The notes under the pieces: generated by a model
The model's database searches: none
What the model was told of the DNA's origin: nothing
What the model saw: the letters and a program-made list of their open reading frames with translations, nothing else
IMG/VR virus record: IMGVR_UViG_2531839528_000015
Origin: a virus
Taxonomy: Duplodnaviria > Heunggongvirae > Uroviricota > Caudoviricetes
DNA: 32,429 bases
Reading direction: 5' to 3' (one strand)
Part shown: piece after piece, positions 1 to 32,429 of the stretch
Position numbering within the stretch: position 1 is the stretch's first letter
Layout of the letters: the number at the start of each line of letters is the position of its first letter
Made by a program: the position numbers and the translations under genes

Positions 1-452
1 AACACCAGCAAACAGATAAAAAAGGGCCAGCCAATTGGCCAGCCCTTCTTAACAGGATGTCGCTTAAGCGAAATCTTAGTTAAGACGCTCCCAATAAAAC
101 CACATAAAAAACATATAATTATAATAAAAACAATTAGTTAATTTAATTTTTAATGCAGTGAATTGCAATATTCTGCAACCTCCGCCGCCACTTTGCCGCC
201 ACTTAAAGCTTTATACCACACAGACTTTAGTATACCCGAGTGAAACGCTAACACATGAGGTAGTTGGAAAATTTCCGTATATGTTGTAATATTGATACGC
301 ATTATATGATTTTTACCTGATATAATGTAATTATTAGCTTCAAAATTATTTTTGCACGAATCAGGTATTACCAAGTAGTTGTCAGTTTTTAAAAACCCAA
401 CATCCTAAAATTAGCATTGTTTTTTAACCACAAAACATCCACGGAGAAGAAC

Positions 453-1262
453 GTGTCAAAAAAGGATACAATCCAGATTATCGATATCAGGATGCAGAGA
501 CCAATCATAGCAAGAATAGAAGAAGAAAATTTAAATTTGACATTGCAAATGTCAGATAAAGCCACATTATCTGGTGCGACAGTTAGTTTTTTCACCCCAA
601 ATAACGTTTCTATATTCTTATCCTCAGCAAAAAAAGAGCTCTCAAAATCCAATTCTATATATAAAAGTCTTTTTGGAAAAATACACAAAACCAAACATAA
701 AAACTTTAAAATTTCCGACAAAGACCTGCCGAGACTCTATAATTACTTTGAATCAATTCAGACGGCCATTATTTCTATGTATACTGCAATTGAGTCTTTT
801 GCAAATATATGCATACCACATGATTATGTTTATGAAAAAAACAATGCCAAGGGAATCAAAGAATCCTATAGCAAAGAGCTAATTGAGCGATATATACCAA
901 CAAGTGAAAAAATAGATAAAATCCTACCGTCTATTTTAAATTGTGATTCGCCTAAAGGTTCAAAACTATGGCAAGATTTTAAAAGCCTTGAGTCACTTAG
1001 AAATGACATAATTCACCCCAAGACAACAAAGAAAAACACAGAAACAAAAGAAGACTCATCTTTTTTATGCATTTTACTATCAGATGACTTTATAAAAAAA
1101 GTTTCCTGTGGATTTGATTTGGTATCTTATTTTTGCAAACAAGACACTACTCATAGTCTTTTCCCAATGGGTTTCGGTGAAATTGAACTTAAACCTGTCC
1201 CAATTAAAGCCGGTGACTTTGAAAAAGTTGATGATCATGATGAAATAGAATTACCATCATAA
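453..1262 (+). CDS. Hypothetical AT-rich accessory protein next to the integrase 3' end, with a possible HEPN-like Rx4H motif
   Basis: ORF-track frame 417..1262 opens with TTG. An in-frame GTG at 453 is preceded by GGAG at 443-446, so 453 is the preferred start; the first in-frame ATG is at 492. Translation is Lys/Asn/Ile-rich, unlike the backbone. Motif R-N-D-I-I-H at residues 195-200 (nt 999-1016). Confidence 0.5.
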   Translation: MSKKDTIQIIDIRMQRPIIARIEEENLNLTLQMSDKATLSGATVSFFTPNNVSIFLSSAKKELSKSNSIYKSLFGKIHKTKHKNFKISDKDLPRLYNYFESIQTAIISMYTAIESFANICIPHDYVYEKNNAKGIKESYSKELIERYIPTSEKIDKILPSILNCDSPKGSKLWQDFKSLESLRNDIIHPKTTKKNTETKEDSSFLCILLSDDFIKKVSCGFDLVSYFCKQDTTHSLFPMGFGEIELKPVPIKAGDFEKVDDHDEIELPS

Positions 1263-1310
1263 CAAAAAAACACAAACCATAAAGACGGCCATAGGTGGTC
1301 TTTATGGTTT
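1263..1310 (-). terminator. Intrinsic terminator downstream of int
   Basis: Perfect 13-bp inverted repeat aaaccataaagac (1274-1286) / gtctttatggttt (1298-1310) with an 11-nt loop. On the minus strand the hairpin is followed by a T-run (complement of caaaaaaac at 1263-1271). Confidence 0.6.
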
Positions 1311-1378
1311 ACAATAGACGCAGCCGTTATTAAATTTAAATCCAACAGCGTTAAAATAAACTAACAATATACGCATAA

Positions 1379-2419
1379 TTAATCTTTCCATTTAAAACCA
1401 TTACATAATGTTAAAGGATTAAATGTTACAGCCTCCTCAAGATGATCCGGGGAGAAATGTGCATACTTCATAGTTTCACGAATATTCGCATGACCGAGTA
1501 TACGTTGCAGCACAAGAATATTCCCGCCATTCATCATAAAATGAGCGCCGAAGGTATGACGCAGAACGTGTGTCTTTTGCCCTTCCGTCAGTTCGATATC
1601 CGTTAGTTTGAGCATCTTTTTAAACTCCTGATAGCAAGGCTTAAACATCTTTCCCTGCCTTTCAGATAATTCGTCATACAACCATTTTGGGATCGGAACG
1701 GTTCGATTCTTTTTCCCTTTCGTTTTGGTGAAGGTCAGTTTATGTGGCGAGAGCTGGGGACGTGTCAACCTCTCAGCCTCACCCCATCTAGCACCTGTTG
1801 CAAGACAAATCTTAACAATCATGGTGAGGTCTTCTTTTCCGTATTGCTCGCATGCCTGAAACAATTTCGGAATTTGAGACAAAGTGAGCCAAGACATTTC
1901 TTTCTCGGCTTCCTTGAAAACACGGACTCCATCAAGTGGATTTGGTAAGCTCCACTCCCCTAGCCTTTTGAGCTCATTAAATACAGCCTCAAGATATTGT
2001 TGCTCACGATTGACAGTTATCGGTTTAGCAATCCATTTTGCCGGGTCTTTATGATAGCCATTATCTATCTCCCCCCGAAGTCGGCGGTCACGGTAATGAG
2101 CCCAATCTTTAGCAGTAAGGCGGGATGCAATAGGGTCACCAAGTCCATTACACACGATTTGAAGTTTAGCTAACCGCGACTTACTGGCGACCAGTGCCTG
2201 TCCGTGTAAATTATGCCAAAGCTGGATAATCTCACTTAAGCGTCGGCGGTCTTCTTTCTTGCCGAGCCACGGCTTATCCTCACTCTCACTTTTCGTAAAT
2301 GCTTCGAATGCCTCGGCCTCACCTTTGGTATTGAATTGCCGACGTATACGCCGCCCTTCTCGACCATTTGGATAGAGCTCGCATAACCATTTGCCATTTT
2401 TTTGCTTACTTACAGTCAT
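1379..2419 (-). CDS. int: Tyrosine integrase (P2/186 family)
   Basis: 346-aa ORF with ATG start at 2417-2419. C-terminal tyrosine-recombinase motifs HVLRHTFGAHF and LGHANIRETMKYAHF. Lies at the prophage end, transcribed the same way as the repressor. Confidence 0.9.
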   Translation of the reverse strand: MTVSKQKNGKWLCELYPNGREGRRIRRQFNTKGEAEAFEAFTKSESEDKPWLGKKEDRRRLSEIIQLWHNLHGQALVASKSRLAKLQIVCNGLGDPIASRLTAKDWAHYRDRRLRGEIDNGYHKDPAKWIAKPITVNREQQYLEAVFNELKRLGEWSLPNPLDGVRVFKEAEKEMSWLTLSQIPKLFQACEQYGKEDLTMIVKICLATGARWGEAERLTRPQLSPHKLTFTKTKGKKNRTVPIPKWLYDELSERQGKMFKPCYQEFKKMLKLTDIELTEGQKTHVLRHTFGAHFMMNGGNILVLQRILGHANIRETMKYAHFSPDHLEEAVTFNPLTLCNGFKWKD

Positions 2420-2441
2420 AATGTCACCGAGGCAACTCTAA

Positions 2442-2780
2442 TTATTCCCAAAGTGCTGTTGCAGCATCCATTACAGGATCCAAAGGAATTTTTACGCCTG
2501 CATACTCCGGGCTATCTTTCCAAACAGTATCAATATTGCTCCCCTCAAGCTTTCCAGACTTTACTCCATCAATCGCAAAACCATTTAATGGGTATCGGTC
2601 ATCTGTTGCTTTGTCGTACACAAAGGCATATTTACCGTTGACACAAGACACCGTAGCTTTTTCAAAAGTTAACGGCCAATCCTCACCAAACTTAGCGCCA
2701 TCTAAATCCTGTGTTTTTTCAGCGGCTGAGGCTCCAAAAGAAAGGGTAAGAAGCAGAGCTAAAAAGAGTTTACATTTCAT
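2442..2780 (-). CDS. Small secreted or periplasmic protein (moron), possibly DUF2511/YebY-like
   Basis: The track ORF 2442..2852 overlaps the repressor gene. The internal Met at 2778-2780 begins a typical signal peptide MKCKLFLALLLTLSFGASAA, and a mature domain of about 90 aa follows. The YebY resemblance is from memory only. Confidence 0.55.
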   Translation of the reverse strand: MKCKLFLALLLTLSFGASAAEKTQDLDGAKFGEDWPLTFEKATVSCVNGKYAFVYDKATDDRYPLNGFAIDGVKSGKLEGSNIDTVWKDSPEYAGVKIPLDPVMDAATALWE

Positions 2781-2788
2781 AATGTCCC

Positions 2789-3649
2789 TTACACGTGTTT
2801 TTCCAATGTGAAAACTACAGCCCCGGCAGGAGTAATGTCTGTAATGTTGCATTCAAACTCAGCAGACTTATTTGACAACCTGACTTTTCCACCGGGCAAG
2901 CGAATTACATCAAAAACATCAAGAGCGCCGTCGATATCAATTAACCAGCGACCATTACTTATATTCGAAGCAGAACAGTCGACAAGCCAAGAGGCAGCTA
3001 CACCGTCAACAAAAATCAATTCCCCTGAGTTAGAAGGAATCATTGAGGGGTCAGGATGCCACGTTCCTGCATCCTTAAGCTCACCAGATTCAAGACGAGA
3101 TTTTTTAATAGAAAAACCAGATGTGACATCTTCCCTGTTAGCTCGCATTTGCCCCTTGCCTGTTGCTAACCATTCCAGTGACGTATCGGTATCAAGAGCG
3201 CATGTAACAACAACATCACCAGGGAAAAAATCTCGCCTTACCCATGTGCTAATTGTGCCAGAGGAAATGCCGAGCAAATCACCGAGCTCCTTTTGCATGG
3301 TAAAGCCATACGCATCAAGAATCCTACGCAAAACGGTTTTACCACCATTCGTCATAATCTCGTCATAAAGCTCTTTGCCTTTTAACTTGCAACTGGCTCG
3401 CTCGTGATTTGCATTTGCAAGTTCTCCATTTACAAGCCAATTGATATCAGCTCCCGTGTCAAGACAACACCTAACTATGACATTGCCAGGTATTGCATCA
3501 CGCTGAACCCAGCCGCTAACGCTGTGTTTAGCGATACCTAGCAGGTCAGCCAAATCCTTTTGCATCTTGACCCCATAGGCTGACATTAAGCGTTCCAATA
3601 CGCCGTTCGTTGCACTAACACGCCACTGAACATCAAGCTCAGAACTCAT
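2789..3649 (-). CDS. cI: Phage 186-type CI repressor with tandemly duplicated N-terminal HTH domain
   Basis: 286 aa. Two internally repeated segments align: GVLERLMSAYGVKMQKDLADLLGIAKHSVSGWVQRDAIPGNVIVRCCLDTGADINWLVNGE and TVLRRILDAYGFTMQKELGDLLGISSGTISTWVRRDFFPGDVVVTCALDTDTSLEWLATGK. They are followed by a CI C-terminal-like domain. No S24 peptidase Ser/Lys motifs recognised. Divergent from the apl-like gene. Confidence 0.8.
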   Translation of the reverse strand: MSSELDVQWRVSATNGVLERLMSAYGVKMQKDLADLLGIAKHSVSGWVQRDAIPGNVIVRCCLDTGADINWLVNGELANANHERASCKLKGKELYDEIMTNGGKTVLRRILDAYGFTMQKELGDLLGISSGTISTWVRRDFFPGDVVVTCALDTDTSLEWLATGKGQMRANREDVTSGFSIKKSRLESGELKDAGTWHPDPSMIPSNSGELIFVDGVAASWLVDCSASNISNGRWLIDIDGALDVFDVIRLPGGKVRLSNKSAEFECNITDITPAGAVVFTLEKHV

Positions 3650-3678
3650 AAAAACCCCTACAGATAATTTTATGGGTG

Positions 3679-3707
3679 TTTACAGAAAACTTTTTACGAT
3701 CTATAGT
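3679..3707 (+). promoter_or_regulatory. Candidate lytic promoter (pR-like) in the cI/apl switch region
   Basis: -35 TTTACA (3679-3684), 17-bp spacer, -10 TATAGT (3702-3707). AGGAG at 3756-3760 sits 10 nt before the ATG at 3771. Confidence 0.4.
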
Positions 3708-3770
3708 GGCATTCATCGACCAAGATGCACACCACTGCACTACATTTCAAACAACAGGAGATAATGCGAT

Positions 3771-4142
3771 ATGTCAGATGCAAAATCAATCTCGACGCAC
3801 GACTCGCAAAACTCACAAAATCAAACTGTGCTGCTAGATCCAACACAGTTTGATGCCATCGTTACCGCCATGCTGCCAGCTCTACAGACAATGATTCGCT
3901 CCGCTATGTCAGACACGATGACTGTGAAAGACTTCGCCGCTACTCGCGGTGTTAGCGAGCGTCTGGTCTGGCAATGGCTCGATGAGGGAGTCCTTCTCAA
4001 AGCTCCGACCAAAGACTTTTCCAACAAAGAAGAAGCTGCTAAACGAAGCCGAACCCTCGTAAACGTAAAAGCATGGCGCGATAAGCTGACTCAACAAGCG
4101 ATTGATTGTCGCTACATCGACCAGCGCACCGCTCTTAACTGA
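3771..4142 (+). CDS. Apl/Cox-like excisionase and switch regulator (HTH)
   Basis: First gene divergent from the repressor. Translation contains MTVKDFAATRGVSERLVWQWLDEGVLL, an HTH typical of phage Cox/Apl/AlpA-like proteins. The Ser/Gln-rich N-terminal extension makes the true start uncertain. Confidence 0.6.
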   Translation: MSDAKSISTHDSQNSQNQTVLLDPTQFDAIVTAMLPALQTMIRSAMSDTMTVKDFAATRGVSERLVWQWLDEGVLLKAPTKDFSNKEEAAKRSRTLVNVKAWRDKLTQQAIDCRYIDQRTALN

Positions 4143-4174
4143 ATTTGATTATGCAAGTTAGAGGGAATTTAACC

Positions 4175-4684
4175 ATGTTTGATTTTCAGGTTTCCAAACA
4201 TCCCCACTATGACGAAGCATGCCGCATTTTCGCACAGCGTCACAATATGGCGAAGCTGGCCGAGCGTGCAGGTATGAACGTTCAAACGTTACGTAACAAG
4301 CTCAACCCGGAACAGCCTCACCAGTTCACGCCGTCTGAATTGTGGCTGCTGACTGACCTGACCGAAGACTCAACCCTCATTGATGGTTTTTTAGCGCAGA
4401 TTCACTGCCTACCATGCGTGCCGGTTAATGAGTTGGCTAAAGACAAATTGCAGTCTTATGTCATGCGCGCAATGCGTGAACTCGGCGAACTGGCGAGCGG
4501 CGCGGTATCTGATGAACGTCTGACCATTGCCCGTAAGCACAACATGATTGAAAGCGTTAACTCCGGCATTCGCATGTTGTCATTGTCGGCTCTGGCTCTG
4601 CATGCACGTCTGCAGACTAATCCAGCTATGTCGAGCGTGGTCGATACCATGAGCGGTATTGGCGCATCGTTTGGTCTGATTTGA
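4175..4684 (+). CDS. cII: CII-like lysogeny establishment regulator (186 CII family)
   Basis: Start moved to the ATG at 4175-4177, preceded by GAGGGA at 4161-4166. Product begins MFDFQVSKHPHYDEACRIFAQRHNMAKLAERAGMNVQTLRNKL, resembling 186 CII as I recall it. Position after apl matches. Confidence 0.75.
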   Translation: MFDFQVSKHPHYDEACRIFAQRHNMAKLAERAGMNVQTLRNKLNPEQPHQFTPSELWLLTDLTEDSTLIDGFLAQIHCLPCVPVNELAKDKLQSYVMRAMRELGELASGAVSDERLTIARKHNMIESVNSGIRMLSLSALALHARLQTNPAMSSVVDTMSGIGASFGLI

Positions 4685-4691
4685 GGTGCGT

Positions 4692-4892
4692 ATGCTGAAA
4701 AGTGAACCGTCATTCGCATCTCTGCTCGTTAAGCAAAGCCCCGGCATGCACTACGGCCACGGCTGGATCGCAGGTAAGGACGGCAAGCGCTGGCACCCGA
4801 GCCACTCGCAGGCTGATTTACTGGCTGGCCTCTCTACTCAAAAGCGGGGGGGCTCATGGCTATCGAAGCTGTTTCCGCGACTGTTCCGCTAA
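4692..4892 (+). CDS. Hypothetical small protein
   Basis: ATG at 4692 with GAGGTG three nt upstream. Overlaps the next ORF start, and coding status is uncertain. Confidence 0.3.
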   Translation: MLKSEPSFASLLVKQSPGMHYGHGWIAGKDGKRWHPSHSQADLLAGLSTQKRGGSWLSKLFPRLFR

Positions 4893-5194
4893 AAGCGGGT
4901 GAACGTCTGGCCGGTCTCAATCATGTTGCCGAATTGCGCGCGAGATATTGGGGCGATAGCTGGAAAGAGGTTGAACGTTTTGTCGATGATATGCGCGATA
5001 AACGTGACCCACAATTTGAAGAAAATAATCGGGCGCTGGCCGCTATTTTCTTTCTGGCAAAAATACCGGCGGCTCGTCATGAACTCGAATTAAGTGAGCT
5101 GACTACTGACGAGAAAAAGGCGCTTATTACAGCGATGAATCATTTTCGTGCAGTAGTGAGCTTATTTCCCAAACGGCTAACCATGCCGAATTAA
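4856..5194 (+). CDS. Hypothetical early-region protein
   Basis: 112-aa ORF in the cII-to-A early operon, with a G-rich stretch before the ATG. Confidence 0.5.
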   Translation: MAIEAVSATVPLKAGERLAGLNHVAELRARYWGDSWKEVERFVDDMRDKRDPQFEENNRALAAIFFLAKIPAARHELELSELTTDEKKALITAMNHFRAVVSLFPKRLTMPN

Positions 5195-5261
5195 TCCAAA
5201 CAGAAATTTAATGGCGTAAACCCGCCGGGCATCTTATTGCCCGAAATCAGGAGAGTTAATT

Positions 5262-5489
5262 ATGCGTAATACCGAAATCCGTAGTTTTAACACTGATAGC
5301 GATGCGCTGGCCGTATTGCTGACCGATGCAAAAAAAGAAGAGCGTAAAGACCGCGCGCTCGCTGTTTCCATCCGCCTTGAGGCGCTGGCTATCCATATTA
5401 CCAGAGAGGGAATGAGCGGCACCGAAGCTGCCGAACTGCTGCGCCGTGAAGCAACCCGCTTTGAGAATGAATCACAGGAGCTGCACTAA
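5262..5489 (+). CDS. Hypothetical early-region protein
   Basis: 75-aa ORF with AGGAGA seven nt upstream of the ATG. Its stop overlaps the next start. Confidence 0.5.
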   Translation: MRNTEIRSFNTDSDALAVLLTDAKKEERKDRALAVSIRLEALAIHITREGMSGTEAAELLRREATRFENESQELH

Positions 5490-5710
5490 TGGCCGACGCA
5501 ATGGATTTAGCACAACTGCGCGAGCAGGAAGACCGCGAACGCCACATCAGCAACGCACGCACCCGTATCGCTGCACCTTCCCGTTTTCTTTGCGAGGAAT
5601 GTGACGCACCAATCCCGGAAGCTCGCCGCATTGCGATTCCGGGCGTGGCTTTTTGCGTAACCTGCCAGCAAATCGCAGAGCTAAAAAACAAACACTATCG
5701 GGGGGTATAA
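5489..5710 (+). CDS. TraR/DksA-family C4 zinc-finger protein (P2 orf82-like)
   Basis: CEECDAPIPEARRIAIPGVAFCVTCQ is a CxxC-N17-CxxC finger, in the position just upstream of gene A. Confidence 0.7.
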   Translation: MADAMDLAQLREQEDRERHISNARTRIAAPSRFLCEECDAPIPEARRIAIPGVAFCVTCQQIAELKNKHYRGV

Positions 5711-5711
5711 A

Positions 5712-7934
5712 TTGGCTGTTCAATTCGCTTATCCGTGGAACGTCCCACGGTCGGCAATCTCCAGCCCATACCTTACTTATGAGCAACAGCATCGCCGCGA
5801 CCGTATGTTCGCGGCTTTGCTGCATGCAAAAAAGGTGCTTTCTCTCCAGCCCGACTGCGTGCGGTTAGATGTTTATCGCACTGCTGCGGTGCTGGAACAA
5901 AATCAGGGTAGTCAACGAGCCAATGCATTTTTAATCAGCTTCTGCAAAAAGGCATTGCCGCGTCTTGAACTGGTCGCAAAAAAATACGAATGCGCTGGTA
6001 TCAACAGCAAGGTATCAACCGCTGTTTTTGGAAGTCATTTTGATACTCAGCAAATGCAATATCTGTCGTCACGCATGGTTAATATGGTCGCCCGATATAA
6101 CCGTCTCCCGGACATGTCGCGCGCTGATGTTGACCTGTTGGCCGCTGATATTGCTAATTTCATTCGTGGTGAACTTGCCAACATTAATGACCACGGATTC
6201 GGCGAGCTTAAAACGCTGTACACCTGGTATATTCGTGCTGGCTTTATTTCCCTCCAATTCAACGTTATCCCACCACATTGGGAGCGGGTTGAAAAAAAAT
6301 ATGTCGGTGCGGATGAAATCGCACCGGCTATCGCCAAAATGTTTAACGATGGGTGGTGGCGCGGTCGTTTGCGCCGTGTAGCAGCTACGTGGCGCGAACA
6401 CCTGCAAATTGCAGTCGGCAACGTCAGTAAGAAAAAAAACACTTACGCGAGTAAAAACTGCGTGACTGACTGGCGTGAACAAAAGCGCCGCACTCGTGAA
6501 TTTCTCAAAGGTCTGGATCTCGAAGACGAAGACGGCAACCGTATCAGCCTAATTGAAAAATATGATGGCTCAGTTGCTAACCCTGCGATTCGCCGCTGTG
6601 AGCTCATGACCCGCATTCGTGGGTTTGAAAACATCTGTAATGAGCTCGGTTATGTCGGTGAGTTTTACACTCTAACCGCGCCGTCAAAATATCACGCCAC
6701 GACTAAAGCCGGTTACCGTAACAGCAAATGGAGCGGTGCCAGCCCGGCTGACACGCAAAACTATCTAACCGGTATCTGGGCGCGTATCCGTGCCAAACTA
6801 CATCGGGAAGATGTCCGTATTTTCGGTATTCGTGTCGCCGAGCCCCATCACGACGGCACTCCACACTGGCACATGCTGATGTTCATGCTGCCGGAAGATG
6901 TTGAATATGTTCGCTCCATCGTCCGTAAATACGCATGGAAAGAAGACCGCCACGAACTGAAAAGCGATAAATCCCAAAAAGCACGTTTCCACGCGGAGTC
7001 CATTGACCCGGAGAAAGGCAGCGCAACCGGCTATGTTGCTAAATACATTTCAAAAAATATCGACGGTTATGCTCTCGATGGTGAAACCGATGATGAAAGC
7101 GGTGAGCTGCTGAAAGAGACAGCCCCCGCCGTTTCAGCATGGGCTGCGCGCTGGCACATCCGTCAGTTTCAGTTTATTGGTGGTGCGCCGGTGACGGTTT
7201 ACCGTGAGTTGCGTCGCCTCGCTGATACCGAAACCGCGCACGGTCTGAGCGTTGAGTTTGCCGCCGTCCATGATGCCGCCGACGCTGGTGACTGGGCTGG
7301 TTATGTTAATGCTCAGGGTGGGCCGTTTGTCCGTCGCGATGATTTACAGGTGCGCACACTGTATGAACCGCGTACCGAGCTTAATCAGTACGGTGAGGAA
7401 ACGGTATGTATTAAGGGGGTCTACGATTCCTCCATAGGTGCAGGAAGCCCGATTTTAACCCGGCTCACTCAGTGGAAGATTGTTCCGAAGCGTGCTGTTG
7501 ATTTGGCCGTTGACCTTCAGGACGGCAAAGCCGTCCCTCGGAGTTCTGTCAATAACTGTACGGGAAGCGAAAGCGATCCACCGATACTGGATTTAACAAA
7601 ACCACTGAGTCGGCGTGAAAGACGAGAATTGACCAACCGACTCAGGAAGCAAAAGCCAGCAGCACGGCGAAAATTCATCCACGGAACGGATGAGCAAAAC
7701 GCAGCTATAGCTAAAACTATCGATGAGATACATCTGACAACCGGCATTAATATCAGCCGGGGCGAAGCCCTGCACCTGATGGCCGGTGGTAAAAGTTGTT
7801 TTGATGGTAAATGGCTACGCGGAACGGCCAAAGGAGAAATATTTTCCGCAGCACCATCGCATGAGGCTAAAGCTCGGAAAATCCTTAATCGTGTTGCGGC
7901 GATGGCTGAAGCATCAAAACCAATACATGAGTAA
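5712..7934 (+). CDS. A: Replication initiation endonuclease (P2 gpA-like, rolling circle)
   Basis: 740 aa. HWHMLMF motif and the tyrosine pair in YVAKYISKNIDGY. TTG start at 5712 with GGGGG at 5701-5705, tightly coupled to the upstream stop. Confidence 0.88.
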   Translation: MAVQFAYPWNVPRSAISSPYLTYEQQHRRDRMFAALLHAKKVLSLQPDCVRLDVYRTAAVLEQNQGSQRANAFLISFCKKALPRLELVAKKYECAGINSKVSTAVFGSHFDTQQMQYLSSRMVNMVARYNRLPDMSRADVDLLAADIANFIRGELANINDHGFGELKTLYTWYIRAGFISLQFNVIPPHWERVEKKYVGADEIAPAIAKMFNDGWWRGRLRRVAATWREHLQIAVGNVSKKKNTYASKNCVTDWREQKRRTREFLKGLDLEDEDGNRISLIEKYDGSVANPAIRRCELMTRIRGFENICNELGYVGEFYTLTAPSKYHATTKAGYRNSKWSGASPADTQNYLTGIWARIRAKLHREDVRIFGIRVAEPHHDGTPHWHMLMFMLPEDVEYVRSIVRKYAWKEDRHELKSDKSQKARFHAESIDPEKGSATGYVAKYISKNIDGYALDGETDDESGELLKETAPAVSAWAARWHIRQFQFIGGAPVTVYRELRRLADTETAHGLSVEFAAVHDAADAGDWAGYVNAQGGPFVRRDDLQVRTLYEPRTELNQYGEETVCIKGVYDSSIGAGSPILTRLTQWKIVPKRAVDLAVDLQDGKAVPRSSVNNCTGSESDPPILDLTKPLSRRERRELTNRLRKQKPAARRKFIHGTDEQNAAIAKTIDEIHLTTGINISRGEALHLMAGGKSCFDGKWLRGTAKGEIFSAAPSHEAKARKILNRVAAMAEASKPIHE

Positions 7935-8008
7935 TTCATATCCATATCATGCACATACAGCAATCGCTCTATTCGTTTTTTTTCTTCCCATCTTTTGCCA
8001 ATACGTGC

Positions 8009-8028
8009 TACTGTATAAATATACAGTA
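8009..8028 (+). promoter_or_regulatory. LexA (SOS) box overlapping a promoter
   Basis: tactgtataaatatacagta is a near-perfect CTGT-N8-ACAG palindrome. A -35-like TTGCCA sits at 7995-8000 and a strong GGGAGG Shine-Dalgarno at 8036-8041. Confidence 0.7.
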
Positions 8029-8047
8029 ACCCTGTGGGAGGGATTTC

Positions 8048-8230
8048 ATGGTTGGCGAACATTTCAGCCGAACGCAGCAAAAGTGGGCTTGTGTGCAATT
8101 TATTGCCGAGGTATCTCTGATTGCAAACTGCAAGCCATCAGACTTAAAGCTCGCGCTCACTCTCATTGCAGACCTAGCAAACAGCGAGAATAACGAAACC
8201 GAAGATGATAATTTTTATAAGGCTGATTAG
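8048..8230 (+). CDS. Small SOS-controlled protein, possibly the N-terminal part of a Tum-like antirepressor
   Basis: 60-aa ORF directly behind the LexA box and GGGAGG. It ends at TAG 8228-8230 and is in the same frame as the DinI-like ORF that starts one codon later. Confidence 0.45.
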   Translation: MVGEHFSRTQQKWACVQFIAEVSLIANCKPSDLKLALTLIADLANSENNETEDDNFYKAD

Positions 8231-8233
8231 ATT

Positions 8234-8467
8234 ATGAGAATCAATATCACGTTGGATAAAGAGCAAAAAATTAGTCAGGCAACATTGGATGCACTTGAGG
8301 CTGAACTGTACCGCAATCTTCAACCTATTTACCCAAAGACTGCTATCCGAATTCGCAAGGGCTCCGCTAATGGCGTTGAACTAAGCGGTTTGAAACTGGA
8401 CGAAGATAAAAAACGAGTAATGGAAATCATGCAGCAGGTATGGGAGGACGATAGCTGGCTGCATTAA
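8234..8467 (+). CDS. DinI-family protein
   Basis: MRINITLDKEQKISQATLDALEAELYRNLQPIYP...EDKKRVMEIMQQVWEDDSW follows the E. coli DinI pattern (MRIEVTI...DALAGEL...EDKQRISEILQETWE). Confidence 0.8.
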   Translation: MRINITLDKEQKISQATLDALEAELYRNLQPIYPKTAIRIRKGSANGVELSGLKLDEDKKRVMEIMQQVWEDDSWLH

Positions 8468-8469
8468 CA

Positions 8470-8534
8470 AACGCCGCCGGTGCTGAAACTTGCTTTCAGT
8501 GCTGGCGGGGTTGAACAACTCGCACCGCGAGGCG
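8470..8534 (+). repeat. 65-bp stem-loop repeat, copy 1
   Basis: aacgccgccggtgctgaaacttgctttcagtgctggcggggttgaacaactcgcaccgcgaggcg. Begins 3 nt after the DinI-like stop. A 15-bp stem forms only as + strand RNA because it uses G-U pairs. Confidence 0.7.
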
Positions 8535-8662
8535 CTAGTTCTTCCTCTCAAAGTTTCTCGATGTTTTATTGGTTACACACCAGTGATGAATGGGACGTTA
8601 CCTTAGCGGGTTTTATAGTGGCGCTGTGGCAGCGCTAAATAAAATTCATTGAGGGCGATAAT

Positions 8663-8872
8663 ATGCATCGACTACCGGGCGAAATTCCGCAGCACAAAAC
8701 TAAAAGCATCAAACTGATGGCCATCGTTCATCGTCTGCAGCAGATAATGGTCAATGAGAATTTGACACCCGCCGAGCTGGTCGGGTGTGCCGAAATAGTC
8801 AGGGATAATTACGGCAAGCTGGATAGCATCAGCAAGCCGACACATTACTCACCGCCACCACGTCGACCATAG
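8663..8872 (+). CDS. Hypothetical small protein (cassette between the two repeats)
   Basis: 69-aa ORF with GAGGG seven nt upstream of the ATG. Confidence 0.45.
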   Translation: MHRLPGEIPQHKTKSIKLMAIVHRLQQIMVNENLTPAELVGCAEIVRDNYGKLDSISKPTHYSPPPRRP

Positions 8873-8874
8873 AT

Positions 8875-8939
8875 AACGCCGCCGGAGCTGAAACTCGCTT
8901 TCAGGTCTGGCGGGGTTGAACAACGAGCTACGCGAGGCG
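8875..8939 (+). repeat. 65-bp stem-loop repeat, copy 2
   Basis: aacgccgccggagctgaaactcgctttcaggtctggcggggttgaacaacgagctacgcgaggcg. Differs from copy 1 at about 8 of 65 positions and begins 3 nt after the stop of the 69-aa ORF. Confidence 0.7.
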
Positions 8940-9005
8940 TTAGCCGGTCATAGCGTCGCAAATACTTCAACCGTCTGCTGGTTAAATAATTCGAGGTTTT
9001 TGGAC

Positions 9006-9200
9006 ATGCAAAATCCCCTTTCATCGAAAAATGACCCGTTTGCCGATTGGGCAAAGAATCTGACTTTAATGGCTTTAAATAACGACCTGAGCTCTCGCGA
9101 GGTGGAAAGCTACACCGCAAAAATGGTCGGGCAGGCCGGTAAAGATGAGCTATCAGTCGTTATCAAACACCTGTTAAATCACATCAGAATGCGCAAATAA
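9006..9200 (+). CDS. Hypothetical small protein
   Basis: Track ORF 8916..9200 starts inside repeat 2. The internal ATG at 9006 with GAGG upstream is more plausible (MQNPLSSKNDPFADWAKNL...). Confidence 0.4.
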   Translation: MQNPLSSKNDPFADWAKNLTLMALNNDLSSREVESYTAKMVGQAGKDELSVVIKHLLNHIRMRK

Positions 9201-9216
9201 GAGGAACTATATAAAT

Positions 9217-9318
9217 ATGTTATCTCTCGTTTATGAAAATCCGTGGACGACGATTTTTCTGATGATTGTTGCCAGCATGTGCCTCAACAGTGTTATTGGC
9301 GCATTGCGCGGCCATTAA
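9217..9318 (+). CDS. Putative 33-aa hydrophobic peptide
   Basis: Translates to MLSLVYENPWTTIFLMIVASMCLNSVIGALRGH, with GAGGA upstream. One predicted transmembrane helix. The terminator follows directly. Too short for the ORF track. Confidence 0.3.
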   Translation: MLSLVYENPWTTIFLMIVASMCLNSVIGALRGH

Positions 9319-9338
9319 TCGCGACAAAACCAGACTAA

Positions 9339-9366
9339 AACCGGCACCCTGAATGCCGGTTTTTTT
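9339..9366 (+). terminator. Rho-independent terminator ending the rightward early/SOS transcription before cos
   Basis: aaccggca-ccctgaa-tgccggtt followed by a six-T run. Confidence 0.7.
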
Positions 9367-9526
9367 ATGCCATTTTTCCGCGAATTTCCCGTTTTTTAGT
9401 CGTGCATGCATCAGGTGCATGGTTTTGCATGCGTCAGTCTTGCCCGTTCTGTCCGTGCGCCGCCAGAGCTAGCGCGGATCCAGAGTTGTCATGCAACTGC
9501 ATTAAAACCGCCCCATAAAGCGGGCA

Positions 9527-9545
9527 GGCGTGGCGGGGAAAGCAT
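9527..9545. other. cos site (19-nt cohesive-end sequence, P2/186 type)
   Basis: ggcgtggcggggaaagcat matches the P2/186 cohesive-end sequence as I remember it (P2: GGCGAGGCGGGGAAAGCAC). It lies in a roughly 400-bp noncoding stretch. Confidence 0.6.
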
Positions 9546-9764
9546 TGCGCGCCAGCAGTGATGCGTAATAATAAAAATTATCCTCTGAGCGCGTCGTGAT
9601 GGCGCTGTCGTGGTCGCTGCTGGTTCGTTGGTGGTCGAGTGTGTTCGTGCGCGTGAGACGCATCTGATGCGTGATGGTGGTGTGCATGGAAAAGCCACCA
9701 GGAGCAGCGGCTTTACAGGAGTGGCAGGATTCAAACTGCTAATTATGTTTCTACTATGATTAAA

Positions 9765-10769
9765 CTAATTTACATGTATGTAGAGTTCACCGTCGCCAGA
9801 CCAATCGGGACACTCTAAAACAAGCCCAAACTGCTTGAATATTTCATCAATGATTATTGTTATCTCCCGAAAATCACCAAAACCTGTAATGTGCTGGTCA
9901 TTAAACTTCCCATAAAGATTCTGAAAAGCAATGCCTAATTCTGATAATTGATATCTTATCTTTGAGTTGGATAGTGTAAGGGATAGCTTTGGATCGTATT
10001 CTTTAATATTGATGTTTAGAGAATGGACATAACCCATCGCATAAGCATAAGAGTTGATGATTAGCCTGATACGTTTTTTTACTTCAAGATACATGTCATT
10101 CAGAGAAATATTACCGTACTTATAACCCCAGATGAGTTTTTCAATCTCGTCAGATACTTCATTTACAACAGTGTCAAGATTCTCTAAAAATAAATCGACA
10201 GTTTCTTGAGGGGCAGACCCCGAAGACATGTAATTAGCGAGATATTCAGACCATGCACGCGTGGCTGAGATAAGAAGCGCGCTACCATACTCGTTGACTG
10301 TAAAGTTTTGGGCTAAGCATGTTAGTAAGTTTTTTTCATGTACGTGCACTAATTCATGGTGAATGCGATGGATGACTGCGAGGTATCCTTCTTCTTTCAG
10401 TTTTAAGAAGCTACCATCATTGAAAAGCTCAACAAAAAAATCAATCGATAGCACAAGGGTATATTCTTCATATAGCCCATCATTGCCAATTTTTGTTACT
10501 AACTGCCCGACGGCTGCGCCCTGTTTGCTATTGGTAAATGAACTAGGGGATTTGTGTTGGTAAGAGGATGTTACCTTTTGAAGAGCTTCACTGAAGTTAT
10601 AGGAAACAATCACGCATTTTAATTTGGAGATATCAAGATTGAGATTCTTTGTTAAAGCTCGGATAGCTTCTAGTGTGAAATTACCGATATTATTTGCTTC
10701 TTGCTCAGTAGCGAAACCTTCGAGGGTTATTTTAAAATCAGTTTCCAAAATATTAATCTCCGCGCCCAT
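9765..10769 (-). CDS. Hypothetical AT-rich 334-aa protein with an HExxH motif, between cos and Q (candidate defence or exclusion cargo)
   Basis: ATG at 10767-10769. Asn/Ile/Leu/Glu-rich translation. HRIHHELVHVHE at residues 134-145 (nt 10344-10358). No Walker A motif and no transmembrane segment seen. Confidence 0.7.
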   Translation of the reverse strand: MGAEINILETDFKITLEGFATEQEANNIGNFTLEAIRALTKNLNLDISKLKCVIVSYNFSEALQKVTSSYQHKSPSSFTNSKQGAAVGQLVTKIGNDGLYEEYTLVLSIDFFVELFNDGSFLKLKEEGYLAVIHRIHHELVHVHEKNLLTCLAQNFTVNEYGSALLISATRAWSEYLANYMSSGSAPQETVDLFLENLDTVVNEVSDEIEKLIWGYKYGNISLNDMYLEVKKRIRLIINSYAYAMGYVHSLNINIKEYDPKLSLTLSNSKIRYQLSELGIAFQNLYGKFNDQHITGFGDFREITIIIDEIFKQFGLVLECPDWSGDGELYIHVN

Positions 10770-10787
10770 TGTTTTGATATTCGATGC

Positions 10788-10816
10788 ACTATAGCTTTCG
10801 CAGATTGCATCTTCAA
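10788..10816 (-). promoter_or_regulatory. Candidate sigma70 promoter for the 334-aa gene
   Basis: On the minus strand: -35 TTGAAG (complement of 10811-10816), 17-bp spacer, -10 TATAGT (complement of 10788-10793). It lies in the 78-bp gap below the Q stop. Confidence 0.4.
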
Positions 10817-10846
10817 TAATGAGCGCAGAGATTGTGGCGGCCTAAG

Positions 10847-11893
10847 TTATTCTGGGTTGTCGAGGGTGTACTCTTTGAATCTGATGACCTCCATGCCGAG
10901 CCAGTCATTTACCTCCCTGAACCTGTCCTGTAGCGGCGACAGCTCGTTGCGCACAAATACCTTTGCCACCTTCTCAACATCACCGAGTGAACCGATATTC
11001 TCGGGCTTGCCGCCCATGAGCTGGAACGGTACGCGGTGCGCGTCCATCAGATCGGCGGCACTGGCCTTCTTGATGTTGAAAAAGTCATCCTTTGTGGCGA
11101 CCTCGCTCAGTGGCACGATTTTGATGCCGTCCGGTTTTCCGCCGGGAGCGTAGAAAAACAGGTTCTTAAAGTTGCCGAGCCCTTTTGAGTTGCGCATCGC
11201 CTCGCGCAGCGATTCGACGTCGGTCGCGCTCTGCGCCGGGTCAGTCACATACATGATGTAGCCTGCGTGCGCGCCGTTCTGATAATACTTGCGGCGGAAC
11301 AGCGTCGCGGATTCATTCAGCCAAGCGGAATTAAGCGCGCTGAGATATTCCGGCAGACCGTAAATCTCCTGATTAATGTCGGGCTCCAGCAGGTGAAACA
11401 CGGTATCAGGCGCGAACTCGTGCGGCTGGGTGAAGTTTTCCACAAACCAGAAAATCGAATCGTCGACTCCGCGTCGGGTGTATTTGGCTGGCGAGGCCAG
11501 CAGTTTGATTAACTGGCCGGTGACGCTGTGGCGCTGCTCAAGAAAGGCGTTACCGAACACCAGATAATCGAGCGCAAAGCGGCTGAAATCCTGACGGGAT
11601 AACAACGGGTGCGGAATGTAGGTGCTCGCGAGCACGTTACGCTTAACATAAATTGGCGAGCTGTGATGCACGGCAGAGCGCAGGCTCTTTGCCAGCCCTG
11701 AGAAGCTGACCGGCGGCTCGTACCATTTGCCGTTACTGATGCACTCGACGTAATCCAGAATGTCGCGCTTATCGAGTACCGGCACCGGCTCGCCGAAGGT
11801 GAACGCTGTCGTTTTTGGCGGTGCGCTGGCGGTCAGTTGTTGTGGTTTGCTGGCCTTTTGTGCGTTGGCTTTACGGGATTTTTGTTTACCCAT
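10847..11893 (-). CDS. Q: Portal protein (P2 gpQ-like)
   Basis: 348 aa, the size and position of P2 Q, adjacent to and co-oriented with the large terminase. Confidence 0.9.
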   Translation of the reverse strand: MGKQKSRKANAQKASKPQQLTASAPPKTTAFTFGEPVPVLDKRDILDYVECISNGKWYEPPVSFSGLAKSLRSAVHHSSPIYVKRNVLASTYIPHPLLSRQDFSRFALDYLVFGNAFLEQRHSVTGQLIKLLASPAKYTRRGVDDSIFWFVENFTQPHEFAPDTVFHLLEPDINQEIYGLPEYLSALNSAWLNESATLFRRKYYQNGAHAGYIMYVTDPAQSATDVESLREAMRNSKGLGNFKNLFFYAPGGKPDGIKIVPLSEVATKDDFFNIKKASAADLMDAHRVPFQLMGGKPENIGSLGDVEKVAKVFVRNELSPLQDRFREVNDWLGMEVIRFKEYTLDNPE

Positions 11894-11894
11894 T

Positions 11895-13664
11895 TTAGTT
11901 GAACTCCAGAATAGATTTAGGCTGCATGCCGCTACCGGCAGAAAGCGGTTCGTTTAACAGGGCGTGCATGGTCGCCCATGCGATATCGGCGTGGCTGGCT
12001 TCCTCGGTGCGGCTGGCCTCATAGGTGGCGCAGCGCCCGCTGCTGGTCATGGTTTTGCGGATGGACATAAACGACTGCGTGACGTCGGTTGCTCCGGCGT
12101 CGTACTCCAGACAGCCACGGCGAATGGTGTCTTTCGCCTTGAGTACCATTGCGGTTTTCATTTCAGGTGTGTAACGGATGCCGCGTGCCGCCGGGTAAAA
12201 TGAGCGCACCAGCTGGAACACGCCGAGACCGAGGCCGGTTGCGTCAATGCCGATGTATTCGACGTTGTATTTCTCGGTCAGCTTGCGGATGCCCTCTGCC
12301 TGTGCTGCAAAATCCATGCCCTTCCACTGGTGGCGCTCCAGCATGCGGAACTTGCCACCAGAGACCACCGGCGGCGCGAGCACGACGCACCCGGCACTGT
12401 CGCCGGTGTGTGACGGGTCGTAGCCAATCCAGACAGGACGAGAGCCGAACGGATGGTCGGCGAACGGGGCAAAGTCCTCCCATTCCTCCATCACATCGAC
12501 CATGCAGCGCTGCAGCTCCTCGAACGGGAATACCGACGCTTTATCGTCGACAAACTCGCACATAAACAGGTTCTTAAAGTCCTCATCACTGTTTTCGCGT
12601 TTGAGCTGGTCGAGGTCGAACAGGGTGCAGCCACCCGCAAGGGCGTCCTCAATGGTGACAATCTGCCGCCACTGGCCATCGTCGCAGAGCTGGCCACCGG
12701 CGAGCGCGCTGTGACTGATGTCGATTTCGATGCGGTCGGCAATCCGGCTGCGCCCCTTGTTGAACAGCTCGCCAGACCAGAAGGGGTAAGCGCCGTGCGC
12801 CAGCGTGGAAGGTGTCGAAAAATAGGTCGAGCGCAGGTGCTTTTGCGAGGCCATGCCCGAGGCGACTTTGCGCAGTTTCTGAAAATTCGGGATCCAGAAT
12901 ATTTCATCGACATACAGATCGCCGTTATGGCTCTGCGCGGTGTTGGAATTGGTACCGAGAAAAATCAGTTTTGCGCCGTTGTTACCGATGACAATCGGGT
13001 CGCCAGTCAGGTCAACGTCGACCAGTCGCGCAAACTGGATGATGTATTCGCGGAACACGTAAGCCTGCGTTTTACTGGCTGATAAAAATATCTGGTTATG
13101 GCCGGTTTTGAGTGCGCGCAGCAGTGCCTCGCGGGAGAAATAGAATGTCGCGCCAATCTGGCGGGATTTGAGAATGTCACGAATACGGTGCTCCAGTCCT
13201 GCGCGGTACCACTGCAACTGGTACTCGAAAGACTGGTCGAAAAATAATTCCTCTAGTTTATCGATAGCCTCGTCGCTGAAAAAATTCTTTTTCGGCTTTT
13301 TGCGCTCCCCTTTGTTGCGGTTGGCGACGTTGGGGTTAAGGTCGGCTTCGTTGCCGGTCTGGCTGTAGCGGTTGACTCGCGCCAACCGTTCAATCTGCCG
13401 TCCGAGCAGGTCAATCTCTTTGAAATCACCCCCTGTCTTTTGCGGCTTGGCGATGAGCTGAATCAGCCTGGCCTCAAGGCTGCTTTCAACGCGGGAAATC
13501 GGCGCGATGCCGTCCCAGCCGTCGCGCTGCTTCCAGCTCTGCACGGTCGGGCGCTTGACCTGCAGCATTTCGGCAATCTGTGGCACGGAAAAACCCTGCC
13601 AGTAAAGCAGCGATGCCTGCCGTCGCGGGTCATGCAACAAGGTTGTATCGGTGGAAATGGTCAT
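11895..13664 (-). CDS. P: Terminase large subunit (P2 gpP-like)
   Basis: 589 aa, the size and position of P2 P, divergent from the capsid operon. Confidence 0.9.
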   Translation of the reverse strand: MTISTDTTLLHDPRRQASLLYWQGFSVPQIAEMLQVKRPTVQSWKQRDGWDGIAPISRVESSLEARLIQLIAKPQKTGGDFKEIDLLGRQIERLARVNRYSQTGNEADLNPNVANRNKGERKKPKKNFFSDEAIDKLEELFFDQSFEYQLQWYRAGLEHRIRDILKSRQIGATFYFSREALLRALKTGHNQIFLSASKTQAYVFREYIIQFARLVDVDLTGDPIVIGNNGAKLIFLGTNSNTAQSHNGDLYVDEIFWIPNFQKLRKVASGMASQKHLRSTYFSTPSTLAHGAYPFWSGELFNKGRSRIADRIEIDISHSALAGGQLCDDGQWRQIVTIEDALAGGCTLFDLDQLKRENSDEDFKNLFMCEFVDDKASVFPFEELQRCMVDVMEEWEDFAPFADHPFGSRPVWIGYDPSHTGDSAGCVVLAPPVVSGGKFRMLERHQWKGMDFAAQAEGIRKLTEKYNVEYIGIDATGLGLGVFQLVRSFYPAARGIRYTPEMKTAMVLKAKDTIRRGCLEYDAGATDVTQSFMSIRKTMTSSGRCATYEASRTEEASHADIAWATMHALLNEPLSAGSGMQPKSILEFN

Positions 13665-13829
13665 TGATGCCTCGCCGTAGTGGATTCAGGGCAAGGCTAC
13701 TTAATGGCCGTCAGTGATTCGCTAAGGTGCTGTTGTGTGGACGGTTGTCCAGTCGTCATTGGTGGTCTGGCGTGTCCTGAGTCTGGAAACTGGCGGTGAC
13801 CAGTAACCTCAACCTCAGGACTCCTGACA

Positions 13830-14684
13830 ATGGCAAAAAAAGTCTCAAAATTCTTTCGCATCGGCGTCGAGGGTGACACCTGCGACGGCCGCATTATCAG
13901 CGGCAACGATATTCAGGAAATGGCCGAATCGTTTGACCCTCGCGTCTACGGTTGCCGCATTAACCTTGAGCATATTCGCGGTCTCTTTCCTGATGGCGAC
14001 TTCAAACGCTTAGGCGATGTGGTTGAACTGAAAGCTGAAATAATTGACGACGATTCTGCGCTTAACGGCAAATGGGCGTTGTTCGCCAGAATCACCCCAA
14101 CCGACGACCTGATTGCGATGAATAAAAAATTGCAGAAGGTCTACACCTCAATGGAAATTCAGCCGAATTTTGCCAATACCGGCAAATGCTACCTCGTCGG
14201 CCTTGCTGTCACCGATGACCCGGCGAGCCTCGGCACTGAATACCTCGAATTCTGCCGCAACGCGAAGCACAACCCGCTGCAGCGCTTTAAGACCAACCCT
14301 GAAAACGTCTTTTCCGCTGCCACTCTGGCCGAGCTGGAGTTTGAAGACGTTCCCGACACGGTGCTCAACAGCCTGGCCGATAAGGTGAAAGCCATTTTCA
14401 GCCGTAAGCAGGTCAGCGACGATGCGCGCCTGAATGATGTGCATGAAGCGGTGACCACCGTCAGCGAACATGTGCAAACCAACCTGACAAAACAGGACGA
14501 GCGCCTTTCCGCTATGGAAACCGCGTTTGCCACTTTCAAACAGGAACTGACCGGCAAGGTTGAAGAAACCAGCCAGGCATTTTCCGACCTGAAAACCACC
14601 CTCGATAAAACCGAAAGTTTCAGCCAGCCGCGACGCACGAAAGCCAGCGGCGGTGGTGGCGATGAGCTGCTGACCGACTGCTGA
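13830..14684 (+). CDS. O: Capsid scaffolding protein (P2 gpO-like)
   Basis: 284 aa, begins MAKKVSKFFRIGVEGDTCDGR, first gene of the capsid operon. Confidence 0.9.
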   Translation: MAKKVSKFFRIGVEGDTCDGRIISGNDIQEMAESFDPRVYGCRINLEHIRGLFPDGDFKRLGDVVELKAEIIDDDSALNGKWALFARITPTDDLIAMNKKLQKVYTSMEIQPNFANTGKCYLVGLAVTDDPASLGTEYLEFCRNAKHNPLQRFKTNPENVFSAATLAELEFEDVPDTVLNSLADKVKAIFSRKQVSDDARLNDVHEAVTTVSEHVQTNLTKQDERLSAMETAFATFKQELTGKVEETSQAFSDLKTTLDKTESFSQPRRTKASGGGGDELLTDC

Positions 14685-14760
14685 TAAACCGCAGACCAGA
14701 AACCGGGCGGCATCCCCGCCCGATGCAGTGACTAACCGATAAATTCAAACAGGAAATACT

Positions 14761-15828
14761 ATGCGCCCGGATACCCGTTTTAAGTTCAATGCCTATCTGA
14801 CCCGCGTCGCTGAGCTAAACGGCATCAGCACTGATGACGTCAGTAAAAAATTCACCGTCGAGCCGTCCGTCACGCAAACACTGATGAACAAAGTGCAGGA
14901 GTCATCCGCGTTTCTGCAGACGATTAATATTCTGCCGGTCGCAGAAATGAAGGGTGAGAAAATCGGCGTCGGTGTGACCGGTACTATCGCCAGCACGACC
15001 GACACCTCGGGCGATGATGAGCGTAAGACCGCCGACTTCACCGCGCTTGAGTCCAACAAGTACGAGTGCGACCAAATTAATTTTGACTTCCATCTGAAAT
15101 ATAAAACCCTCGACCTGTGGGCGCGTTTTCAGGACTTCCAGCGCCGCATCCGCGACGCCATTGTCAAACGTCAGGCACTGGATTTCATCATGGCCGGTTT
15201 TAACGGTACCACCCGCGCCGCCACCTCTGACCGCACCAAAAATCCGATGCTGCAGGATGTGGCCGTCGGCTGGCTGCAGAAATACCGCAATGAAGCCCCG
15301 ACGCGCGTGATGAGCAACATCACCGACGCTGACGGTAAGGTCGTTTCAGCAGTGATTCGTGTAGGTCGAAACGGCGACTATGAGAACCTCGACGCGCTGG
15401 TGATGGACGCCACCAACAACCTGATTGACGAGGTTTATCAGGATGACCCGAAACTCGTTGCCATCGTTGGCCGTAAGCTGCTGGCCGACAAATATTTCCC
15501 GCTGGTGAACAAGCCGCAGGAAAACAGCGAGGCGCTTGCGGCAGATATCATCATCAGCCAGAAGCGAATCGGCAACCTGCCTGCTGTGCGTGTGCCGTAC
15601 TTCCCGGCGAATGCCGTGTTAGTGACCACGCTGGAAAACCTATCTATCTATTTCATGGATGAGAGTCACCGCCGCAGCATTGATGAAAACCCGAAAAAAG
15701 ACCGCGTTGAAAACTACGAGTCGATGAATATCGACTATGTGGTCGAGGCGTATGCCGCCGGGTGCCTGCTGGAAAACATCACCCTGGGCGATTTCACCGC
15801 ACCTGCAGCACCGGAAAGCGGAGCCTAA
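14761..15828 (+). CDS. N: Major capsid protein (P2 gpN-like)
   Basis: 355 aa, begins MRPDTRFKFNAYLTRVAELNG with VEPSVTQTLMN. Confidence 0.9.
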   Translation: MRPDTRFKFNAYLTRVAELNGISTDDVSKKFTVEPSVTQTLMNKVQESSAFLQTINILPVAEMKGEKIGVGVTGTIASTTDTSGDDERKTADFTALESNKYECDQINFDFHLKYKTLDLWARFQDFQRRIRDAIVKRQALDFIMAGFNGTTRAATSDRTKNPMLQDVAVGWLQKYRNEAPTRVMSNITDADGKVVSAVIRVGRNGDYENLDALVMDATNNLIDEVYQDDPKLVAIVGRKLLADKYFPLVNKPQENSEALAADIIISQKRIGNLPAVRVPYFPANAVLVTTLENLSIYFMDESHRRSIDENPKKDRVENYESMNIDYVVEAYAAGCLLENITLGDFTAPAAPESGA

Positions 15829-15831
15829 ACC

Positions 15832-16581
15832 ATGACGAGCCCCGCACAGCGTCACATGATGCGGGTCTCGGCCTCTCAAGCCGCGCAGCGGGAGCAAGCC
15901 CCGCTGCGCCATGCAACCGCCTATGAGCAGATGCTGGTTAAGCTGGCCGATGACCGCCGCACGTTAAAAAACATCCGTTCAAACGAACGTAAAGCCGAGA
16001 AAAAGCGCGAGCTGCTGCCGTTCTATGCGCCGTGGGTCGCCGGTGTGCTGGCTGATGGCCGTGGTGCGCAGGATGACATTGTCATGACCGTCATGCTGTG
16101 GCGTCTCGATGCCGGTGATATCGCTGGCGCGCTGGAAATTGCCCCGTACGCGCTGAAATACGGCCTCACCTCTGACCACCGCCGCACAACACCTTACATG
16201 CTGGTTGAGGAAGTGGCGCTTGCTGCGCAGCGCCTGCGCGATGCCGGTGAGTCTGTCGACCTTTCCTGGCTGCAGACCACTATCGACCTGACCGACGGCG
16301 CTGACGTTCCCGATATGGTGCGCGCCCGTCTGCATAAGGTGACAGGCCTGACCCTGCGTGATGCCGGTATGAATGCAGAGGCGCTGGCGCAGTTTCAGCG
16401 CGCGATGCAGCTCGACCGCAATGCCGGTGTGCGCAAGGAGATTGAGCGACTGGAACGGGCATTGAAGCCAAAGCCAGAGGCCGCGCCCCGTAAAACGACT
16501 AAACCGCGCACGCGCAAACCTGCCAACAAACCGGCGGCAAAGCGCGGGCGTCCACCAAAGGCGGTAAAAACCGCCGGTTAA
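15832..16581 (+). CDS. M: Terminase small (endonuclease) subunit (P2 gpM-like)
   Basis: 249 aa with a basic Lys/Arg/Pro-rich C-terminus, positioned after N. Confidence 0.85.
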   Translation: MTSPAQRHMMRVSASQAAQREQAPLRHATAYEQMLVKLADDRRTLKNIRSNERKAEKKRELLPFYAPWVAGVLADGRGAQDDIVMTVMLWRLDAGDIAGALEIAPYALKYGLTSDHRRTTPYMLVEEVALAAQRLRDAGESVDLSWLQTTIDLTDGADVPDMVRARLHKVTGLTLRDAGMNAEALAQFQRAMQLDRNAGVRKEIERLERALKPKPEAAPRKTTKPRTRKPANKPAAKRGRPPKAVKTAG

Positions 16582-16674
16582 CTGAACGCTCCCCGAGCCG
16601 GGCGGCACGCCGGTCAAAGCAGGTTTTAACCCTGACGGCGACCGGCGTCCACCGCCCAACCTAATGAGGTTGTC

Positions 16675-17184
16675 ATGACGACAGTAATACTGAATCAGCC
16701 CGACGAACCGCAGGACGTACCGGGCGTGGTGATTCCCGCACCGGAGACGGGCGACGCAGTGATTAAAAACACGTTCTTTTTCCCTGATGTGGATCCGAAG
16801 CGGGTGCGCGAACTGATGCGCCTTGAGCAGACGGTTTCCGATGCGCGCCTGCGCAACGCCATCAAGACCGGCATGGCGGAAACCAATGCGGAGCTTTACG
16901 ACTACCGGCTGCGCCAGATTGCCGCAGGGTTTAAGACACTGGCCGACGTGCCTGACGCCGAGGAAATCGACGGCGAGAATGTGCGCGTTTTCCACTACCT
17001 CAGCGCCGTGACGGCGATGGCGACCGCCACCCTGTATGAGCGTTATCGCGGGGTTGAGGCCACGGGCAAGGGTGACAAAAAAGCCGACAGCGTCGAAACC
17101 ACCATTGATGACCTGTGGCGGGATATGCGCTGGTCGGTCTCGCGTCTGCAGGACAAGCCGCGCTGCATCGTGGGTCAGCTCTGA
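16675..17184 (+). CDS. L: Head completion protein (P2 gpL-like)
   Basis: 169 aa. Its stop overlaps the X start in ATGA. Confidence 0.85.
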   Translation: MTTVILNQPDEPQDVPGVVIPAPETGDAVIKNTFFFPDVDPKRVRELMRLEQTVSDARLRNAIKTGMAETNAELYDYRLRQIAAGFKTLADVPDAEEIDGENVRVFHYLSAVTAMATATLYERYRGVEATGKGDKKADSVETTIDDLWRDMRWSVSRLQDKPRCIVGQL

Positions 17185-17387
17185 TGAAAGTCTACGCGAT
17201 GCAGGGCGACACCCTCGACGCGCTTTGCGCCCGGTATTACGGGCGCACTGAGGGCGTGGTCGAGACGGTGCTGCAGGCTAATCCCGGTCTGTCTGAGCTG
17301 GGCGTCATTCTGCCGCATGGCACGGCGATTGACCTGCCCGACGTGGCATCGTCACCCGTAACAGAAACTATCAACCTTTGGGAGTAA
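17184..17387 (+). CDS. X: Tail protein X (P2 gpX-like)
   Basis: Start moved to the internal ATG at 17184. Product begins MKVYAMQGDTLDALCARYYGRTEGVVETVLQANPGL. Confidence 0.8.
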   Translation: MKVYAMQGDTLDALCARYYGRTEGVVETVLQANPGLSELGVILPHGTAIDLPDVASSPVTETINLWE

Positions 17388-17390
17388 ACC

Positions 17391-17687
17391 ATGACAGAAG
17401 GGGAAAAAGGCGTCCTGTCACTGTTTGTGATTGGCGTGATGATTGTTGTCGGAAAAGTGCTGGCGGGTGGTGAGCCCATTACCCCGCGCCTGTTTATCGG
17501 CCGCATGCTGCTCGGCGGTTTTGTTTCAATGGTCGCCGGTGTTGTTCTGGTGCAGTTTCCAGATATGTCACTGCCTGCCGTTTGTGGGATTGGATCCATG
17601 CTCGGCATTGCAGGTTATCAGGTGGTGGAAATCGCCATTCAGCGCCGCTTTAAGTCACAACAGGGGGATAGCGATGCCGATCATTAA
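17391..17687 (+). CDS. Y: Holin (P2 gpY-like)
   Basis: 98 aa with hydrophobic helices and a charged C-terminus. GGAG precedes the ATG. Confidence 0.8.
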   Translation: MTEGEKGVLSLFVIGVMIVVGKVLAGGEPITPRLFIGRMLLGGFVSMVAGVVLVQFPDMSLPAVCGIGSMLGIAGYQVVEIAIQRRFKSQQGDSDADH

Positions 17688-18171
17688 TACTCACCAGAAT
17701 ATCGCCGCATTTCTGGACATGCTGGCCTATTCCGAAGGGACGGCGACGCATCCGCTGACGAAAAATCGTGGTTACGACGTCATTGTCACTGGCCTTGATG
17801 GCAAGCCGGAAATTTTCACCGACTACACCGACCACCCTTTCGCACATGGCAGACCAGCGAAAGTGTTTAATCGACGCGGCGAAAAATCCACGGCATCAGG
17901 GCGTTACCAGCAGCTTTATCTCTACTGGCCGCACTATCAGAAACAACTCGCATTGCCTGATTTCAGCCCGTTGTCGCAGGACAAACTTGCGATTCAGTTA
18001 ATCCGCGAACGCGGTGCCATTGAGGATATTAAGGCGGGGCGTATTGAGCGGGCAATTTCACGGTGCCGCAATATCTGGGCGTCGTTACCGGGTGCCGGTT
18101 ACGGCCAACGTGAGCACAGCCTCGACAAACTGGTCACCGTATGGCGCACCGCTGGCGGGGTAATGGAATGA
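17674..18171 (+). CDS. K: Endolysin (P2 gpK-like)
   Basis: Start moved to the ATG at 17674 (MPIINTHQNIAAFLDMLAYSEGTA...). Overlaps the holin stop. Confidence 0.85.
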   Translation: MPIINTHQNIAAFLDMLAYSEGTATHPLTKNRGYDVIVTGLDGKPEIFTDYTDHPFAHGRPAKVFNRRGEKSTASGRYQQLYLYWPHYQKQLALPDFSPLSQDKLAIQLIRERGAIEDIKAGRIERAISRCRNIWASLPGAGYGQREHSLDKLVTVWRTAGGVME

Positions 18172-18581
18172 AAATCCTGATTACACTTCTGGTGCTGACT
18201 GTGCTCGGGATGTTGTGGTTGCGCCATGAGAACGGCAATTTATCCCGCTCCTTTGAGACAGCAAACCGCGTCGCGAGCGAACAAAAGACGACGATTGGCA
18301 TGCTGAAAAATCAGCTCAGTGTTGCCGGTCAGCTTGCCAGACGTAATGAATCTGCGCAGGTGGCACTGCGTGAACAGCTCGCAAAGGCCAGCGAGGAAGC
18401 CAGCCGCCGCGAGCAATCAATAACGAGGTTACTTAATGAAAATGAAGCCTTTCGCCGCTGGTATAACGCTGCTTTACCTGATGTTGTGCGTCGGTTGCAC
18501 ACCCGACCCGCCTGCGCCAGCGCCGGTGATTGTGGTCAGCGGATGCCCGAGGGTGAGCCTTTGCCCGATGCCGGGCAGTGA
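18168..18581 (+). CDS. lysB: Spanin inner-membrane subunit (LysB/Rz-like)
   Basis: Start at ATG 18168 overlapping the K stop. N-terminal transmembrane helix MKILITLLVLTVLGMLWL followed by a charged region. Confidence 0.7.
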   Translation: MKILITLLVLTVLGMLWLRHENGNLSRSFETANRVASEQKTTIGMLKNQLSVAGQLARRNESAQVALREQLAKASEEASRREQSITRLLNENEAFRRWYNAALPDVVRRLHTRPACASAGDCGQRMPEGEPLPDAGQ

Positions 18582-18726
18582 CCCGAAAACCAATGGTGAC
18601 CTGAGCGCGGATATCCGCCGTCTTGAGGGCGCGCTGACTGCCTGCGCGCTGCAGGTCAAAACCGTCAAACACTGTCAGGATGAACTCGATGCAGAAGCAC
18701 AAAAGCCTGCGCAAGGCGCTGATTAA
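18436..18726 (+). CDS. lysC: Spanin outer-membrane lipoprotein subunit (LysC/Rz1-like)
   Basis: Begins inside lysB in another frame. Signal peptide with a lipobox-like LCVGC, then a Pro-rich stretch. Confidence 0.55.
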   Translation: MKMKPFAAGITLLYLMLCVGCTPDPPAPAPVIVVSGCPRVSLCPMPGSDPKTNGDLSADIRRLEGALTACALQVKTVKHCQDELDAEAQKPAQGAD

Positions 18727-19156
18727 CGCTGTACCCCAGCTCAGAAACAACCCCGATATGCTGCGTCTTTTCGCCGACAACGGGCATATCGATTCCCGAC
18801 TGGCGAGCTCGCTGTCGTTTGAAAAGGTGTACGTGCTTAACATGGTGGTGACCGACTTTACCGGCGACCTCGATTTGATATTCGTGCCAGTGCAGGCGTG
18901 GCTGCGTGAACATCAGCCGGACATTATGACCACCGACGACGGGCGGGAAAAAGGATTCACCTGGATTATTGATATCAATAACGACGATTCGCTCGATATC
19001 AGTATCAGCCTGAGGCTCACCGAGCGCACGCTCGTCAAAGAGGTCGACGGCGCGCTGCATGTCAGCTATGCCCCAGAGCCGCCGCTGCCTGAGCCGGTGA
19101 CGCGCCCGGTCGAGCTGTACGTTAATGGCGAACTGGTGAGTAAGTGGGATGAGTGA
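18680..19156 (+). CDS. R: Tail completion protein (P2 gpR-like)
   Basis: 158 aa at the P2 R position. An alternative start is the ATG at 18689. Confidence 0.8.
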   Translation: MNSMQKHKSLRKALINAVPQLRNNPDMLRLFADNGHIDSRLASSLSFEKVYVLNMVVTDFTGDLDLIFVPVQAWLREHQPDIMTTDDGREKGFTWIIDINNDDSLDISISLRLTERTLVKEVDGALHVSYAPEPPLPEPVTRPVELYVNGELVSKWDE

Positions 19157-19604
19157 GTTAACCGCGCTACAGGAACGTCTTGCCGGTCTGATTGCCAGCC
19201 TGTCACCGGCGGCGCGTCGGCAAATGGCGGCTGACATTGCAAAAAAACTGCGCGCCAGTCAGCAACAGCGCATTAAGCGCCAGCAGGCACCTGACGGCAC
19301 CCCGTATGCCGCCAGAAAGCGCCAGCCGGTGCGGAGCAAGAGAGGCCGTATCAGGCGCGAAATGTTCGCCAAACTGCGCAGCACTAACCGCTTTATGAAA
19401 GCCAAAGGCAGCGACAGTGCGGCAGTGGTGGAGTTTACCGACAAGGTACAGCGCATGGCGCGGGTGCATCAGTACGGCCTCAAAGACCGGCCAAACCGCA
19501 ACAGCCGGGATGTGCAGTACGAGGCACGCCCGTTGTTCGGTTTCACCCGGGACGATGAACTGCTTGTTGAGAAGCTAATAATCGGAGCTATTAGAAATGG
19601 TTAA
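19149..19604 (+). CDS. S: Tail completion protein (P2 gpS-like)
   Basis: 151 aa at the P2 S position, overlapping the R stop. Confidence 0.85.
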   Translation: MSELTALQERLAGLIASLSPAARRQMAADIAKKLRASQQQRIKRQQAPDGTPYAARKRQPVRSKRGRIRREMFAKLRSTNRFMKAKGSDSAAVVEFTDKVQRMARVHQYGLKDRPNRNSRDVQYEARPLFGFTRDDELLVEKLIIGAIRNG

Positions 19605-19656
19605 TTAACAAAAGCATGCTAACTCTTGACAATTTGACAACTAGAGTGCACCCTAA

Positions 19657-19682
19657 CGCCAGTCAATAGAGTGCGACTGGCG
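19657..19682. terminator. Stem-loop between convergent S and the pentapeptide-repeat gene
   Basis: Perfect 8-bp inverted repeat cgccagtc / gactggcg with a 10-nt loop. A weaker AAGATT-TT-AATCTT dyad lies at 19687-19700. No clean U-tract. Confidence 0.4.
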
Positions 19683-19721
19683 TCAAGGAAGATTTTAATC
19701 TTTCTTTAGTGGTTCGATTCC

Positions 19722-20597
19722 CTAGCCTCGTAAATATCGTTTAGTAAATTTCGTGTTTGGTCTGGATGATAGGATTTGTCTTTCTATTTCACTATCACAG
19801 TCTATATAGTCTAGTGTATTAGCTTCTATAAGTTTGTTCACGTCAATATTTTTTGCATCGATTATGTTGGCATTTCTAAGGTTTGCATTGGTGTATTCCA
19901 CTTTATCCAAATCACACTCTCTGAGTACGCAACTTTTCATTTCCGCATTGGAAAAATCCCCACCATATAAATAGCAGCCTTCAAAAATAACACCGTTTAA
20001 CTTTGAATCCTGAGCTTTAATATTTTTTATTTTACACTTTATAAATTTTACGTTTTTCATTTTGCTCTTGCTAATATTTAATGCCTGGATTGTACATCCA
20101 GTGAAAGAACAGTCTCTTATGTTAGATTTTTCCATATTTAACCCAGATAGTTCTGAGGTTTTAAAGTGTAAGTATTTAATGGTAAAAAGGTCACCCAACT
20201 CCATTCTGGGTATGTCTATATTGAAGACACCTTTATTGTTGAGCTGTCTTATTATTTTTATTTTTTGTATTTTCAAATCAACATTAACGTGCTTAGCTAA
20301 GTTTCCCAAATCCTCAAGAAGTTCATTAATCGTTTCTTTGTTTTGTCTTCTGTATTCAAAGTAATAAAGGATGACACCTAATACAAAAAAATCCAAAATG
20401 GATGAATTTGCATTTATTAGGAACCCAGACAGGAATGAATCATTGTAATTACCATAGTGTATAGAGGCAAGTGTTACGCCAAATGCATATAAAATAAAAA
20501 TAATAAACACGTGCTTCATTTTGCATAAGGATTGTATTATTGGTTTTATGGCATCAATTTTGTTCATTGCTGCAGCAGCGAAAGATTTAAAAGTCAT
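19722..20597 (-). CDS. Membrane-anchored pentapeptide-repeat protein (AT-rich moron at the P2 orf30 position between S and V)
   Basis: 291 aa. Two hydrophobic helices (VFIIFILYAFGVTLASI and ILDFFVLGVILYYF), then pentapeptide-repeat-like sequence (NISKSKMKNVKFIKCKIKNIKAQDSKLNGVIFEGCYLYGGDFSNAEMKSCVLRECDLDKVEYTNANLRNANII). Opposite strand to both neighbours. Confidence 0.7.
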   Translation of the reverse strand: MTFKSFAAAAMNKIDAIKPIIQSLCKMKHVFIIFILYAFGVTLASIHYGNYNDSFLSGFLINANSSILDFFVLGVILYYFEYRRQNKETINELLEDLGNLAKHVNVDLKIQKIKIIRQLNNKGVFNIDIPRMELGDLFTIKYLHFKTSELSGLNMEKSNIRDCSFTGCTIQALNISKSKMKNVKFIKCKIKNIKAQDSKLNGVIFEGCYLYGGDFSNAEMKSCVLRECDLDKVEYTNANLRNANIIDAKNIDVNKLIEANTLDYIDCDSEIERQILSSRPNTKFTKRYLRG

Positions 20598-20750
20598 TCT
20601 ATTTTTAATGCATTCAGATTAAATGGGATTGATGATTTTTACGTGCCCAATGATGCGTGTCAATCAGATCTTTGAAAGTGTCTTGCTGTGTGAGCCCCTT
20701 TCCAATCCCGAAGTTTTGTCTGCAATGAAAAGAAGCGGCATGCTTACATA

Positions 20751-21386
20751 ATGAATACATCAAATATCATTCAAGAGCTTGCCCGTGCAATACGCAACCT
20801 CATTCGCACAGGGGTGGTGACTGAGGTCGATACCGTGCAGGGGCTGTGCCGTGTACAAAGCGGCGGGATCCAGACTACATGGCTGAACTGGCTGACCACC
20901 CGAGCCGGTCGTTCGCGGACGTGGTGGGCTCCCTCGGTCGGTGAGCAGGTTCTGCTGCTGGCAATCGGTGGCGAGCTTGATACCGCTTTCGTGCTGCCGG
21001 GTATTTTCTCCGACGATAACCCCGCCCCGTCTGCCTCGGCGGATGCGTGGCATGTGGCTTTCCCTGATGGTGCGGTCATTGAGTACGAGCCCGAGGCCGG
21101 CGCGCTGACGGCCAGCGGTATCAAAACTGCCGACGTGACGGCATCGGAGTCCATCACTGCAACCGTACCGCTGGTACTGGTGAAAGCCTCGACCAGTATC
21201 ACCCTCGACACCCCGGAGGTGATTTGCACCAATAAGCTGACGACAGCGACGCTTGAGGTACAAAAAGGCGGCAAGATGAGCGGCAATATCGAACATACCG
21301 GCGGGTCACTGTCGTCTAATGGCAAGGTACTCCACACCCATAAACACCCAGGCGACAGCGGCGGGCAAACGGGGGCACCGTTATGA
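20751..21386 (+). CDS. V: Baseplate spike/assembly protein (P2 gpV-like)
   Basis: 211 aa, the size and position of P2 V. Confidence 0.9.
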   Translation: MNTSNIIQELARAIRNLIRTGVVTEVDTVQGLCRVQSGGIQTTWLNWLTTRAGRSRTWWAPSVGEQVLLLAIGGELDTAFVLPGIFSDDNPAPSASADAWHVAFPDGAVIEYEPEAGALTASGIKTADVTASESITATVPLVLVKASTSITLDTPEVICTNKLTTATLEVQKGGKMSGNIEHTGGSLSSNGKVLHTHKHPGDSGGQTGAPL

Positions 21387-21730
21387 CGGCGCGCTATCAG
21401 GGTATGAACCGAAATACCGGCCTCGGCATCAGCGACACTGAGCACATCAGCCAGAGCATGCGCGACATACTGCTGACGCCGGTCGGCTCGCGGGTGATGC
21501 GCCGTGAATATGGCTCGCTTCTGTCGGCGCTGATTGATATGCCGCAAAACCCGGCGCTCAGGCTGCAAATTATGGTGGCGTGCTATTCGGCTATCCAGAA
21601 GTGGGAGCCGCGCATCAGGCTTACCTCCATCAACTTTGAGACCGGCGACGCTGGCGAAATGTATGTCGATATTACCGGGATGCGTACCGATACCGGTGCG
21701 TCAGTTTCAACCACTGTTTCACTGAGTTAA
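21383..21730 (+). CDS. W: Baseplate protein (P2 gpW-like, GPW/gp25 family)
   Basis: 115 aa, overlapping the V stop. Confidence 0.85.
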   Translation: MTARYQGMNRNTGLGISDTEHISQSMRDILLTPVGSRVMRREYGSLLSALIDMPQNPALRLQIMVACYSAIQKWEPRIRLTSINFETGDAGEMYVDITGMRTDTGASVSTTVSLS

Positions 21731-21736
21731 ATCACT

Positions 21737-22645
21737 ATGGCAACCGTTGACCTGAGTCAGTTACCCGTTCCCGATGTGGTTGAGGAACTGGACTATGAAA
21801 CTATCCTTGCGGAACGCATTGCGACGCTGATTTCGCTCTATCCCGAAGACCAGCAGGAGGCCATTGCCCGGACGCTCACACTTGAGTCAGAGCCGATTGT
21901 TAAGCTGCTGCAGGAAAACGCCTACCGTGAAGTTATCTGGCGTCAGCGGGTGAACGAAGCCGCGCAGGCGGTGACGCTGGCCTACTCCGCCGGTAACGAC
22001 CTCGACGTCGTAGCCGGGAACAATAATACCGAACGCCTGACCATCACCCCGGCGGATGATACCACCATCCCGCCGACACCTGCCGTTATGGAATCTGATA
22101 CCGACCTGCGACTGCGCACGCAACAGGCGTTTGAGGGATTGAGCGTGGCGGGTCCGGTCGGTGCATATGAGTATCACGGCCGCAGCGCCGACGGGCGGGT
22201 CGCTGACGTTTCGGTCGCCAGCCCGTCGCCAGCCTGCGTGACGATTACCGTGCTATCGCGTGAGGGGGACGGCACTGCCAGCCCTGAGCTACTGGCGATT
22301 GTTGATAAAGCGCTGAACGCCGAAGATGTGCGCCCGGTAGCTGACCGGGTGACCGTCCAGTCAGCCGAGATTGTGCCGTACCAGATTGACGCGACGATCT
22401 ACGTTTACCCCGGCCCCGAATCTGAACCCATCAGGCAGGCGTCAGAGCAGAAGTTGCAGAGCTACATCAGCGCGCAGCACCGCCTCGGGCGTGATATCCG
22501 TCTGTCAGCCATTTATGCGGCGCTGCATGTTGAGGGGGTGCAGCGTGTCGAGCTGACATCACCGCAGGCCGACATAGTGCTGAGTAAGTCGCAGGCGTCG
22601 AACTGTACCGAGTACCAGATAACTATCGGGGGCTCGGATGAATGA
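21737..22645 (+). CDS. J: Baseplate assembly protein (P2 gpJ-like)
   Basis: 302 aa, the size and position of P2 J. Confidence 0.9.
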   Translation: MATVDLSQLPVPDVVEELDYETILAERIATLISLYPEDQQEAIARTLTLESEPIVKLLQENAYREVIWRQRVNEAAQAVTLAYSAGNDLDVVAGNNNTERLTITPADDTTIPPTPAVMESDTDLRLRTQQAFEGLSVAGPVGAYEYHGRSADGRVADVSVASPSPACVTITVLSREGDGTASPELLAIVDKALNAEDVRPVADRVTVQSAEIVPYQIDATIYVYPGPESEPIRQASEQKLQSYISAQHRLGRDIRLSAIYAALHVEGVQRVELTSPQADIVLSKSQASNCTEYQITIGGSDE

Positions 22646-23246
22646 CCGGCTATTACCCGTTGGCTCGTCGCCGCTGGAGGTTGCCGCCGCTGCCGCGCTC
22701 TCTGAGATTCAGCGTGTGCCGGTACCGCTGCGCACTCTGTGGAACTGGCGCACCTGCCCGGTAAAACTGCTGCCGTATCTGGCGTGGGCGCTGTCGGTCG
22801 ACAGGTGGGATGAGAAATGGCCGGAGGCGACAAAGCGTAGCGTCTGCGCGTCCTCGTTTTTCGTCCATCAGCACAAAGGCACCATTAGCGCATTGCGTCG
22901 GGTGGTTGAGCCGCTCGGCTTTCTGATTGAAGTGCGCGAGTGGTGGCAGCTCAACGAGGAGCCAGGCACATTCCGCCTCGTTGTCGGCGTGCTCGATAGC
23001 GGCATTACTGACGAAATGTATCAGGAGCTTGAGCGCCTGATTGAAGACGCCAAACCGGCAAGTCGCCACCTGACCGGGCTGGCTATCAGTCTGAGCTCGA
23101 CCGGCGAACTGTATGTCGGCGCGGGATGCTATCACGGCGACGCGCTGACTGTTTACCCCTACACCCCCGAGGAGATTGTCGTCGGCGGTGAATATTACCC
23201 GGCCTCGGCCATCCATTTGATTGATAACCTGAGAGTGAACGCATGA
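22638..23246 (+). CDS. I: Baseplate/tail protein (P2 gpI-like)
   Basis: 202 aa, overlapping the J stop. Confidence 0.85.
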   Translation: MNDRLLPVGSSPLEVAAAAALSEIQRVPVPLRTLWNWRTCPVKLLPYLAWALSVDRWDEKWPEATKRSVCASSFFVHQHKGTISALRRVVEPLGFLIEVREWWQLNEEPGTFRLVVGVLDSGITDEMYQELERLIEDAKPASRHLTGLAISLSSTGELYVGAGCYHGDALTVYPYTPEEIVVGGEYYPASAIHLIDNLRVNA

Positions 23247-24199
23247 CCGCAAAATATTTTGCCATTCTGACCAATCAGGGCGCGGCGCGGCTGGCGAACG
23301 CGGCGGCACTCGGTACCAAACTCAACCTGACGCAGATGGCCGTCGGTGATGCGAATGGTACGTTGCCGACCCCTGACCCGGCGCAGACGAAGCTCATTAA
23401 CCAGAAACGCATCGCGCCGCTGAACCTGCTGACCGTTGACCCGGCCAATACCAGTCAGATTATCGCGGAACAGATTATTCCCGAGAATGAAGGTGGTTTC
23501 TGGATCCGCGAGATTGGTCTCTATGACGATGATGGTATTCTGATTGCCGTGGCGAACTGTCCGGAGACCTACAAGCCACAACTGCAGGAGGGAAGCGGTC
23601 GCACGCAGACCATTCGCATGATTCTGATTGTGTCGAGCACATCGGCAATCACCCTGAAAATCGACCCGGCAGTCGTGCTGGCAACGCGCCAGTATGTCGA
23701 CGACAAGATTATCGAGGTGAAAGGATATGCTGATGACCTGATGAAAAAACATGTTGAGGCCGCCAATCCACACAAGCAGTACCCGTTAATCGCTAATGCT
23801 CTGAAAGAAATGGTTGACGCGGGACTGGCCGGCGACGTTCTTAAAAACCTTGGTTTGGGGGAATTGGCTCTGGCTGGCGCAACAACCGGCGCTATGTTGG
23901 TGAATGGGTATGTAGCAATTCCATTAATTATTTCTGGCGTTCGGAGACCACTTATTATCCAGTGGGGAGTGGGGCAGTTTGGGGGAAGTCTGGGGGATGA
24001 TGCGGGATATTTAAACAATTTCCCTTTCGCTTTTCCGTCGGCGTGCTACGTGATGGTTGCCAGCCACGTGGGGCATACACCTTCGGGTGCCGGAATACTA
24101 TCTGCTTCCGCAATCACAAAAAGCGGCTTTCGTGGTTTTTCCAGCGTAGCGACTGCCGCAAATCCTGTATCGGGCTGTTATGTTGCTATAGGAGGGTGA
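23243..24199 (+). CDS. H: Tail fibre protein (P2 gpH-like): conserved N-terminal part fused to the currently expressed variable C-terminal part
   Basis: 318 aa, begins MTAKYFAILTNQGAARLANAAALGTKLNLTQMAVGDANGTLPTP. A hix-like crossover site lies inside the ORF at 23838-23863. Confidence 0.85.
   Translation: MTAKYFAILTNQGAARLANAAALGTKLNLTQMAVGDANGTLPTPDPAQTKLINQKRIAPLNLLTVDPANTSQIIAEQIIPENEGGFWIREIGLYDDDGILIAVANCPETYKPQLQEGSGRTQTIRMILIVSSTSAITLKIDPAVVLATRQYVDDKIIEVKGYADDLMKKHVEAANPHKQYPLIANALKEMVDAGLAGDVLKNLGLGELALAGATTGAMLVNGYVAIPLIISGVRRPLIIQWGVGQFGGSLGDDAGYLNNFPFAFPSACYVMVASHVGHTPSGAGILSASAITKSGFRGFSSVATAANPVSGCYVAIGG
23838..23863. other. Candidate invertase crossover site 1 (hix/gix/cix-like) inside H
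   Basis: ttcttaaaaaccttggtttgggggaa resembles hixL (TTCTTGAAAACCAAGGTTTTTGATAA, from memory), with a central TT. Confidence 0.6.
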
Positions 24200-24200
24200 T

Positions 24201-24635
24201 GTGTTTTTTAGTCCATCTTTAAATATTTTTGTGAATCCTGCGCTTAAGGATGACTACATCAATGTAAATTCATGGCCAGATGATGCTGTTGAAGTTGATG
24301 AGCAGGTGTATATTGAGTTTTCCGGATTACCGCCGAAAGGAAAAATCCGTATCGCTGGGGAAAATGGTTTTCCTGCATGGTCTGAAATTCCACCACCAAC
24401 GCATGAGGAACAGATTGCCGCAGCCGAATTGAAAAAACAGCAATTGATTAATCAGTCCAACGAATATATGAATACCAAGCAATGGCCTGGTAAAGCGGCT
24501 ATTGGTCGTCTGAAAGGTGAGGAACTGGCGCAATATAATTTGTGGCTGGATTATCTGGACGCACTGGAACTGGTTGATACCTCCAGTGCTCCAGATATTG
24601 AATGGCCTACGCCTCCGGCAGTTCAGGCCAGATGA
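24201..24635 (+). CDS. Tail fibre assembly chaperone (Tfa, P2 gpG-like)
   Basis: GTG start with GGAGGG upstream. C-terminus ...LDYLDALELVDTSSAPDIEWPTPP matches the C-terminus of the convergent Tfa'. Confidence 0.8.
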   Translation: MFFSPSLNIFVNPALKDDYINVNSWPDDAVEVDEQVYIEFSGLPPKGKIRIAGENGFPAWSEIPPPTHEEQIAAAELKKQQLINQSNEYMNTKQWPGKAAIGRLKGEELAQYNLWLDYLDALELVDTSSAPDIEWPTPPAVQAR

Positions 24636-25200
24636 TATCCGGCGCGGTGCTGGTATCTGTTGCCGTCACCGCGTCAATGTAATCCAGCACGGCGTTAAGT
24701 CGGGTTGTTTCTGCCTGAGTCAGTTTCCGTCCGGCCTGTAATTTCAGCTGAATCAGACTGATGGAAGCCATTGCAGCATCAATCAGTGACTGGCGCTGTG
24801 CTTCTGCCGCTTCTACTGCGGCACCGTGTTGTGCCTCAGTATCTGTCACCCATTTCTCACCATCCCATTTATCATATGGCGTTAACGGTGAAATCGTGAC
24901 ATAACCGTCTTTGATGGCACCGATATAATCCACTGTAACAGCTGCGCCATTTTCGATTAAGTAAACAGTCTCATTGCGATGGTCTTCTTCATGGCTCCAT
25001 CCCTTACCTGTAAATACTGCCACTCTTCCCGGAATGTTTTCGCCAGGGTCAATACCAGTGGAACAGGCGGGCATACTTACGCCAGTATTAATATATTCAT
25101 CAGACCAGCCCGTATACTCAGATGTTTCAGCATCATAATAAAAACAACGCATATCGCCCGGCACTGTAGCCAGCCCATTTTCATCAAAAACAGGTTTCAT
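24607..25200 (-). CDS. Alternative tail fibre assembly chaperone (Tfa') in the inverted orientation
   Basis: 197 aa. C-terminus ...LDYIDAVTATDTSTAPDIIWPELP. Converges on and overlaps the Tfa 3' end. Confidence 0.75.
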   Translation of the reverse strand: MKPVFDENGLATVPGDMRCFYYDAETSEYTGWSDEYINTGVSMPACSTGIDPGENIPGRVAVFTGKGWSHEEDHRNETVYLIENGAAVTVDYIGAIKDGYVTISPLTPYDKWDGEKWVTDTEAQHGAAVEAAEAQRQSLIDAAMASISLIQLKLQAGRKLTQAETTRLNAVLDYIDAVTATDTSTAPDIIWPELPEA

Positions 25201-25652
25201 TATTTAGCCCTCACCAGAAAGTTAAATGCAATATTTCGCGGTCTGACAGCAACAAAATTCACACCATCACCCACAGAGTTACTGGTGAAATTAAATCGTG
25301 AAAATCCTGGCTGATTTCCGGCGATGCCATCATGAAAGTTAATTGCGTGTCCCGCACCTCCGCCTATATTCCCGGCAAACTGAGAAAAGTTTGTAGCTTC
25401 CTGCCAGCTTAATAATTCGCGACCACCGTCTGCACCTCGCCCGTCATCCCAGATACGAATGAAATCACCGCGGGCTTCAGGTAATACCAGCGAAGGAAAC
25501 ACTTTCGCCAGCACAGGATAATCAGTGGCAGAGAATTTCGCGCCGTTGAACTTCAAAAACACCATACTGGACCAGCTGTCGATTACAGTATTTGGCATTG
25601 CAGCGGACGGCCAGAAGAACGGAACGCCAATAGCTGGAGCACCTTCTCCCAA
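25200..25652 (-). CDS. Silent alternative tail-fibre C-terminal segment (Hv')
   Basis: 150-aa frame with no ATG (the track start is TTG). It opens LGEGAPAIG directly inside crossover site 2, and an in-frame stop lies just upstream, so it is expressed only after inversion. Confidence 0.7.
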   Translation of the reverse strand: MGEGAPAIGVPFFWPSAAMPNTVIDSWSSMVFLKFNGAKFSATDYPVLAKVFPSLVLPEARGDFIRIWDDGRGADGGRELLSWQEATNFSQFAGNIGGGAGHAINFHDGIAGNQPGFSRFNFTSNSVGDGVNFVAVRPRNIAFNFLVRAK

Positions 25653-25670
25653 ACCAACCTTTTAGAAAAC
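25645..25670. other. Candidate invertase crossover site 2, inverted relative to site 1
   Basis: Reverse complement gttttctaaaaggttggtttgggagaa matches site 1 at about 21 of 27 positions. Central dinucleotide is AA on the + strand. Confidence 0.55.
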
Positions 25671-25723
25671 GCAGATATTCCGTTCAGCTGGCATGATCCC
25701 GACTTTTTACCGGGTTATTTCTC

Positions 25724-25965
25724 ATGTTTATCGGTTATGTACGTGTATCAACAAATGACCAGAACACCGCATTACAGCGAAATGAACTGGAGTGCGCAGG
25801 ATGTGAGCTGATTTTCGAAGATAAAATCAGCGGCAAAACATCAGACTGGCCGGGCTAAAGAGGTTACTCAGAACCTTGTCAGAGGGCGATACGCTTGTGG
25901 TCTGGAAACTGGATCGCCTCGGGTATCTCAACGCTATACAAAAAATTTCCCGCATCCGTTGCTGA
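25724..25965 (+). pseudogene. Serine DNA invertase (Hin/Gin/Cin/Pin family) remnant, frameshifted and C-terminally truncated
   Basis: ATG 25724 gives MFIGYVRVSTNDQNTALQRNELECAGCELIFEDKISGKTSDWPG, then TAA at 25856. A second frame continues GDTLVVWKLDRLG to TGA at 25963-25965. The HTH domain is missing, and only about 80 of the expected 190 residues are present. Confidence 0.75.
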
Positions 25966-25984
25966 TGTCTCAATGTGTCAGACA
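25966..25984 (+). promoter_or_regulatory. Candidate Ogr-type late promoter dyad upstream of FI
   Basis: TGTCT-N9-AGACA dyad (TGT-N13-ACA) about 80 bp upstream of the FI start. The P2 late-promoter consensus as I recall it is TGT-N12-ACA. Confidence 0.3.
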
Positions 25985-26063
25985 TCGCCCAACACTGACA
26001 AATAGCCCCTCAACAGACCAGCCAGGACAATAACACTTGCCCACTAACCACGGAGTTAACCGG

Positions 26064-27242
26064 ATGAGTGATTTTCACCACGGCGTGCAGGTGCTTGAGA
26101 TTAACGACGGCACCCGCGTCATTTCCACTGTTGCAACCGCAATCGTCGGCATGGTCTGTACAGCCAGCGATGCGGATGCGGCAACCTTTCCCCTCAACGA
26201 GCCGGTACTGATTACCAATGTGCAAAGCGCCATTGCGAAAGCCGGTAAAAAAGGCACGCTGGCCGCGTCCCTGCAGGCCATCGCCGACCAGTCAAAACCT
26301 GTCACAGTTGTCGTGCGTGTTGCCGAAGGTACCGGAGAAGACGCCGAAGCGCAGACCATTTCCAATATCATCGGCGGCACGGATGAGAACGGTAAATATA
26401 CCGGCATCAAGGCGCTGTTGACTGCCGAAGCAGTCACCGGCGTTAAGCCGCGCATTCTCGGCGTGCCGGGTCTCGATACCAAAGAGGTCGCAGTCGCACT
26501 TGCTTCGGTCTGTATCAGCCTGCGCGCCTTTGGCTATATCAGCGCATGGGGTTGTAAAACCATTTCCGAGGCGATGGCCTATCGCGAGAATTTCAGCCAG
26601 CGCGAGCTGATGGTCATCTGGCCTGATTTCCTTGCATGGGATACCACCACAAACGCCACCGCACCGGCATACGCAACTGCGCGCGCACTCGGCCTGCGTG
26701 CCTATATCGACCAGACCGTCGGCTGGCACAAAACCCTGTCTAACGTCGGCGTGCAGGGTGTTACCGGCATCAGTGCGTCAGTGTTTTGGGATTTGCAGGC
26801 ATCCGGCACCGATGCTGATCTGCTCAACGAGGCCGGGGTCACGACACTGGTGCGTAAGGATGGCTTCCGCTTTTGGGGTAACCGCACCTGCTCTGATGAC
26901 CCGCTTTTCCTGTTTGAGAACTACACCCGCACCGCGCAGGTGCTGGCCGACACGATGGCCGAGGCGCACATGTGGGCGGTCGATAAGCCCATCACCGCAT
27001 CACTTATCCGTGACATTGTCGACGGCATTAACGCCAAATTCCGCGAGCTGAAATCAAACGGCTACATCGTGGACGGTGAATGCTGGTTCGACGAGGAATC
27101 GAACGATAAGGAAACCCTCAAGGCCGGGAAACTGTATATCGACTACGACTATACACCGGTTCCACCACTGGAAAGCCTGACCCTGCGCCAGCGTATCACC
27201 GATAAATATCTGGTGAATCTGGCCGAATCGGTCAACAGCTAA
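26064..27242 (+). CDS. FI: Tail sheath protein (P2 gpFI-like)
   Basis: Start moved to ATG 26064 with GGAG at 26052-26055. Product begins MSDFHHGVQVLEINDGTRVISTVATAIVGMV. Confidence 0.9.
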   Translation: MSDFHHGVQVLEINDGTRVISTVATAIVGMVCTASDADAATFPLNEPVLITNVQSAIAKAGKKGTLAASLQAIADQSKPVTVVVRVAEGTGEDAEAQTISNIIGGTDENGKYTGIKALLTAEAVTGVKPRILGVPGLDTKEVAVALASVCISLRAFGYISAWGCKTISEAMAYRENFSQRELMVIWPDFLAWDTTTNATAPAYATARALGLRAYIDQTVGWHKTLSNVGVQGVTGISASVFWDLQASGTDADLLNEAGVTTLVRKDGFRFWGNRTCSDDPLFLFENYTRTAQVLADTMAEAHMWAVDKPITASLIRDIVDGINAKFRELKSNGYIVDGECWFDEESNDKETLKAGKLYIDYDYTPVPPLESLTLRQRITDKYLVNLAESVNS

Positions 27243-27257
27243 GGAGCCTGAAACAAC

Positions 27258-27776
27258 ATGGCACTACCCCGCAAACTTAAATATCTGAACATGTTCAATG
27301 ACGGCCTTAGCTACATGGGCGTTGTTGAATCCGTGACGCTGCCGAAGCTGACCCGCAAGCTCGAAAACTATCGCGGCGGCGGCATGAATGGCGCGGCGGC
27401 GATTGACCTTGGTCTCGACGATGATGCGCTCACCGTCGAATGGTCTGTCGGTGGCCTGCCTGATGTGGCGCTGTGGGCGCAGTACGCCGCGCCGGGTGCT
27501 GACGCTGTGCCGTTGCGTTTTGCTGGCTCTTACCAACGTGACGACACTGGCGAAATCGTGGCGGTCGAGGTGGTCATGCGTGGCCGTCATAAAGAAATCG
27601 ACGGCGGCGAGAATAAGCAGGGTGAAAACACCTCGACCAAACTGTCGACCGTATGCACCTATTACCGCCTCACGATTGATGGTAGCGACGTCATCGAAAT
27701 CGATACCGTCAACATGGTTGAGAAGGTGAACGGCGTCGACCGTCTGGAACAGCACCGCCGCGCAATCGGGCTGTAA
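27258..27776 (+). CDS. FII: Tail tube protein (P2 gpFII-like)
   Basis: 172 aa, AAGGAG upstream, begins MALPRKLKYLNMFNDG. Confidence 0.9.
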   Translation: MALPRKLKYLNMFNDGLSYMGVVESVTLPKLTRKLENYRGGGMNGAAAIDLGLDDDALTVEWSVGGLPDVALWAQYAAPGADAVPLRFAGSYQRDDTGEIVAVEVVMRGRHKEIDGGENKQGENTSTKLSTVCTYYRLTIDGSDVIEIDTVNMVEKVNGVDRLEQHRRAIGL

Positions 27777-27839
27777 TTCCCTGACCGGTCAGCACTGCTG
27801 GCCTGTTATTAATCCCCATTCAGAGCAGAGAAAAACATC

Positions 27840-28175
27840 ATGGCAAAAGCACCACGTAAAACCGCTGAATTTGTTGATATGGCTGGCAATGAAACTGACA
27901 CCGTAAACCCGAACGTCGTGACCCTCGACAAGCCGATTAAGCGCGCCGGTCAGACGATTGATAAAGTCACACTGATTGAGCCGAACGCCGGTACCCTGCG
28001 CGGTGTCAGTCTGGCAGCGGTGGCGCAGTCCGAAGTCGATGCGCTGATTAAGGTATTGCCACGCATGACCTACCCCGCGCTTACGGCGCAGGAGCTTACC
28101 GCAATGAACCTGCCCGATATGCTGTCGCTGGCCGCTAAGGTGATTGGTTTTTTGTCACCGGCTTCGGCGGAGTAG
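27840..28175 (+). CDS. E: Tail assembly chaperone E
   Basis: 111 aa ending ...KVIGFLSPASAE. The slippery T-run lies near the 3' end. Confidence 0.85.
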   Translation: MAKAPRKTAEFVDMAGNETDTVNPNVVTLDKPIKRAGQTIDKVTLIEPNAGTLRGVSLAAVAQSEVDALIKVLPRMTYPALTAQELTAMNLPDMLSLAAKVIGFLSPASAE

Positions 28176-28327
28176 ATTTCCCGCCCGACCTGTCGACCGA
28201 TGACCTGATGGCGGATATCGCGGTGATATTCCACTGGCCGCTATCAGAGCTCTATTCCCTGAGCCTGACCGAGCTCATCACATGGCGCGAAAAGGCGCTG
28301 CAGCGTAGCGGACACCACAATGAGTAA
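27840..28327 (+). CDS. Tail assembly chaperone E+E' (programmed -1 frameshift product)
   Basis: Slippery heptamer TTTTTTG at 28148-28154. The -1 frame is open for 58 codons (VTGFGGVDFPPDLSTDDLMADIAVIFHWPLSELYSLSLTELITWREKALQRSGHHNE) and ends at TAA 28325-28327, overlapping the T start. Confidence 0.65.
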
Positions 28328-30764
28328 TAACCTGAGACTTGAGGTTTTGCTGAAAGCGGTCGACCAGGCGACCCGACCGCTTAAATCCATCCAGACCGCG
28401 AGTAAAACCCTGTCGGGCGATATTCGCGACACACAAAAAGGGCTGCGTGACCTGAACGGGCAGGCCGCGAAAATCGACGGCTTTCGCAAAACCAGCGCTC
28501 AACTGGCCGTAACCGGCCAGTCGCTGGAGAAGGCAAAGCGCGAGGCTGAAGCGCTTGCCACGCAATTCAAAAATACTGAGCGCCCGACGCGAGCGCAGGC
28601 ACAGGTGCTCGAATCCGCAAAACGTGCCGCCGAGGGGCTGCAGGTTAAATACAACAGCCTCACCGAGTCGGTTAAACGCCAACAACGCGAGCTGGGTGCC
28701 GCCGGTATCAATACCCGCAATCTGGCAAACGATGAGCGGGGGCTTAAAACACGCATCAGCGAGACGACGGCGCAGCTCAACCGGCAGCGTGAAGCATTGG
28801 CGAAGGTCAGCGCACAGCAGGCGCACCTAAACCGAGTGAAAGAGCGATATAAATCGGGTAAGGAGCTTGCCGGTAACATGGCCGCTGCAGGTGCTGCCGG
28901 GGTCGGTATTGCGACAGCGGGAACGATGGCCGGGGTTAAATTGCTGATACCCGGTTATGACTTTGCGCAAAAAAACTCCGAGCTGCAGGCTGTGCTCGGG
29001 GTCGATAAGCAGTCGCCAGAAATGCAGTCGTTACGCAAACAGGCGCGCCAGCTCGGTGACAATACAGCCGCTTCTGCTGATGATGCAGCCAGTGCGCAGA
29101 TTATTATCGCCAAAGGGGGCGGCGATGCGGCAGCCATTCAGGCGACGACACCGGTCACCCTCAATATGGCGCTTGCCAACCGTCGCACGATGGAAGAAAA
29201 CGCCGCATTACTGATGGGGATGCGCTCTGCGTTTCAGCTTTCCAATGACAAGGTGGCGCACATTGGCGACGTTCTGTCGACGGTGATGAATAAAACTGCT
29301 GCCGATTTCGACGGGCTGAGCGATGCGCTGACCTACGCCGCGCCGGTGGCGAAAAATGCCGGTGTCAGCATTGAAGAAACTGCCGCAATGGTGGGCGCCC
29401 TGCATGACGCCAAAATCACCGGCTCGATGGCCGGCACCGGGAGCCGTGCGGTTTTAAGCCGCCTGCAGGCTCCGACCGGTAAAGCGTGGGATGCGCTTAA
29501 GGAGCTGGGTGTCAAAACTTCCGACAGTAAAGGCAACACGCGCCCGATTTTTACCATCCTCAAGGAAATGCAGGCCAGTTTTGAGCGTAACAATCTCGGC
29601 ACCGGTCAACAAGCCGAATACATGAAAACGATATTCGGTGAGGAAGCCAGTTCGGCGGCGGCGGTGCTCATGACTGCCGCCTCAACCGGCAAACTTGACC
29701 AGCTAACCTCCACCCTGAAAGCCTCAGACGGAAAAACCGCAGAGCTTGTTAAAATTATGCAGGACAACCTCGGCGGTGATTTTAAAGAGTTCCAGTCTGC
29801 TTATGAGGCTGTCGGTACCGACCTTTTTGACCAGCAAGAGGGCTCGCTGCGCAAACTCACCCAAACCGCCACACAATACGTGTTGAAGCTCGACGGCTGG
29901 ATCCAGAAAAACAAAGGGCTGACGACAACTATCGGGATTATTGCCGGTGGTGCGCTGGCGCTGATTGGTATCATCGGCGGCATTGGTCTCGTTGCGTGGC
30001 CGGTTGTCATGGGGATTAATGCCATTATCGCCGCTGCTGGCATGCTGGGTACGGTCTTTACTGTCGTCGGTAGTGCCATTGCGACAGCGCTCGGTGCGAT
30101 TACCTGGCCGATAGTGGCCGTCGGTGCGGCGATTGTGGCGGGGGCGCTACTCATCCGTAAATATTGGGAGCCCATCAGCGCATTTTTCTCGGGAGTGATT
30201 GAGGGCATCATGAGTGCCTTTGCCCCAGTCGGGGAAATGTTCGCTCCACTGGCTCCCATTTTTGATGGTCTCGGCGAGAAACTGCGCGGCGTCTGGCAGT
30301 GGTTTAAAGACCTGATAGCACCGGTTAAGGCCACGCAGGAAACGCTTGATAGCTGCAAAAATGTCGGCGTCATATTTGGTCAGGCACTGGCCTCTGCCTT
30401 GATGGCTCCGCTCAATGTTTTTAACAAGCTGCGCAGCGGTGTCGACTGGCTTCTCGAAAAGCTCGGCATCATCAACAAAGAGTCGGACAGCCTCGACCAG
30501 ACCGCCGCCAAAACCAATGCCGCCACACAGGGTAATTCCTACATCCCGGCAACCAGCACATATGGCGGCTATCAGGCTTATCAGCCAGTTACCGCACCGG
30601 CGGGGCGCTCTTACATTGACCAGAGCAAAAGCGAATACAACATCAATCTGCCGGGAGGTGTTGCGCAGGGGCATCAGCTTGACAGACAACTACGCGACAC
30701 GCTCGAACAGATTGAGCGCGATAAACGCGCCCGCCAGCGTGCCAACATGACCCACGACTATTGA
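28320..30764 (+). CDS. T: Tail tape measure protein (P2 gpT-like)
   Basis: 814 aa with a coiled-coil-like N-terminal half and Gly/Ala-rich hydrophobic segments. Confidence 0.9.
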   Translation: MSNNLRLEVLLKAVDQATRPLKSIQTASKTLSGDIRDTQKGLRDLNGQAAKIDGFRKTSAQLAVTGQSLEKAKREAEALATQFKNTERPTRAQAQVLESAKRAAEGLQVKYNSLTESVKRQQRELGAAGINTRNLANDERGLKTRISETTAQLNRQREALAKVSAQQAHLNRVKERYKSGKELAGNMAAAGAAGVGIATAGTMAGVKLLIPGYDFAQKNSELQAVLGVDKQSPEMQSLRKQARQLGDNTAASADDAASAQIIIAKGGGDAAAIQATTPVTLNMALANRRTMEENAALLMGMRSAFQLSNDKVAHIGDVLSTVMNKTAADFDGLSDALTYAAPVAKNAGVSIEETAAMVGALHDAKITGSMAGTGSRAVLSRLQAPTGKAWDALKELGVKTSDSKGNTRPIFTILKEMQASFERNNLGTGQQAEYMKTIFGEEASSAAAVLMTAASTGKLDQLTSTLKASDGKTAELVKIMQDNLGGDFKEFQSAYEAVGTDLFDQQEGSLRKLTQTATQYVLKLDGWIQKNKGLTTTIGIIAGGALALIGIIGGIGLVAWPVVMGINAIIAAAGMLGTVFTVVGSAIATALGAITWPIVAVGAAIVAGALLIRKYWEPISAFFSGVIEGIMSAFAPVGEMFAPLAPIFDGLGEKLRGVWQWFKDLIAPVKATQETLDSCKNVGVIFGQALASALMAPLNVFNKLRSGVDWLLEKLGIINKESDSLDQTAAKTNAATQGNSYIPATSTYGGYQAYQPVTAPAGRSYIDQSKSEYNINLPGGVAQGHQLDRQLRDTLEQIERDKRARQRANMTHDY

Positions 30765-30777
30765 GGGGGATTAAACG

Positions 30778-31263
30778 ATGATGCTTGCTCTCGGAATGTT
30801 TGTGTTTGAACTTCGCACCCTGCCTTACCAGTCGATGCAGCATTCGAAAGATTATCGCTGGGTATCCAATGACCGGGTGGGTAAACCACCTGCCTATCAG
30901 TTTCTTGGCGAGGGGGAAACTTCGATACAGCTTGCTGGTACGCTATACCCCGCTATCACTGGCGGTTGGATCTCACTAAAGGCTGTAGAGGTGATGGCCA
31001 ATGAAGGCAGAGCGTGGCCGTTGATAGAGGGAACCGGAAATATCCTCGGGATGTATATCGTCGATAAAGTATCGACTACACGCACCGAGTTTTTCAGTGA
31101 TGGTGCGGCCAGAAAGATTGATTTCACGCTTTCGCTAAAACGGGTTGATGAATCGCTGACAGAGATGTTTGGTGACATGAATAAACAGGCCAGTGAGCTT
31201 CTCGGCTCTGCCGGTAATTTGACAGATAAACTGCAGGGTATGCCCGGAGGTTTCACTGAATGA
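30778..31263 (+). CDS. U: Tail protein (P2 gpU-like)
   Basis: 161 aa, between T and D. Confidence 0.85.
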   Translation: MMLALGMFVFELRTLPYQSMQHSKDYRWVSNDRVGKPPAYQFLGEGETSIQLAGTLYPAITGGWISLKAVEVMANEGRAWPLIEGTGNILGMYIVDKVSTTRTEFFSDGAARKIDFTLSLKRVDESLTEMFGDMNKQASELLGSAGNLTDKLQGMPGGFTE

Positions 31264-32429
31264 TAACGGGGATGGCAATTGACGCCGGTGCCAGCCTTGC
31301 ACCGGCTTTTATGCTGACGCTGAACAGTCAGGACATTACCAGCAACTTCAGCGACCGGCTGATTTCTCTTACCATGACGGACAATAGGGGCTTTGAAGCT
31401 GACCAGCTCGACATTGAGCTCGATGACACCGATGGGAAAGTCGAGTTACCCCTGCGCGGGGCAGTGCTGACGTTGTGGCTTGGCTGGCAGGGTTCGGCGC
31501 TGTTGAATAAGGGGGATTTTACGGTCGATGAGATTGAGCACCGGGGGGCTCCTGATACCCTGACCATCCGGGCGCGCAGCGCGGACTTTCGCGGCACGCT
31601 AAATTCCAGGCGTGAAGAGTCATGGCACGACACCACCATCGGCGAACTGGTCAGTACCATCGCAAAGCGCAACAAACTGACGGCCAGCATTGCGGAATCG
31701 CTGAAAAAAATCCCGGTACCGCATATCGACCAGTCGCAGGAATCCGACGCGGTATTTTTGAGTCGACTGGCTGACCGCAACGGGGCAACGGTATCGGTGA
31801 AGGCAGGGAAACTGTTGTTTCTGAAAGCCGGTAGTGCGATGACGGCCAGCGGCAAACCCGTCCCGCAAATGACGCTGACCCGCAGTGATGGTGACCGTCA
31901 TCAGTTTGCCATTGCCGACCGTGGGGCTTATACCGGCGTCACTGCTAAATGGTTGCACACCAAAGACCCGAAGCCACAAAAGCAGAAAGTAACGCTGAAA
32001 CGCAAGCCAAAAGAGAAGCACCTGCGCGCACTGGAACACCCAAAAGCAAAGCCGGTCAGCAAAAAGACAAAGATCAAAAAAGAACAGGAAGCACGTGAGG
32101 GTGAGTACATGGCCGGTGAAGCCGATAACGTGCTGGCGCTGACGACGGTCTATGCCTCAAAGGCACAGGCGATGCGCGCCGCTCAGGCTAAGTGGGATAA
32201 ACTGCAGCGAGGCGTTGCGGAGTTTTCAATCACACTGGCGCTAGGGCGAGCGGATTTATTTCCTGAGACGCCTGTACGCGTGTCAGGCTTTAAGCGCGTC
32301 ATAGACGAGCAGGCATGGTTAATCAGCAAGGTGACCCACAACCTCAATAATAACGGTTTCACGACGGGCTTAGAGCTTGAGGTTAAACTCTCCGATGTGG
32401 AGTACAGCTCAGAAGAAAATGAGGAGTGA
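31260..32429 (+). CDS. D: Tail protein D (P2 gpD-like)
   Basis: 389 aa. ATG overlaps the U stop, and the stop codon is the last triplet of the window. Confidence 0.9.
   Translation: MITGMAIDAGASLAPAFMLTLNSQDITSNFSDRLISLTMTDNRGFEADQLDIELDDTDGKVELPLRGAVLTLWLGWQGSALLNKGDFTVDEIEHRGAPDTLTIRARSADFRGTLNSRREESWHDTTIGELVSTIAKRNKLTASIAESLKKIPVPHIDQSQESDAVFLSRLADRNGATVSVKAGKLLFLKAGSAMTASGKPVPQMTLTRSDGDRHQFAIADRGAYTGVTAKWLHTKDPKPQKQKVTLKRKPKEKHLRALEHPKAKPVSKKTKIKKEQEAREGEYMAGEADNVLALTTVYASKAQAMRAAQAKWDKLQRGVAEFSITLALGRADLFPETPVRVSGFKRVIDEQAWLISKVTHNLNNNGFTTGLELEVKLSDVEYSSEENEE

Follow-up and report, generated by a model that had tools for sequence, protein, structure and literature searches.

An exchangeable cargo gene in the cos-proximal gpA-gpQ hotspot of a P2-like prophage encodes a predicted zincin-fold metallohydrolase and is a candidate for one-gene anti-phage defence

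The P2-like prophage analyzed here carries a single gene between the portal gene Q and cos that is a mobile, alternative cargo of the gpA-gpQ hotspot and not part of the phage backbone. The window, by which we mean the whole stretch of 32,429 nucleotides that was analyzed (IMG/VR record IMGVR_UViG_2531839528_000015), contains a prophage of the 186/PSP3 type, and an identical prophage is present in E. coli JKHS016. The cargo CDS (9765..10769, minus strand; 334 aa from the ATG at 10769) is predicted to encode a cytoplasmic metallohydrolase of zincin fold from an unnamed family. We regard it as a credible candidate for a one-gene anti-phage defence. Our preferred reading, argued largely by analogy and given rather less than an even chance, is that the product may be a Lit-like, trigger-activated cytoplasmic zinc metallopeptidase that excludes other phages, and that its gene is one of the exchangeable cargoes of the cos-proximal hotspot. 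This role is a well-motivated hypothesis, and the evidence that bears on it is set out below.

The limits of the insertion are evident from blastn comparison with PSP3. The 19-nt cos sequence (9527..9545, plus strand) is of the 186/PSP3 type and is identical to PSP3 positions 1-19, annotated there as "cos; identical to 186 cos". Window positions 9527-9713, which include cos and the hairpin that follows Q, correspond to PSP3 1-188, and positions 10847-11100 correspond to PSP3 198-451, the Q stop codon of PSP3 being at 198. Between these break-points lies an AT-rich cassette of 1,133 bp (9714..10846, minus strand; GC 0.34-0.40), which stands in for 9 bp of PSP3 and fits precisely into the space that separates the stop codon of Q from the terminator of the late operon. 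This intrinsic terminator of the P-Q operon, with a 9-bp stem followed by UUUU (9684..9708, minus strand), is downstream of the cargo gene and is orthologous to the PSP3 hairpin, which directly follows Q in that phage; its folding energy is -11.7 kcal/mol here versus -15.9 in PSP3. The cargo gene falls within the gpA-gpQ interval, with the end of gpA at 7934, cos at 9527-9545, the cargo gene at 9765-10769 and Q beginning at 10847. The upstream, co-directional neighbor is Q itself (10847..11893, minus strand; Pfam Phage_portal, "phage portal protein" in RefSeq), and the terminase gene P (11895..13664) is on the same strand. A sequence-only reading of this DNA had already placed cos at 9527-9545 and a 334-aa ORF between it and the Q stop codon, on the strand of Q, and had described the composition of the ORF as unlike that of the GC-rich backbone. 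All of these points hold, the GC content being 0.34-0.40 (about 0.38) across the ORF versus 0.51-0.61 in Q and P (about 0.56 for the backbone). The clean insertion, together with the sporadic distribution described below, rules out a core packaging or structural gene.

The ORF is a real gene under purifying selection, as judged from dN/dS values of 0.24 against the Salmonella copy and 0.31 against the Citrobacter copy. Its translation probably begins not at the ATG but at a TTG at 10748, yielding a protein of 327 aa. This start is favored by a GGAG 9 nt upstream, by the corresponding start of most homologs in the alignment, and by the choice made in RefSeq, where the CDS is 984 nt. The probable ribosome binding site and start occupy 10746..10761 on the minus strand (GGAG at 10761..10758, a 9-nt spacer, and TTG at 10748..10746). 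No transmembrane segment, hydrophobic stretch (maximum 19-residue Kyte-Doolittle mean, 1.19) or signal peptide was found in the protein. The N-terminal extensions of relatives are acidic and also lack transmembrane segments and signal peptides, and a secreted or membrane toxin is ruled out on these grounds.

The gene had been called an orphan, which proved to be wrong. A word-indexed search returned 78 clusters (90% identity), all annotated "hypothetical" and with identities down to 42%, from Escherichia, Salmonella, Citrobacter, Klebsiella, Serratia, Pectobacterium, Enterobacter, Yersinia, Kosakonia, Shewanella and Psychromonas. An exhaustive profile search extended the group to 355 representatives at 50% identity, mostly single-domain cytoplasmic proteins of 305-340 aa. 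Relatives are nonetheless thinly spread: a scan based on an alignment of 30 family members detected one in only 12 of about 185,000 species-representative genomes. Searches for a name were unproductive. The protein matched nothing in Pfam or NCBIfam, and PADLOC v2.0 returned 0 families at E <= 10, in agreement with the earlier statement that the protein could not be assigned to any named defence family. Its only profile match was PHROG 11743, which is listed as "unknown function". Against PDB sequences, phmmer and two profile searches gave only coiled-coil noise; Foldseek found nothing significant in the PDB and a single marginal match in BFVD, with "Peptidase" as the best hit. Literature searches, by accession and for metallopeptidase defence systems, found no paper mentioning the protein in the library covered. 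The family is new, distant and unnamed; its fold, the hotspot that it occupies and the style of mechanism proposed for it are already known.

The protein contains one HExxH sequence, at residues 138-142 on a predicted helix (126-148). The codons for H138-E139-L-V-H142 (HELVH) are at 10344..10358 on the minus strand, inside a conserved block, HxxHHELxHVH(E/D). H138, E139 and H142 are invariant in the 30 family members, at identities down to 42%, as are H137, E145, N147, W173, S174, E175, Y176, A178 and N179. In a superfamily alignment of 63 members at about 20% identity, the HExxH is intact in 62 (H138 in 62, E139 and H142 in all 63); A178 is likewise kept in 63, E175 in 62, W173 and D/E145 in 58 each, and H144 in 53. 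A second conserved stretch, W173-S-E175-Y-L-A178-N179 (codons 10233..10253, minus strand), is on the next predicted helix (160-185), and we propose that its E175 would serve as the third metal ligand, as in gluzincins. E/D145 is an alternative candidate for this ligand.

AlphaFold2, run with the family alignment, produced a model with a pLDDT of 90.2 and a pTM of 0.89. It consists of an N-terminal subdomain of beta-sheet and helices, the HExxH helix (126-148), the helix at 160-185 and a C-terminal helical bundle (188-313), and it has the fold of a thermolysin-like catalytic domain. The HExxH, which had been put forward as no more than a possible metallopeptidase site, is therefore a conserved zincin active-site signature, invariant in the 30 family members, kept in 62 of the 63 superfamily members, and supported by the fold. 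We conclude that the protein probably represents a new and remote family that uses the gluzincin scaffold and conserves an HExxH...E signature, and we infer that it would bind metal and act as a peptidase. The earlier remark that it is not an Old-like ATPase also stands, since there is no [AG]xxxxGK[ST] Walker A motif; this and the lack of a Pfam match rule out an OLD-family nuclease. A further reading of the active site is that the zincin scaffold supports a metal-dependent hydrolase with a non-protein substrate such as a small molecule or, on the model of YbeY, RNA. The additional conserved His and Asp residues after the motif (H144 and D/E145) would suit such an enzyme. To our knowledge, however, YbeY lacks the general-base glutamate of HExxH, which is present in 63 of 63 members here, and the best structural matches are to peptidases, so that we consider a non-protein substrate improbable.

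Several known groups of HExxH proteins invite comparison. Gluzincins of clan MA(E) include the M1 aminopeptidases, M30 lugdulysin, M9 collagenase and M4 thermolysin, but by sequence the cargo protein matches no Pfam or PDB family. It differs from these enzymes in an H-to-E spacing of 32 residues, in an additional H-x-H-(D/E), also conserved, that follows the motif, and in a distinct C-terminal helical bundle (188-313), and it is cytoplasmic and stand-alone. The M78 proteins ImmA, IrrE and CapP resemble the cargo protein in being cytoplasmic HExxH peptidases of phages or defence loci, and one distant family member has a weak match to capP (E 0.005). An ImmA/IrrE-type regulator is nevertheless ruled out, as there is no Peptidase_M78 match and no adjoining gene for an HTH repressor; such a partner was sought beside the gene in the window and in the Salmonella, Enterobacter, Serratia, Kosakonia and Shewanella loci, and none was found. 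The fold matches also favor M1, M30 and M9.

The precedent for the proposed mechanism is Lit, a protease that lies dormant until a phage peptide switches it on, whereupon it cleaves a translation factor and the infection is aborted. In Lit (Peptidase U49, from cryptic prophage e14), as in the cargo protein, a lone prophage gene specifies a cytoplasmic product of about 300 aa with a single HExxH, and the motifs have a similar context, ILHHEISHV in Lit and RIHHELVHV in the cargo protein. The likeness does not extend to detectable homology. When the 63-member alignment was compared by hhalign with Lit of K-12, the probability was 15.8% and only 18 columns around the HExxH were aligned, so that no homology is detectable beyond the motif helix; neither the Pfam U49 profile nor the PADLOC Lit profiles matched the cargo protein. 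The two genes also differ in host element and insertion site.

Six diverged relatives of 588-601 aa, which share only 30-39% identity among themselves, join a complete DUF2971 domain to a complete domain of the cargo family on its C-terminal side. The protein of the window has no such ADP-ribosyltransferase (ART) domain. Among the relatives, only this fused DUF2971 part matches PADLOC, as PDC-S31. DUF2971 has a DarT-like ADP-ribosyltransferase fold (PMC12522546). One DUF2971 protein, Aristaios, has been validated as a system of abortive infection that needs a single gene (PMC11381338), and the fusions tie the scaffold of the cargo family to an effector of this type. One of the fusions is encoded between integrase and AlpA genes and another among metabolic genes. 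In five of the six, the catalytic residues of the cargo-family domain are decayed (H138 to R or K, E139 to H or A, H142 to R, E175 to A, D or R), and the scaffold residues W173, Y/F176, G246 and G315 are mostly kept. In close DUF2971 relatives, TPR repeats take the place of this C-terminal domain. The loss of the HExxH and Glu residues suggests that the cargo-family domain of these five proteins is probably a sensor or regulator and not an enzyme, and the scaffold of the family as a whole may serve in binding or regulation even where catalysis has been lost. The catalytic residues are nearly invariant in stand-alone members, presumably because the domain is the sole effector there. This pattern fits a binding scaffold in which catalysis is needed only where no other effector is attached. 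The persistence of the scaffold with a destroyed active site also indicates a function independent of catalysis, and could be taken to mean that the window protein too is a non-catalytic binder, or pseudo-peptidase, which might for instance sequester a protein of the phage or of the host. The catalytic residues of stand-alone members are essentially invariant at about 20% identity, however, which argues for activity, and we think a non-catalytic binder very improbable indeed.

The distribution of the cargo gene is sporadic. It was found in 1 of 50,697 phage records (vB_EcoM-613R3) and in 26 of 5,426 complete E. coli genomes, with a single chromosomal copy in each. The same type of cos/Q junction is present in 68 E. 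coli genomes, so that the cassette occupies 26 of 68 such junctions; in the others listed, the slot is vacant or holds a small DUF2188 gene. One prophage with the DUF2188 gene shares both the portal protein, which is identical (WP_000517961.1), and the A-side genes. PSP3, 186 and the Yersinia phages lack the cargo gene. Comparison of this locus across prophages, which had been suggested as a way of learning whether the gene is an alternative cargo, thus gives an affirmative answer.

Exchange of the cassette is apparent at both short and long range. A Salmonella copy, 90% identical, occupies the same slot and is represented in at least 1,000 contigs. IMG/VR contains 12 close copies, all in the order P-Q-gene-cos, and in close prophages of this set the identities of portal and cargo proteins are uncoupled (for example, 99% for the portal versus 87-91% for the cargo). 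Two very divergent P2-like phages in IMG/VR carry a homolog of 51-56% identity, also AT-rich, at the same place and in the same orientation, although relative to the window their terminases are only 38-40%, their portals 33-35% and their gpA proteins 41% identical. In one of them, L042, the order is P-Q-ogr-cargo gene with overlapping stop and start codons; the ORF between Q and the cargo gene (orf108) encodes Ogr/Delta, a regulator of the backbone. The uncoupled identities and the recurrence in divergent phages indicate that the cassette moves apart from the backbone yet returns to the same locus. An obligate partner gene is ruled out, as the neighbors differ in every context, L042 orf108 is Ogr/Delta, and a 313-aa gene found on the A side in strains 222, SF-468 and 613R3 is missing from the window.

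Experiments with other cargoes support the gpA-gpQ interval as a hotspot for defence genes (Rousset et al. 2022, PMC9122126; Vassallo et al. 2022, PMC9519451), so that the description of the A-to-Q region as a site of cargo and defence genes is well founded. P2 old and tin and other cargoes of this interval resemble the cargo gene in being AT-rich, sporadic, composed of one or a few genes and located near cos (PMC9122126, PMC9519451); old and tin, however, are on the A side of cos, whereas the cassette described here is on the Q side, with the stop codon of Q before it and the terminator of Q after it. The cargo protein itself, WP_001622301, is listed in Table S5 of Rousset et al. as an unannotated "hypothetical" with varying neighbors and is in no other supplementary table of that study, the table of tested systems included (PMC9122126).

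Outside P2-like phages, homologs are located in variable regions, and their neighborhoods are mixed. The Enterobacter and Serratia homologs adjoin a resolvase gene, that of Kosakonia is beside a YafO toxin gene at the edge of a prophage, and that of Shewanella is beside a NERD gene. The Colwellia homolog adjoins a TIR gene, with Shedu SduA 5 kb away; a Bacillus relative is 3 kb from AbiO/Nhi; and the homolog in an Alteromonadaceae MAG is flanked by DpdF-like and other helicases. Clear defence neighbors were seen at about 4 of 14 non-P2 loci. Since about 10 of the 14 have none that is clear, we describe the association with defence as suggestive, not strong. This majority of neighborhoods without a recognizable defence gene, the fusion homolog located among metabolic genes and the presence in the hotspot of non-defence cargo such as partition systems and a CDT toxin (PMC9122126) would all be compatible with an accessory "moron" that has no part in phage conflict and that merely uses a permissive site, its product being a peptidase or regulator of host physiology (stress response, protein turnover or toxin-like growth control). 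On the other hand, the gene is sporadic and is exchanged apart from the backbone in the manner of a conflict gene, resolvases, integrases and toxins are among its associates, and the ART fusions point to conflict. We therefore judge a role in host physiology to be distinctly unlikely.

The placement of the cassette also has consequences for its expression. No terminator was found between Q and the cargo ORF, and the 77-bp gap has no stable structure (z = +0.28). With the ancestral Q terminator kept downstream of the ORF, this places the gene inside the late P-Q transcription unit as well. A promoter of its own had been proposed in the gap. A candidate sigma70-like site, TTGAAG-17-TATAGT (10788..10816, minus strand; 9 of 12 matches), is indeed there, and the copies from Salmonella, Citrobacter and Escherichia sp. 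have the same two hexamers in the midst of bases that vary. The gap, however, is 77 bp and not 78 as had been stated, and sigma70-like sites are no commoner here than in shuffled sequence (5 versus 3.5 +/- 1.8). An independent promoter is only one option, because late-operon read-through is equally supported: from the layout of these signals, the gene can be transcribed by read-through, and possibly from its own promoter as well.

Late expression, together with P and Q during lytic growth, raises the possibility that the product is a protease that serves the phage itself, by cleaving a defence or stress protein of the host (counter-defence) or by acting against P4 or a co-infecting P2 relative, and does not protect the lysogen. 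The position of the cassette upstream of the retained late terminator, the lack of a terminator or stable structure after Q, the overlapping P-Q-ogr-zincin chain of L042 and the orientation of the gene, which is that of Q in every phage context, are all in accord with such a function. Yet homologs also exist outside phages, in chromosomal islands near Shedu, TIR and AbiO, and in some relatives the domain is joined to an ART effector of the Abi type. With its conserved hexamers, the sigma70-like site would permit independent expression, and the known cargoes of the locus (old, tin and others) are defensive (PMC9122126). We consider a phage-serving late protease unlikely on balance.

In the exclusion reading that we prefer, the protein would be harmless in the lysogen, by analogy with Lit of prophage e14. 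Its helical scaffold would recognize a protein of an incoming phage, upon which the HExxH/Glu175 site would cut an essential host or phage protein, and infection by the competitor would be blocked through exclusion or abortive infection. Here too we infer, by analogy, the anti-phage role, the dependence on a trigger and the nature of the substrate. The late-operon placement suggests expression during lytic growth of the phage itself, which protection of a lysogen would not strictly need. A more elaborate proposal, which we regard as a long shot, combines this placement with the fusions: the zincin scaffold may be a reusable sensor of a phage or satellite protein, to which stand-alone members add their own proteolysis and with which a sister clade, its active site decayed, gates a fused DarT-like ART. 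In P2-like phages the gene could then act as a late-operon tripwire, turned on if a superinfecting P2 relative or a P4 satellite trans-activated the late promoters of the resident prophage, for the exclusion of kin and satellites and not as a general shield of the lysogen.

Lit is the textbook case of abortive infection or exclusion by a protease only, and the list of such systems is very short. If the cargo protein is an anti-phage protease, it would be a second, unrelated family on that list. Catalytic residues that are invariant in stand-alone members are decayed in the ART fusions, a contrast that points to a scaffold for sensing that is modular, and this could aid the reading of other unannotated defence genes. 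P2-like prophages of Salmonella commonly carry the gene, and a phenotype would therefore matter for the phage typing of enteric bacteria and for phage therapy against them. Candidate defence genes are by now often reported from P2 hotspots, but the insertion described here is unusually clean. Experimental handles are provided by the four catalytic residues, by natural sister prophages in which the slot is vacant or holds the DUF2188 gene and which can serve as controls, and by the inducible phage vB_EcoM-613R3, which carries the gene.

In some sister E. coli prophages the site between the stop codon of portal gene Q and the late-operon terminator is filled not by the zincin gene but by a small DUF2188 gene, an alternative occupant located at 2636-2947 (plus strand) in locus L030. 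A DUF2188 gene is also found near the Enterobacter zincin homolog (63%), at 6711-6938 on the minus strand of locus L006, where the gene order is DUF2188, resolvase, zincin and the DUF2188 gene is two genes away from the homolog. The occurrence of DUF2188 both near the zincin gene in Enterobacter and in the E. coli slot may be a coincidence or may reflect a common cargo pool. The resolvase in this series is a serine recombinase gene (L006 7116-7685, minus strand), and a second is found with the Serratia zincin homolog (59%; L010 7042-7614, minus strand). In both genera the resolvase and zincin genes point away from each other, with the resolvase gene about 300-400 bp upstream, an arrangement which hints that outside phages the zincin gene is part of a resolvase-associated mobile unit.

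The viral contig L042 is P2-like but very divergent. Its portal gene is followed by a gene for an Ogr/Delta zinc-finger late activator (7639-7965, plus strand) and then by the zincin homolog, and the stop and start codons of the portal-Ogr/Delta-zincin series overlap. Because gpA lies only about 130 bp past the zincin gene, the latter is the only cargo of the gpA-gpQ hotspot in this phage.

Comparison of the window with strains 222 and SF-468, phage vB_EcoM-613R3 and the Salmonella copies showed that the A side of cos varies separately. The window carries here two small plus-strand ORFs (69 and 64 aa; 8663-8872 and 9006-9200), neither of which has a match in Pfam. Strains 222 and SF-468 and phage 613R3 have an additional 313-aa gene, WP_001622299 (2084-3025, minus strand, in locus L014), also lacking a Pfam match, and the Salmonella copies have unrelated genes of 243 and 198 aa. 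Running across both cos and the late-operon terminator is a 61-aa ORF of the window, WP_000557532.1 (9502-9687, minus strand), listed as "hypothetical protein" in RefSeq and in phage 613R3. At the matching place the PSP3 annotation has only cos, at 1-19, and no gene; the ORF has probably been called as a gene in error.

The window has another strongly AT-rich island, its second, with a GC content of 0.30-0.34 compared to about 0.56-0.61 in flanking sequence; it encodes a 291-aa pentapeptide-repeat protein (19722-20597, minus strand). The gene is on the strand opposite to that of its neighbors, virion-morphogenesis and tail genes on one side and baseplate gene V on the other, and the island looks like a further cargo slot of this prophage. 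Just past the integrase end, a very AT-rich (GC about 0.32) gene for a 269-aa hypothetical protein (453-1262, plus strand), with no Pfam match, is either host flank or more cargo at an att-proximal site.

The tail-fibre region (25200-25923, also 24201-25200) contains tail-fibre-assembly genes in opposite orientations, along with a recombinase pseudogene that carries a frameshift and a fragment of a tail protein truncated at its N terminus. This region looks like what is left of a switch that changed host range by inversion of tail-fibre DNA, with an invertase that is now dead.

Three proteins (P0248, P0249 and P0252) are close relatives of the DUF2971 ADP-ribosyltransferase domain that precedes a zincin-like domain in six fusion proteins. 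They have C-terminal TPR repeats where the fusions have the zincin-like domain, suggesting that this ADP-ribosyltransferase effector takes interchangeable C-terminal sensor modules.

Follow-up and report, generated by a model that had tools for sequence, protein, structure and literature searches.

A membrane-anchored pentapeptide-repeat protein and a tRNA-like RNA element as a candidate two-part module between tail genes S and V of a 186/P2-like Escherichia coli prophage

Introduction

In a 186/P2-like E. coli prophage, tail genes S and V are separated by a gap in the phage backbone (~60% GC) that is filled by a 291-aa open reading frame that runs on the minus strand and has a GC content of ~30%. 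The locus raises the question of what such a gene does among tail genes, and whether it acts alone. Here we report a computational analysis of this locus in the IMG/VR record IMGVR_UViG_2531839528_000015, a stretch of 32,429 nucleotides that is referred to in full as the window. A preliminary description had presented the gene as a membrane-anchored pentapeptide-repeat protein of the accessory (moron) type, outside the canonical P2 gene set; we find that it has a constant companion, a miniature tRNA-like RNA, and we weigh whether the two belong to one module.

Results

The S-V slot and its cassette

The S-V slot is empty, with a length of ~62-68 nt, in the closest backbone relatives of this prophage, namely 186, PsP3, Midge, EtG and the Yersinia MHG phages. 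The 291-aa protein is therefore not a conserved P2/186 tail component, a role that we considered and rejected, and the accessory status first proposed for it stands. In the ~65 nt immediately ahead of V the sequence aligns with the S-V intergenic region of the empty-slot phages Midge and PsP3, and the P2 record has the Ogr activator site and the pV start annotated at the equivalent place (Table 1). The same record places the O-operon terminator after S and has V opening its own Ogr-activated operon; since the two genes fall in separate late operons, no operon is interrupted, contrary to the initial view that the gene breaks into a contiguous late operon. On the plus strand, the S-V interval yielded no terminator-like site. 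The evidence supports a horizontally acquired accessory gene, AT-rich, on the opposite strand and with a promoter of its own.

In P2 the slot is itself occupied, by the non-essential orf30, which is oriented like the cassette gene. The two loci have in common the position between the end of the O operon and the pV promoter, the orientation and an AT-rich, non-essential type of cargo, but Orf30 (NP_046770) shows no homology to the 291-aa protein (BLASTP best E 5.1, so that genomic position alone is common), yielded no Pfam domain and has no tRNA-like partner. The gene had been placed outside the canonical P2 set, which holds for its sequence, unrelated as it is to Orf30, but not for the slot. 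A further P2-like phage has yet another ORF at this position (PMC6823313). For other accessory loci of P2, old/tin and Z/fun, a role as anti-phage hotspots is proven (PMC9122126, PMC9519451). In P2/186-like phages the S-V (orf30) slot would be a further cargo site, one that the hotspot surveys consulted here, these two papers included, do not catalogue.

Table 1. Features of the S-V interval, in positions of the window
Feature	Position	Strand	Remarks
AT-rich inserted cassette, from the S stop codon to the backbone upstream of V	19605..20685		GC 0.29-0.37 vs ~0.6 in the flanks
-35 box (TTGACA) of the RNA gene	19626..19631	+	Alignment of 12 loci
Candidate -10 (CACCCT) of the RNA gene	19649..19654	+	Weak; A2 and T6 alone fit the consensus; inferred
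tRNA-like small RNA element, ~68 nt, mini-cloverleaf	19664..19731	+	Covariance model R1, RNAalifold, covariation
Membrane pentapeptide-repeat protein gene	19722..20597	-	291 aa from M1
C-terminal cap and tail	19725..19847	-	Conserved motif L..A..LdY...D....P..K
Pentapeptide-repeat right-handed beta-helix, residues 140-250	19848..20180	-	22 pentads, net basic
Basic juxtamembrane stretch, cytoplasmic stalk (TM2 helix extended to residue 100) and helix 106-121	20181..20357	-	
TM2, residues ~57-80	20358..20429	-	Family signature N62, N64, S66, D69, G74
TM1, residues ~29-49	20451..20513	-	Kyte-Doolittle peak 2.0; helix 28-47 in the model
Sigma-70-like promoter of the protein gene	20635..20663	-	TTGACA 20663-20658, 17-nt spacer, AAAAAT 20640-20635; 10/12 matches
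Backbone upstream of V, late pV promoter region, outside the cassette (right boundary)	20686..20750	+	

A basic beta-helix on a membrane hairpin

An identical gene is entered in RefSeq as a "pentapeptide repeat-containing protein" (WP_001394648.1). Besides M1, the reading frame offers alternative starts at M11 (20567) and at the family-invariant M27 (20519). The promoter-like region noted on the V side resolves into the sigma-70-like boxes of Table 1, which are the same in the E. hormaechei cassette, while other cassettes have a conserved CTACACAA...TAT(C/A/G)AT box in common at this promoter.

The two N-terminal transmembrane helices and the pentapeptide-repeat stretch of the preliminary description were both borne out, the former by hydropathy and by structure prediction. 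With close homologues alone AlphaFold gave a poor membrane region; the model used here (m2df76f49ad7b), which rests on a deeper alignment, has helices at residues 53-100 and 106-121. Position 69 in TM2 is acidic in all 27 distant representatives, and the conserved TM2 residues form a stripe on one face of the helix, an acidic and polar face that suggests a role beyond that of an anchor. The stalk region conserves RR83-84, K87 and L97, and no PDB match to the juxtamembrane and stalk region was found by sequence. The repeats that follow are in register throughout, score above the Pfam cutoffs (PF13599, 68.9 bits against 38; PF00805, 47.9 bits against 20.2) and have the right-handed quadrilateral beta-helix fold. 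The bulk of the protein is cytoplasmic rather than periplasmic. Among the PADLOC-DB v2 defence-protein models, no family matched it at E<=1.

Mimicry of DNA, one of the functions first suggested for the gene, would make the protein a relative in function of Qnr, MfpA and AlbG, protecting or inhibiting topoisomerases or other DNA-binding enzymes. These proteins are indeed its top structural matches, and there are sub-threshold NCBIfam matches to Qnr, but the resemblance reflects a generic repeat fold: the score is 38.3 bits for Qnr against a cutoff of 240, and 28.5 for MfpA against 360. Mimics of the Qnr/MfpA type are strongly acidic, and are defined by an electronegative, DNA-like surface on a soluble dimer. 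The repeat domain here has a net charge of +2 to +9 and a pI of 8.2-9.2 throughout the 27 close relatives, and it is likewise basic in 24 of 27 distant representatives; this speaks against mimicry of DNA. The domain is, moreover, tethered by two N-terminal transmembrane helices. We regard this function as very improbable.

A tRNA-like RNA convergent with the protein gene

The S side of the gene had been described as a flanking stem-loop region. Stem-loops are present, but they are more than a flank and belong to a conserved tRNA-like RNA gene, the constant partner of the protein. A role as intrinsic terminators was rejected, the hairpins having no U-tracts on either strand. The element occurs as a single copy in the window (covariance model R1, 64.2 bits, E 4.7e-14) and overlaps the protein gene in antisense at its stop codon and last residues. 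The final residues of the protein (RG, stop) are dictated by the RNA gene, and the read-through tails of relatives (...GIEPNSVGKPT, ...ESNPTQ) are the antisense translation of its T-arm.

The RNA consists of an outer stem GAG(U)GC/GCCUC, a hairpin GAC-UGGC-GUC, a variable hairpin AAGGAAGAU/AUCUUUCUU and a T-arm-like GG-UUCGAUU-CC, which RNAalifold joins in a four-way junction that the window's own MFE fold also gives. Paired cells make up 90.8%, against 45-54% when slid, and the 12 double-change cells were reached by none of 500 shuffles; compensatory changes fall at six pairs, the long-range outer stem among them. This covariation supports the predicted mini-cloverleaf. The T-loop UUCGAUU and the GG of the small hairpin loop are invariant, the 5-bp outer stem is kept with compensatory changes, and the anticodon arm varies freely. 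T-loop, D-loop GG and acceptor stem of a cloverleaf are all found, in reduced form, with 3-bp D- and T-stems, no 7-nt anticodon loop and no CCA in the encoded sequence.

Upstream of the element a -35 box, TTGACT or TTGACA, is present in all 12 aligned enterobacterial loci, and in the window it is duplicated 8 nt downstream (19634-19639). The geometry of the promoter (-35, 17 nt, -10 of the form nAnnnT, ~11 nt, ATAGAG) is common to the copies, with -10 boxes such as TATTAT, GATGAT and CAATAT elsewhere. We assign the RNA to the strand antisense to the gene because of its G-U pairs (12 G-U cells against 3 A-C cells), its T-loop and these promoter boxes; thermodynamic z-scores discriminated neither strand nor significance. 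The element was also considered as a real tRNA gene or a member of an Rfam family, and rejected as such: the window and the enterobacterial copies fall below the threshold of RF00005, with no relevant Rfam match at E<=10 and no ARAGORN call. It is a previously undescribed miniature tRNA-like RNA, of a class absent from Rfam, and our literature search found no paper that joins tRNA-like RNAs with membrane pentapeptide-repeat proteins.

The 3' ends of tRNA genes are common targets of integration. The P22 attP, for example, lies inside a tRNA-like gene (PMC8022706). The sequence might thus be a tRNA-derived att or crossover site, or its relic, that moves the cassette and encodes no functional RNA, leaving the protein to work alone. 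Its place at the edge of the cassette, adjoining S, would suit such a site, as would a triplicated 14-nt 3' segment in the E. cloacae copy and a tyrosine recombinase nearby on a Bacillus plasmid. A recombination site would not, however, account for a -35 box and fixed promoter geometry conserved upstream, for four helices kept by compensatory changes, or for an anticodon arm that varies while T-loop and GG loop do not; there is no direct-repeat second copy in the window and no integrase associated with the S-V slot, and in Paenibacillus (below) the element lies on the opposite side of the gene. We consider this explanation distinctly improbable.

Linkage and distribution

The RNA element accompanies the gene in 12 of 12 enterobacterial loci aligned, three of which lie outside P2-like phages (at the end of a lambdoid prophage, at a chromosomal site and beside a P4-type primase). 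Conversely, all seven IMG/VR contigs that were found by the RNA core alone carry the gene, convergently. A loose two-anchor pattern, most of whose metagenome matches were the 3' ends of ordinary tRNA and tmRNA genes, recovered the full element in 3 of 120 matches and the gene in all three of those. With the R1 covariance model the element was absent from P2, PsP3 and Midge.

On plasmids of Moraxellaceae, one from Acinetobacter and two from Psychrobacter, a diverged copy occupies the same place and orientation (16.7, 12.9 and 19.8 bits), the Acinetobacter copy having a TTGACT box of its own and an outer stem that differs in sequence. On a Bacillus mycoides plasmid and in the metagenome locus L155, a convergent tRNA-like gene begins 39-40 nt past the stop codon, with Rfam tRNA scores of 46.2 and 33.8 bits respectively; at two Paenibacillus loci a homologous tRNA-like gene precedes the protein gene by 128-160 nt and shares its strand (48.4 and 43.3 bits). 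The Firmicute and L155 genes thus exceed the Rfam gathering score of 29 bits, with a range of 33.8-48.4 bits. The anticodons called for them disagree (Ser, Ile, Lys or none) and their loops span 7-21 nt, and for these reasons they are not decoding tRNAs. The varying orientation of the RNA argues that its fold, and not antisense pairing, is what is conserved.

These data bear directly on a reading of the locus as a type I-like toxin-antitoxin system, in which the RNA would work solely in cis and by antisense: through pairing with the membrane-protein mRNA at its 3' end or 3' UTR, it would make the message less stable or less well translated, and the fold would serve RNA stability or processing only. 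In classical prophage systems of this type (txpA/RatA, bsrG/SR4) the 3' ends overlap and the toxins are membrane-bound. Here, likewise, a small RNA with a separate promoter converges on and overlaps the 3' end of a membrane-protein gene on prophages and plasmids; the layout holds in all enterobacterial and Moraxellaceae loci, and the Bacillus plasmid and L155 are also convergent, with the terminator region in common. The antisense relationship is nonetheless missing in some relatives: the Paenibacillus RNAs have no complementarity to the mRNA because they lie upstream on the same strand, and those of Bacillus and L155 start beyond the stop codon. Antisense pairing would need none of the T-loop, GG loop and acceptor-like stem that are kept across phyla. 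The protein, at 250-340 aa against the <60 aa of type I toxin peptides, is 5-10 times their size, with a folded domain in the cytoplasm; a hydrophobic toxin of <60 aa with obligate mRNA pairing is not what was found in proteins of 266-291 aa. A purely antisense system is possible but, in our view, unlikely.

Type III systems (ToxIN, AbiQ) offer a different parallel, namely a structured RNA beside the protein that it would neutralise by binding, on mobile elements and with the logic of abortive infection. In those systems, however, a tandem-repeat RNA is processed by an endoribonuclease toxin, whereas here the RNA is single-copy at each locus, with no repeat array, and the protein is a membrane-anchored beta-helix and not of the endoribonuclease fold.

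The family extends from enterobacteria to Bacillus, on phages, small non-phage plasmids and chromosomal sites, and is restricted to mobile elements. It is also rare: the membrane module accounts for 35 cluster representatives among 1.84 billion, and the gene is present in 18 of 5,426 complete E. coli genomes. Lysogens with an identical cassette include E. coli JKHS016, N21, E1535 and E1739. Single distant proteins used as queries had no match in the viral collection.

Prophage exclusion proteins are typically small and located in the inner membrane. A non-toxic superinfection exclusion protein of the Sie/Imm kind, blocking DNA entry at the inner membrane and catching DNA with its basic repeats at the cytoplasmic face, with the RNA as regulator or bystander, would agree with the membrane location, the separate promoter and the accessory slot. 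It would, however, leave unexplained a tRNA-like partner conserved from Enterobacterales to Bacillales; the occurrence of the family on small non-phage plasmids and chromosomes, the cytoplasmic bulk of the protein and the conserved TM2 face also speak against it. We judge this alternative to be decidedly unlikely.

Discussion

The explanation that we tentatively prefer, and that in our judgement falls just short of probable, is a module of mobile elements with two parts, a membrane effector and a tRNA-like RNA that controls it. Its first part would be an inner-membrane protein made of a two-helix hairpin, a cytoplasmic stalk and a basic, cytoplasmic pentapeptide-repeat beta-helix, and its second a dedicated tRNA-like small RNA with its own promoter, which at this locus converges with the protein gene and overlaps its 3' end. 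Expressed from the lysogen, the protein would act as an oligomeric effector, either pore- or channel-like or otherwise disturbing the membrane, with the RNA as its neutralising or regulatory partner. The RNA would act mainly through its fold, bound to or sensed at the basic cytoplasmic domain, and not through base-pairing alone. Loss, cleavage or sequestration of the RNA, whether on infection by another phage or when the element is lost, would then release the effector and lead to abortive infection, exclusion or post-segregational addiction. Superinfection exclusion or abortive infection, the roles first put forward for the protein, are thus plausible. The comparisons above show the anatomy of the locus, the structure of the RNA, its strict linkage with the protein, and a family that is rare and confined to mobile elements; expression of the RNA, toxicity of the protein, contact between the two and a defence phenotype are what we infer.

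A more specific and more doubtful version of the preferred module is an RNA-guarded channel, in which the tRNA mimic, which retains the tRNA elbow (T-loop and GG loop) and an acceptor-like stem, would bind the basic repeat domains of an oligomeric two-helix pore and keep it shut, until a phage that cuts, modifies or sequesters the tRNA-like RNA, or stops its supply, opens the pore and aborts its own infection. In 186/P2-like prophages the RNA gene follows late gene S immediately, in the same direction and with no detected terminator in between; on this reading, late transcription by the prophage itself could therefore raise the level of the RNA and spare its own lytic cycle. The closest precedent is the Hailong system, whose HalA is a pentapeptide-repeat-containing membrane channel kept shut by a nucleic-acid ligand (PMC13434031). 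The channel described here might, though we would not expect it, follow a Hailong-like logic of independent origin, with an encoded RNA in place of the enzyme-made DNA signal. Judged by sequence, the protein is not a HalA homologue beyond the repeat fold in common: it scores 42 bits on the HalA model (NCBIfam NF051894) against an equivalog cutoff of 250, and phmmer aligns it to HalA (PDB 9nyi) over the repeats only (E 0.0043). HalA, as placed by the alignment offsets, has its repeats first and its membrane part last, whereas the family described here begins with the two-helix hairpin, and the HalA arrangement of a repeat 'crown' followed by a channel-forming membrane domain was considered for it and rejected. 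No HalB-like nucleotidyltransferase was found as a neighbour at the homologue loci whose context was examined, nor in the window cassette; the Hailong ligand is an enzymatically made oligo-dA, while the candidate ligand here is a genetically encoded tRNA-like RNA.

If the pairing of protein and RNA is functional, the locus represents an uncharacterised protein-plus-RNA module on prophages and small plasmids of Proteobacteria and Firmicutes, would for the first time assign a function to a class of tRNA-like RNA missing from Rfam, and would add an encoded RNA ligand to the concept of membrane effectors under nucleic-acid control, of which Hailong is so far the representative. A tRNA mimic that serves as sensor or antitoxin would tie the tRNA-targeting conflicts of phage and host to cell suicide at the level of the membrane. 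As the module is self-contained and measures ~1.1 kb, the hypothesis is directly testable by cloning.

The surroundings and relatives of the family also speak for the preferred module. Homologues on small plasmids adjoin restriction enzymes and toxin-antitoxin genes, related repeat domains occur fused to TIR, FRG and K+-channel pore domains, and one prophage carries an FRG-domain gene in the same slot.

Genomic setting of the cassette

The genes around the cassette belong to a P2-family prophage according to Pfam, with R (PF06891) and S (PF05069) upstream and V (PF04717, PF18715), W and J downstream, and its closest backbone relatives by DNA identity are 186, PsP3, Midge and EtG-type phages. 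The preliminary description of an AT-rich 291-aa gene on the opposite strand was accurate in coordinates and composition, GC in this region being 0.29-0.37 as opposed to ~0.6 in the flanks. Its placement inside a contiguous late operon did not hold: the P2 reference record shows a putative rho-independent terminator of the O operon after S, and an Ogr activator site precedes V, which opens its own operon, so that the S-V position is the gap between two late operons and not an operon interior. Since the same record has the non-essential Orf30 on the opposite strand between S and V, the position is a known accessory site; phage R18C carries yet another ORF there (PMC6823313). The present protein is unrelated to Orf30 (BLASTP best E 5.1; no Pfam domain in Orf30). 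In the closest backbone relatives the slot is empty, about 62-68 nt, as expected of an accessory gene and not of a conserved tail component, and the final ~65 nt ahead of V in the window align with these empty-slot phages, which sets the cassette bounds. The P2 hotspot papers describe the gpA-gpQ (old/tin), Z/fun and tail-CI loci; the S-V slot is not among the loci described in the literature consulted for this comparison. The cassette stretch is 100% identical to the chromosome of four complete E. coli genomes (JKHS016, N21, E1535 and E1739), and a diverged gene variant occurs in 14 further genomes (5,426 complete E. coli genomes searched).

The promoter-like region noted earlier on the V side contains a predicted sigma-70-like promoter for the protein gene (TTGACA-17-AAAAAT, 10/12 matches); a different conserved promoter-like box is common to other cassettes. 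An own promoter would fit expression of the gene in the lysogen.

Positions of the cassette and other features in the window
Feature	Position	Strand
ORF, 281 aa	417-1262	+
Integrase gene	1379-2419	-
gpA	5712-7934	
ORF, 334 aa	9765-10769	-
gpQ	10847-11893	
S	19149-19604	
Cassette	about 19605-20685	
Duplicated -35 region of RNA gene	19626-19641	+
tRNA-like RNA element	19664-19731	+
ORF, 291 aa (pentapeptide-repeat protein)	19722-20597	-
V	20751-21386	
Tail-fibre region ORF	24201-24635	+
Tail-fibre region ORF	24607-25200	-
Tail-fibre region ORF	25200-25652	-

A membrane protein with a pentapeptide solenoid

Two N-terminal transmembrane helices and about 100 residues of pentapeptide-repeat-like sequence had been proposed, and both were borne out. 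The protein matches the Pfam families Pentapeptide_4 (3.9e-19) and Pentapeptide (9.1e-13), both above gathering scores, with 22 consecutive pentads at residues 140-250 in which every fifth position is hydrophobic, and two hydrophobic segments lie ahead of the repeats at about 29-49 and 57-80. There are four K/R residues in the N-terminus, none in the 8-residue connecting loop, and a K/R-rich stretch after TM2, so that by the positive-inside rule both termini and the repeat domain are predicted to be cytoplasmic. With close homologues alone, AlphaFold2 gave a poor model of the membrane part; a second run, from an alignment of 27 representatives down to about 20% identity, gave pLDDT 92 and pTM 0.80. 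In this model TM1 is a helix at 28-47, and one long helix at 53-100 spans TM2 and runs about 20 residues on into the cytoplasm, followed by a helix at 106-121 and a beta-helix with capping helices.

TM2 and the juxtamembrane region are the family's most conserved part, ahead of the repeat domain: Y51, F55, L60, N/E62, N/H64, S66, G74 and basic residues 83-84 and 87 are conserved across distant representatives, residue 69 is acidic in all 27 of them, and one helical face holds many of these positions. As modelled, the membrane protein combines a helix face of conserved polar and acidic residues with a stalk and a solenoid that is basic. DNA mimicry, an earlier reading of the repeats, is extremely improbable, the repeat domain being net basic in 27/27 close relatives (pI 8.2-9.2) and in 24 of the 27 distant representatives. 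Which start codon is used is uncertain: many homologues are annotated from M27, an invariant residue, and no clear Shine-Dalgarno sequence was found at M1, M11 or M27.

A tRNA-like RNA element linked to the gene

The S-side flank, previously described as a stem-loop region, is indeed structured, but it is a tRNA-like RNA element linked to the gene and not a mere flank. It holds GGTTCGATTCC, a consensus tRNA T-loop, overlapping the protein stop codon. The 3′ flanks of 12 enterobacterial loci, aligned at a protein identity of only about 47-66%, share a nearly invariant -35 box (ATTGACTTT), a -10-like nAnnnT hexamer 17 nt past it, then, after about 11 nt, the core ATAGAGGTnGACTGGTGTC, next a hairpin in which pairing is kept while sequence varies, and finally GGGTTCGATTCCCTAACCTCG. 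The whole is a self-contained cassette, about 1.1 kb long, in which two predicted promoters point towards each other. The copy in the window has its -35 region twice, as TTGACAAT followed by TTGACAAC, together with a weak -10 (CACCCT), so that the RNA may be expressed differently there than in other cassettes.

For 14 distinct copies RNAalifold predicted a four-way junction composed of a 5-bp outer stem (GAGGU/ACCUC), a GAC-UGGU-GUC hairpin, a variable hairpin and a GGG-UUCGAUU-CCC arm. Paired cells reach 90.8%, and sliding the 3′ partners lowers this to 45-54%; in six pairs both sides have changed, with double changes in 12 cells (reached by 0/500 shuffles), and the covariation score is 0.184 against ≤0.117 in slid controls. 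For the long-range outer stem, further support comes from a Yersinia copy with GAAG/CUUC and from GAG(U)GC/GCCUC, which the window shares with its closest relative. That the RNA is encoded on the plus strand, antisense to the gene, follows from the excess of G-U over A-C cells (12 vs 3), from the direction of the T-loop and from the promoter boxes. When these copies were turned into a covariance model, it matched the window once (64 bits) and P2, PsP3 and Midge not at all; neither strand has a remarkable thermodynamic z-score, and the enterobacterial element is recognised neither by Rfam nor by ARAGORN. Metagenome matches such as L035, L108 and L116 are tmRNA-like or tRNA-like 3′ ends of similar layout (acceptor strand, GACUGG(U/C)GUC, hairpin, T-arm, ...CUCCACCA). 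The element's GAC-UGGU-GUC hairpin may derive from a tRNA-like-domain ancestor.

Because the antisense RNA gene lies across the ORF end, the protein C-termini vary (...RG, ...RGQGIEPNSVGKPT, ...EVRESNPTQ): the CUA of CCCUAACCUCG gives, as its complement, the usual stop codon, and copies in which this CUA is mutated let the ORF run on through the T-arm. In the E. cloacae cassette (L021 about 3480-3560; L029) the element's 14-nt 3′ segment, GATTCCCTAACCTC, is present in three tandem copies at the acceptor-like end, which could be a footprint of slippage or recombination.

Three of the 12 aligned loci lie outside P2-like phages (at the end of a lambdoid prophage near umuDC, at a site in a Yersinia chromosome and beside a P4-type primase), so it is the protein gene, and not S, that the element travels with. 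This linkage is confirmed by two independent searches: the RNA core as sole query retrieved seven IMG/VR contigs, all seven carrying the gene convergently, and a loose-pattern metagenome search found the full element in only 3 of 120 matches, each with the gene, the remainder being mostly ordinary tRNA and tmRNA ends. That the RNA element is instead the relic of a recombination site seems decidedly improbable.

Weak covariance-model matches also occur on small plasmids beside distant homologues (27-31% identity), at the expected position and strand: 16.7 bits on an Acinetobacter pittii plasmid, where the outer stem has another sequence (AACGG/CCGUU) and the element a TTGACT box of its own, and 12.9 and 19.8 bits on two Psychrobacter plasmids. 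By the Rfam tRNA model (gathering score 29 bits), a Bacillus mycoides plasmid has a convergent tRNA-like gene 39 nt past the stop (46.2 bits), with a 21-nt anticodon loop and rejected by ARAGORN; the metagenomic locus L155 has the same convergent arrangement (33.8 bits), and in two Paenibacillus genomes a homologous tRNA-like gene precedes the protein gene by 128-160 nt, in the same orientation (48.4 and 43.3 bits). These four RNAs have near-identical D- and T-arms and covarying acceptor strands; their freely varying anticodon arms and inconsistent ARAGORN calls, Ser(tga), Ile(tat), Lys(ttt) or nothing, argue that they are tRNA-like and not decoding tRNAs. By a rough estimate, bacteria have one tRNA gene for every 60 kb or so and 10-kb plasmids seldom carry any, which makes repeated chance adjacency very unlikely. 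In these comparisons a structured tRNA-like element is strictly linked to the protein gene across phyla, with no RNA partner detectable at L154, a chromosomal homologue of 23% identity, and the pairing is ancient.

Distribution and neighbours

The module is carried by mobile elements and is patchy and rare. Its close protein family comprises 27 clusters, confined to Enterobacterales and named solely "pentapeptide repeat-containing protein"; PHROG 12514 covers it with function unknown, and PADLOC has no model for it. P2/186-like prophages of E. coli, Enterobacter, Edwardsiella, Yersinia and Klebsiella house most of the enterobacterial members examined, in their S-V slot. When residues 27-140, the N-terminal module without repeats, served as query in an exhaustive search, only 35 cluster representatives emerged among 1.84 billion, nearly all of 250-320 aa with the module at the same position; neighbours on small plasmids include restriction endonucleases, an R-M system and a RelE/ParE toxin gene. 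Weaker matches, to the repeat domain only, include fusions to TIR (P0044, P0054, P0073, P0112), FRG (P0099) and Ion_trans_2, a K+ channel pore (P0077, P0102, P0104), which suggests that such solenoids are used repeatedly as regulatory or sensor domains of effectors. In an E. hormaechei prophage (L022, 1292-2239) the S-V slot holds two cargo genes, for an FRG-domain and a pentapeptide protein, and together with the P0099 fusion this hints at a functional association. One non-P2 copy (L024, 3775-5819) lies immediately beside a P4-type primase (Zn_Ribbon_Prim, Toprim_3, D5_N), so the module may also ride on P4-like satellites.

Proposed mechanism and comparison with Hailong

We rate the module as a candidate mobile-element toxin or defence system with a nucleic-acid partner; it is absent from Rfam and PADLOC, and no description was found in the literature searched. 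Our tentative preference, somewhat short of an even chance, is for a membrane effector held in check by the tRNA-like RNA. The protein would oligomerise into a membrane-perturbing effector restrained by the RNA, and disturbance of the RNA would trigger it, leading to phage exclusion, abortive infection or addiction. Control would act through the RNA fold, bound or sensed by the basic domain. Pure antisense control of type I, for which the overlap in the window might be taken, is unlikely, and fold-based control is favoured over pure base-pairing, since in some relatives the RNA is not antisense to the gene at all. Less likely still is that the membrane protein is a non-toxic injection blocker. 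In the prophage of the window the RNA gene follows late gene S directly and in the same direction, and no terminator was detected between the two, so that late transcription could increase the amount of RNA while the phage itself grows lytically.

The best NCBIfam match of the protein is the HalA equivalog, at 42 bits against a cutoff of 250. HalA is a transmembrane tetrameric channel closed by oligodeoxyadenylate from HalB and freed once a phage exonuclease degrades this ligand (review, PMC13434031). Membership of Hailong was rejected: the match to PDB 9nyi is weak and limited to the repeats, the linker has no similarity to HalA, alignment offsets imply the reverse domain order in HalA, and no nucleotidyltransferase adjoins any homologue whose context was examined. 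The order implied for HalA resembles that of the repeat-then-pore fusions. Common to both systems are a membrane effector (as proposed here), a cytoplasmic pentapeptide solenoid and a constitutive nucleic-acid partner, a resemblance of logic and not of descent.

Other cargo in the window

The 334-aa ORF (GC about 0.39-0.41, AT-rich relative to the backbone) sits between gpA and gpQ, where P2-like phages have their well-known old/tin hotspot of anti-phage genes. Nothing in Pfam, PADLOC or NCBIfam matches this ORF, a candidate for a defence gene not yet characterised. The 281-aa ORF (GC about 0.32), just outside the integrase gene, has only a weak HEPN-like PADLOC match (RTasHEPN, E 1.3e-4) and none in Pfam or NCBIfam, and may be cargo at the prophage end or part of a neighbouring island. 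Downstream of the tail-fibre gene, two Caudo_TAP (tail-fibre-assembly) ORFs face each other, the layout of an invertible host-range segment, and a related E. coli prophage (L015) has a frameshifted recombinase beside the same arrangement.

Follow-up and report, generated by a model that had tools for sequence, protein, structure and literature searches.

A tail-fibre inversion switch of a P2-family prophage with a dead invertase, very probably flipped by invertases encoded elsewhere in the host

Does an invertible DNA segment become fixed once the invertase gene next to it has decayed? The question is raised by the tail-fibre operon of a P2/186-like (Peduoviridae) prophage, which was analysed within a stretch of 32,429 nucleotides (the 32-kb window). 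A sequence-only reading had described a Gin/Cin-type invertible segment here and had concluded that the switch is probably locked unless a related invertase acts in trans. Its identification of the locus holds: this is a Gin/Cin/Pin-type invertible tail-fibre segment with an adjacent invertase pseudogene in a P2-family prophage, and it is a derived, non-autonomous member of the Gin/Hin/Cin/Pin (Din) serine-invertase inversion systems. The kind of system is already known, a textbook Din-family switch with a modest twist. The main new result comes from sister copies in other E. coli genomes, in which, judging from genome comparison, the segment of this dead-invertase lineage still appears to invert. 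We consider it very probable that the locus is a Pin/Gin/Cin/Hin-family inversion switch whose own invertase is dead and which depends for its flipping on Pin-family invertases from other loci of the host.

Two alternative tail fibres in one segment

The invertible region lies between gene I and the sheath gene FI (Table 1), and the segment has a GC content of 48%, compared with 57-58% in the flanks. The proposed content, a variable fibre end with its chaperone on the plus strand and an alternative chaperone with an ATG-less fibre end on the minus strand, was borne out by Pfam and phrog matches. The two variable ends, Hv and Hv', matched different families (gp53-like C domain and phrog_3100 type, respectively), with none in common in the scans. 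Hv' has no ATG, and a TAA is located just upstream of it, inside the outer half-site.

Table 1. Features of the inversion switch, in window coordinates
Feature	Position	Strand	Description
H	23243-24199	+	318 aa; Phage_tail_fib N-terminal domain and gp53-like C-terminal domain
Constant part of H, up to the crossover	23243..23850	+	Pfam Phage_tail_fib, residues 1-150, E 9e-63
Left 26-bp site (hix/gix/pix type), inside H	23838..23863	+	0 mismatches to consensus pattern
Invertible segment	23851..25656		1806 bp; homologous to e14 P segment
Hv, current expressed variable C-terminus of H	23851..24199	+	Pfam Gp53-like_C, E 8e-12, H residues 237-317
Tfa, tail-fibre assembly chaperone paired with Hv	24201..24635	+	Pfam Caudo_TAP, E 3e-35; phrog_188, E 1.5e-61
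Tfa', alternative chaperone, silent in present orientation	24607..25200	-	Pfam Caudo_TAP, E 1.5e-27; phrog_105, E 6e-84
Hv', alternative tail-fibre C-terminus	25200..25656	-	phrog_3100 'tail fiber protein', E 1.5e-52, profile positions 210-381 of 382
Right 26-bp site	25644..25669	+	2 mismatches to pattern (outer half reads CCTTTT)
Pin/Gin-type invertase pseudogene	25724..26005	+	Alignments to intact genes; PGAP annotation in N21 and E1535
Candidate recombinational enhancer	25745..25808	+	Two conserved G-N13-C 15-mers, 25745-25759 and 25794-25808

Inversion of 23851-25656 in silico at the TT core yielded an in-frame H of 354 aa, reading ...DVLKNLGLGEGAPAIG..., followed by Tfa'. This is the fusion of H to Hv' that had been predicted for recombination at the core, and E. 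coli E1535 carries it. In this strain the prophage is in the flipped orientation, and the annotated tail-fibre gene measures 1065 bp, the length expected for 354 aa. Tfa' follows directly on the plus strand, and both genes are annotated as intact CDSs. The locus thereby has the hallmark of the invertible tail-fibre switches Mu G, P1 C, e14 P and p15B, an in-frame union of one constant 5' fibre gene with either of two 3' ends that each precede a chaperone gene of their own.

In the proposed mechanism, a serine invertase would pair the two 26-bp sites and exchange strands at the 2-bp core, whereupon the 1806-bp segment would invert. The constant 5' part of H would be joined in the present state to Hv, followed by Tfa (318-aa fibre), and in the flipped state to Hv', followed by Tfa' (354-aa fibre). 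Inversion would thus change the receptor-binding tip of the fibre, and the two fibres probably differ in host range.

One of the closest known systems is the P segment of e14 with pinE in E. coli K-12 (stfP/stfE, tfaP/tfaE), whose copy in strain EC43 is 98.3% identical to the window's segment over 1806 bp. Both have the same layout of two convergent chaperone genes, two fibre C-termini and an invertase gene just outside the right site. Whereas the e14 segment sits on the side-tail-fibre gene of a lambdoid element, that of the window has been joined to H in a P2/186-like myovirus prophage, and its invertase is a deletion pseudogene with a 5' part about 85% identical to pinE. The G segment of Mu with Gin (S/U, S'/U') follows the same logic, the fibre C-terminus being swapped together with its chaperone. 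However, the G segment is about 3 kb long, has the core GA/TC and carries unrelated cassettes, and it is inverted by its own, intact Gin. P2-like prophages that combine an intact invertase with an invertible H-G region (for example ECJXMCRH7; EPEC E2348/69; Fels-2 Fin) have it at the same position between I and FI. The window's segment is 98.8% identical to that of a P2-like prophage with intact invertase, and the segment of the ECJXMCRH7 prophage, in which the invertase is intact, is 99.9% identical to that of strain N21. The difference lies in the invertase, which has its full 197 aa in these prophages and has lost 311 bp in the window's lineage.

Crossover sites and the enhancer-like stretch

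The 32-kb window was searched with the consensus hix/gix pattern TTN5AAACC NN GGTTTN5AA, allowing up to two mismatches. Exactly two matches were found (0.13 expected from shuffles; 1 of 100 shuffles reached two), and both sites align with hix-family sites. The left site, TTCTTAAAAACC-TT-GGTTTGGGGGAA with the core TT at 23850-23851, lies in H exactly where it had been proposed. Its inverted partner exists too, one base pair away from the position 25645-25670 given for it before. The right site reads TTTTCTAAAAGG-TT-GGTTTGGGAGAA in reverse complement, has its core AA at 25656-25657 and includes CCTTCTCCCAAACCAA, which has been published as the inverted repeat of e14 (PMC12529663). The two sites are in inverted orientation, and the same pair is the longest inverted repeat in a repeat search of the window.

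In each site, two imperfect inverted half-sites of 12 bp flank a core of 2 bp, as they do in e14, in the intact P2-like systems and in Mu gix, which was picked up with the same pattern. The core dinucleotide is identical in both sites, TT on the left and AA, i. e. TT on the other strand, on the right, which permits religation after the exchange. E1535, with the segment flipped, has GGGAGAA in place of GGGGGAA in the inner half of the left site, the swap that core exchange should produce. The distance of 67.5 bp from the right-site core to the invertase start is the same in Mu, from gix to gin. Next to its core, the right site has CC in the outer half as opposed to CG in intact systems, which could lower invertase binding. 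Within the segment the pattern search with up to two mismatches gave no extra crossover site. Multiple inversion, as in p15B or in the EPEC locus with three repeats, was considered as well and was rejected because this search showed no third site.

Just beyond the right site, in the 5' part of the invertase remnant, lie the two 15-mers of the candidate enhancer, both conserved between the window and Mu gin, e14 pinE and one intact P2-like invertase. Their centres are 95.5 and 144.5 bp from the crossover. This position agrees with the enhancer of Hin, where the proximal Fis site is reported to be located about 100 bp from hixL (PMC3798978). Homology to the Fis enhancer region and position suggest that the retained 5' stretch may work as an enhancer. 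The deletion in the invertase gene ends downstream of it.

The invertase pseudogene

The remnant starts with MFIGYVRVSTNDQ... and does contain the catalytic N-terminus (GYVRVSTNDQ) noticed earlier: codons 1-67, including VSTNDQ, are retained and after repair match residues 1-67 of Gin (PDB 4m6f) with an E value of 3e-29. The sequence-only reading had listed a TAA at 25856 and a frameshift as separate lesions. Both are real, but they are one event, since it is the loss of one G at 25852-25854 (GGGG to GGG) that shifts the frame by -1 and creates the TAA at 25856-25858. Truncation before the DNA-binding domain, with an end of the remnant at 25965, did not hold up. Instead, a deletion has removed 311 bp from the interior of the gene, and its junction lies at about 25923/25924, where ...VVWKLDRLG (ending at 25923) is joined to the last codons, ...STLYKKFPAS...DK-stop; about 27 codons are kept at this end, and the pseudogene extends to 26005. 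The deletion took out most of the catalytic domain plus the DNA-binding domain. A functional adjacent serine invertase, with catalytic domain and C-terminal helix-turn-helix, is hence not present, and PGAP already annotates the remnant in N21 and E1535 as a frameshifted, incomplete recombinase pseudogene.

A close copy of pinE was considered as the origin of the remnant, the match to e14 averaging 95% across it, and was rejected on direct alignment to pinE, which gave about 85%. The remnant fits the 197-aa P2-like invertase type better, including the C-terminal tail ending in ...DK-stop.

Of 5426 complete E. coli genomes, 35 (about 0.6%) have this deletion junction. Three sub-types occur among them: 7 carry the deletion alone, 14 have the -1 G in addition, and the other 14 have an insertion of ATCA (+4). 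As all three share it, the deletion is ancestral; the -1 frameshift came later. In the proposed course of events these two lesions would have killed the element's own invertase, and the cis elements, i. e. both sites and the 5' gene stretch corresponding to the Fis-dependent enhancer, would have outlived it. With the invertase dead and the cis elements surviving, a non-autonomous switch would result.

Inversion after decay of the invertase

One conceivable outcome is a locked relic, in which the segment has been frozen since the death of the invertase and the prophage makes the Hv fibre only. The invertase is clearly non-functional and the outer half of the right site slightly degenerate, and the three genomes that contain the full-length query at 99.3% identity (N21, E1739 and JKHS016) all have the segment in the window's orientation. 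In the chromosome of N21 no match to pinE-internal or pinQ sequence was detected at megablast sensitivity. Thus some hosts may really hold the switch locked.

For the lineage as a whole, however, this reading conflicts with three independent genome pairs that carry the same dead invertase and have the segment in opposite orientations: N21/E1535, CH423/CH425 and KE40/EC1. Within each pair, one segment is the exact reverse complement of the other, without a mismatch over 1806, 1865 and 1933 bp, respectively, and the flanks, pseudogene included, differ by 0-1 base each. The left flank, on the constant H side, shows 1 mismatch in 3651 bp between N21 and E1535 and is identical in the other two pairs, whichever the segment orientation. 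CH423 and CH425 are from the same hospital, have genomes of 4,740,904 and 4,740,899 bp and look like a single clone. An intact copy of the same invertase was looked for beside the segment in the flipped genomes and was not found. As the pairs share the same invertase deletion, the inversions would have happened after the decay, and the invertase would hence have been supplied in trans. The claim that the switch is probably locked is therefore not supported for the lineage, and the escape clause of a related invertase acting in trans is. At the lineage level the switch appears not to be locked. Cross-action of Pin-family invertases on such sites has also been shown by experiment (PMC12529663), and we regard the locked relic as unlikely.

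Alternatively, the opposite orientations could predate the decay, the identical lesions having been spread by homologous recombination or having arisen twice. Exchange of P segments among prophages is evident: copies with the same invertase remnant vary widely in their cassettes, and the silent cassette of the window is an allelic mosaic. Yet the same 311-bp deletion and -1 frameshift would have had to be transferred, or to arise anew, on three occasions without any mismatch, next to segments that differ by 0 bases and flanks that differ by 0-1. Moreover, only about 270 bp lie between the site and the deletion junction, a stretch in which the available intact-gene donors are just about 85-88% identical. 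This makes an origin of the orientations before the decay very improbable.

RecA-dependent recombination between short inverted repeats, or an assembly artefact, could in principle also produce such pairs. The two sites have a perfect 10-bp stretch in common (TTGGTTTGGG; 13 of 14 bases if extended), and either orientation can be picked by assemblers. But the breakpoints are confined in all three pairs to 10 bp around the invertase core, and 10 bp is below the generally accepted minimum for RecA-dependent exchange. For an assembler to have a choice of orientation, the culture must have contained both. We give hardly any credence to this explanation.

Inversion by an invertase encoded elsewhere in the host is thus the preferred reading. 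The enzyme would be, for example, pinE of e14, pinQ or pinR, or an invertase of other P2-like, Mu-like or P1-like elements. PinE, PinQ and PinR all invert the e14 segment (PMC12529663), and inversion of tail-fibre loci in culture is on record for P2-like prophages of EPEC (PMC4272514). Action of an invertase from a different prophage is thus known, for PinQ and PinR on e14 (PMC12529663) as for Fin on the Salmonella H segment. In those cases the segments keep their own working invertase, whereas in the window's lineage the foreign enzyme is obligatory. No specific description of an invertible segment that is inverted in trans beside its own pseudogenised invertase came up in our literature search.

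Candidate enzymes were sought in the genomes of the lineage. With a chimeric query, E1535 had 3 extra loci matching pinQ or the deleted part of pinE-type genes, the K-12 control also had 3, and the CH423 clone gained 2 places once invertase-specific sequence was joined to the query; such counts do not separate intact from damaged invertase genes, nor do they show expression. When the chimeric query was run for the 35 remnant genomes, intact pinE-type genes outranked the remnant. An undeleted gene of the pinE type is present at another place in the genomes of EC12, EC15 and EC18.

For genome annotation and studies of phase variation this means that a pseudogenised invertase beside an invertible segment does not amount to a fixed state, since the orientation can depend on the recombinases of other prophages in the cell. 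If the segment is flipped in trans, the tail-fibre type, and with it probably the host range, would be set in this lineage by the prophage content of the host.

Since the deletion, the remnant lineage has acquired at least 6 different cassette combinations and has undergone at least 3 flips, which would fit continued use rather than decay. Possibly, and we suggest this only tentatively, the lineage is a selected non-autonomous switch that has kept its sites and the enhancer-bearing 5' stub and switches host range only in hosts with prophages that encode a Pin-family invertase. It offers natural material for asking whether the 5' stub of the invertase is kept because of the enhancer. An analogy to such a switch is the reliance of MITEs on transposase made elsewhere.

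Prophage context and recombination sites

The window covers the greater part of a P2/186-like (Peduoviridae) prophage. Apart from the integrase it encodes a CI-type repressor and CII/CP76, followed by genes for replication, head, lysis and tail. With the invertible segment left out, 5357-32429 is 99.98% identical to a prophage that lies next to ssrA in E. coli E1535. The order round the switch is V, W, J, I, H, Tfa / Tfa', Hv' / invertase remnant / sheath FI / tube FII, where H is the tail-fibre gene, Tfa a chaperone and Tfa'/Hv' the silent alternative on the - strand.

The 286-aa CI-type repressor (2789-3649, - strand) has two separate Phage_CI_repr helix-turn-helix matches and one CI C-terminal domain, which suggests that the DNA-binding domain is duplicated or that the ORF was called too long. 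Past the integrase, the left end (1-1378) has a very low GC content (33-39%) and may be prophage cargo adjoining the attachment site; its ORF 417-1262 (+ strand, 281 aa) is without a Pfam match and matches phrog_17113 (function unknown; E 1e-180). A predicted membrane protein of 291 aa that contains pentapeptide repeats (19722-20597, - strand; Pfam Pentapeptide_4, E 4e-19) is encoded in a stretch of ~39% GC, with the tail-completion genes on one side and baseplate gene V on the other, a slot typical for a moron (accessory gene). Among 5426 complete E. coli genomes just 4 have an identical copy of this gene and its flanks, and sister prophages have a different hypothetical gene in the slot.

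Features of the switch and its surroundings
Feature	Position	Strand	Remarks
Integrase	1379-2419	-	
Left site	23838-23863		TTCTTAAAAACC TT GGTTTGGGGGAA
Right site	25644-25669		reverse complement = TTTTCTAAAAGG TT GGTTTGGGAGAA
G-N13-C 15-mer, first	25745-25759		conserved in window, Mu gin, pinE and intact P2-like gene
G-N13-C 15-mer, second	25794-25808		conserved in the same four
Sheath FI	from 26065		

The longest inverted repeat within 22-27 kb is 23836-23875 versus 25632-25671. The hix/gix consensus pattern has exactly two matches in the whole window (0.13 expected by chance), and these are the two inverted sites proposed by the sequence-only reading, although it had placed the second one base off. 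The right site includes CCTTCTCCCAAACCAA, the published inverted repeat of e14 (PMC12529663); its outer half-site has CC beside the core, where intact systems have CG, a difference that might reduce invertase binding. H (318 aa) combines a Phage_tail_fib N-terminal domain of the P2 type with a gp53-like C-terminus, and Tfa and Tfa' are each a Caudo_TAP chaperone. Hv' aligns with tail-fibre families over their C-terminal half; it is without a start codon, and a stop lies directly upstream within the outer half-site. In silico reverse complementation of 23851-25656 gave an open 354-aa H reading ...DVLKNLGLGEGAPAIG..., as expected from the proposed in-frame fusion of constant H to Hv'. The convergent 3' ends of Tfa and Tfa' overlap by 29 bp (24607-24635), and those related E. 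coli loci for which the annotation was checked show this overlap too. An inverted repeat close by (24545-24562 / 24671-24688) stems from a C-terminal chaperone motif common to both.

The segment (1806 bp) shares 98.3% identity with the e14 P segment of strain EC43 and 98.8% with the segment of a P2-like prophage with an intact invertase. The distance from site core to invertase start codon, 67.5 bp, is the gix-to-gin distance of Mu. Thus, by its identity to e14, the right-site repeat and this spacing, the switch is a classical member of the Gin/Hin/Cin/Pin family, on a P2-family tail-fibre gene. Flipping of such an arrangement is documented for EPEC P2-like prophages (PMC4272514). The window's tail-fibre switch is an unexceptional one of the Din family that had been annotated before, and its invertase is a deletion pseudogene.

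Lesions of the invertase remnant

The lesions were defined by aligning the remnant with pinE, Mu gin and an intact 197-aa invertase at the equivalent position in another P2-like prophage (ECJXMCRH7). Comparison with known invertases had been proposed; the first 67 codons, which contain the active-site motif VSTNDQ, aligned end to end with Gin (PDB 4m6f; E 3e-29) once the frameshift was repaired. The first lesion is a -1 frameshift, GGGG to GGG at 25852-25854. Since this creates the TAA at 25856, the stop and the frameshift noted earlier are both present but are a single event. The second is a 311-bp internal deletion that fuses ...VVWKLDRLG (end 25923) to ...STLYKKFPAS...DK and the stop (end 26005). 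It took the middle of the invertase, leaving only a minor part of the catalytic domain and hardly any of the helix-turn-helix. The invertase is thus not truncated before its DNA-binding domain, as had been thought; its last codons are kept, and the remnant ends 40 bp further on.

The PGAP annotation of the E. coli genomes N21, E1535 and others calls the matching locus a recombinase pseudogene, frameshifted and incomplete. Of 5426 complete E. coli genomes, 35 have the deletion junction (window 25800-26064) at full length: 14 lack one G as in the window, 7 have the deletion only (e.g. EC15), and 14 have a +4 ATCA insertion in place of the -1 G. Because all three sub-types have the 311-bp deletion in common, the deletion came first and the two frameshifts followed independently. 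In the deposited record of Escherichia phage vB_EcoM-613R3 (ON470592.1, 4761-5075) the +4-insertion form is annotated as a 104-aa 'DNA invertase', an annotation artefact in which the ORF passes through out-of-frame sequence.

Inversion after invertase decay

Three genome pairs within the dead-invertase lineage differ by an exact inversion. Once reverse-complemented, the 1806-bp segments of N21 and E1535 have 0 mismatches, with 1 mismatch per ~3.5-kb flank. CH423 and CH425, from one hospital (genomes of 4,740,904 and 4,740,899 bp), differ by an inverted 1865 bp with 0 mismatches, and 0 in flanks of 1648 and 3834 bp. The inverted 1933 bp of KE40 and EC1 likewise has 0 mismatches, as do the flanks. 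The three pairs carry three different cassette sets and therefore represent independent events. In E1535 each site carries the inner half of the other, and the breakpoints are thereby narrowed to the 10 bp surrounding the core. Within each pair the two genomes have an identical pseudogene; thus the inversions postdate the death of the invertase, and the recombinase must have been supplied from elsewhere. For the lineage, the earlier verdict 'probably locked' is not supported, whereas its proviso of an invertase acting in trans is.

Alternatively, inversion could have preceded decay and the lesions spread later. However, this needs three trace-free transfers of one deletion across a ~270-bp stretch in which the available donors are just ~85-88% identical. 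RecA-dependent exchange would have only 10 bp of identity to use and must strike the invertase core every time, and a choice of orientation by the assembler would itself imply mixed populations. Inversion after decay is a modest addition, i.e. comparative evidence that such a switch still flips without its own enzyme.

In sister prophages (L004, L005, L008, L009, L010) the dead invertase occurs with at least six different Hv/Tfa cassette combinations; cassette turnover therefore continued in the lineage. Segment length among dead-invertase copies ranges from 1806 to 1933 bp. Compared with the near-identical N21 and E1535 copies, the window's silent Tfa'/Hv' has 20 clustered substitutions (blocks 24636-24730, 24894-24959 and 25428-25542) and the expressed Hv-Tfa half none. 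The last block agrees with the MINF_2E allele at every position. This clustering suggests patchy recombination among P segments.

Candidate enzymes in trans and the retained 5' stub

A chimeric query combined a prophage-specific marker, the pinE-type sequence deleted here and pinQ. The K-12 control gave 3 places, presumably pinE, pinQ and pinR. Beyond the marker, E1535 and E1739 gave 3 places each and JKHS016 2. The CH423/CH425/CH458 clone gained 2 places once invertase-specific sequence was joined to a cassette-only query, and in EC12, EC15 and EC18 the chromosome carries a pinE-type gene without the deletion at another place. All these counts are of sequence matches and no proof that the invertase genes are intact. 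In experiments PinE, PinQ and PinR each invert the e14 P segment (PMC12529663). In N21 the chimeric query, run at megablast sensitivity, found no place on the chromosome beyond the marker; this strain may be without a compatible invertase, and in some hosts the switch may in practice be locked.

Of the 5' coding sequence, 199 bp survive in the remnant. The Hin, Gin and Cin systems have their enhancer inside the invertase gene, in its 5' coding part. Measured from the crossover, the centres of the stub's two conserved 15-mers are at 95.5 and 144.5 bp; Hin has its Fis-bound enhancer ~100 bp from hixL (PMC3798978). As the first 15-mer overlaps catalytic-motif codons, its conservation could be explained by coding constraint, and for this reason we infer rather than assert an enhancer function: the stub is a candidate recombinational enhancer. 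Every cis element needed for inversion in trans appears to be present.
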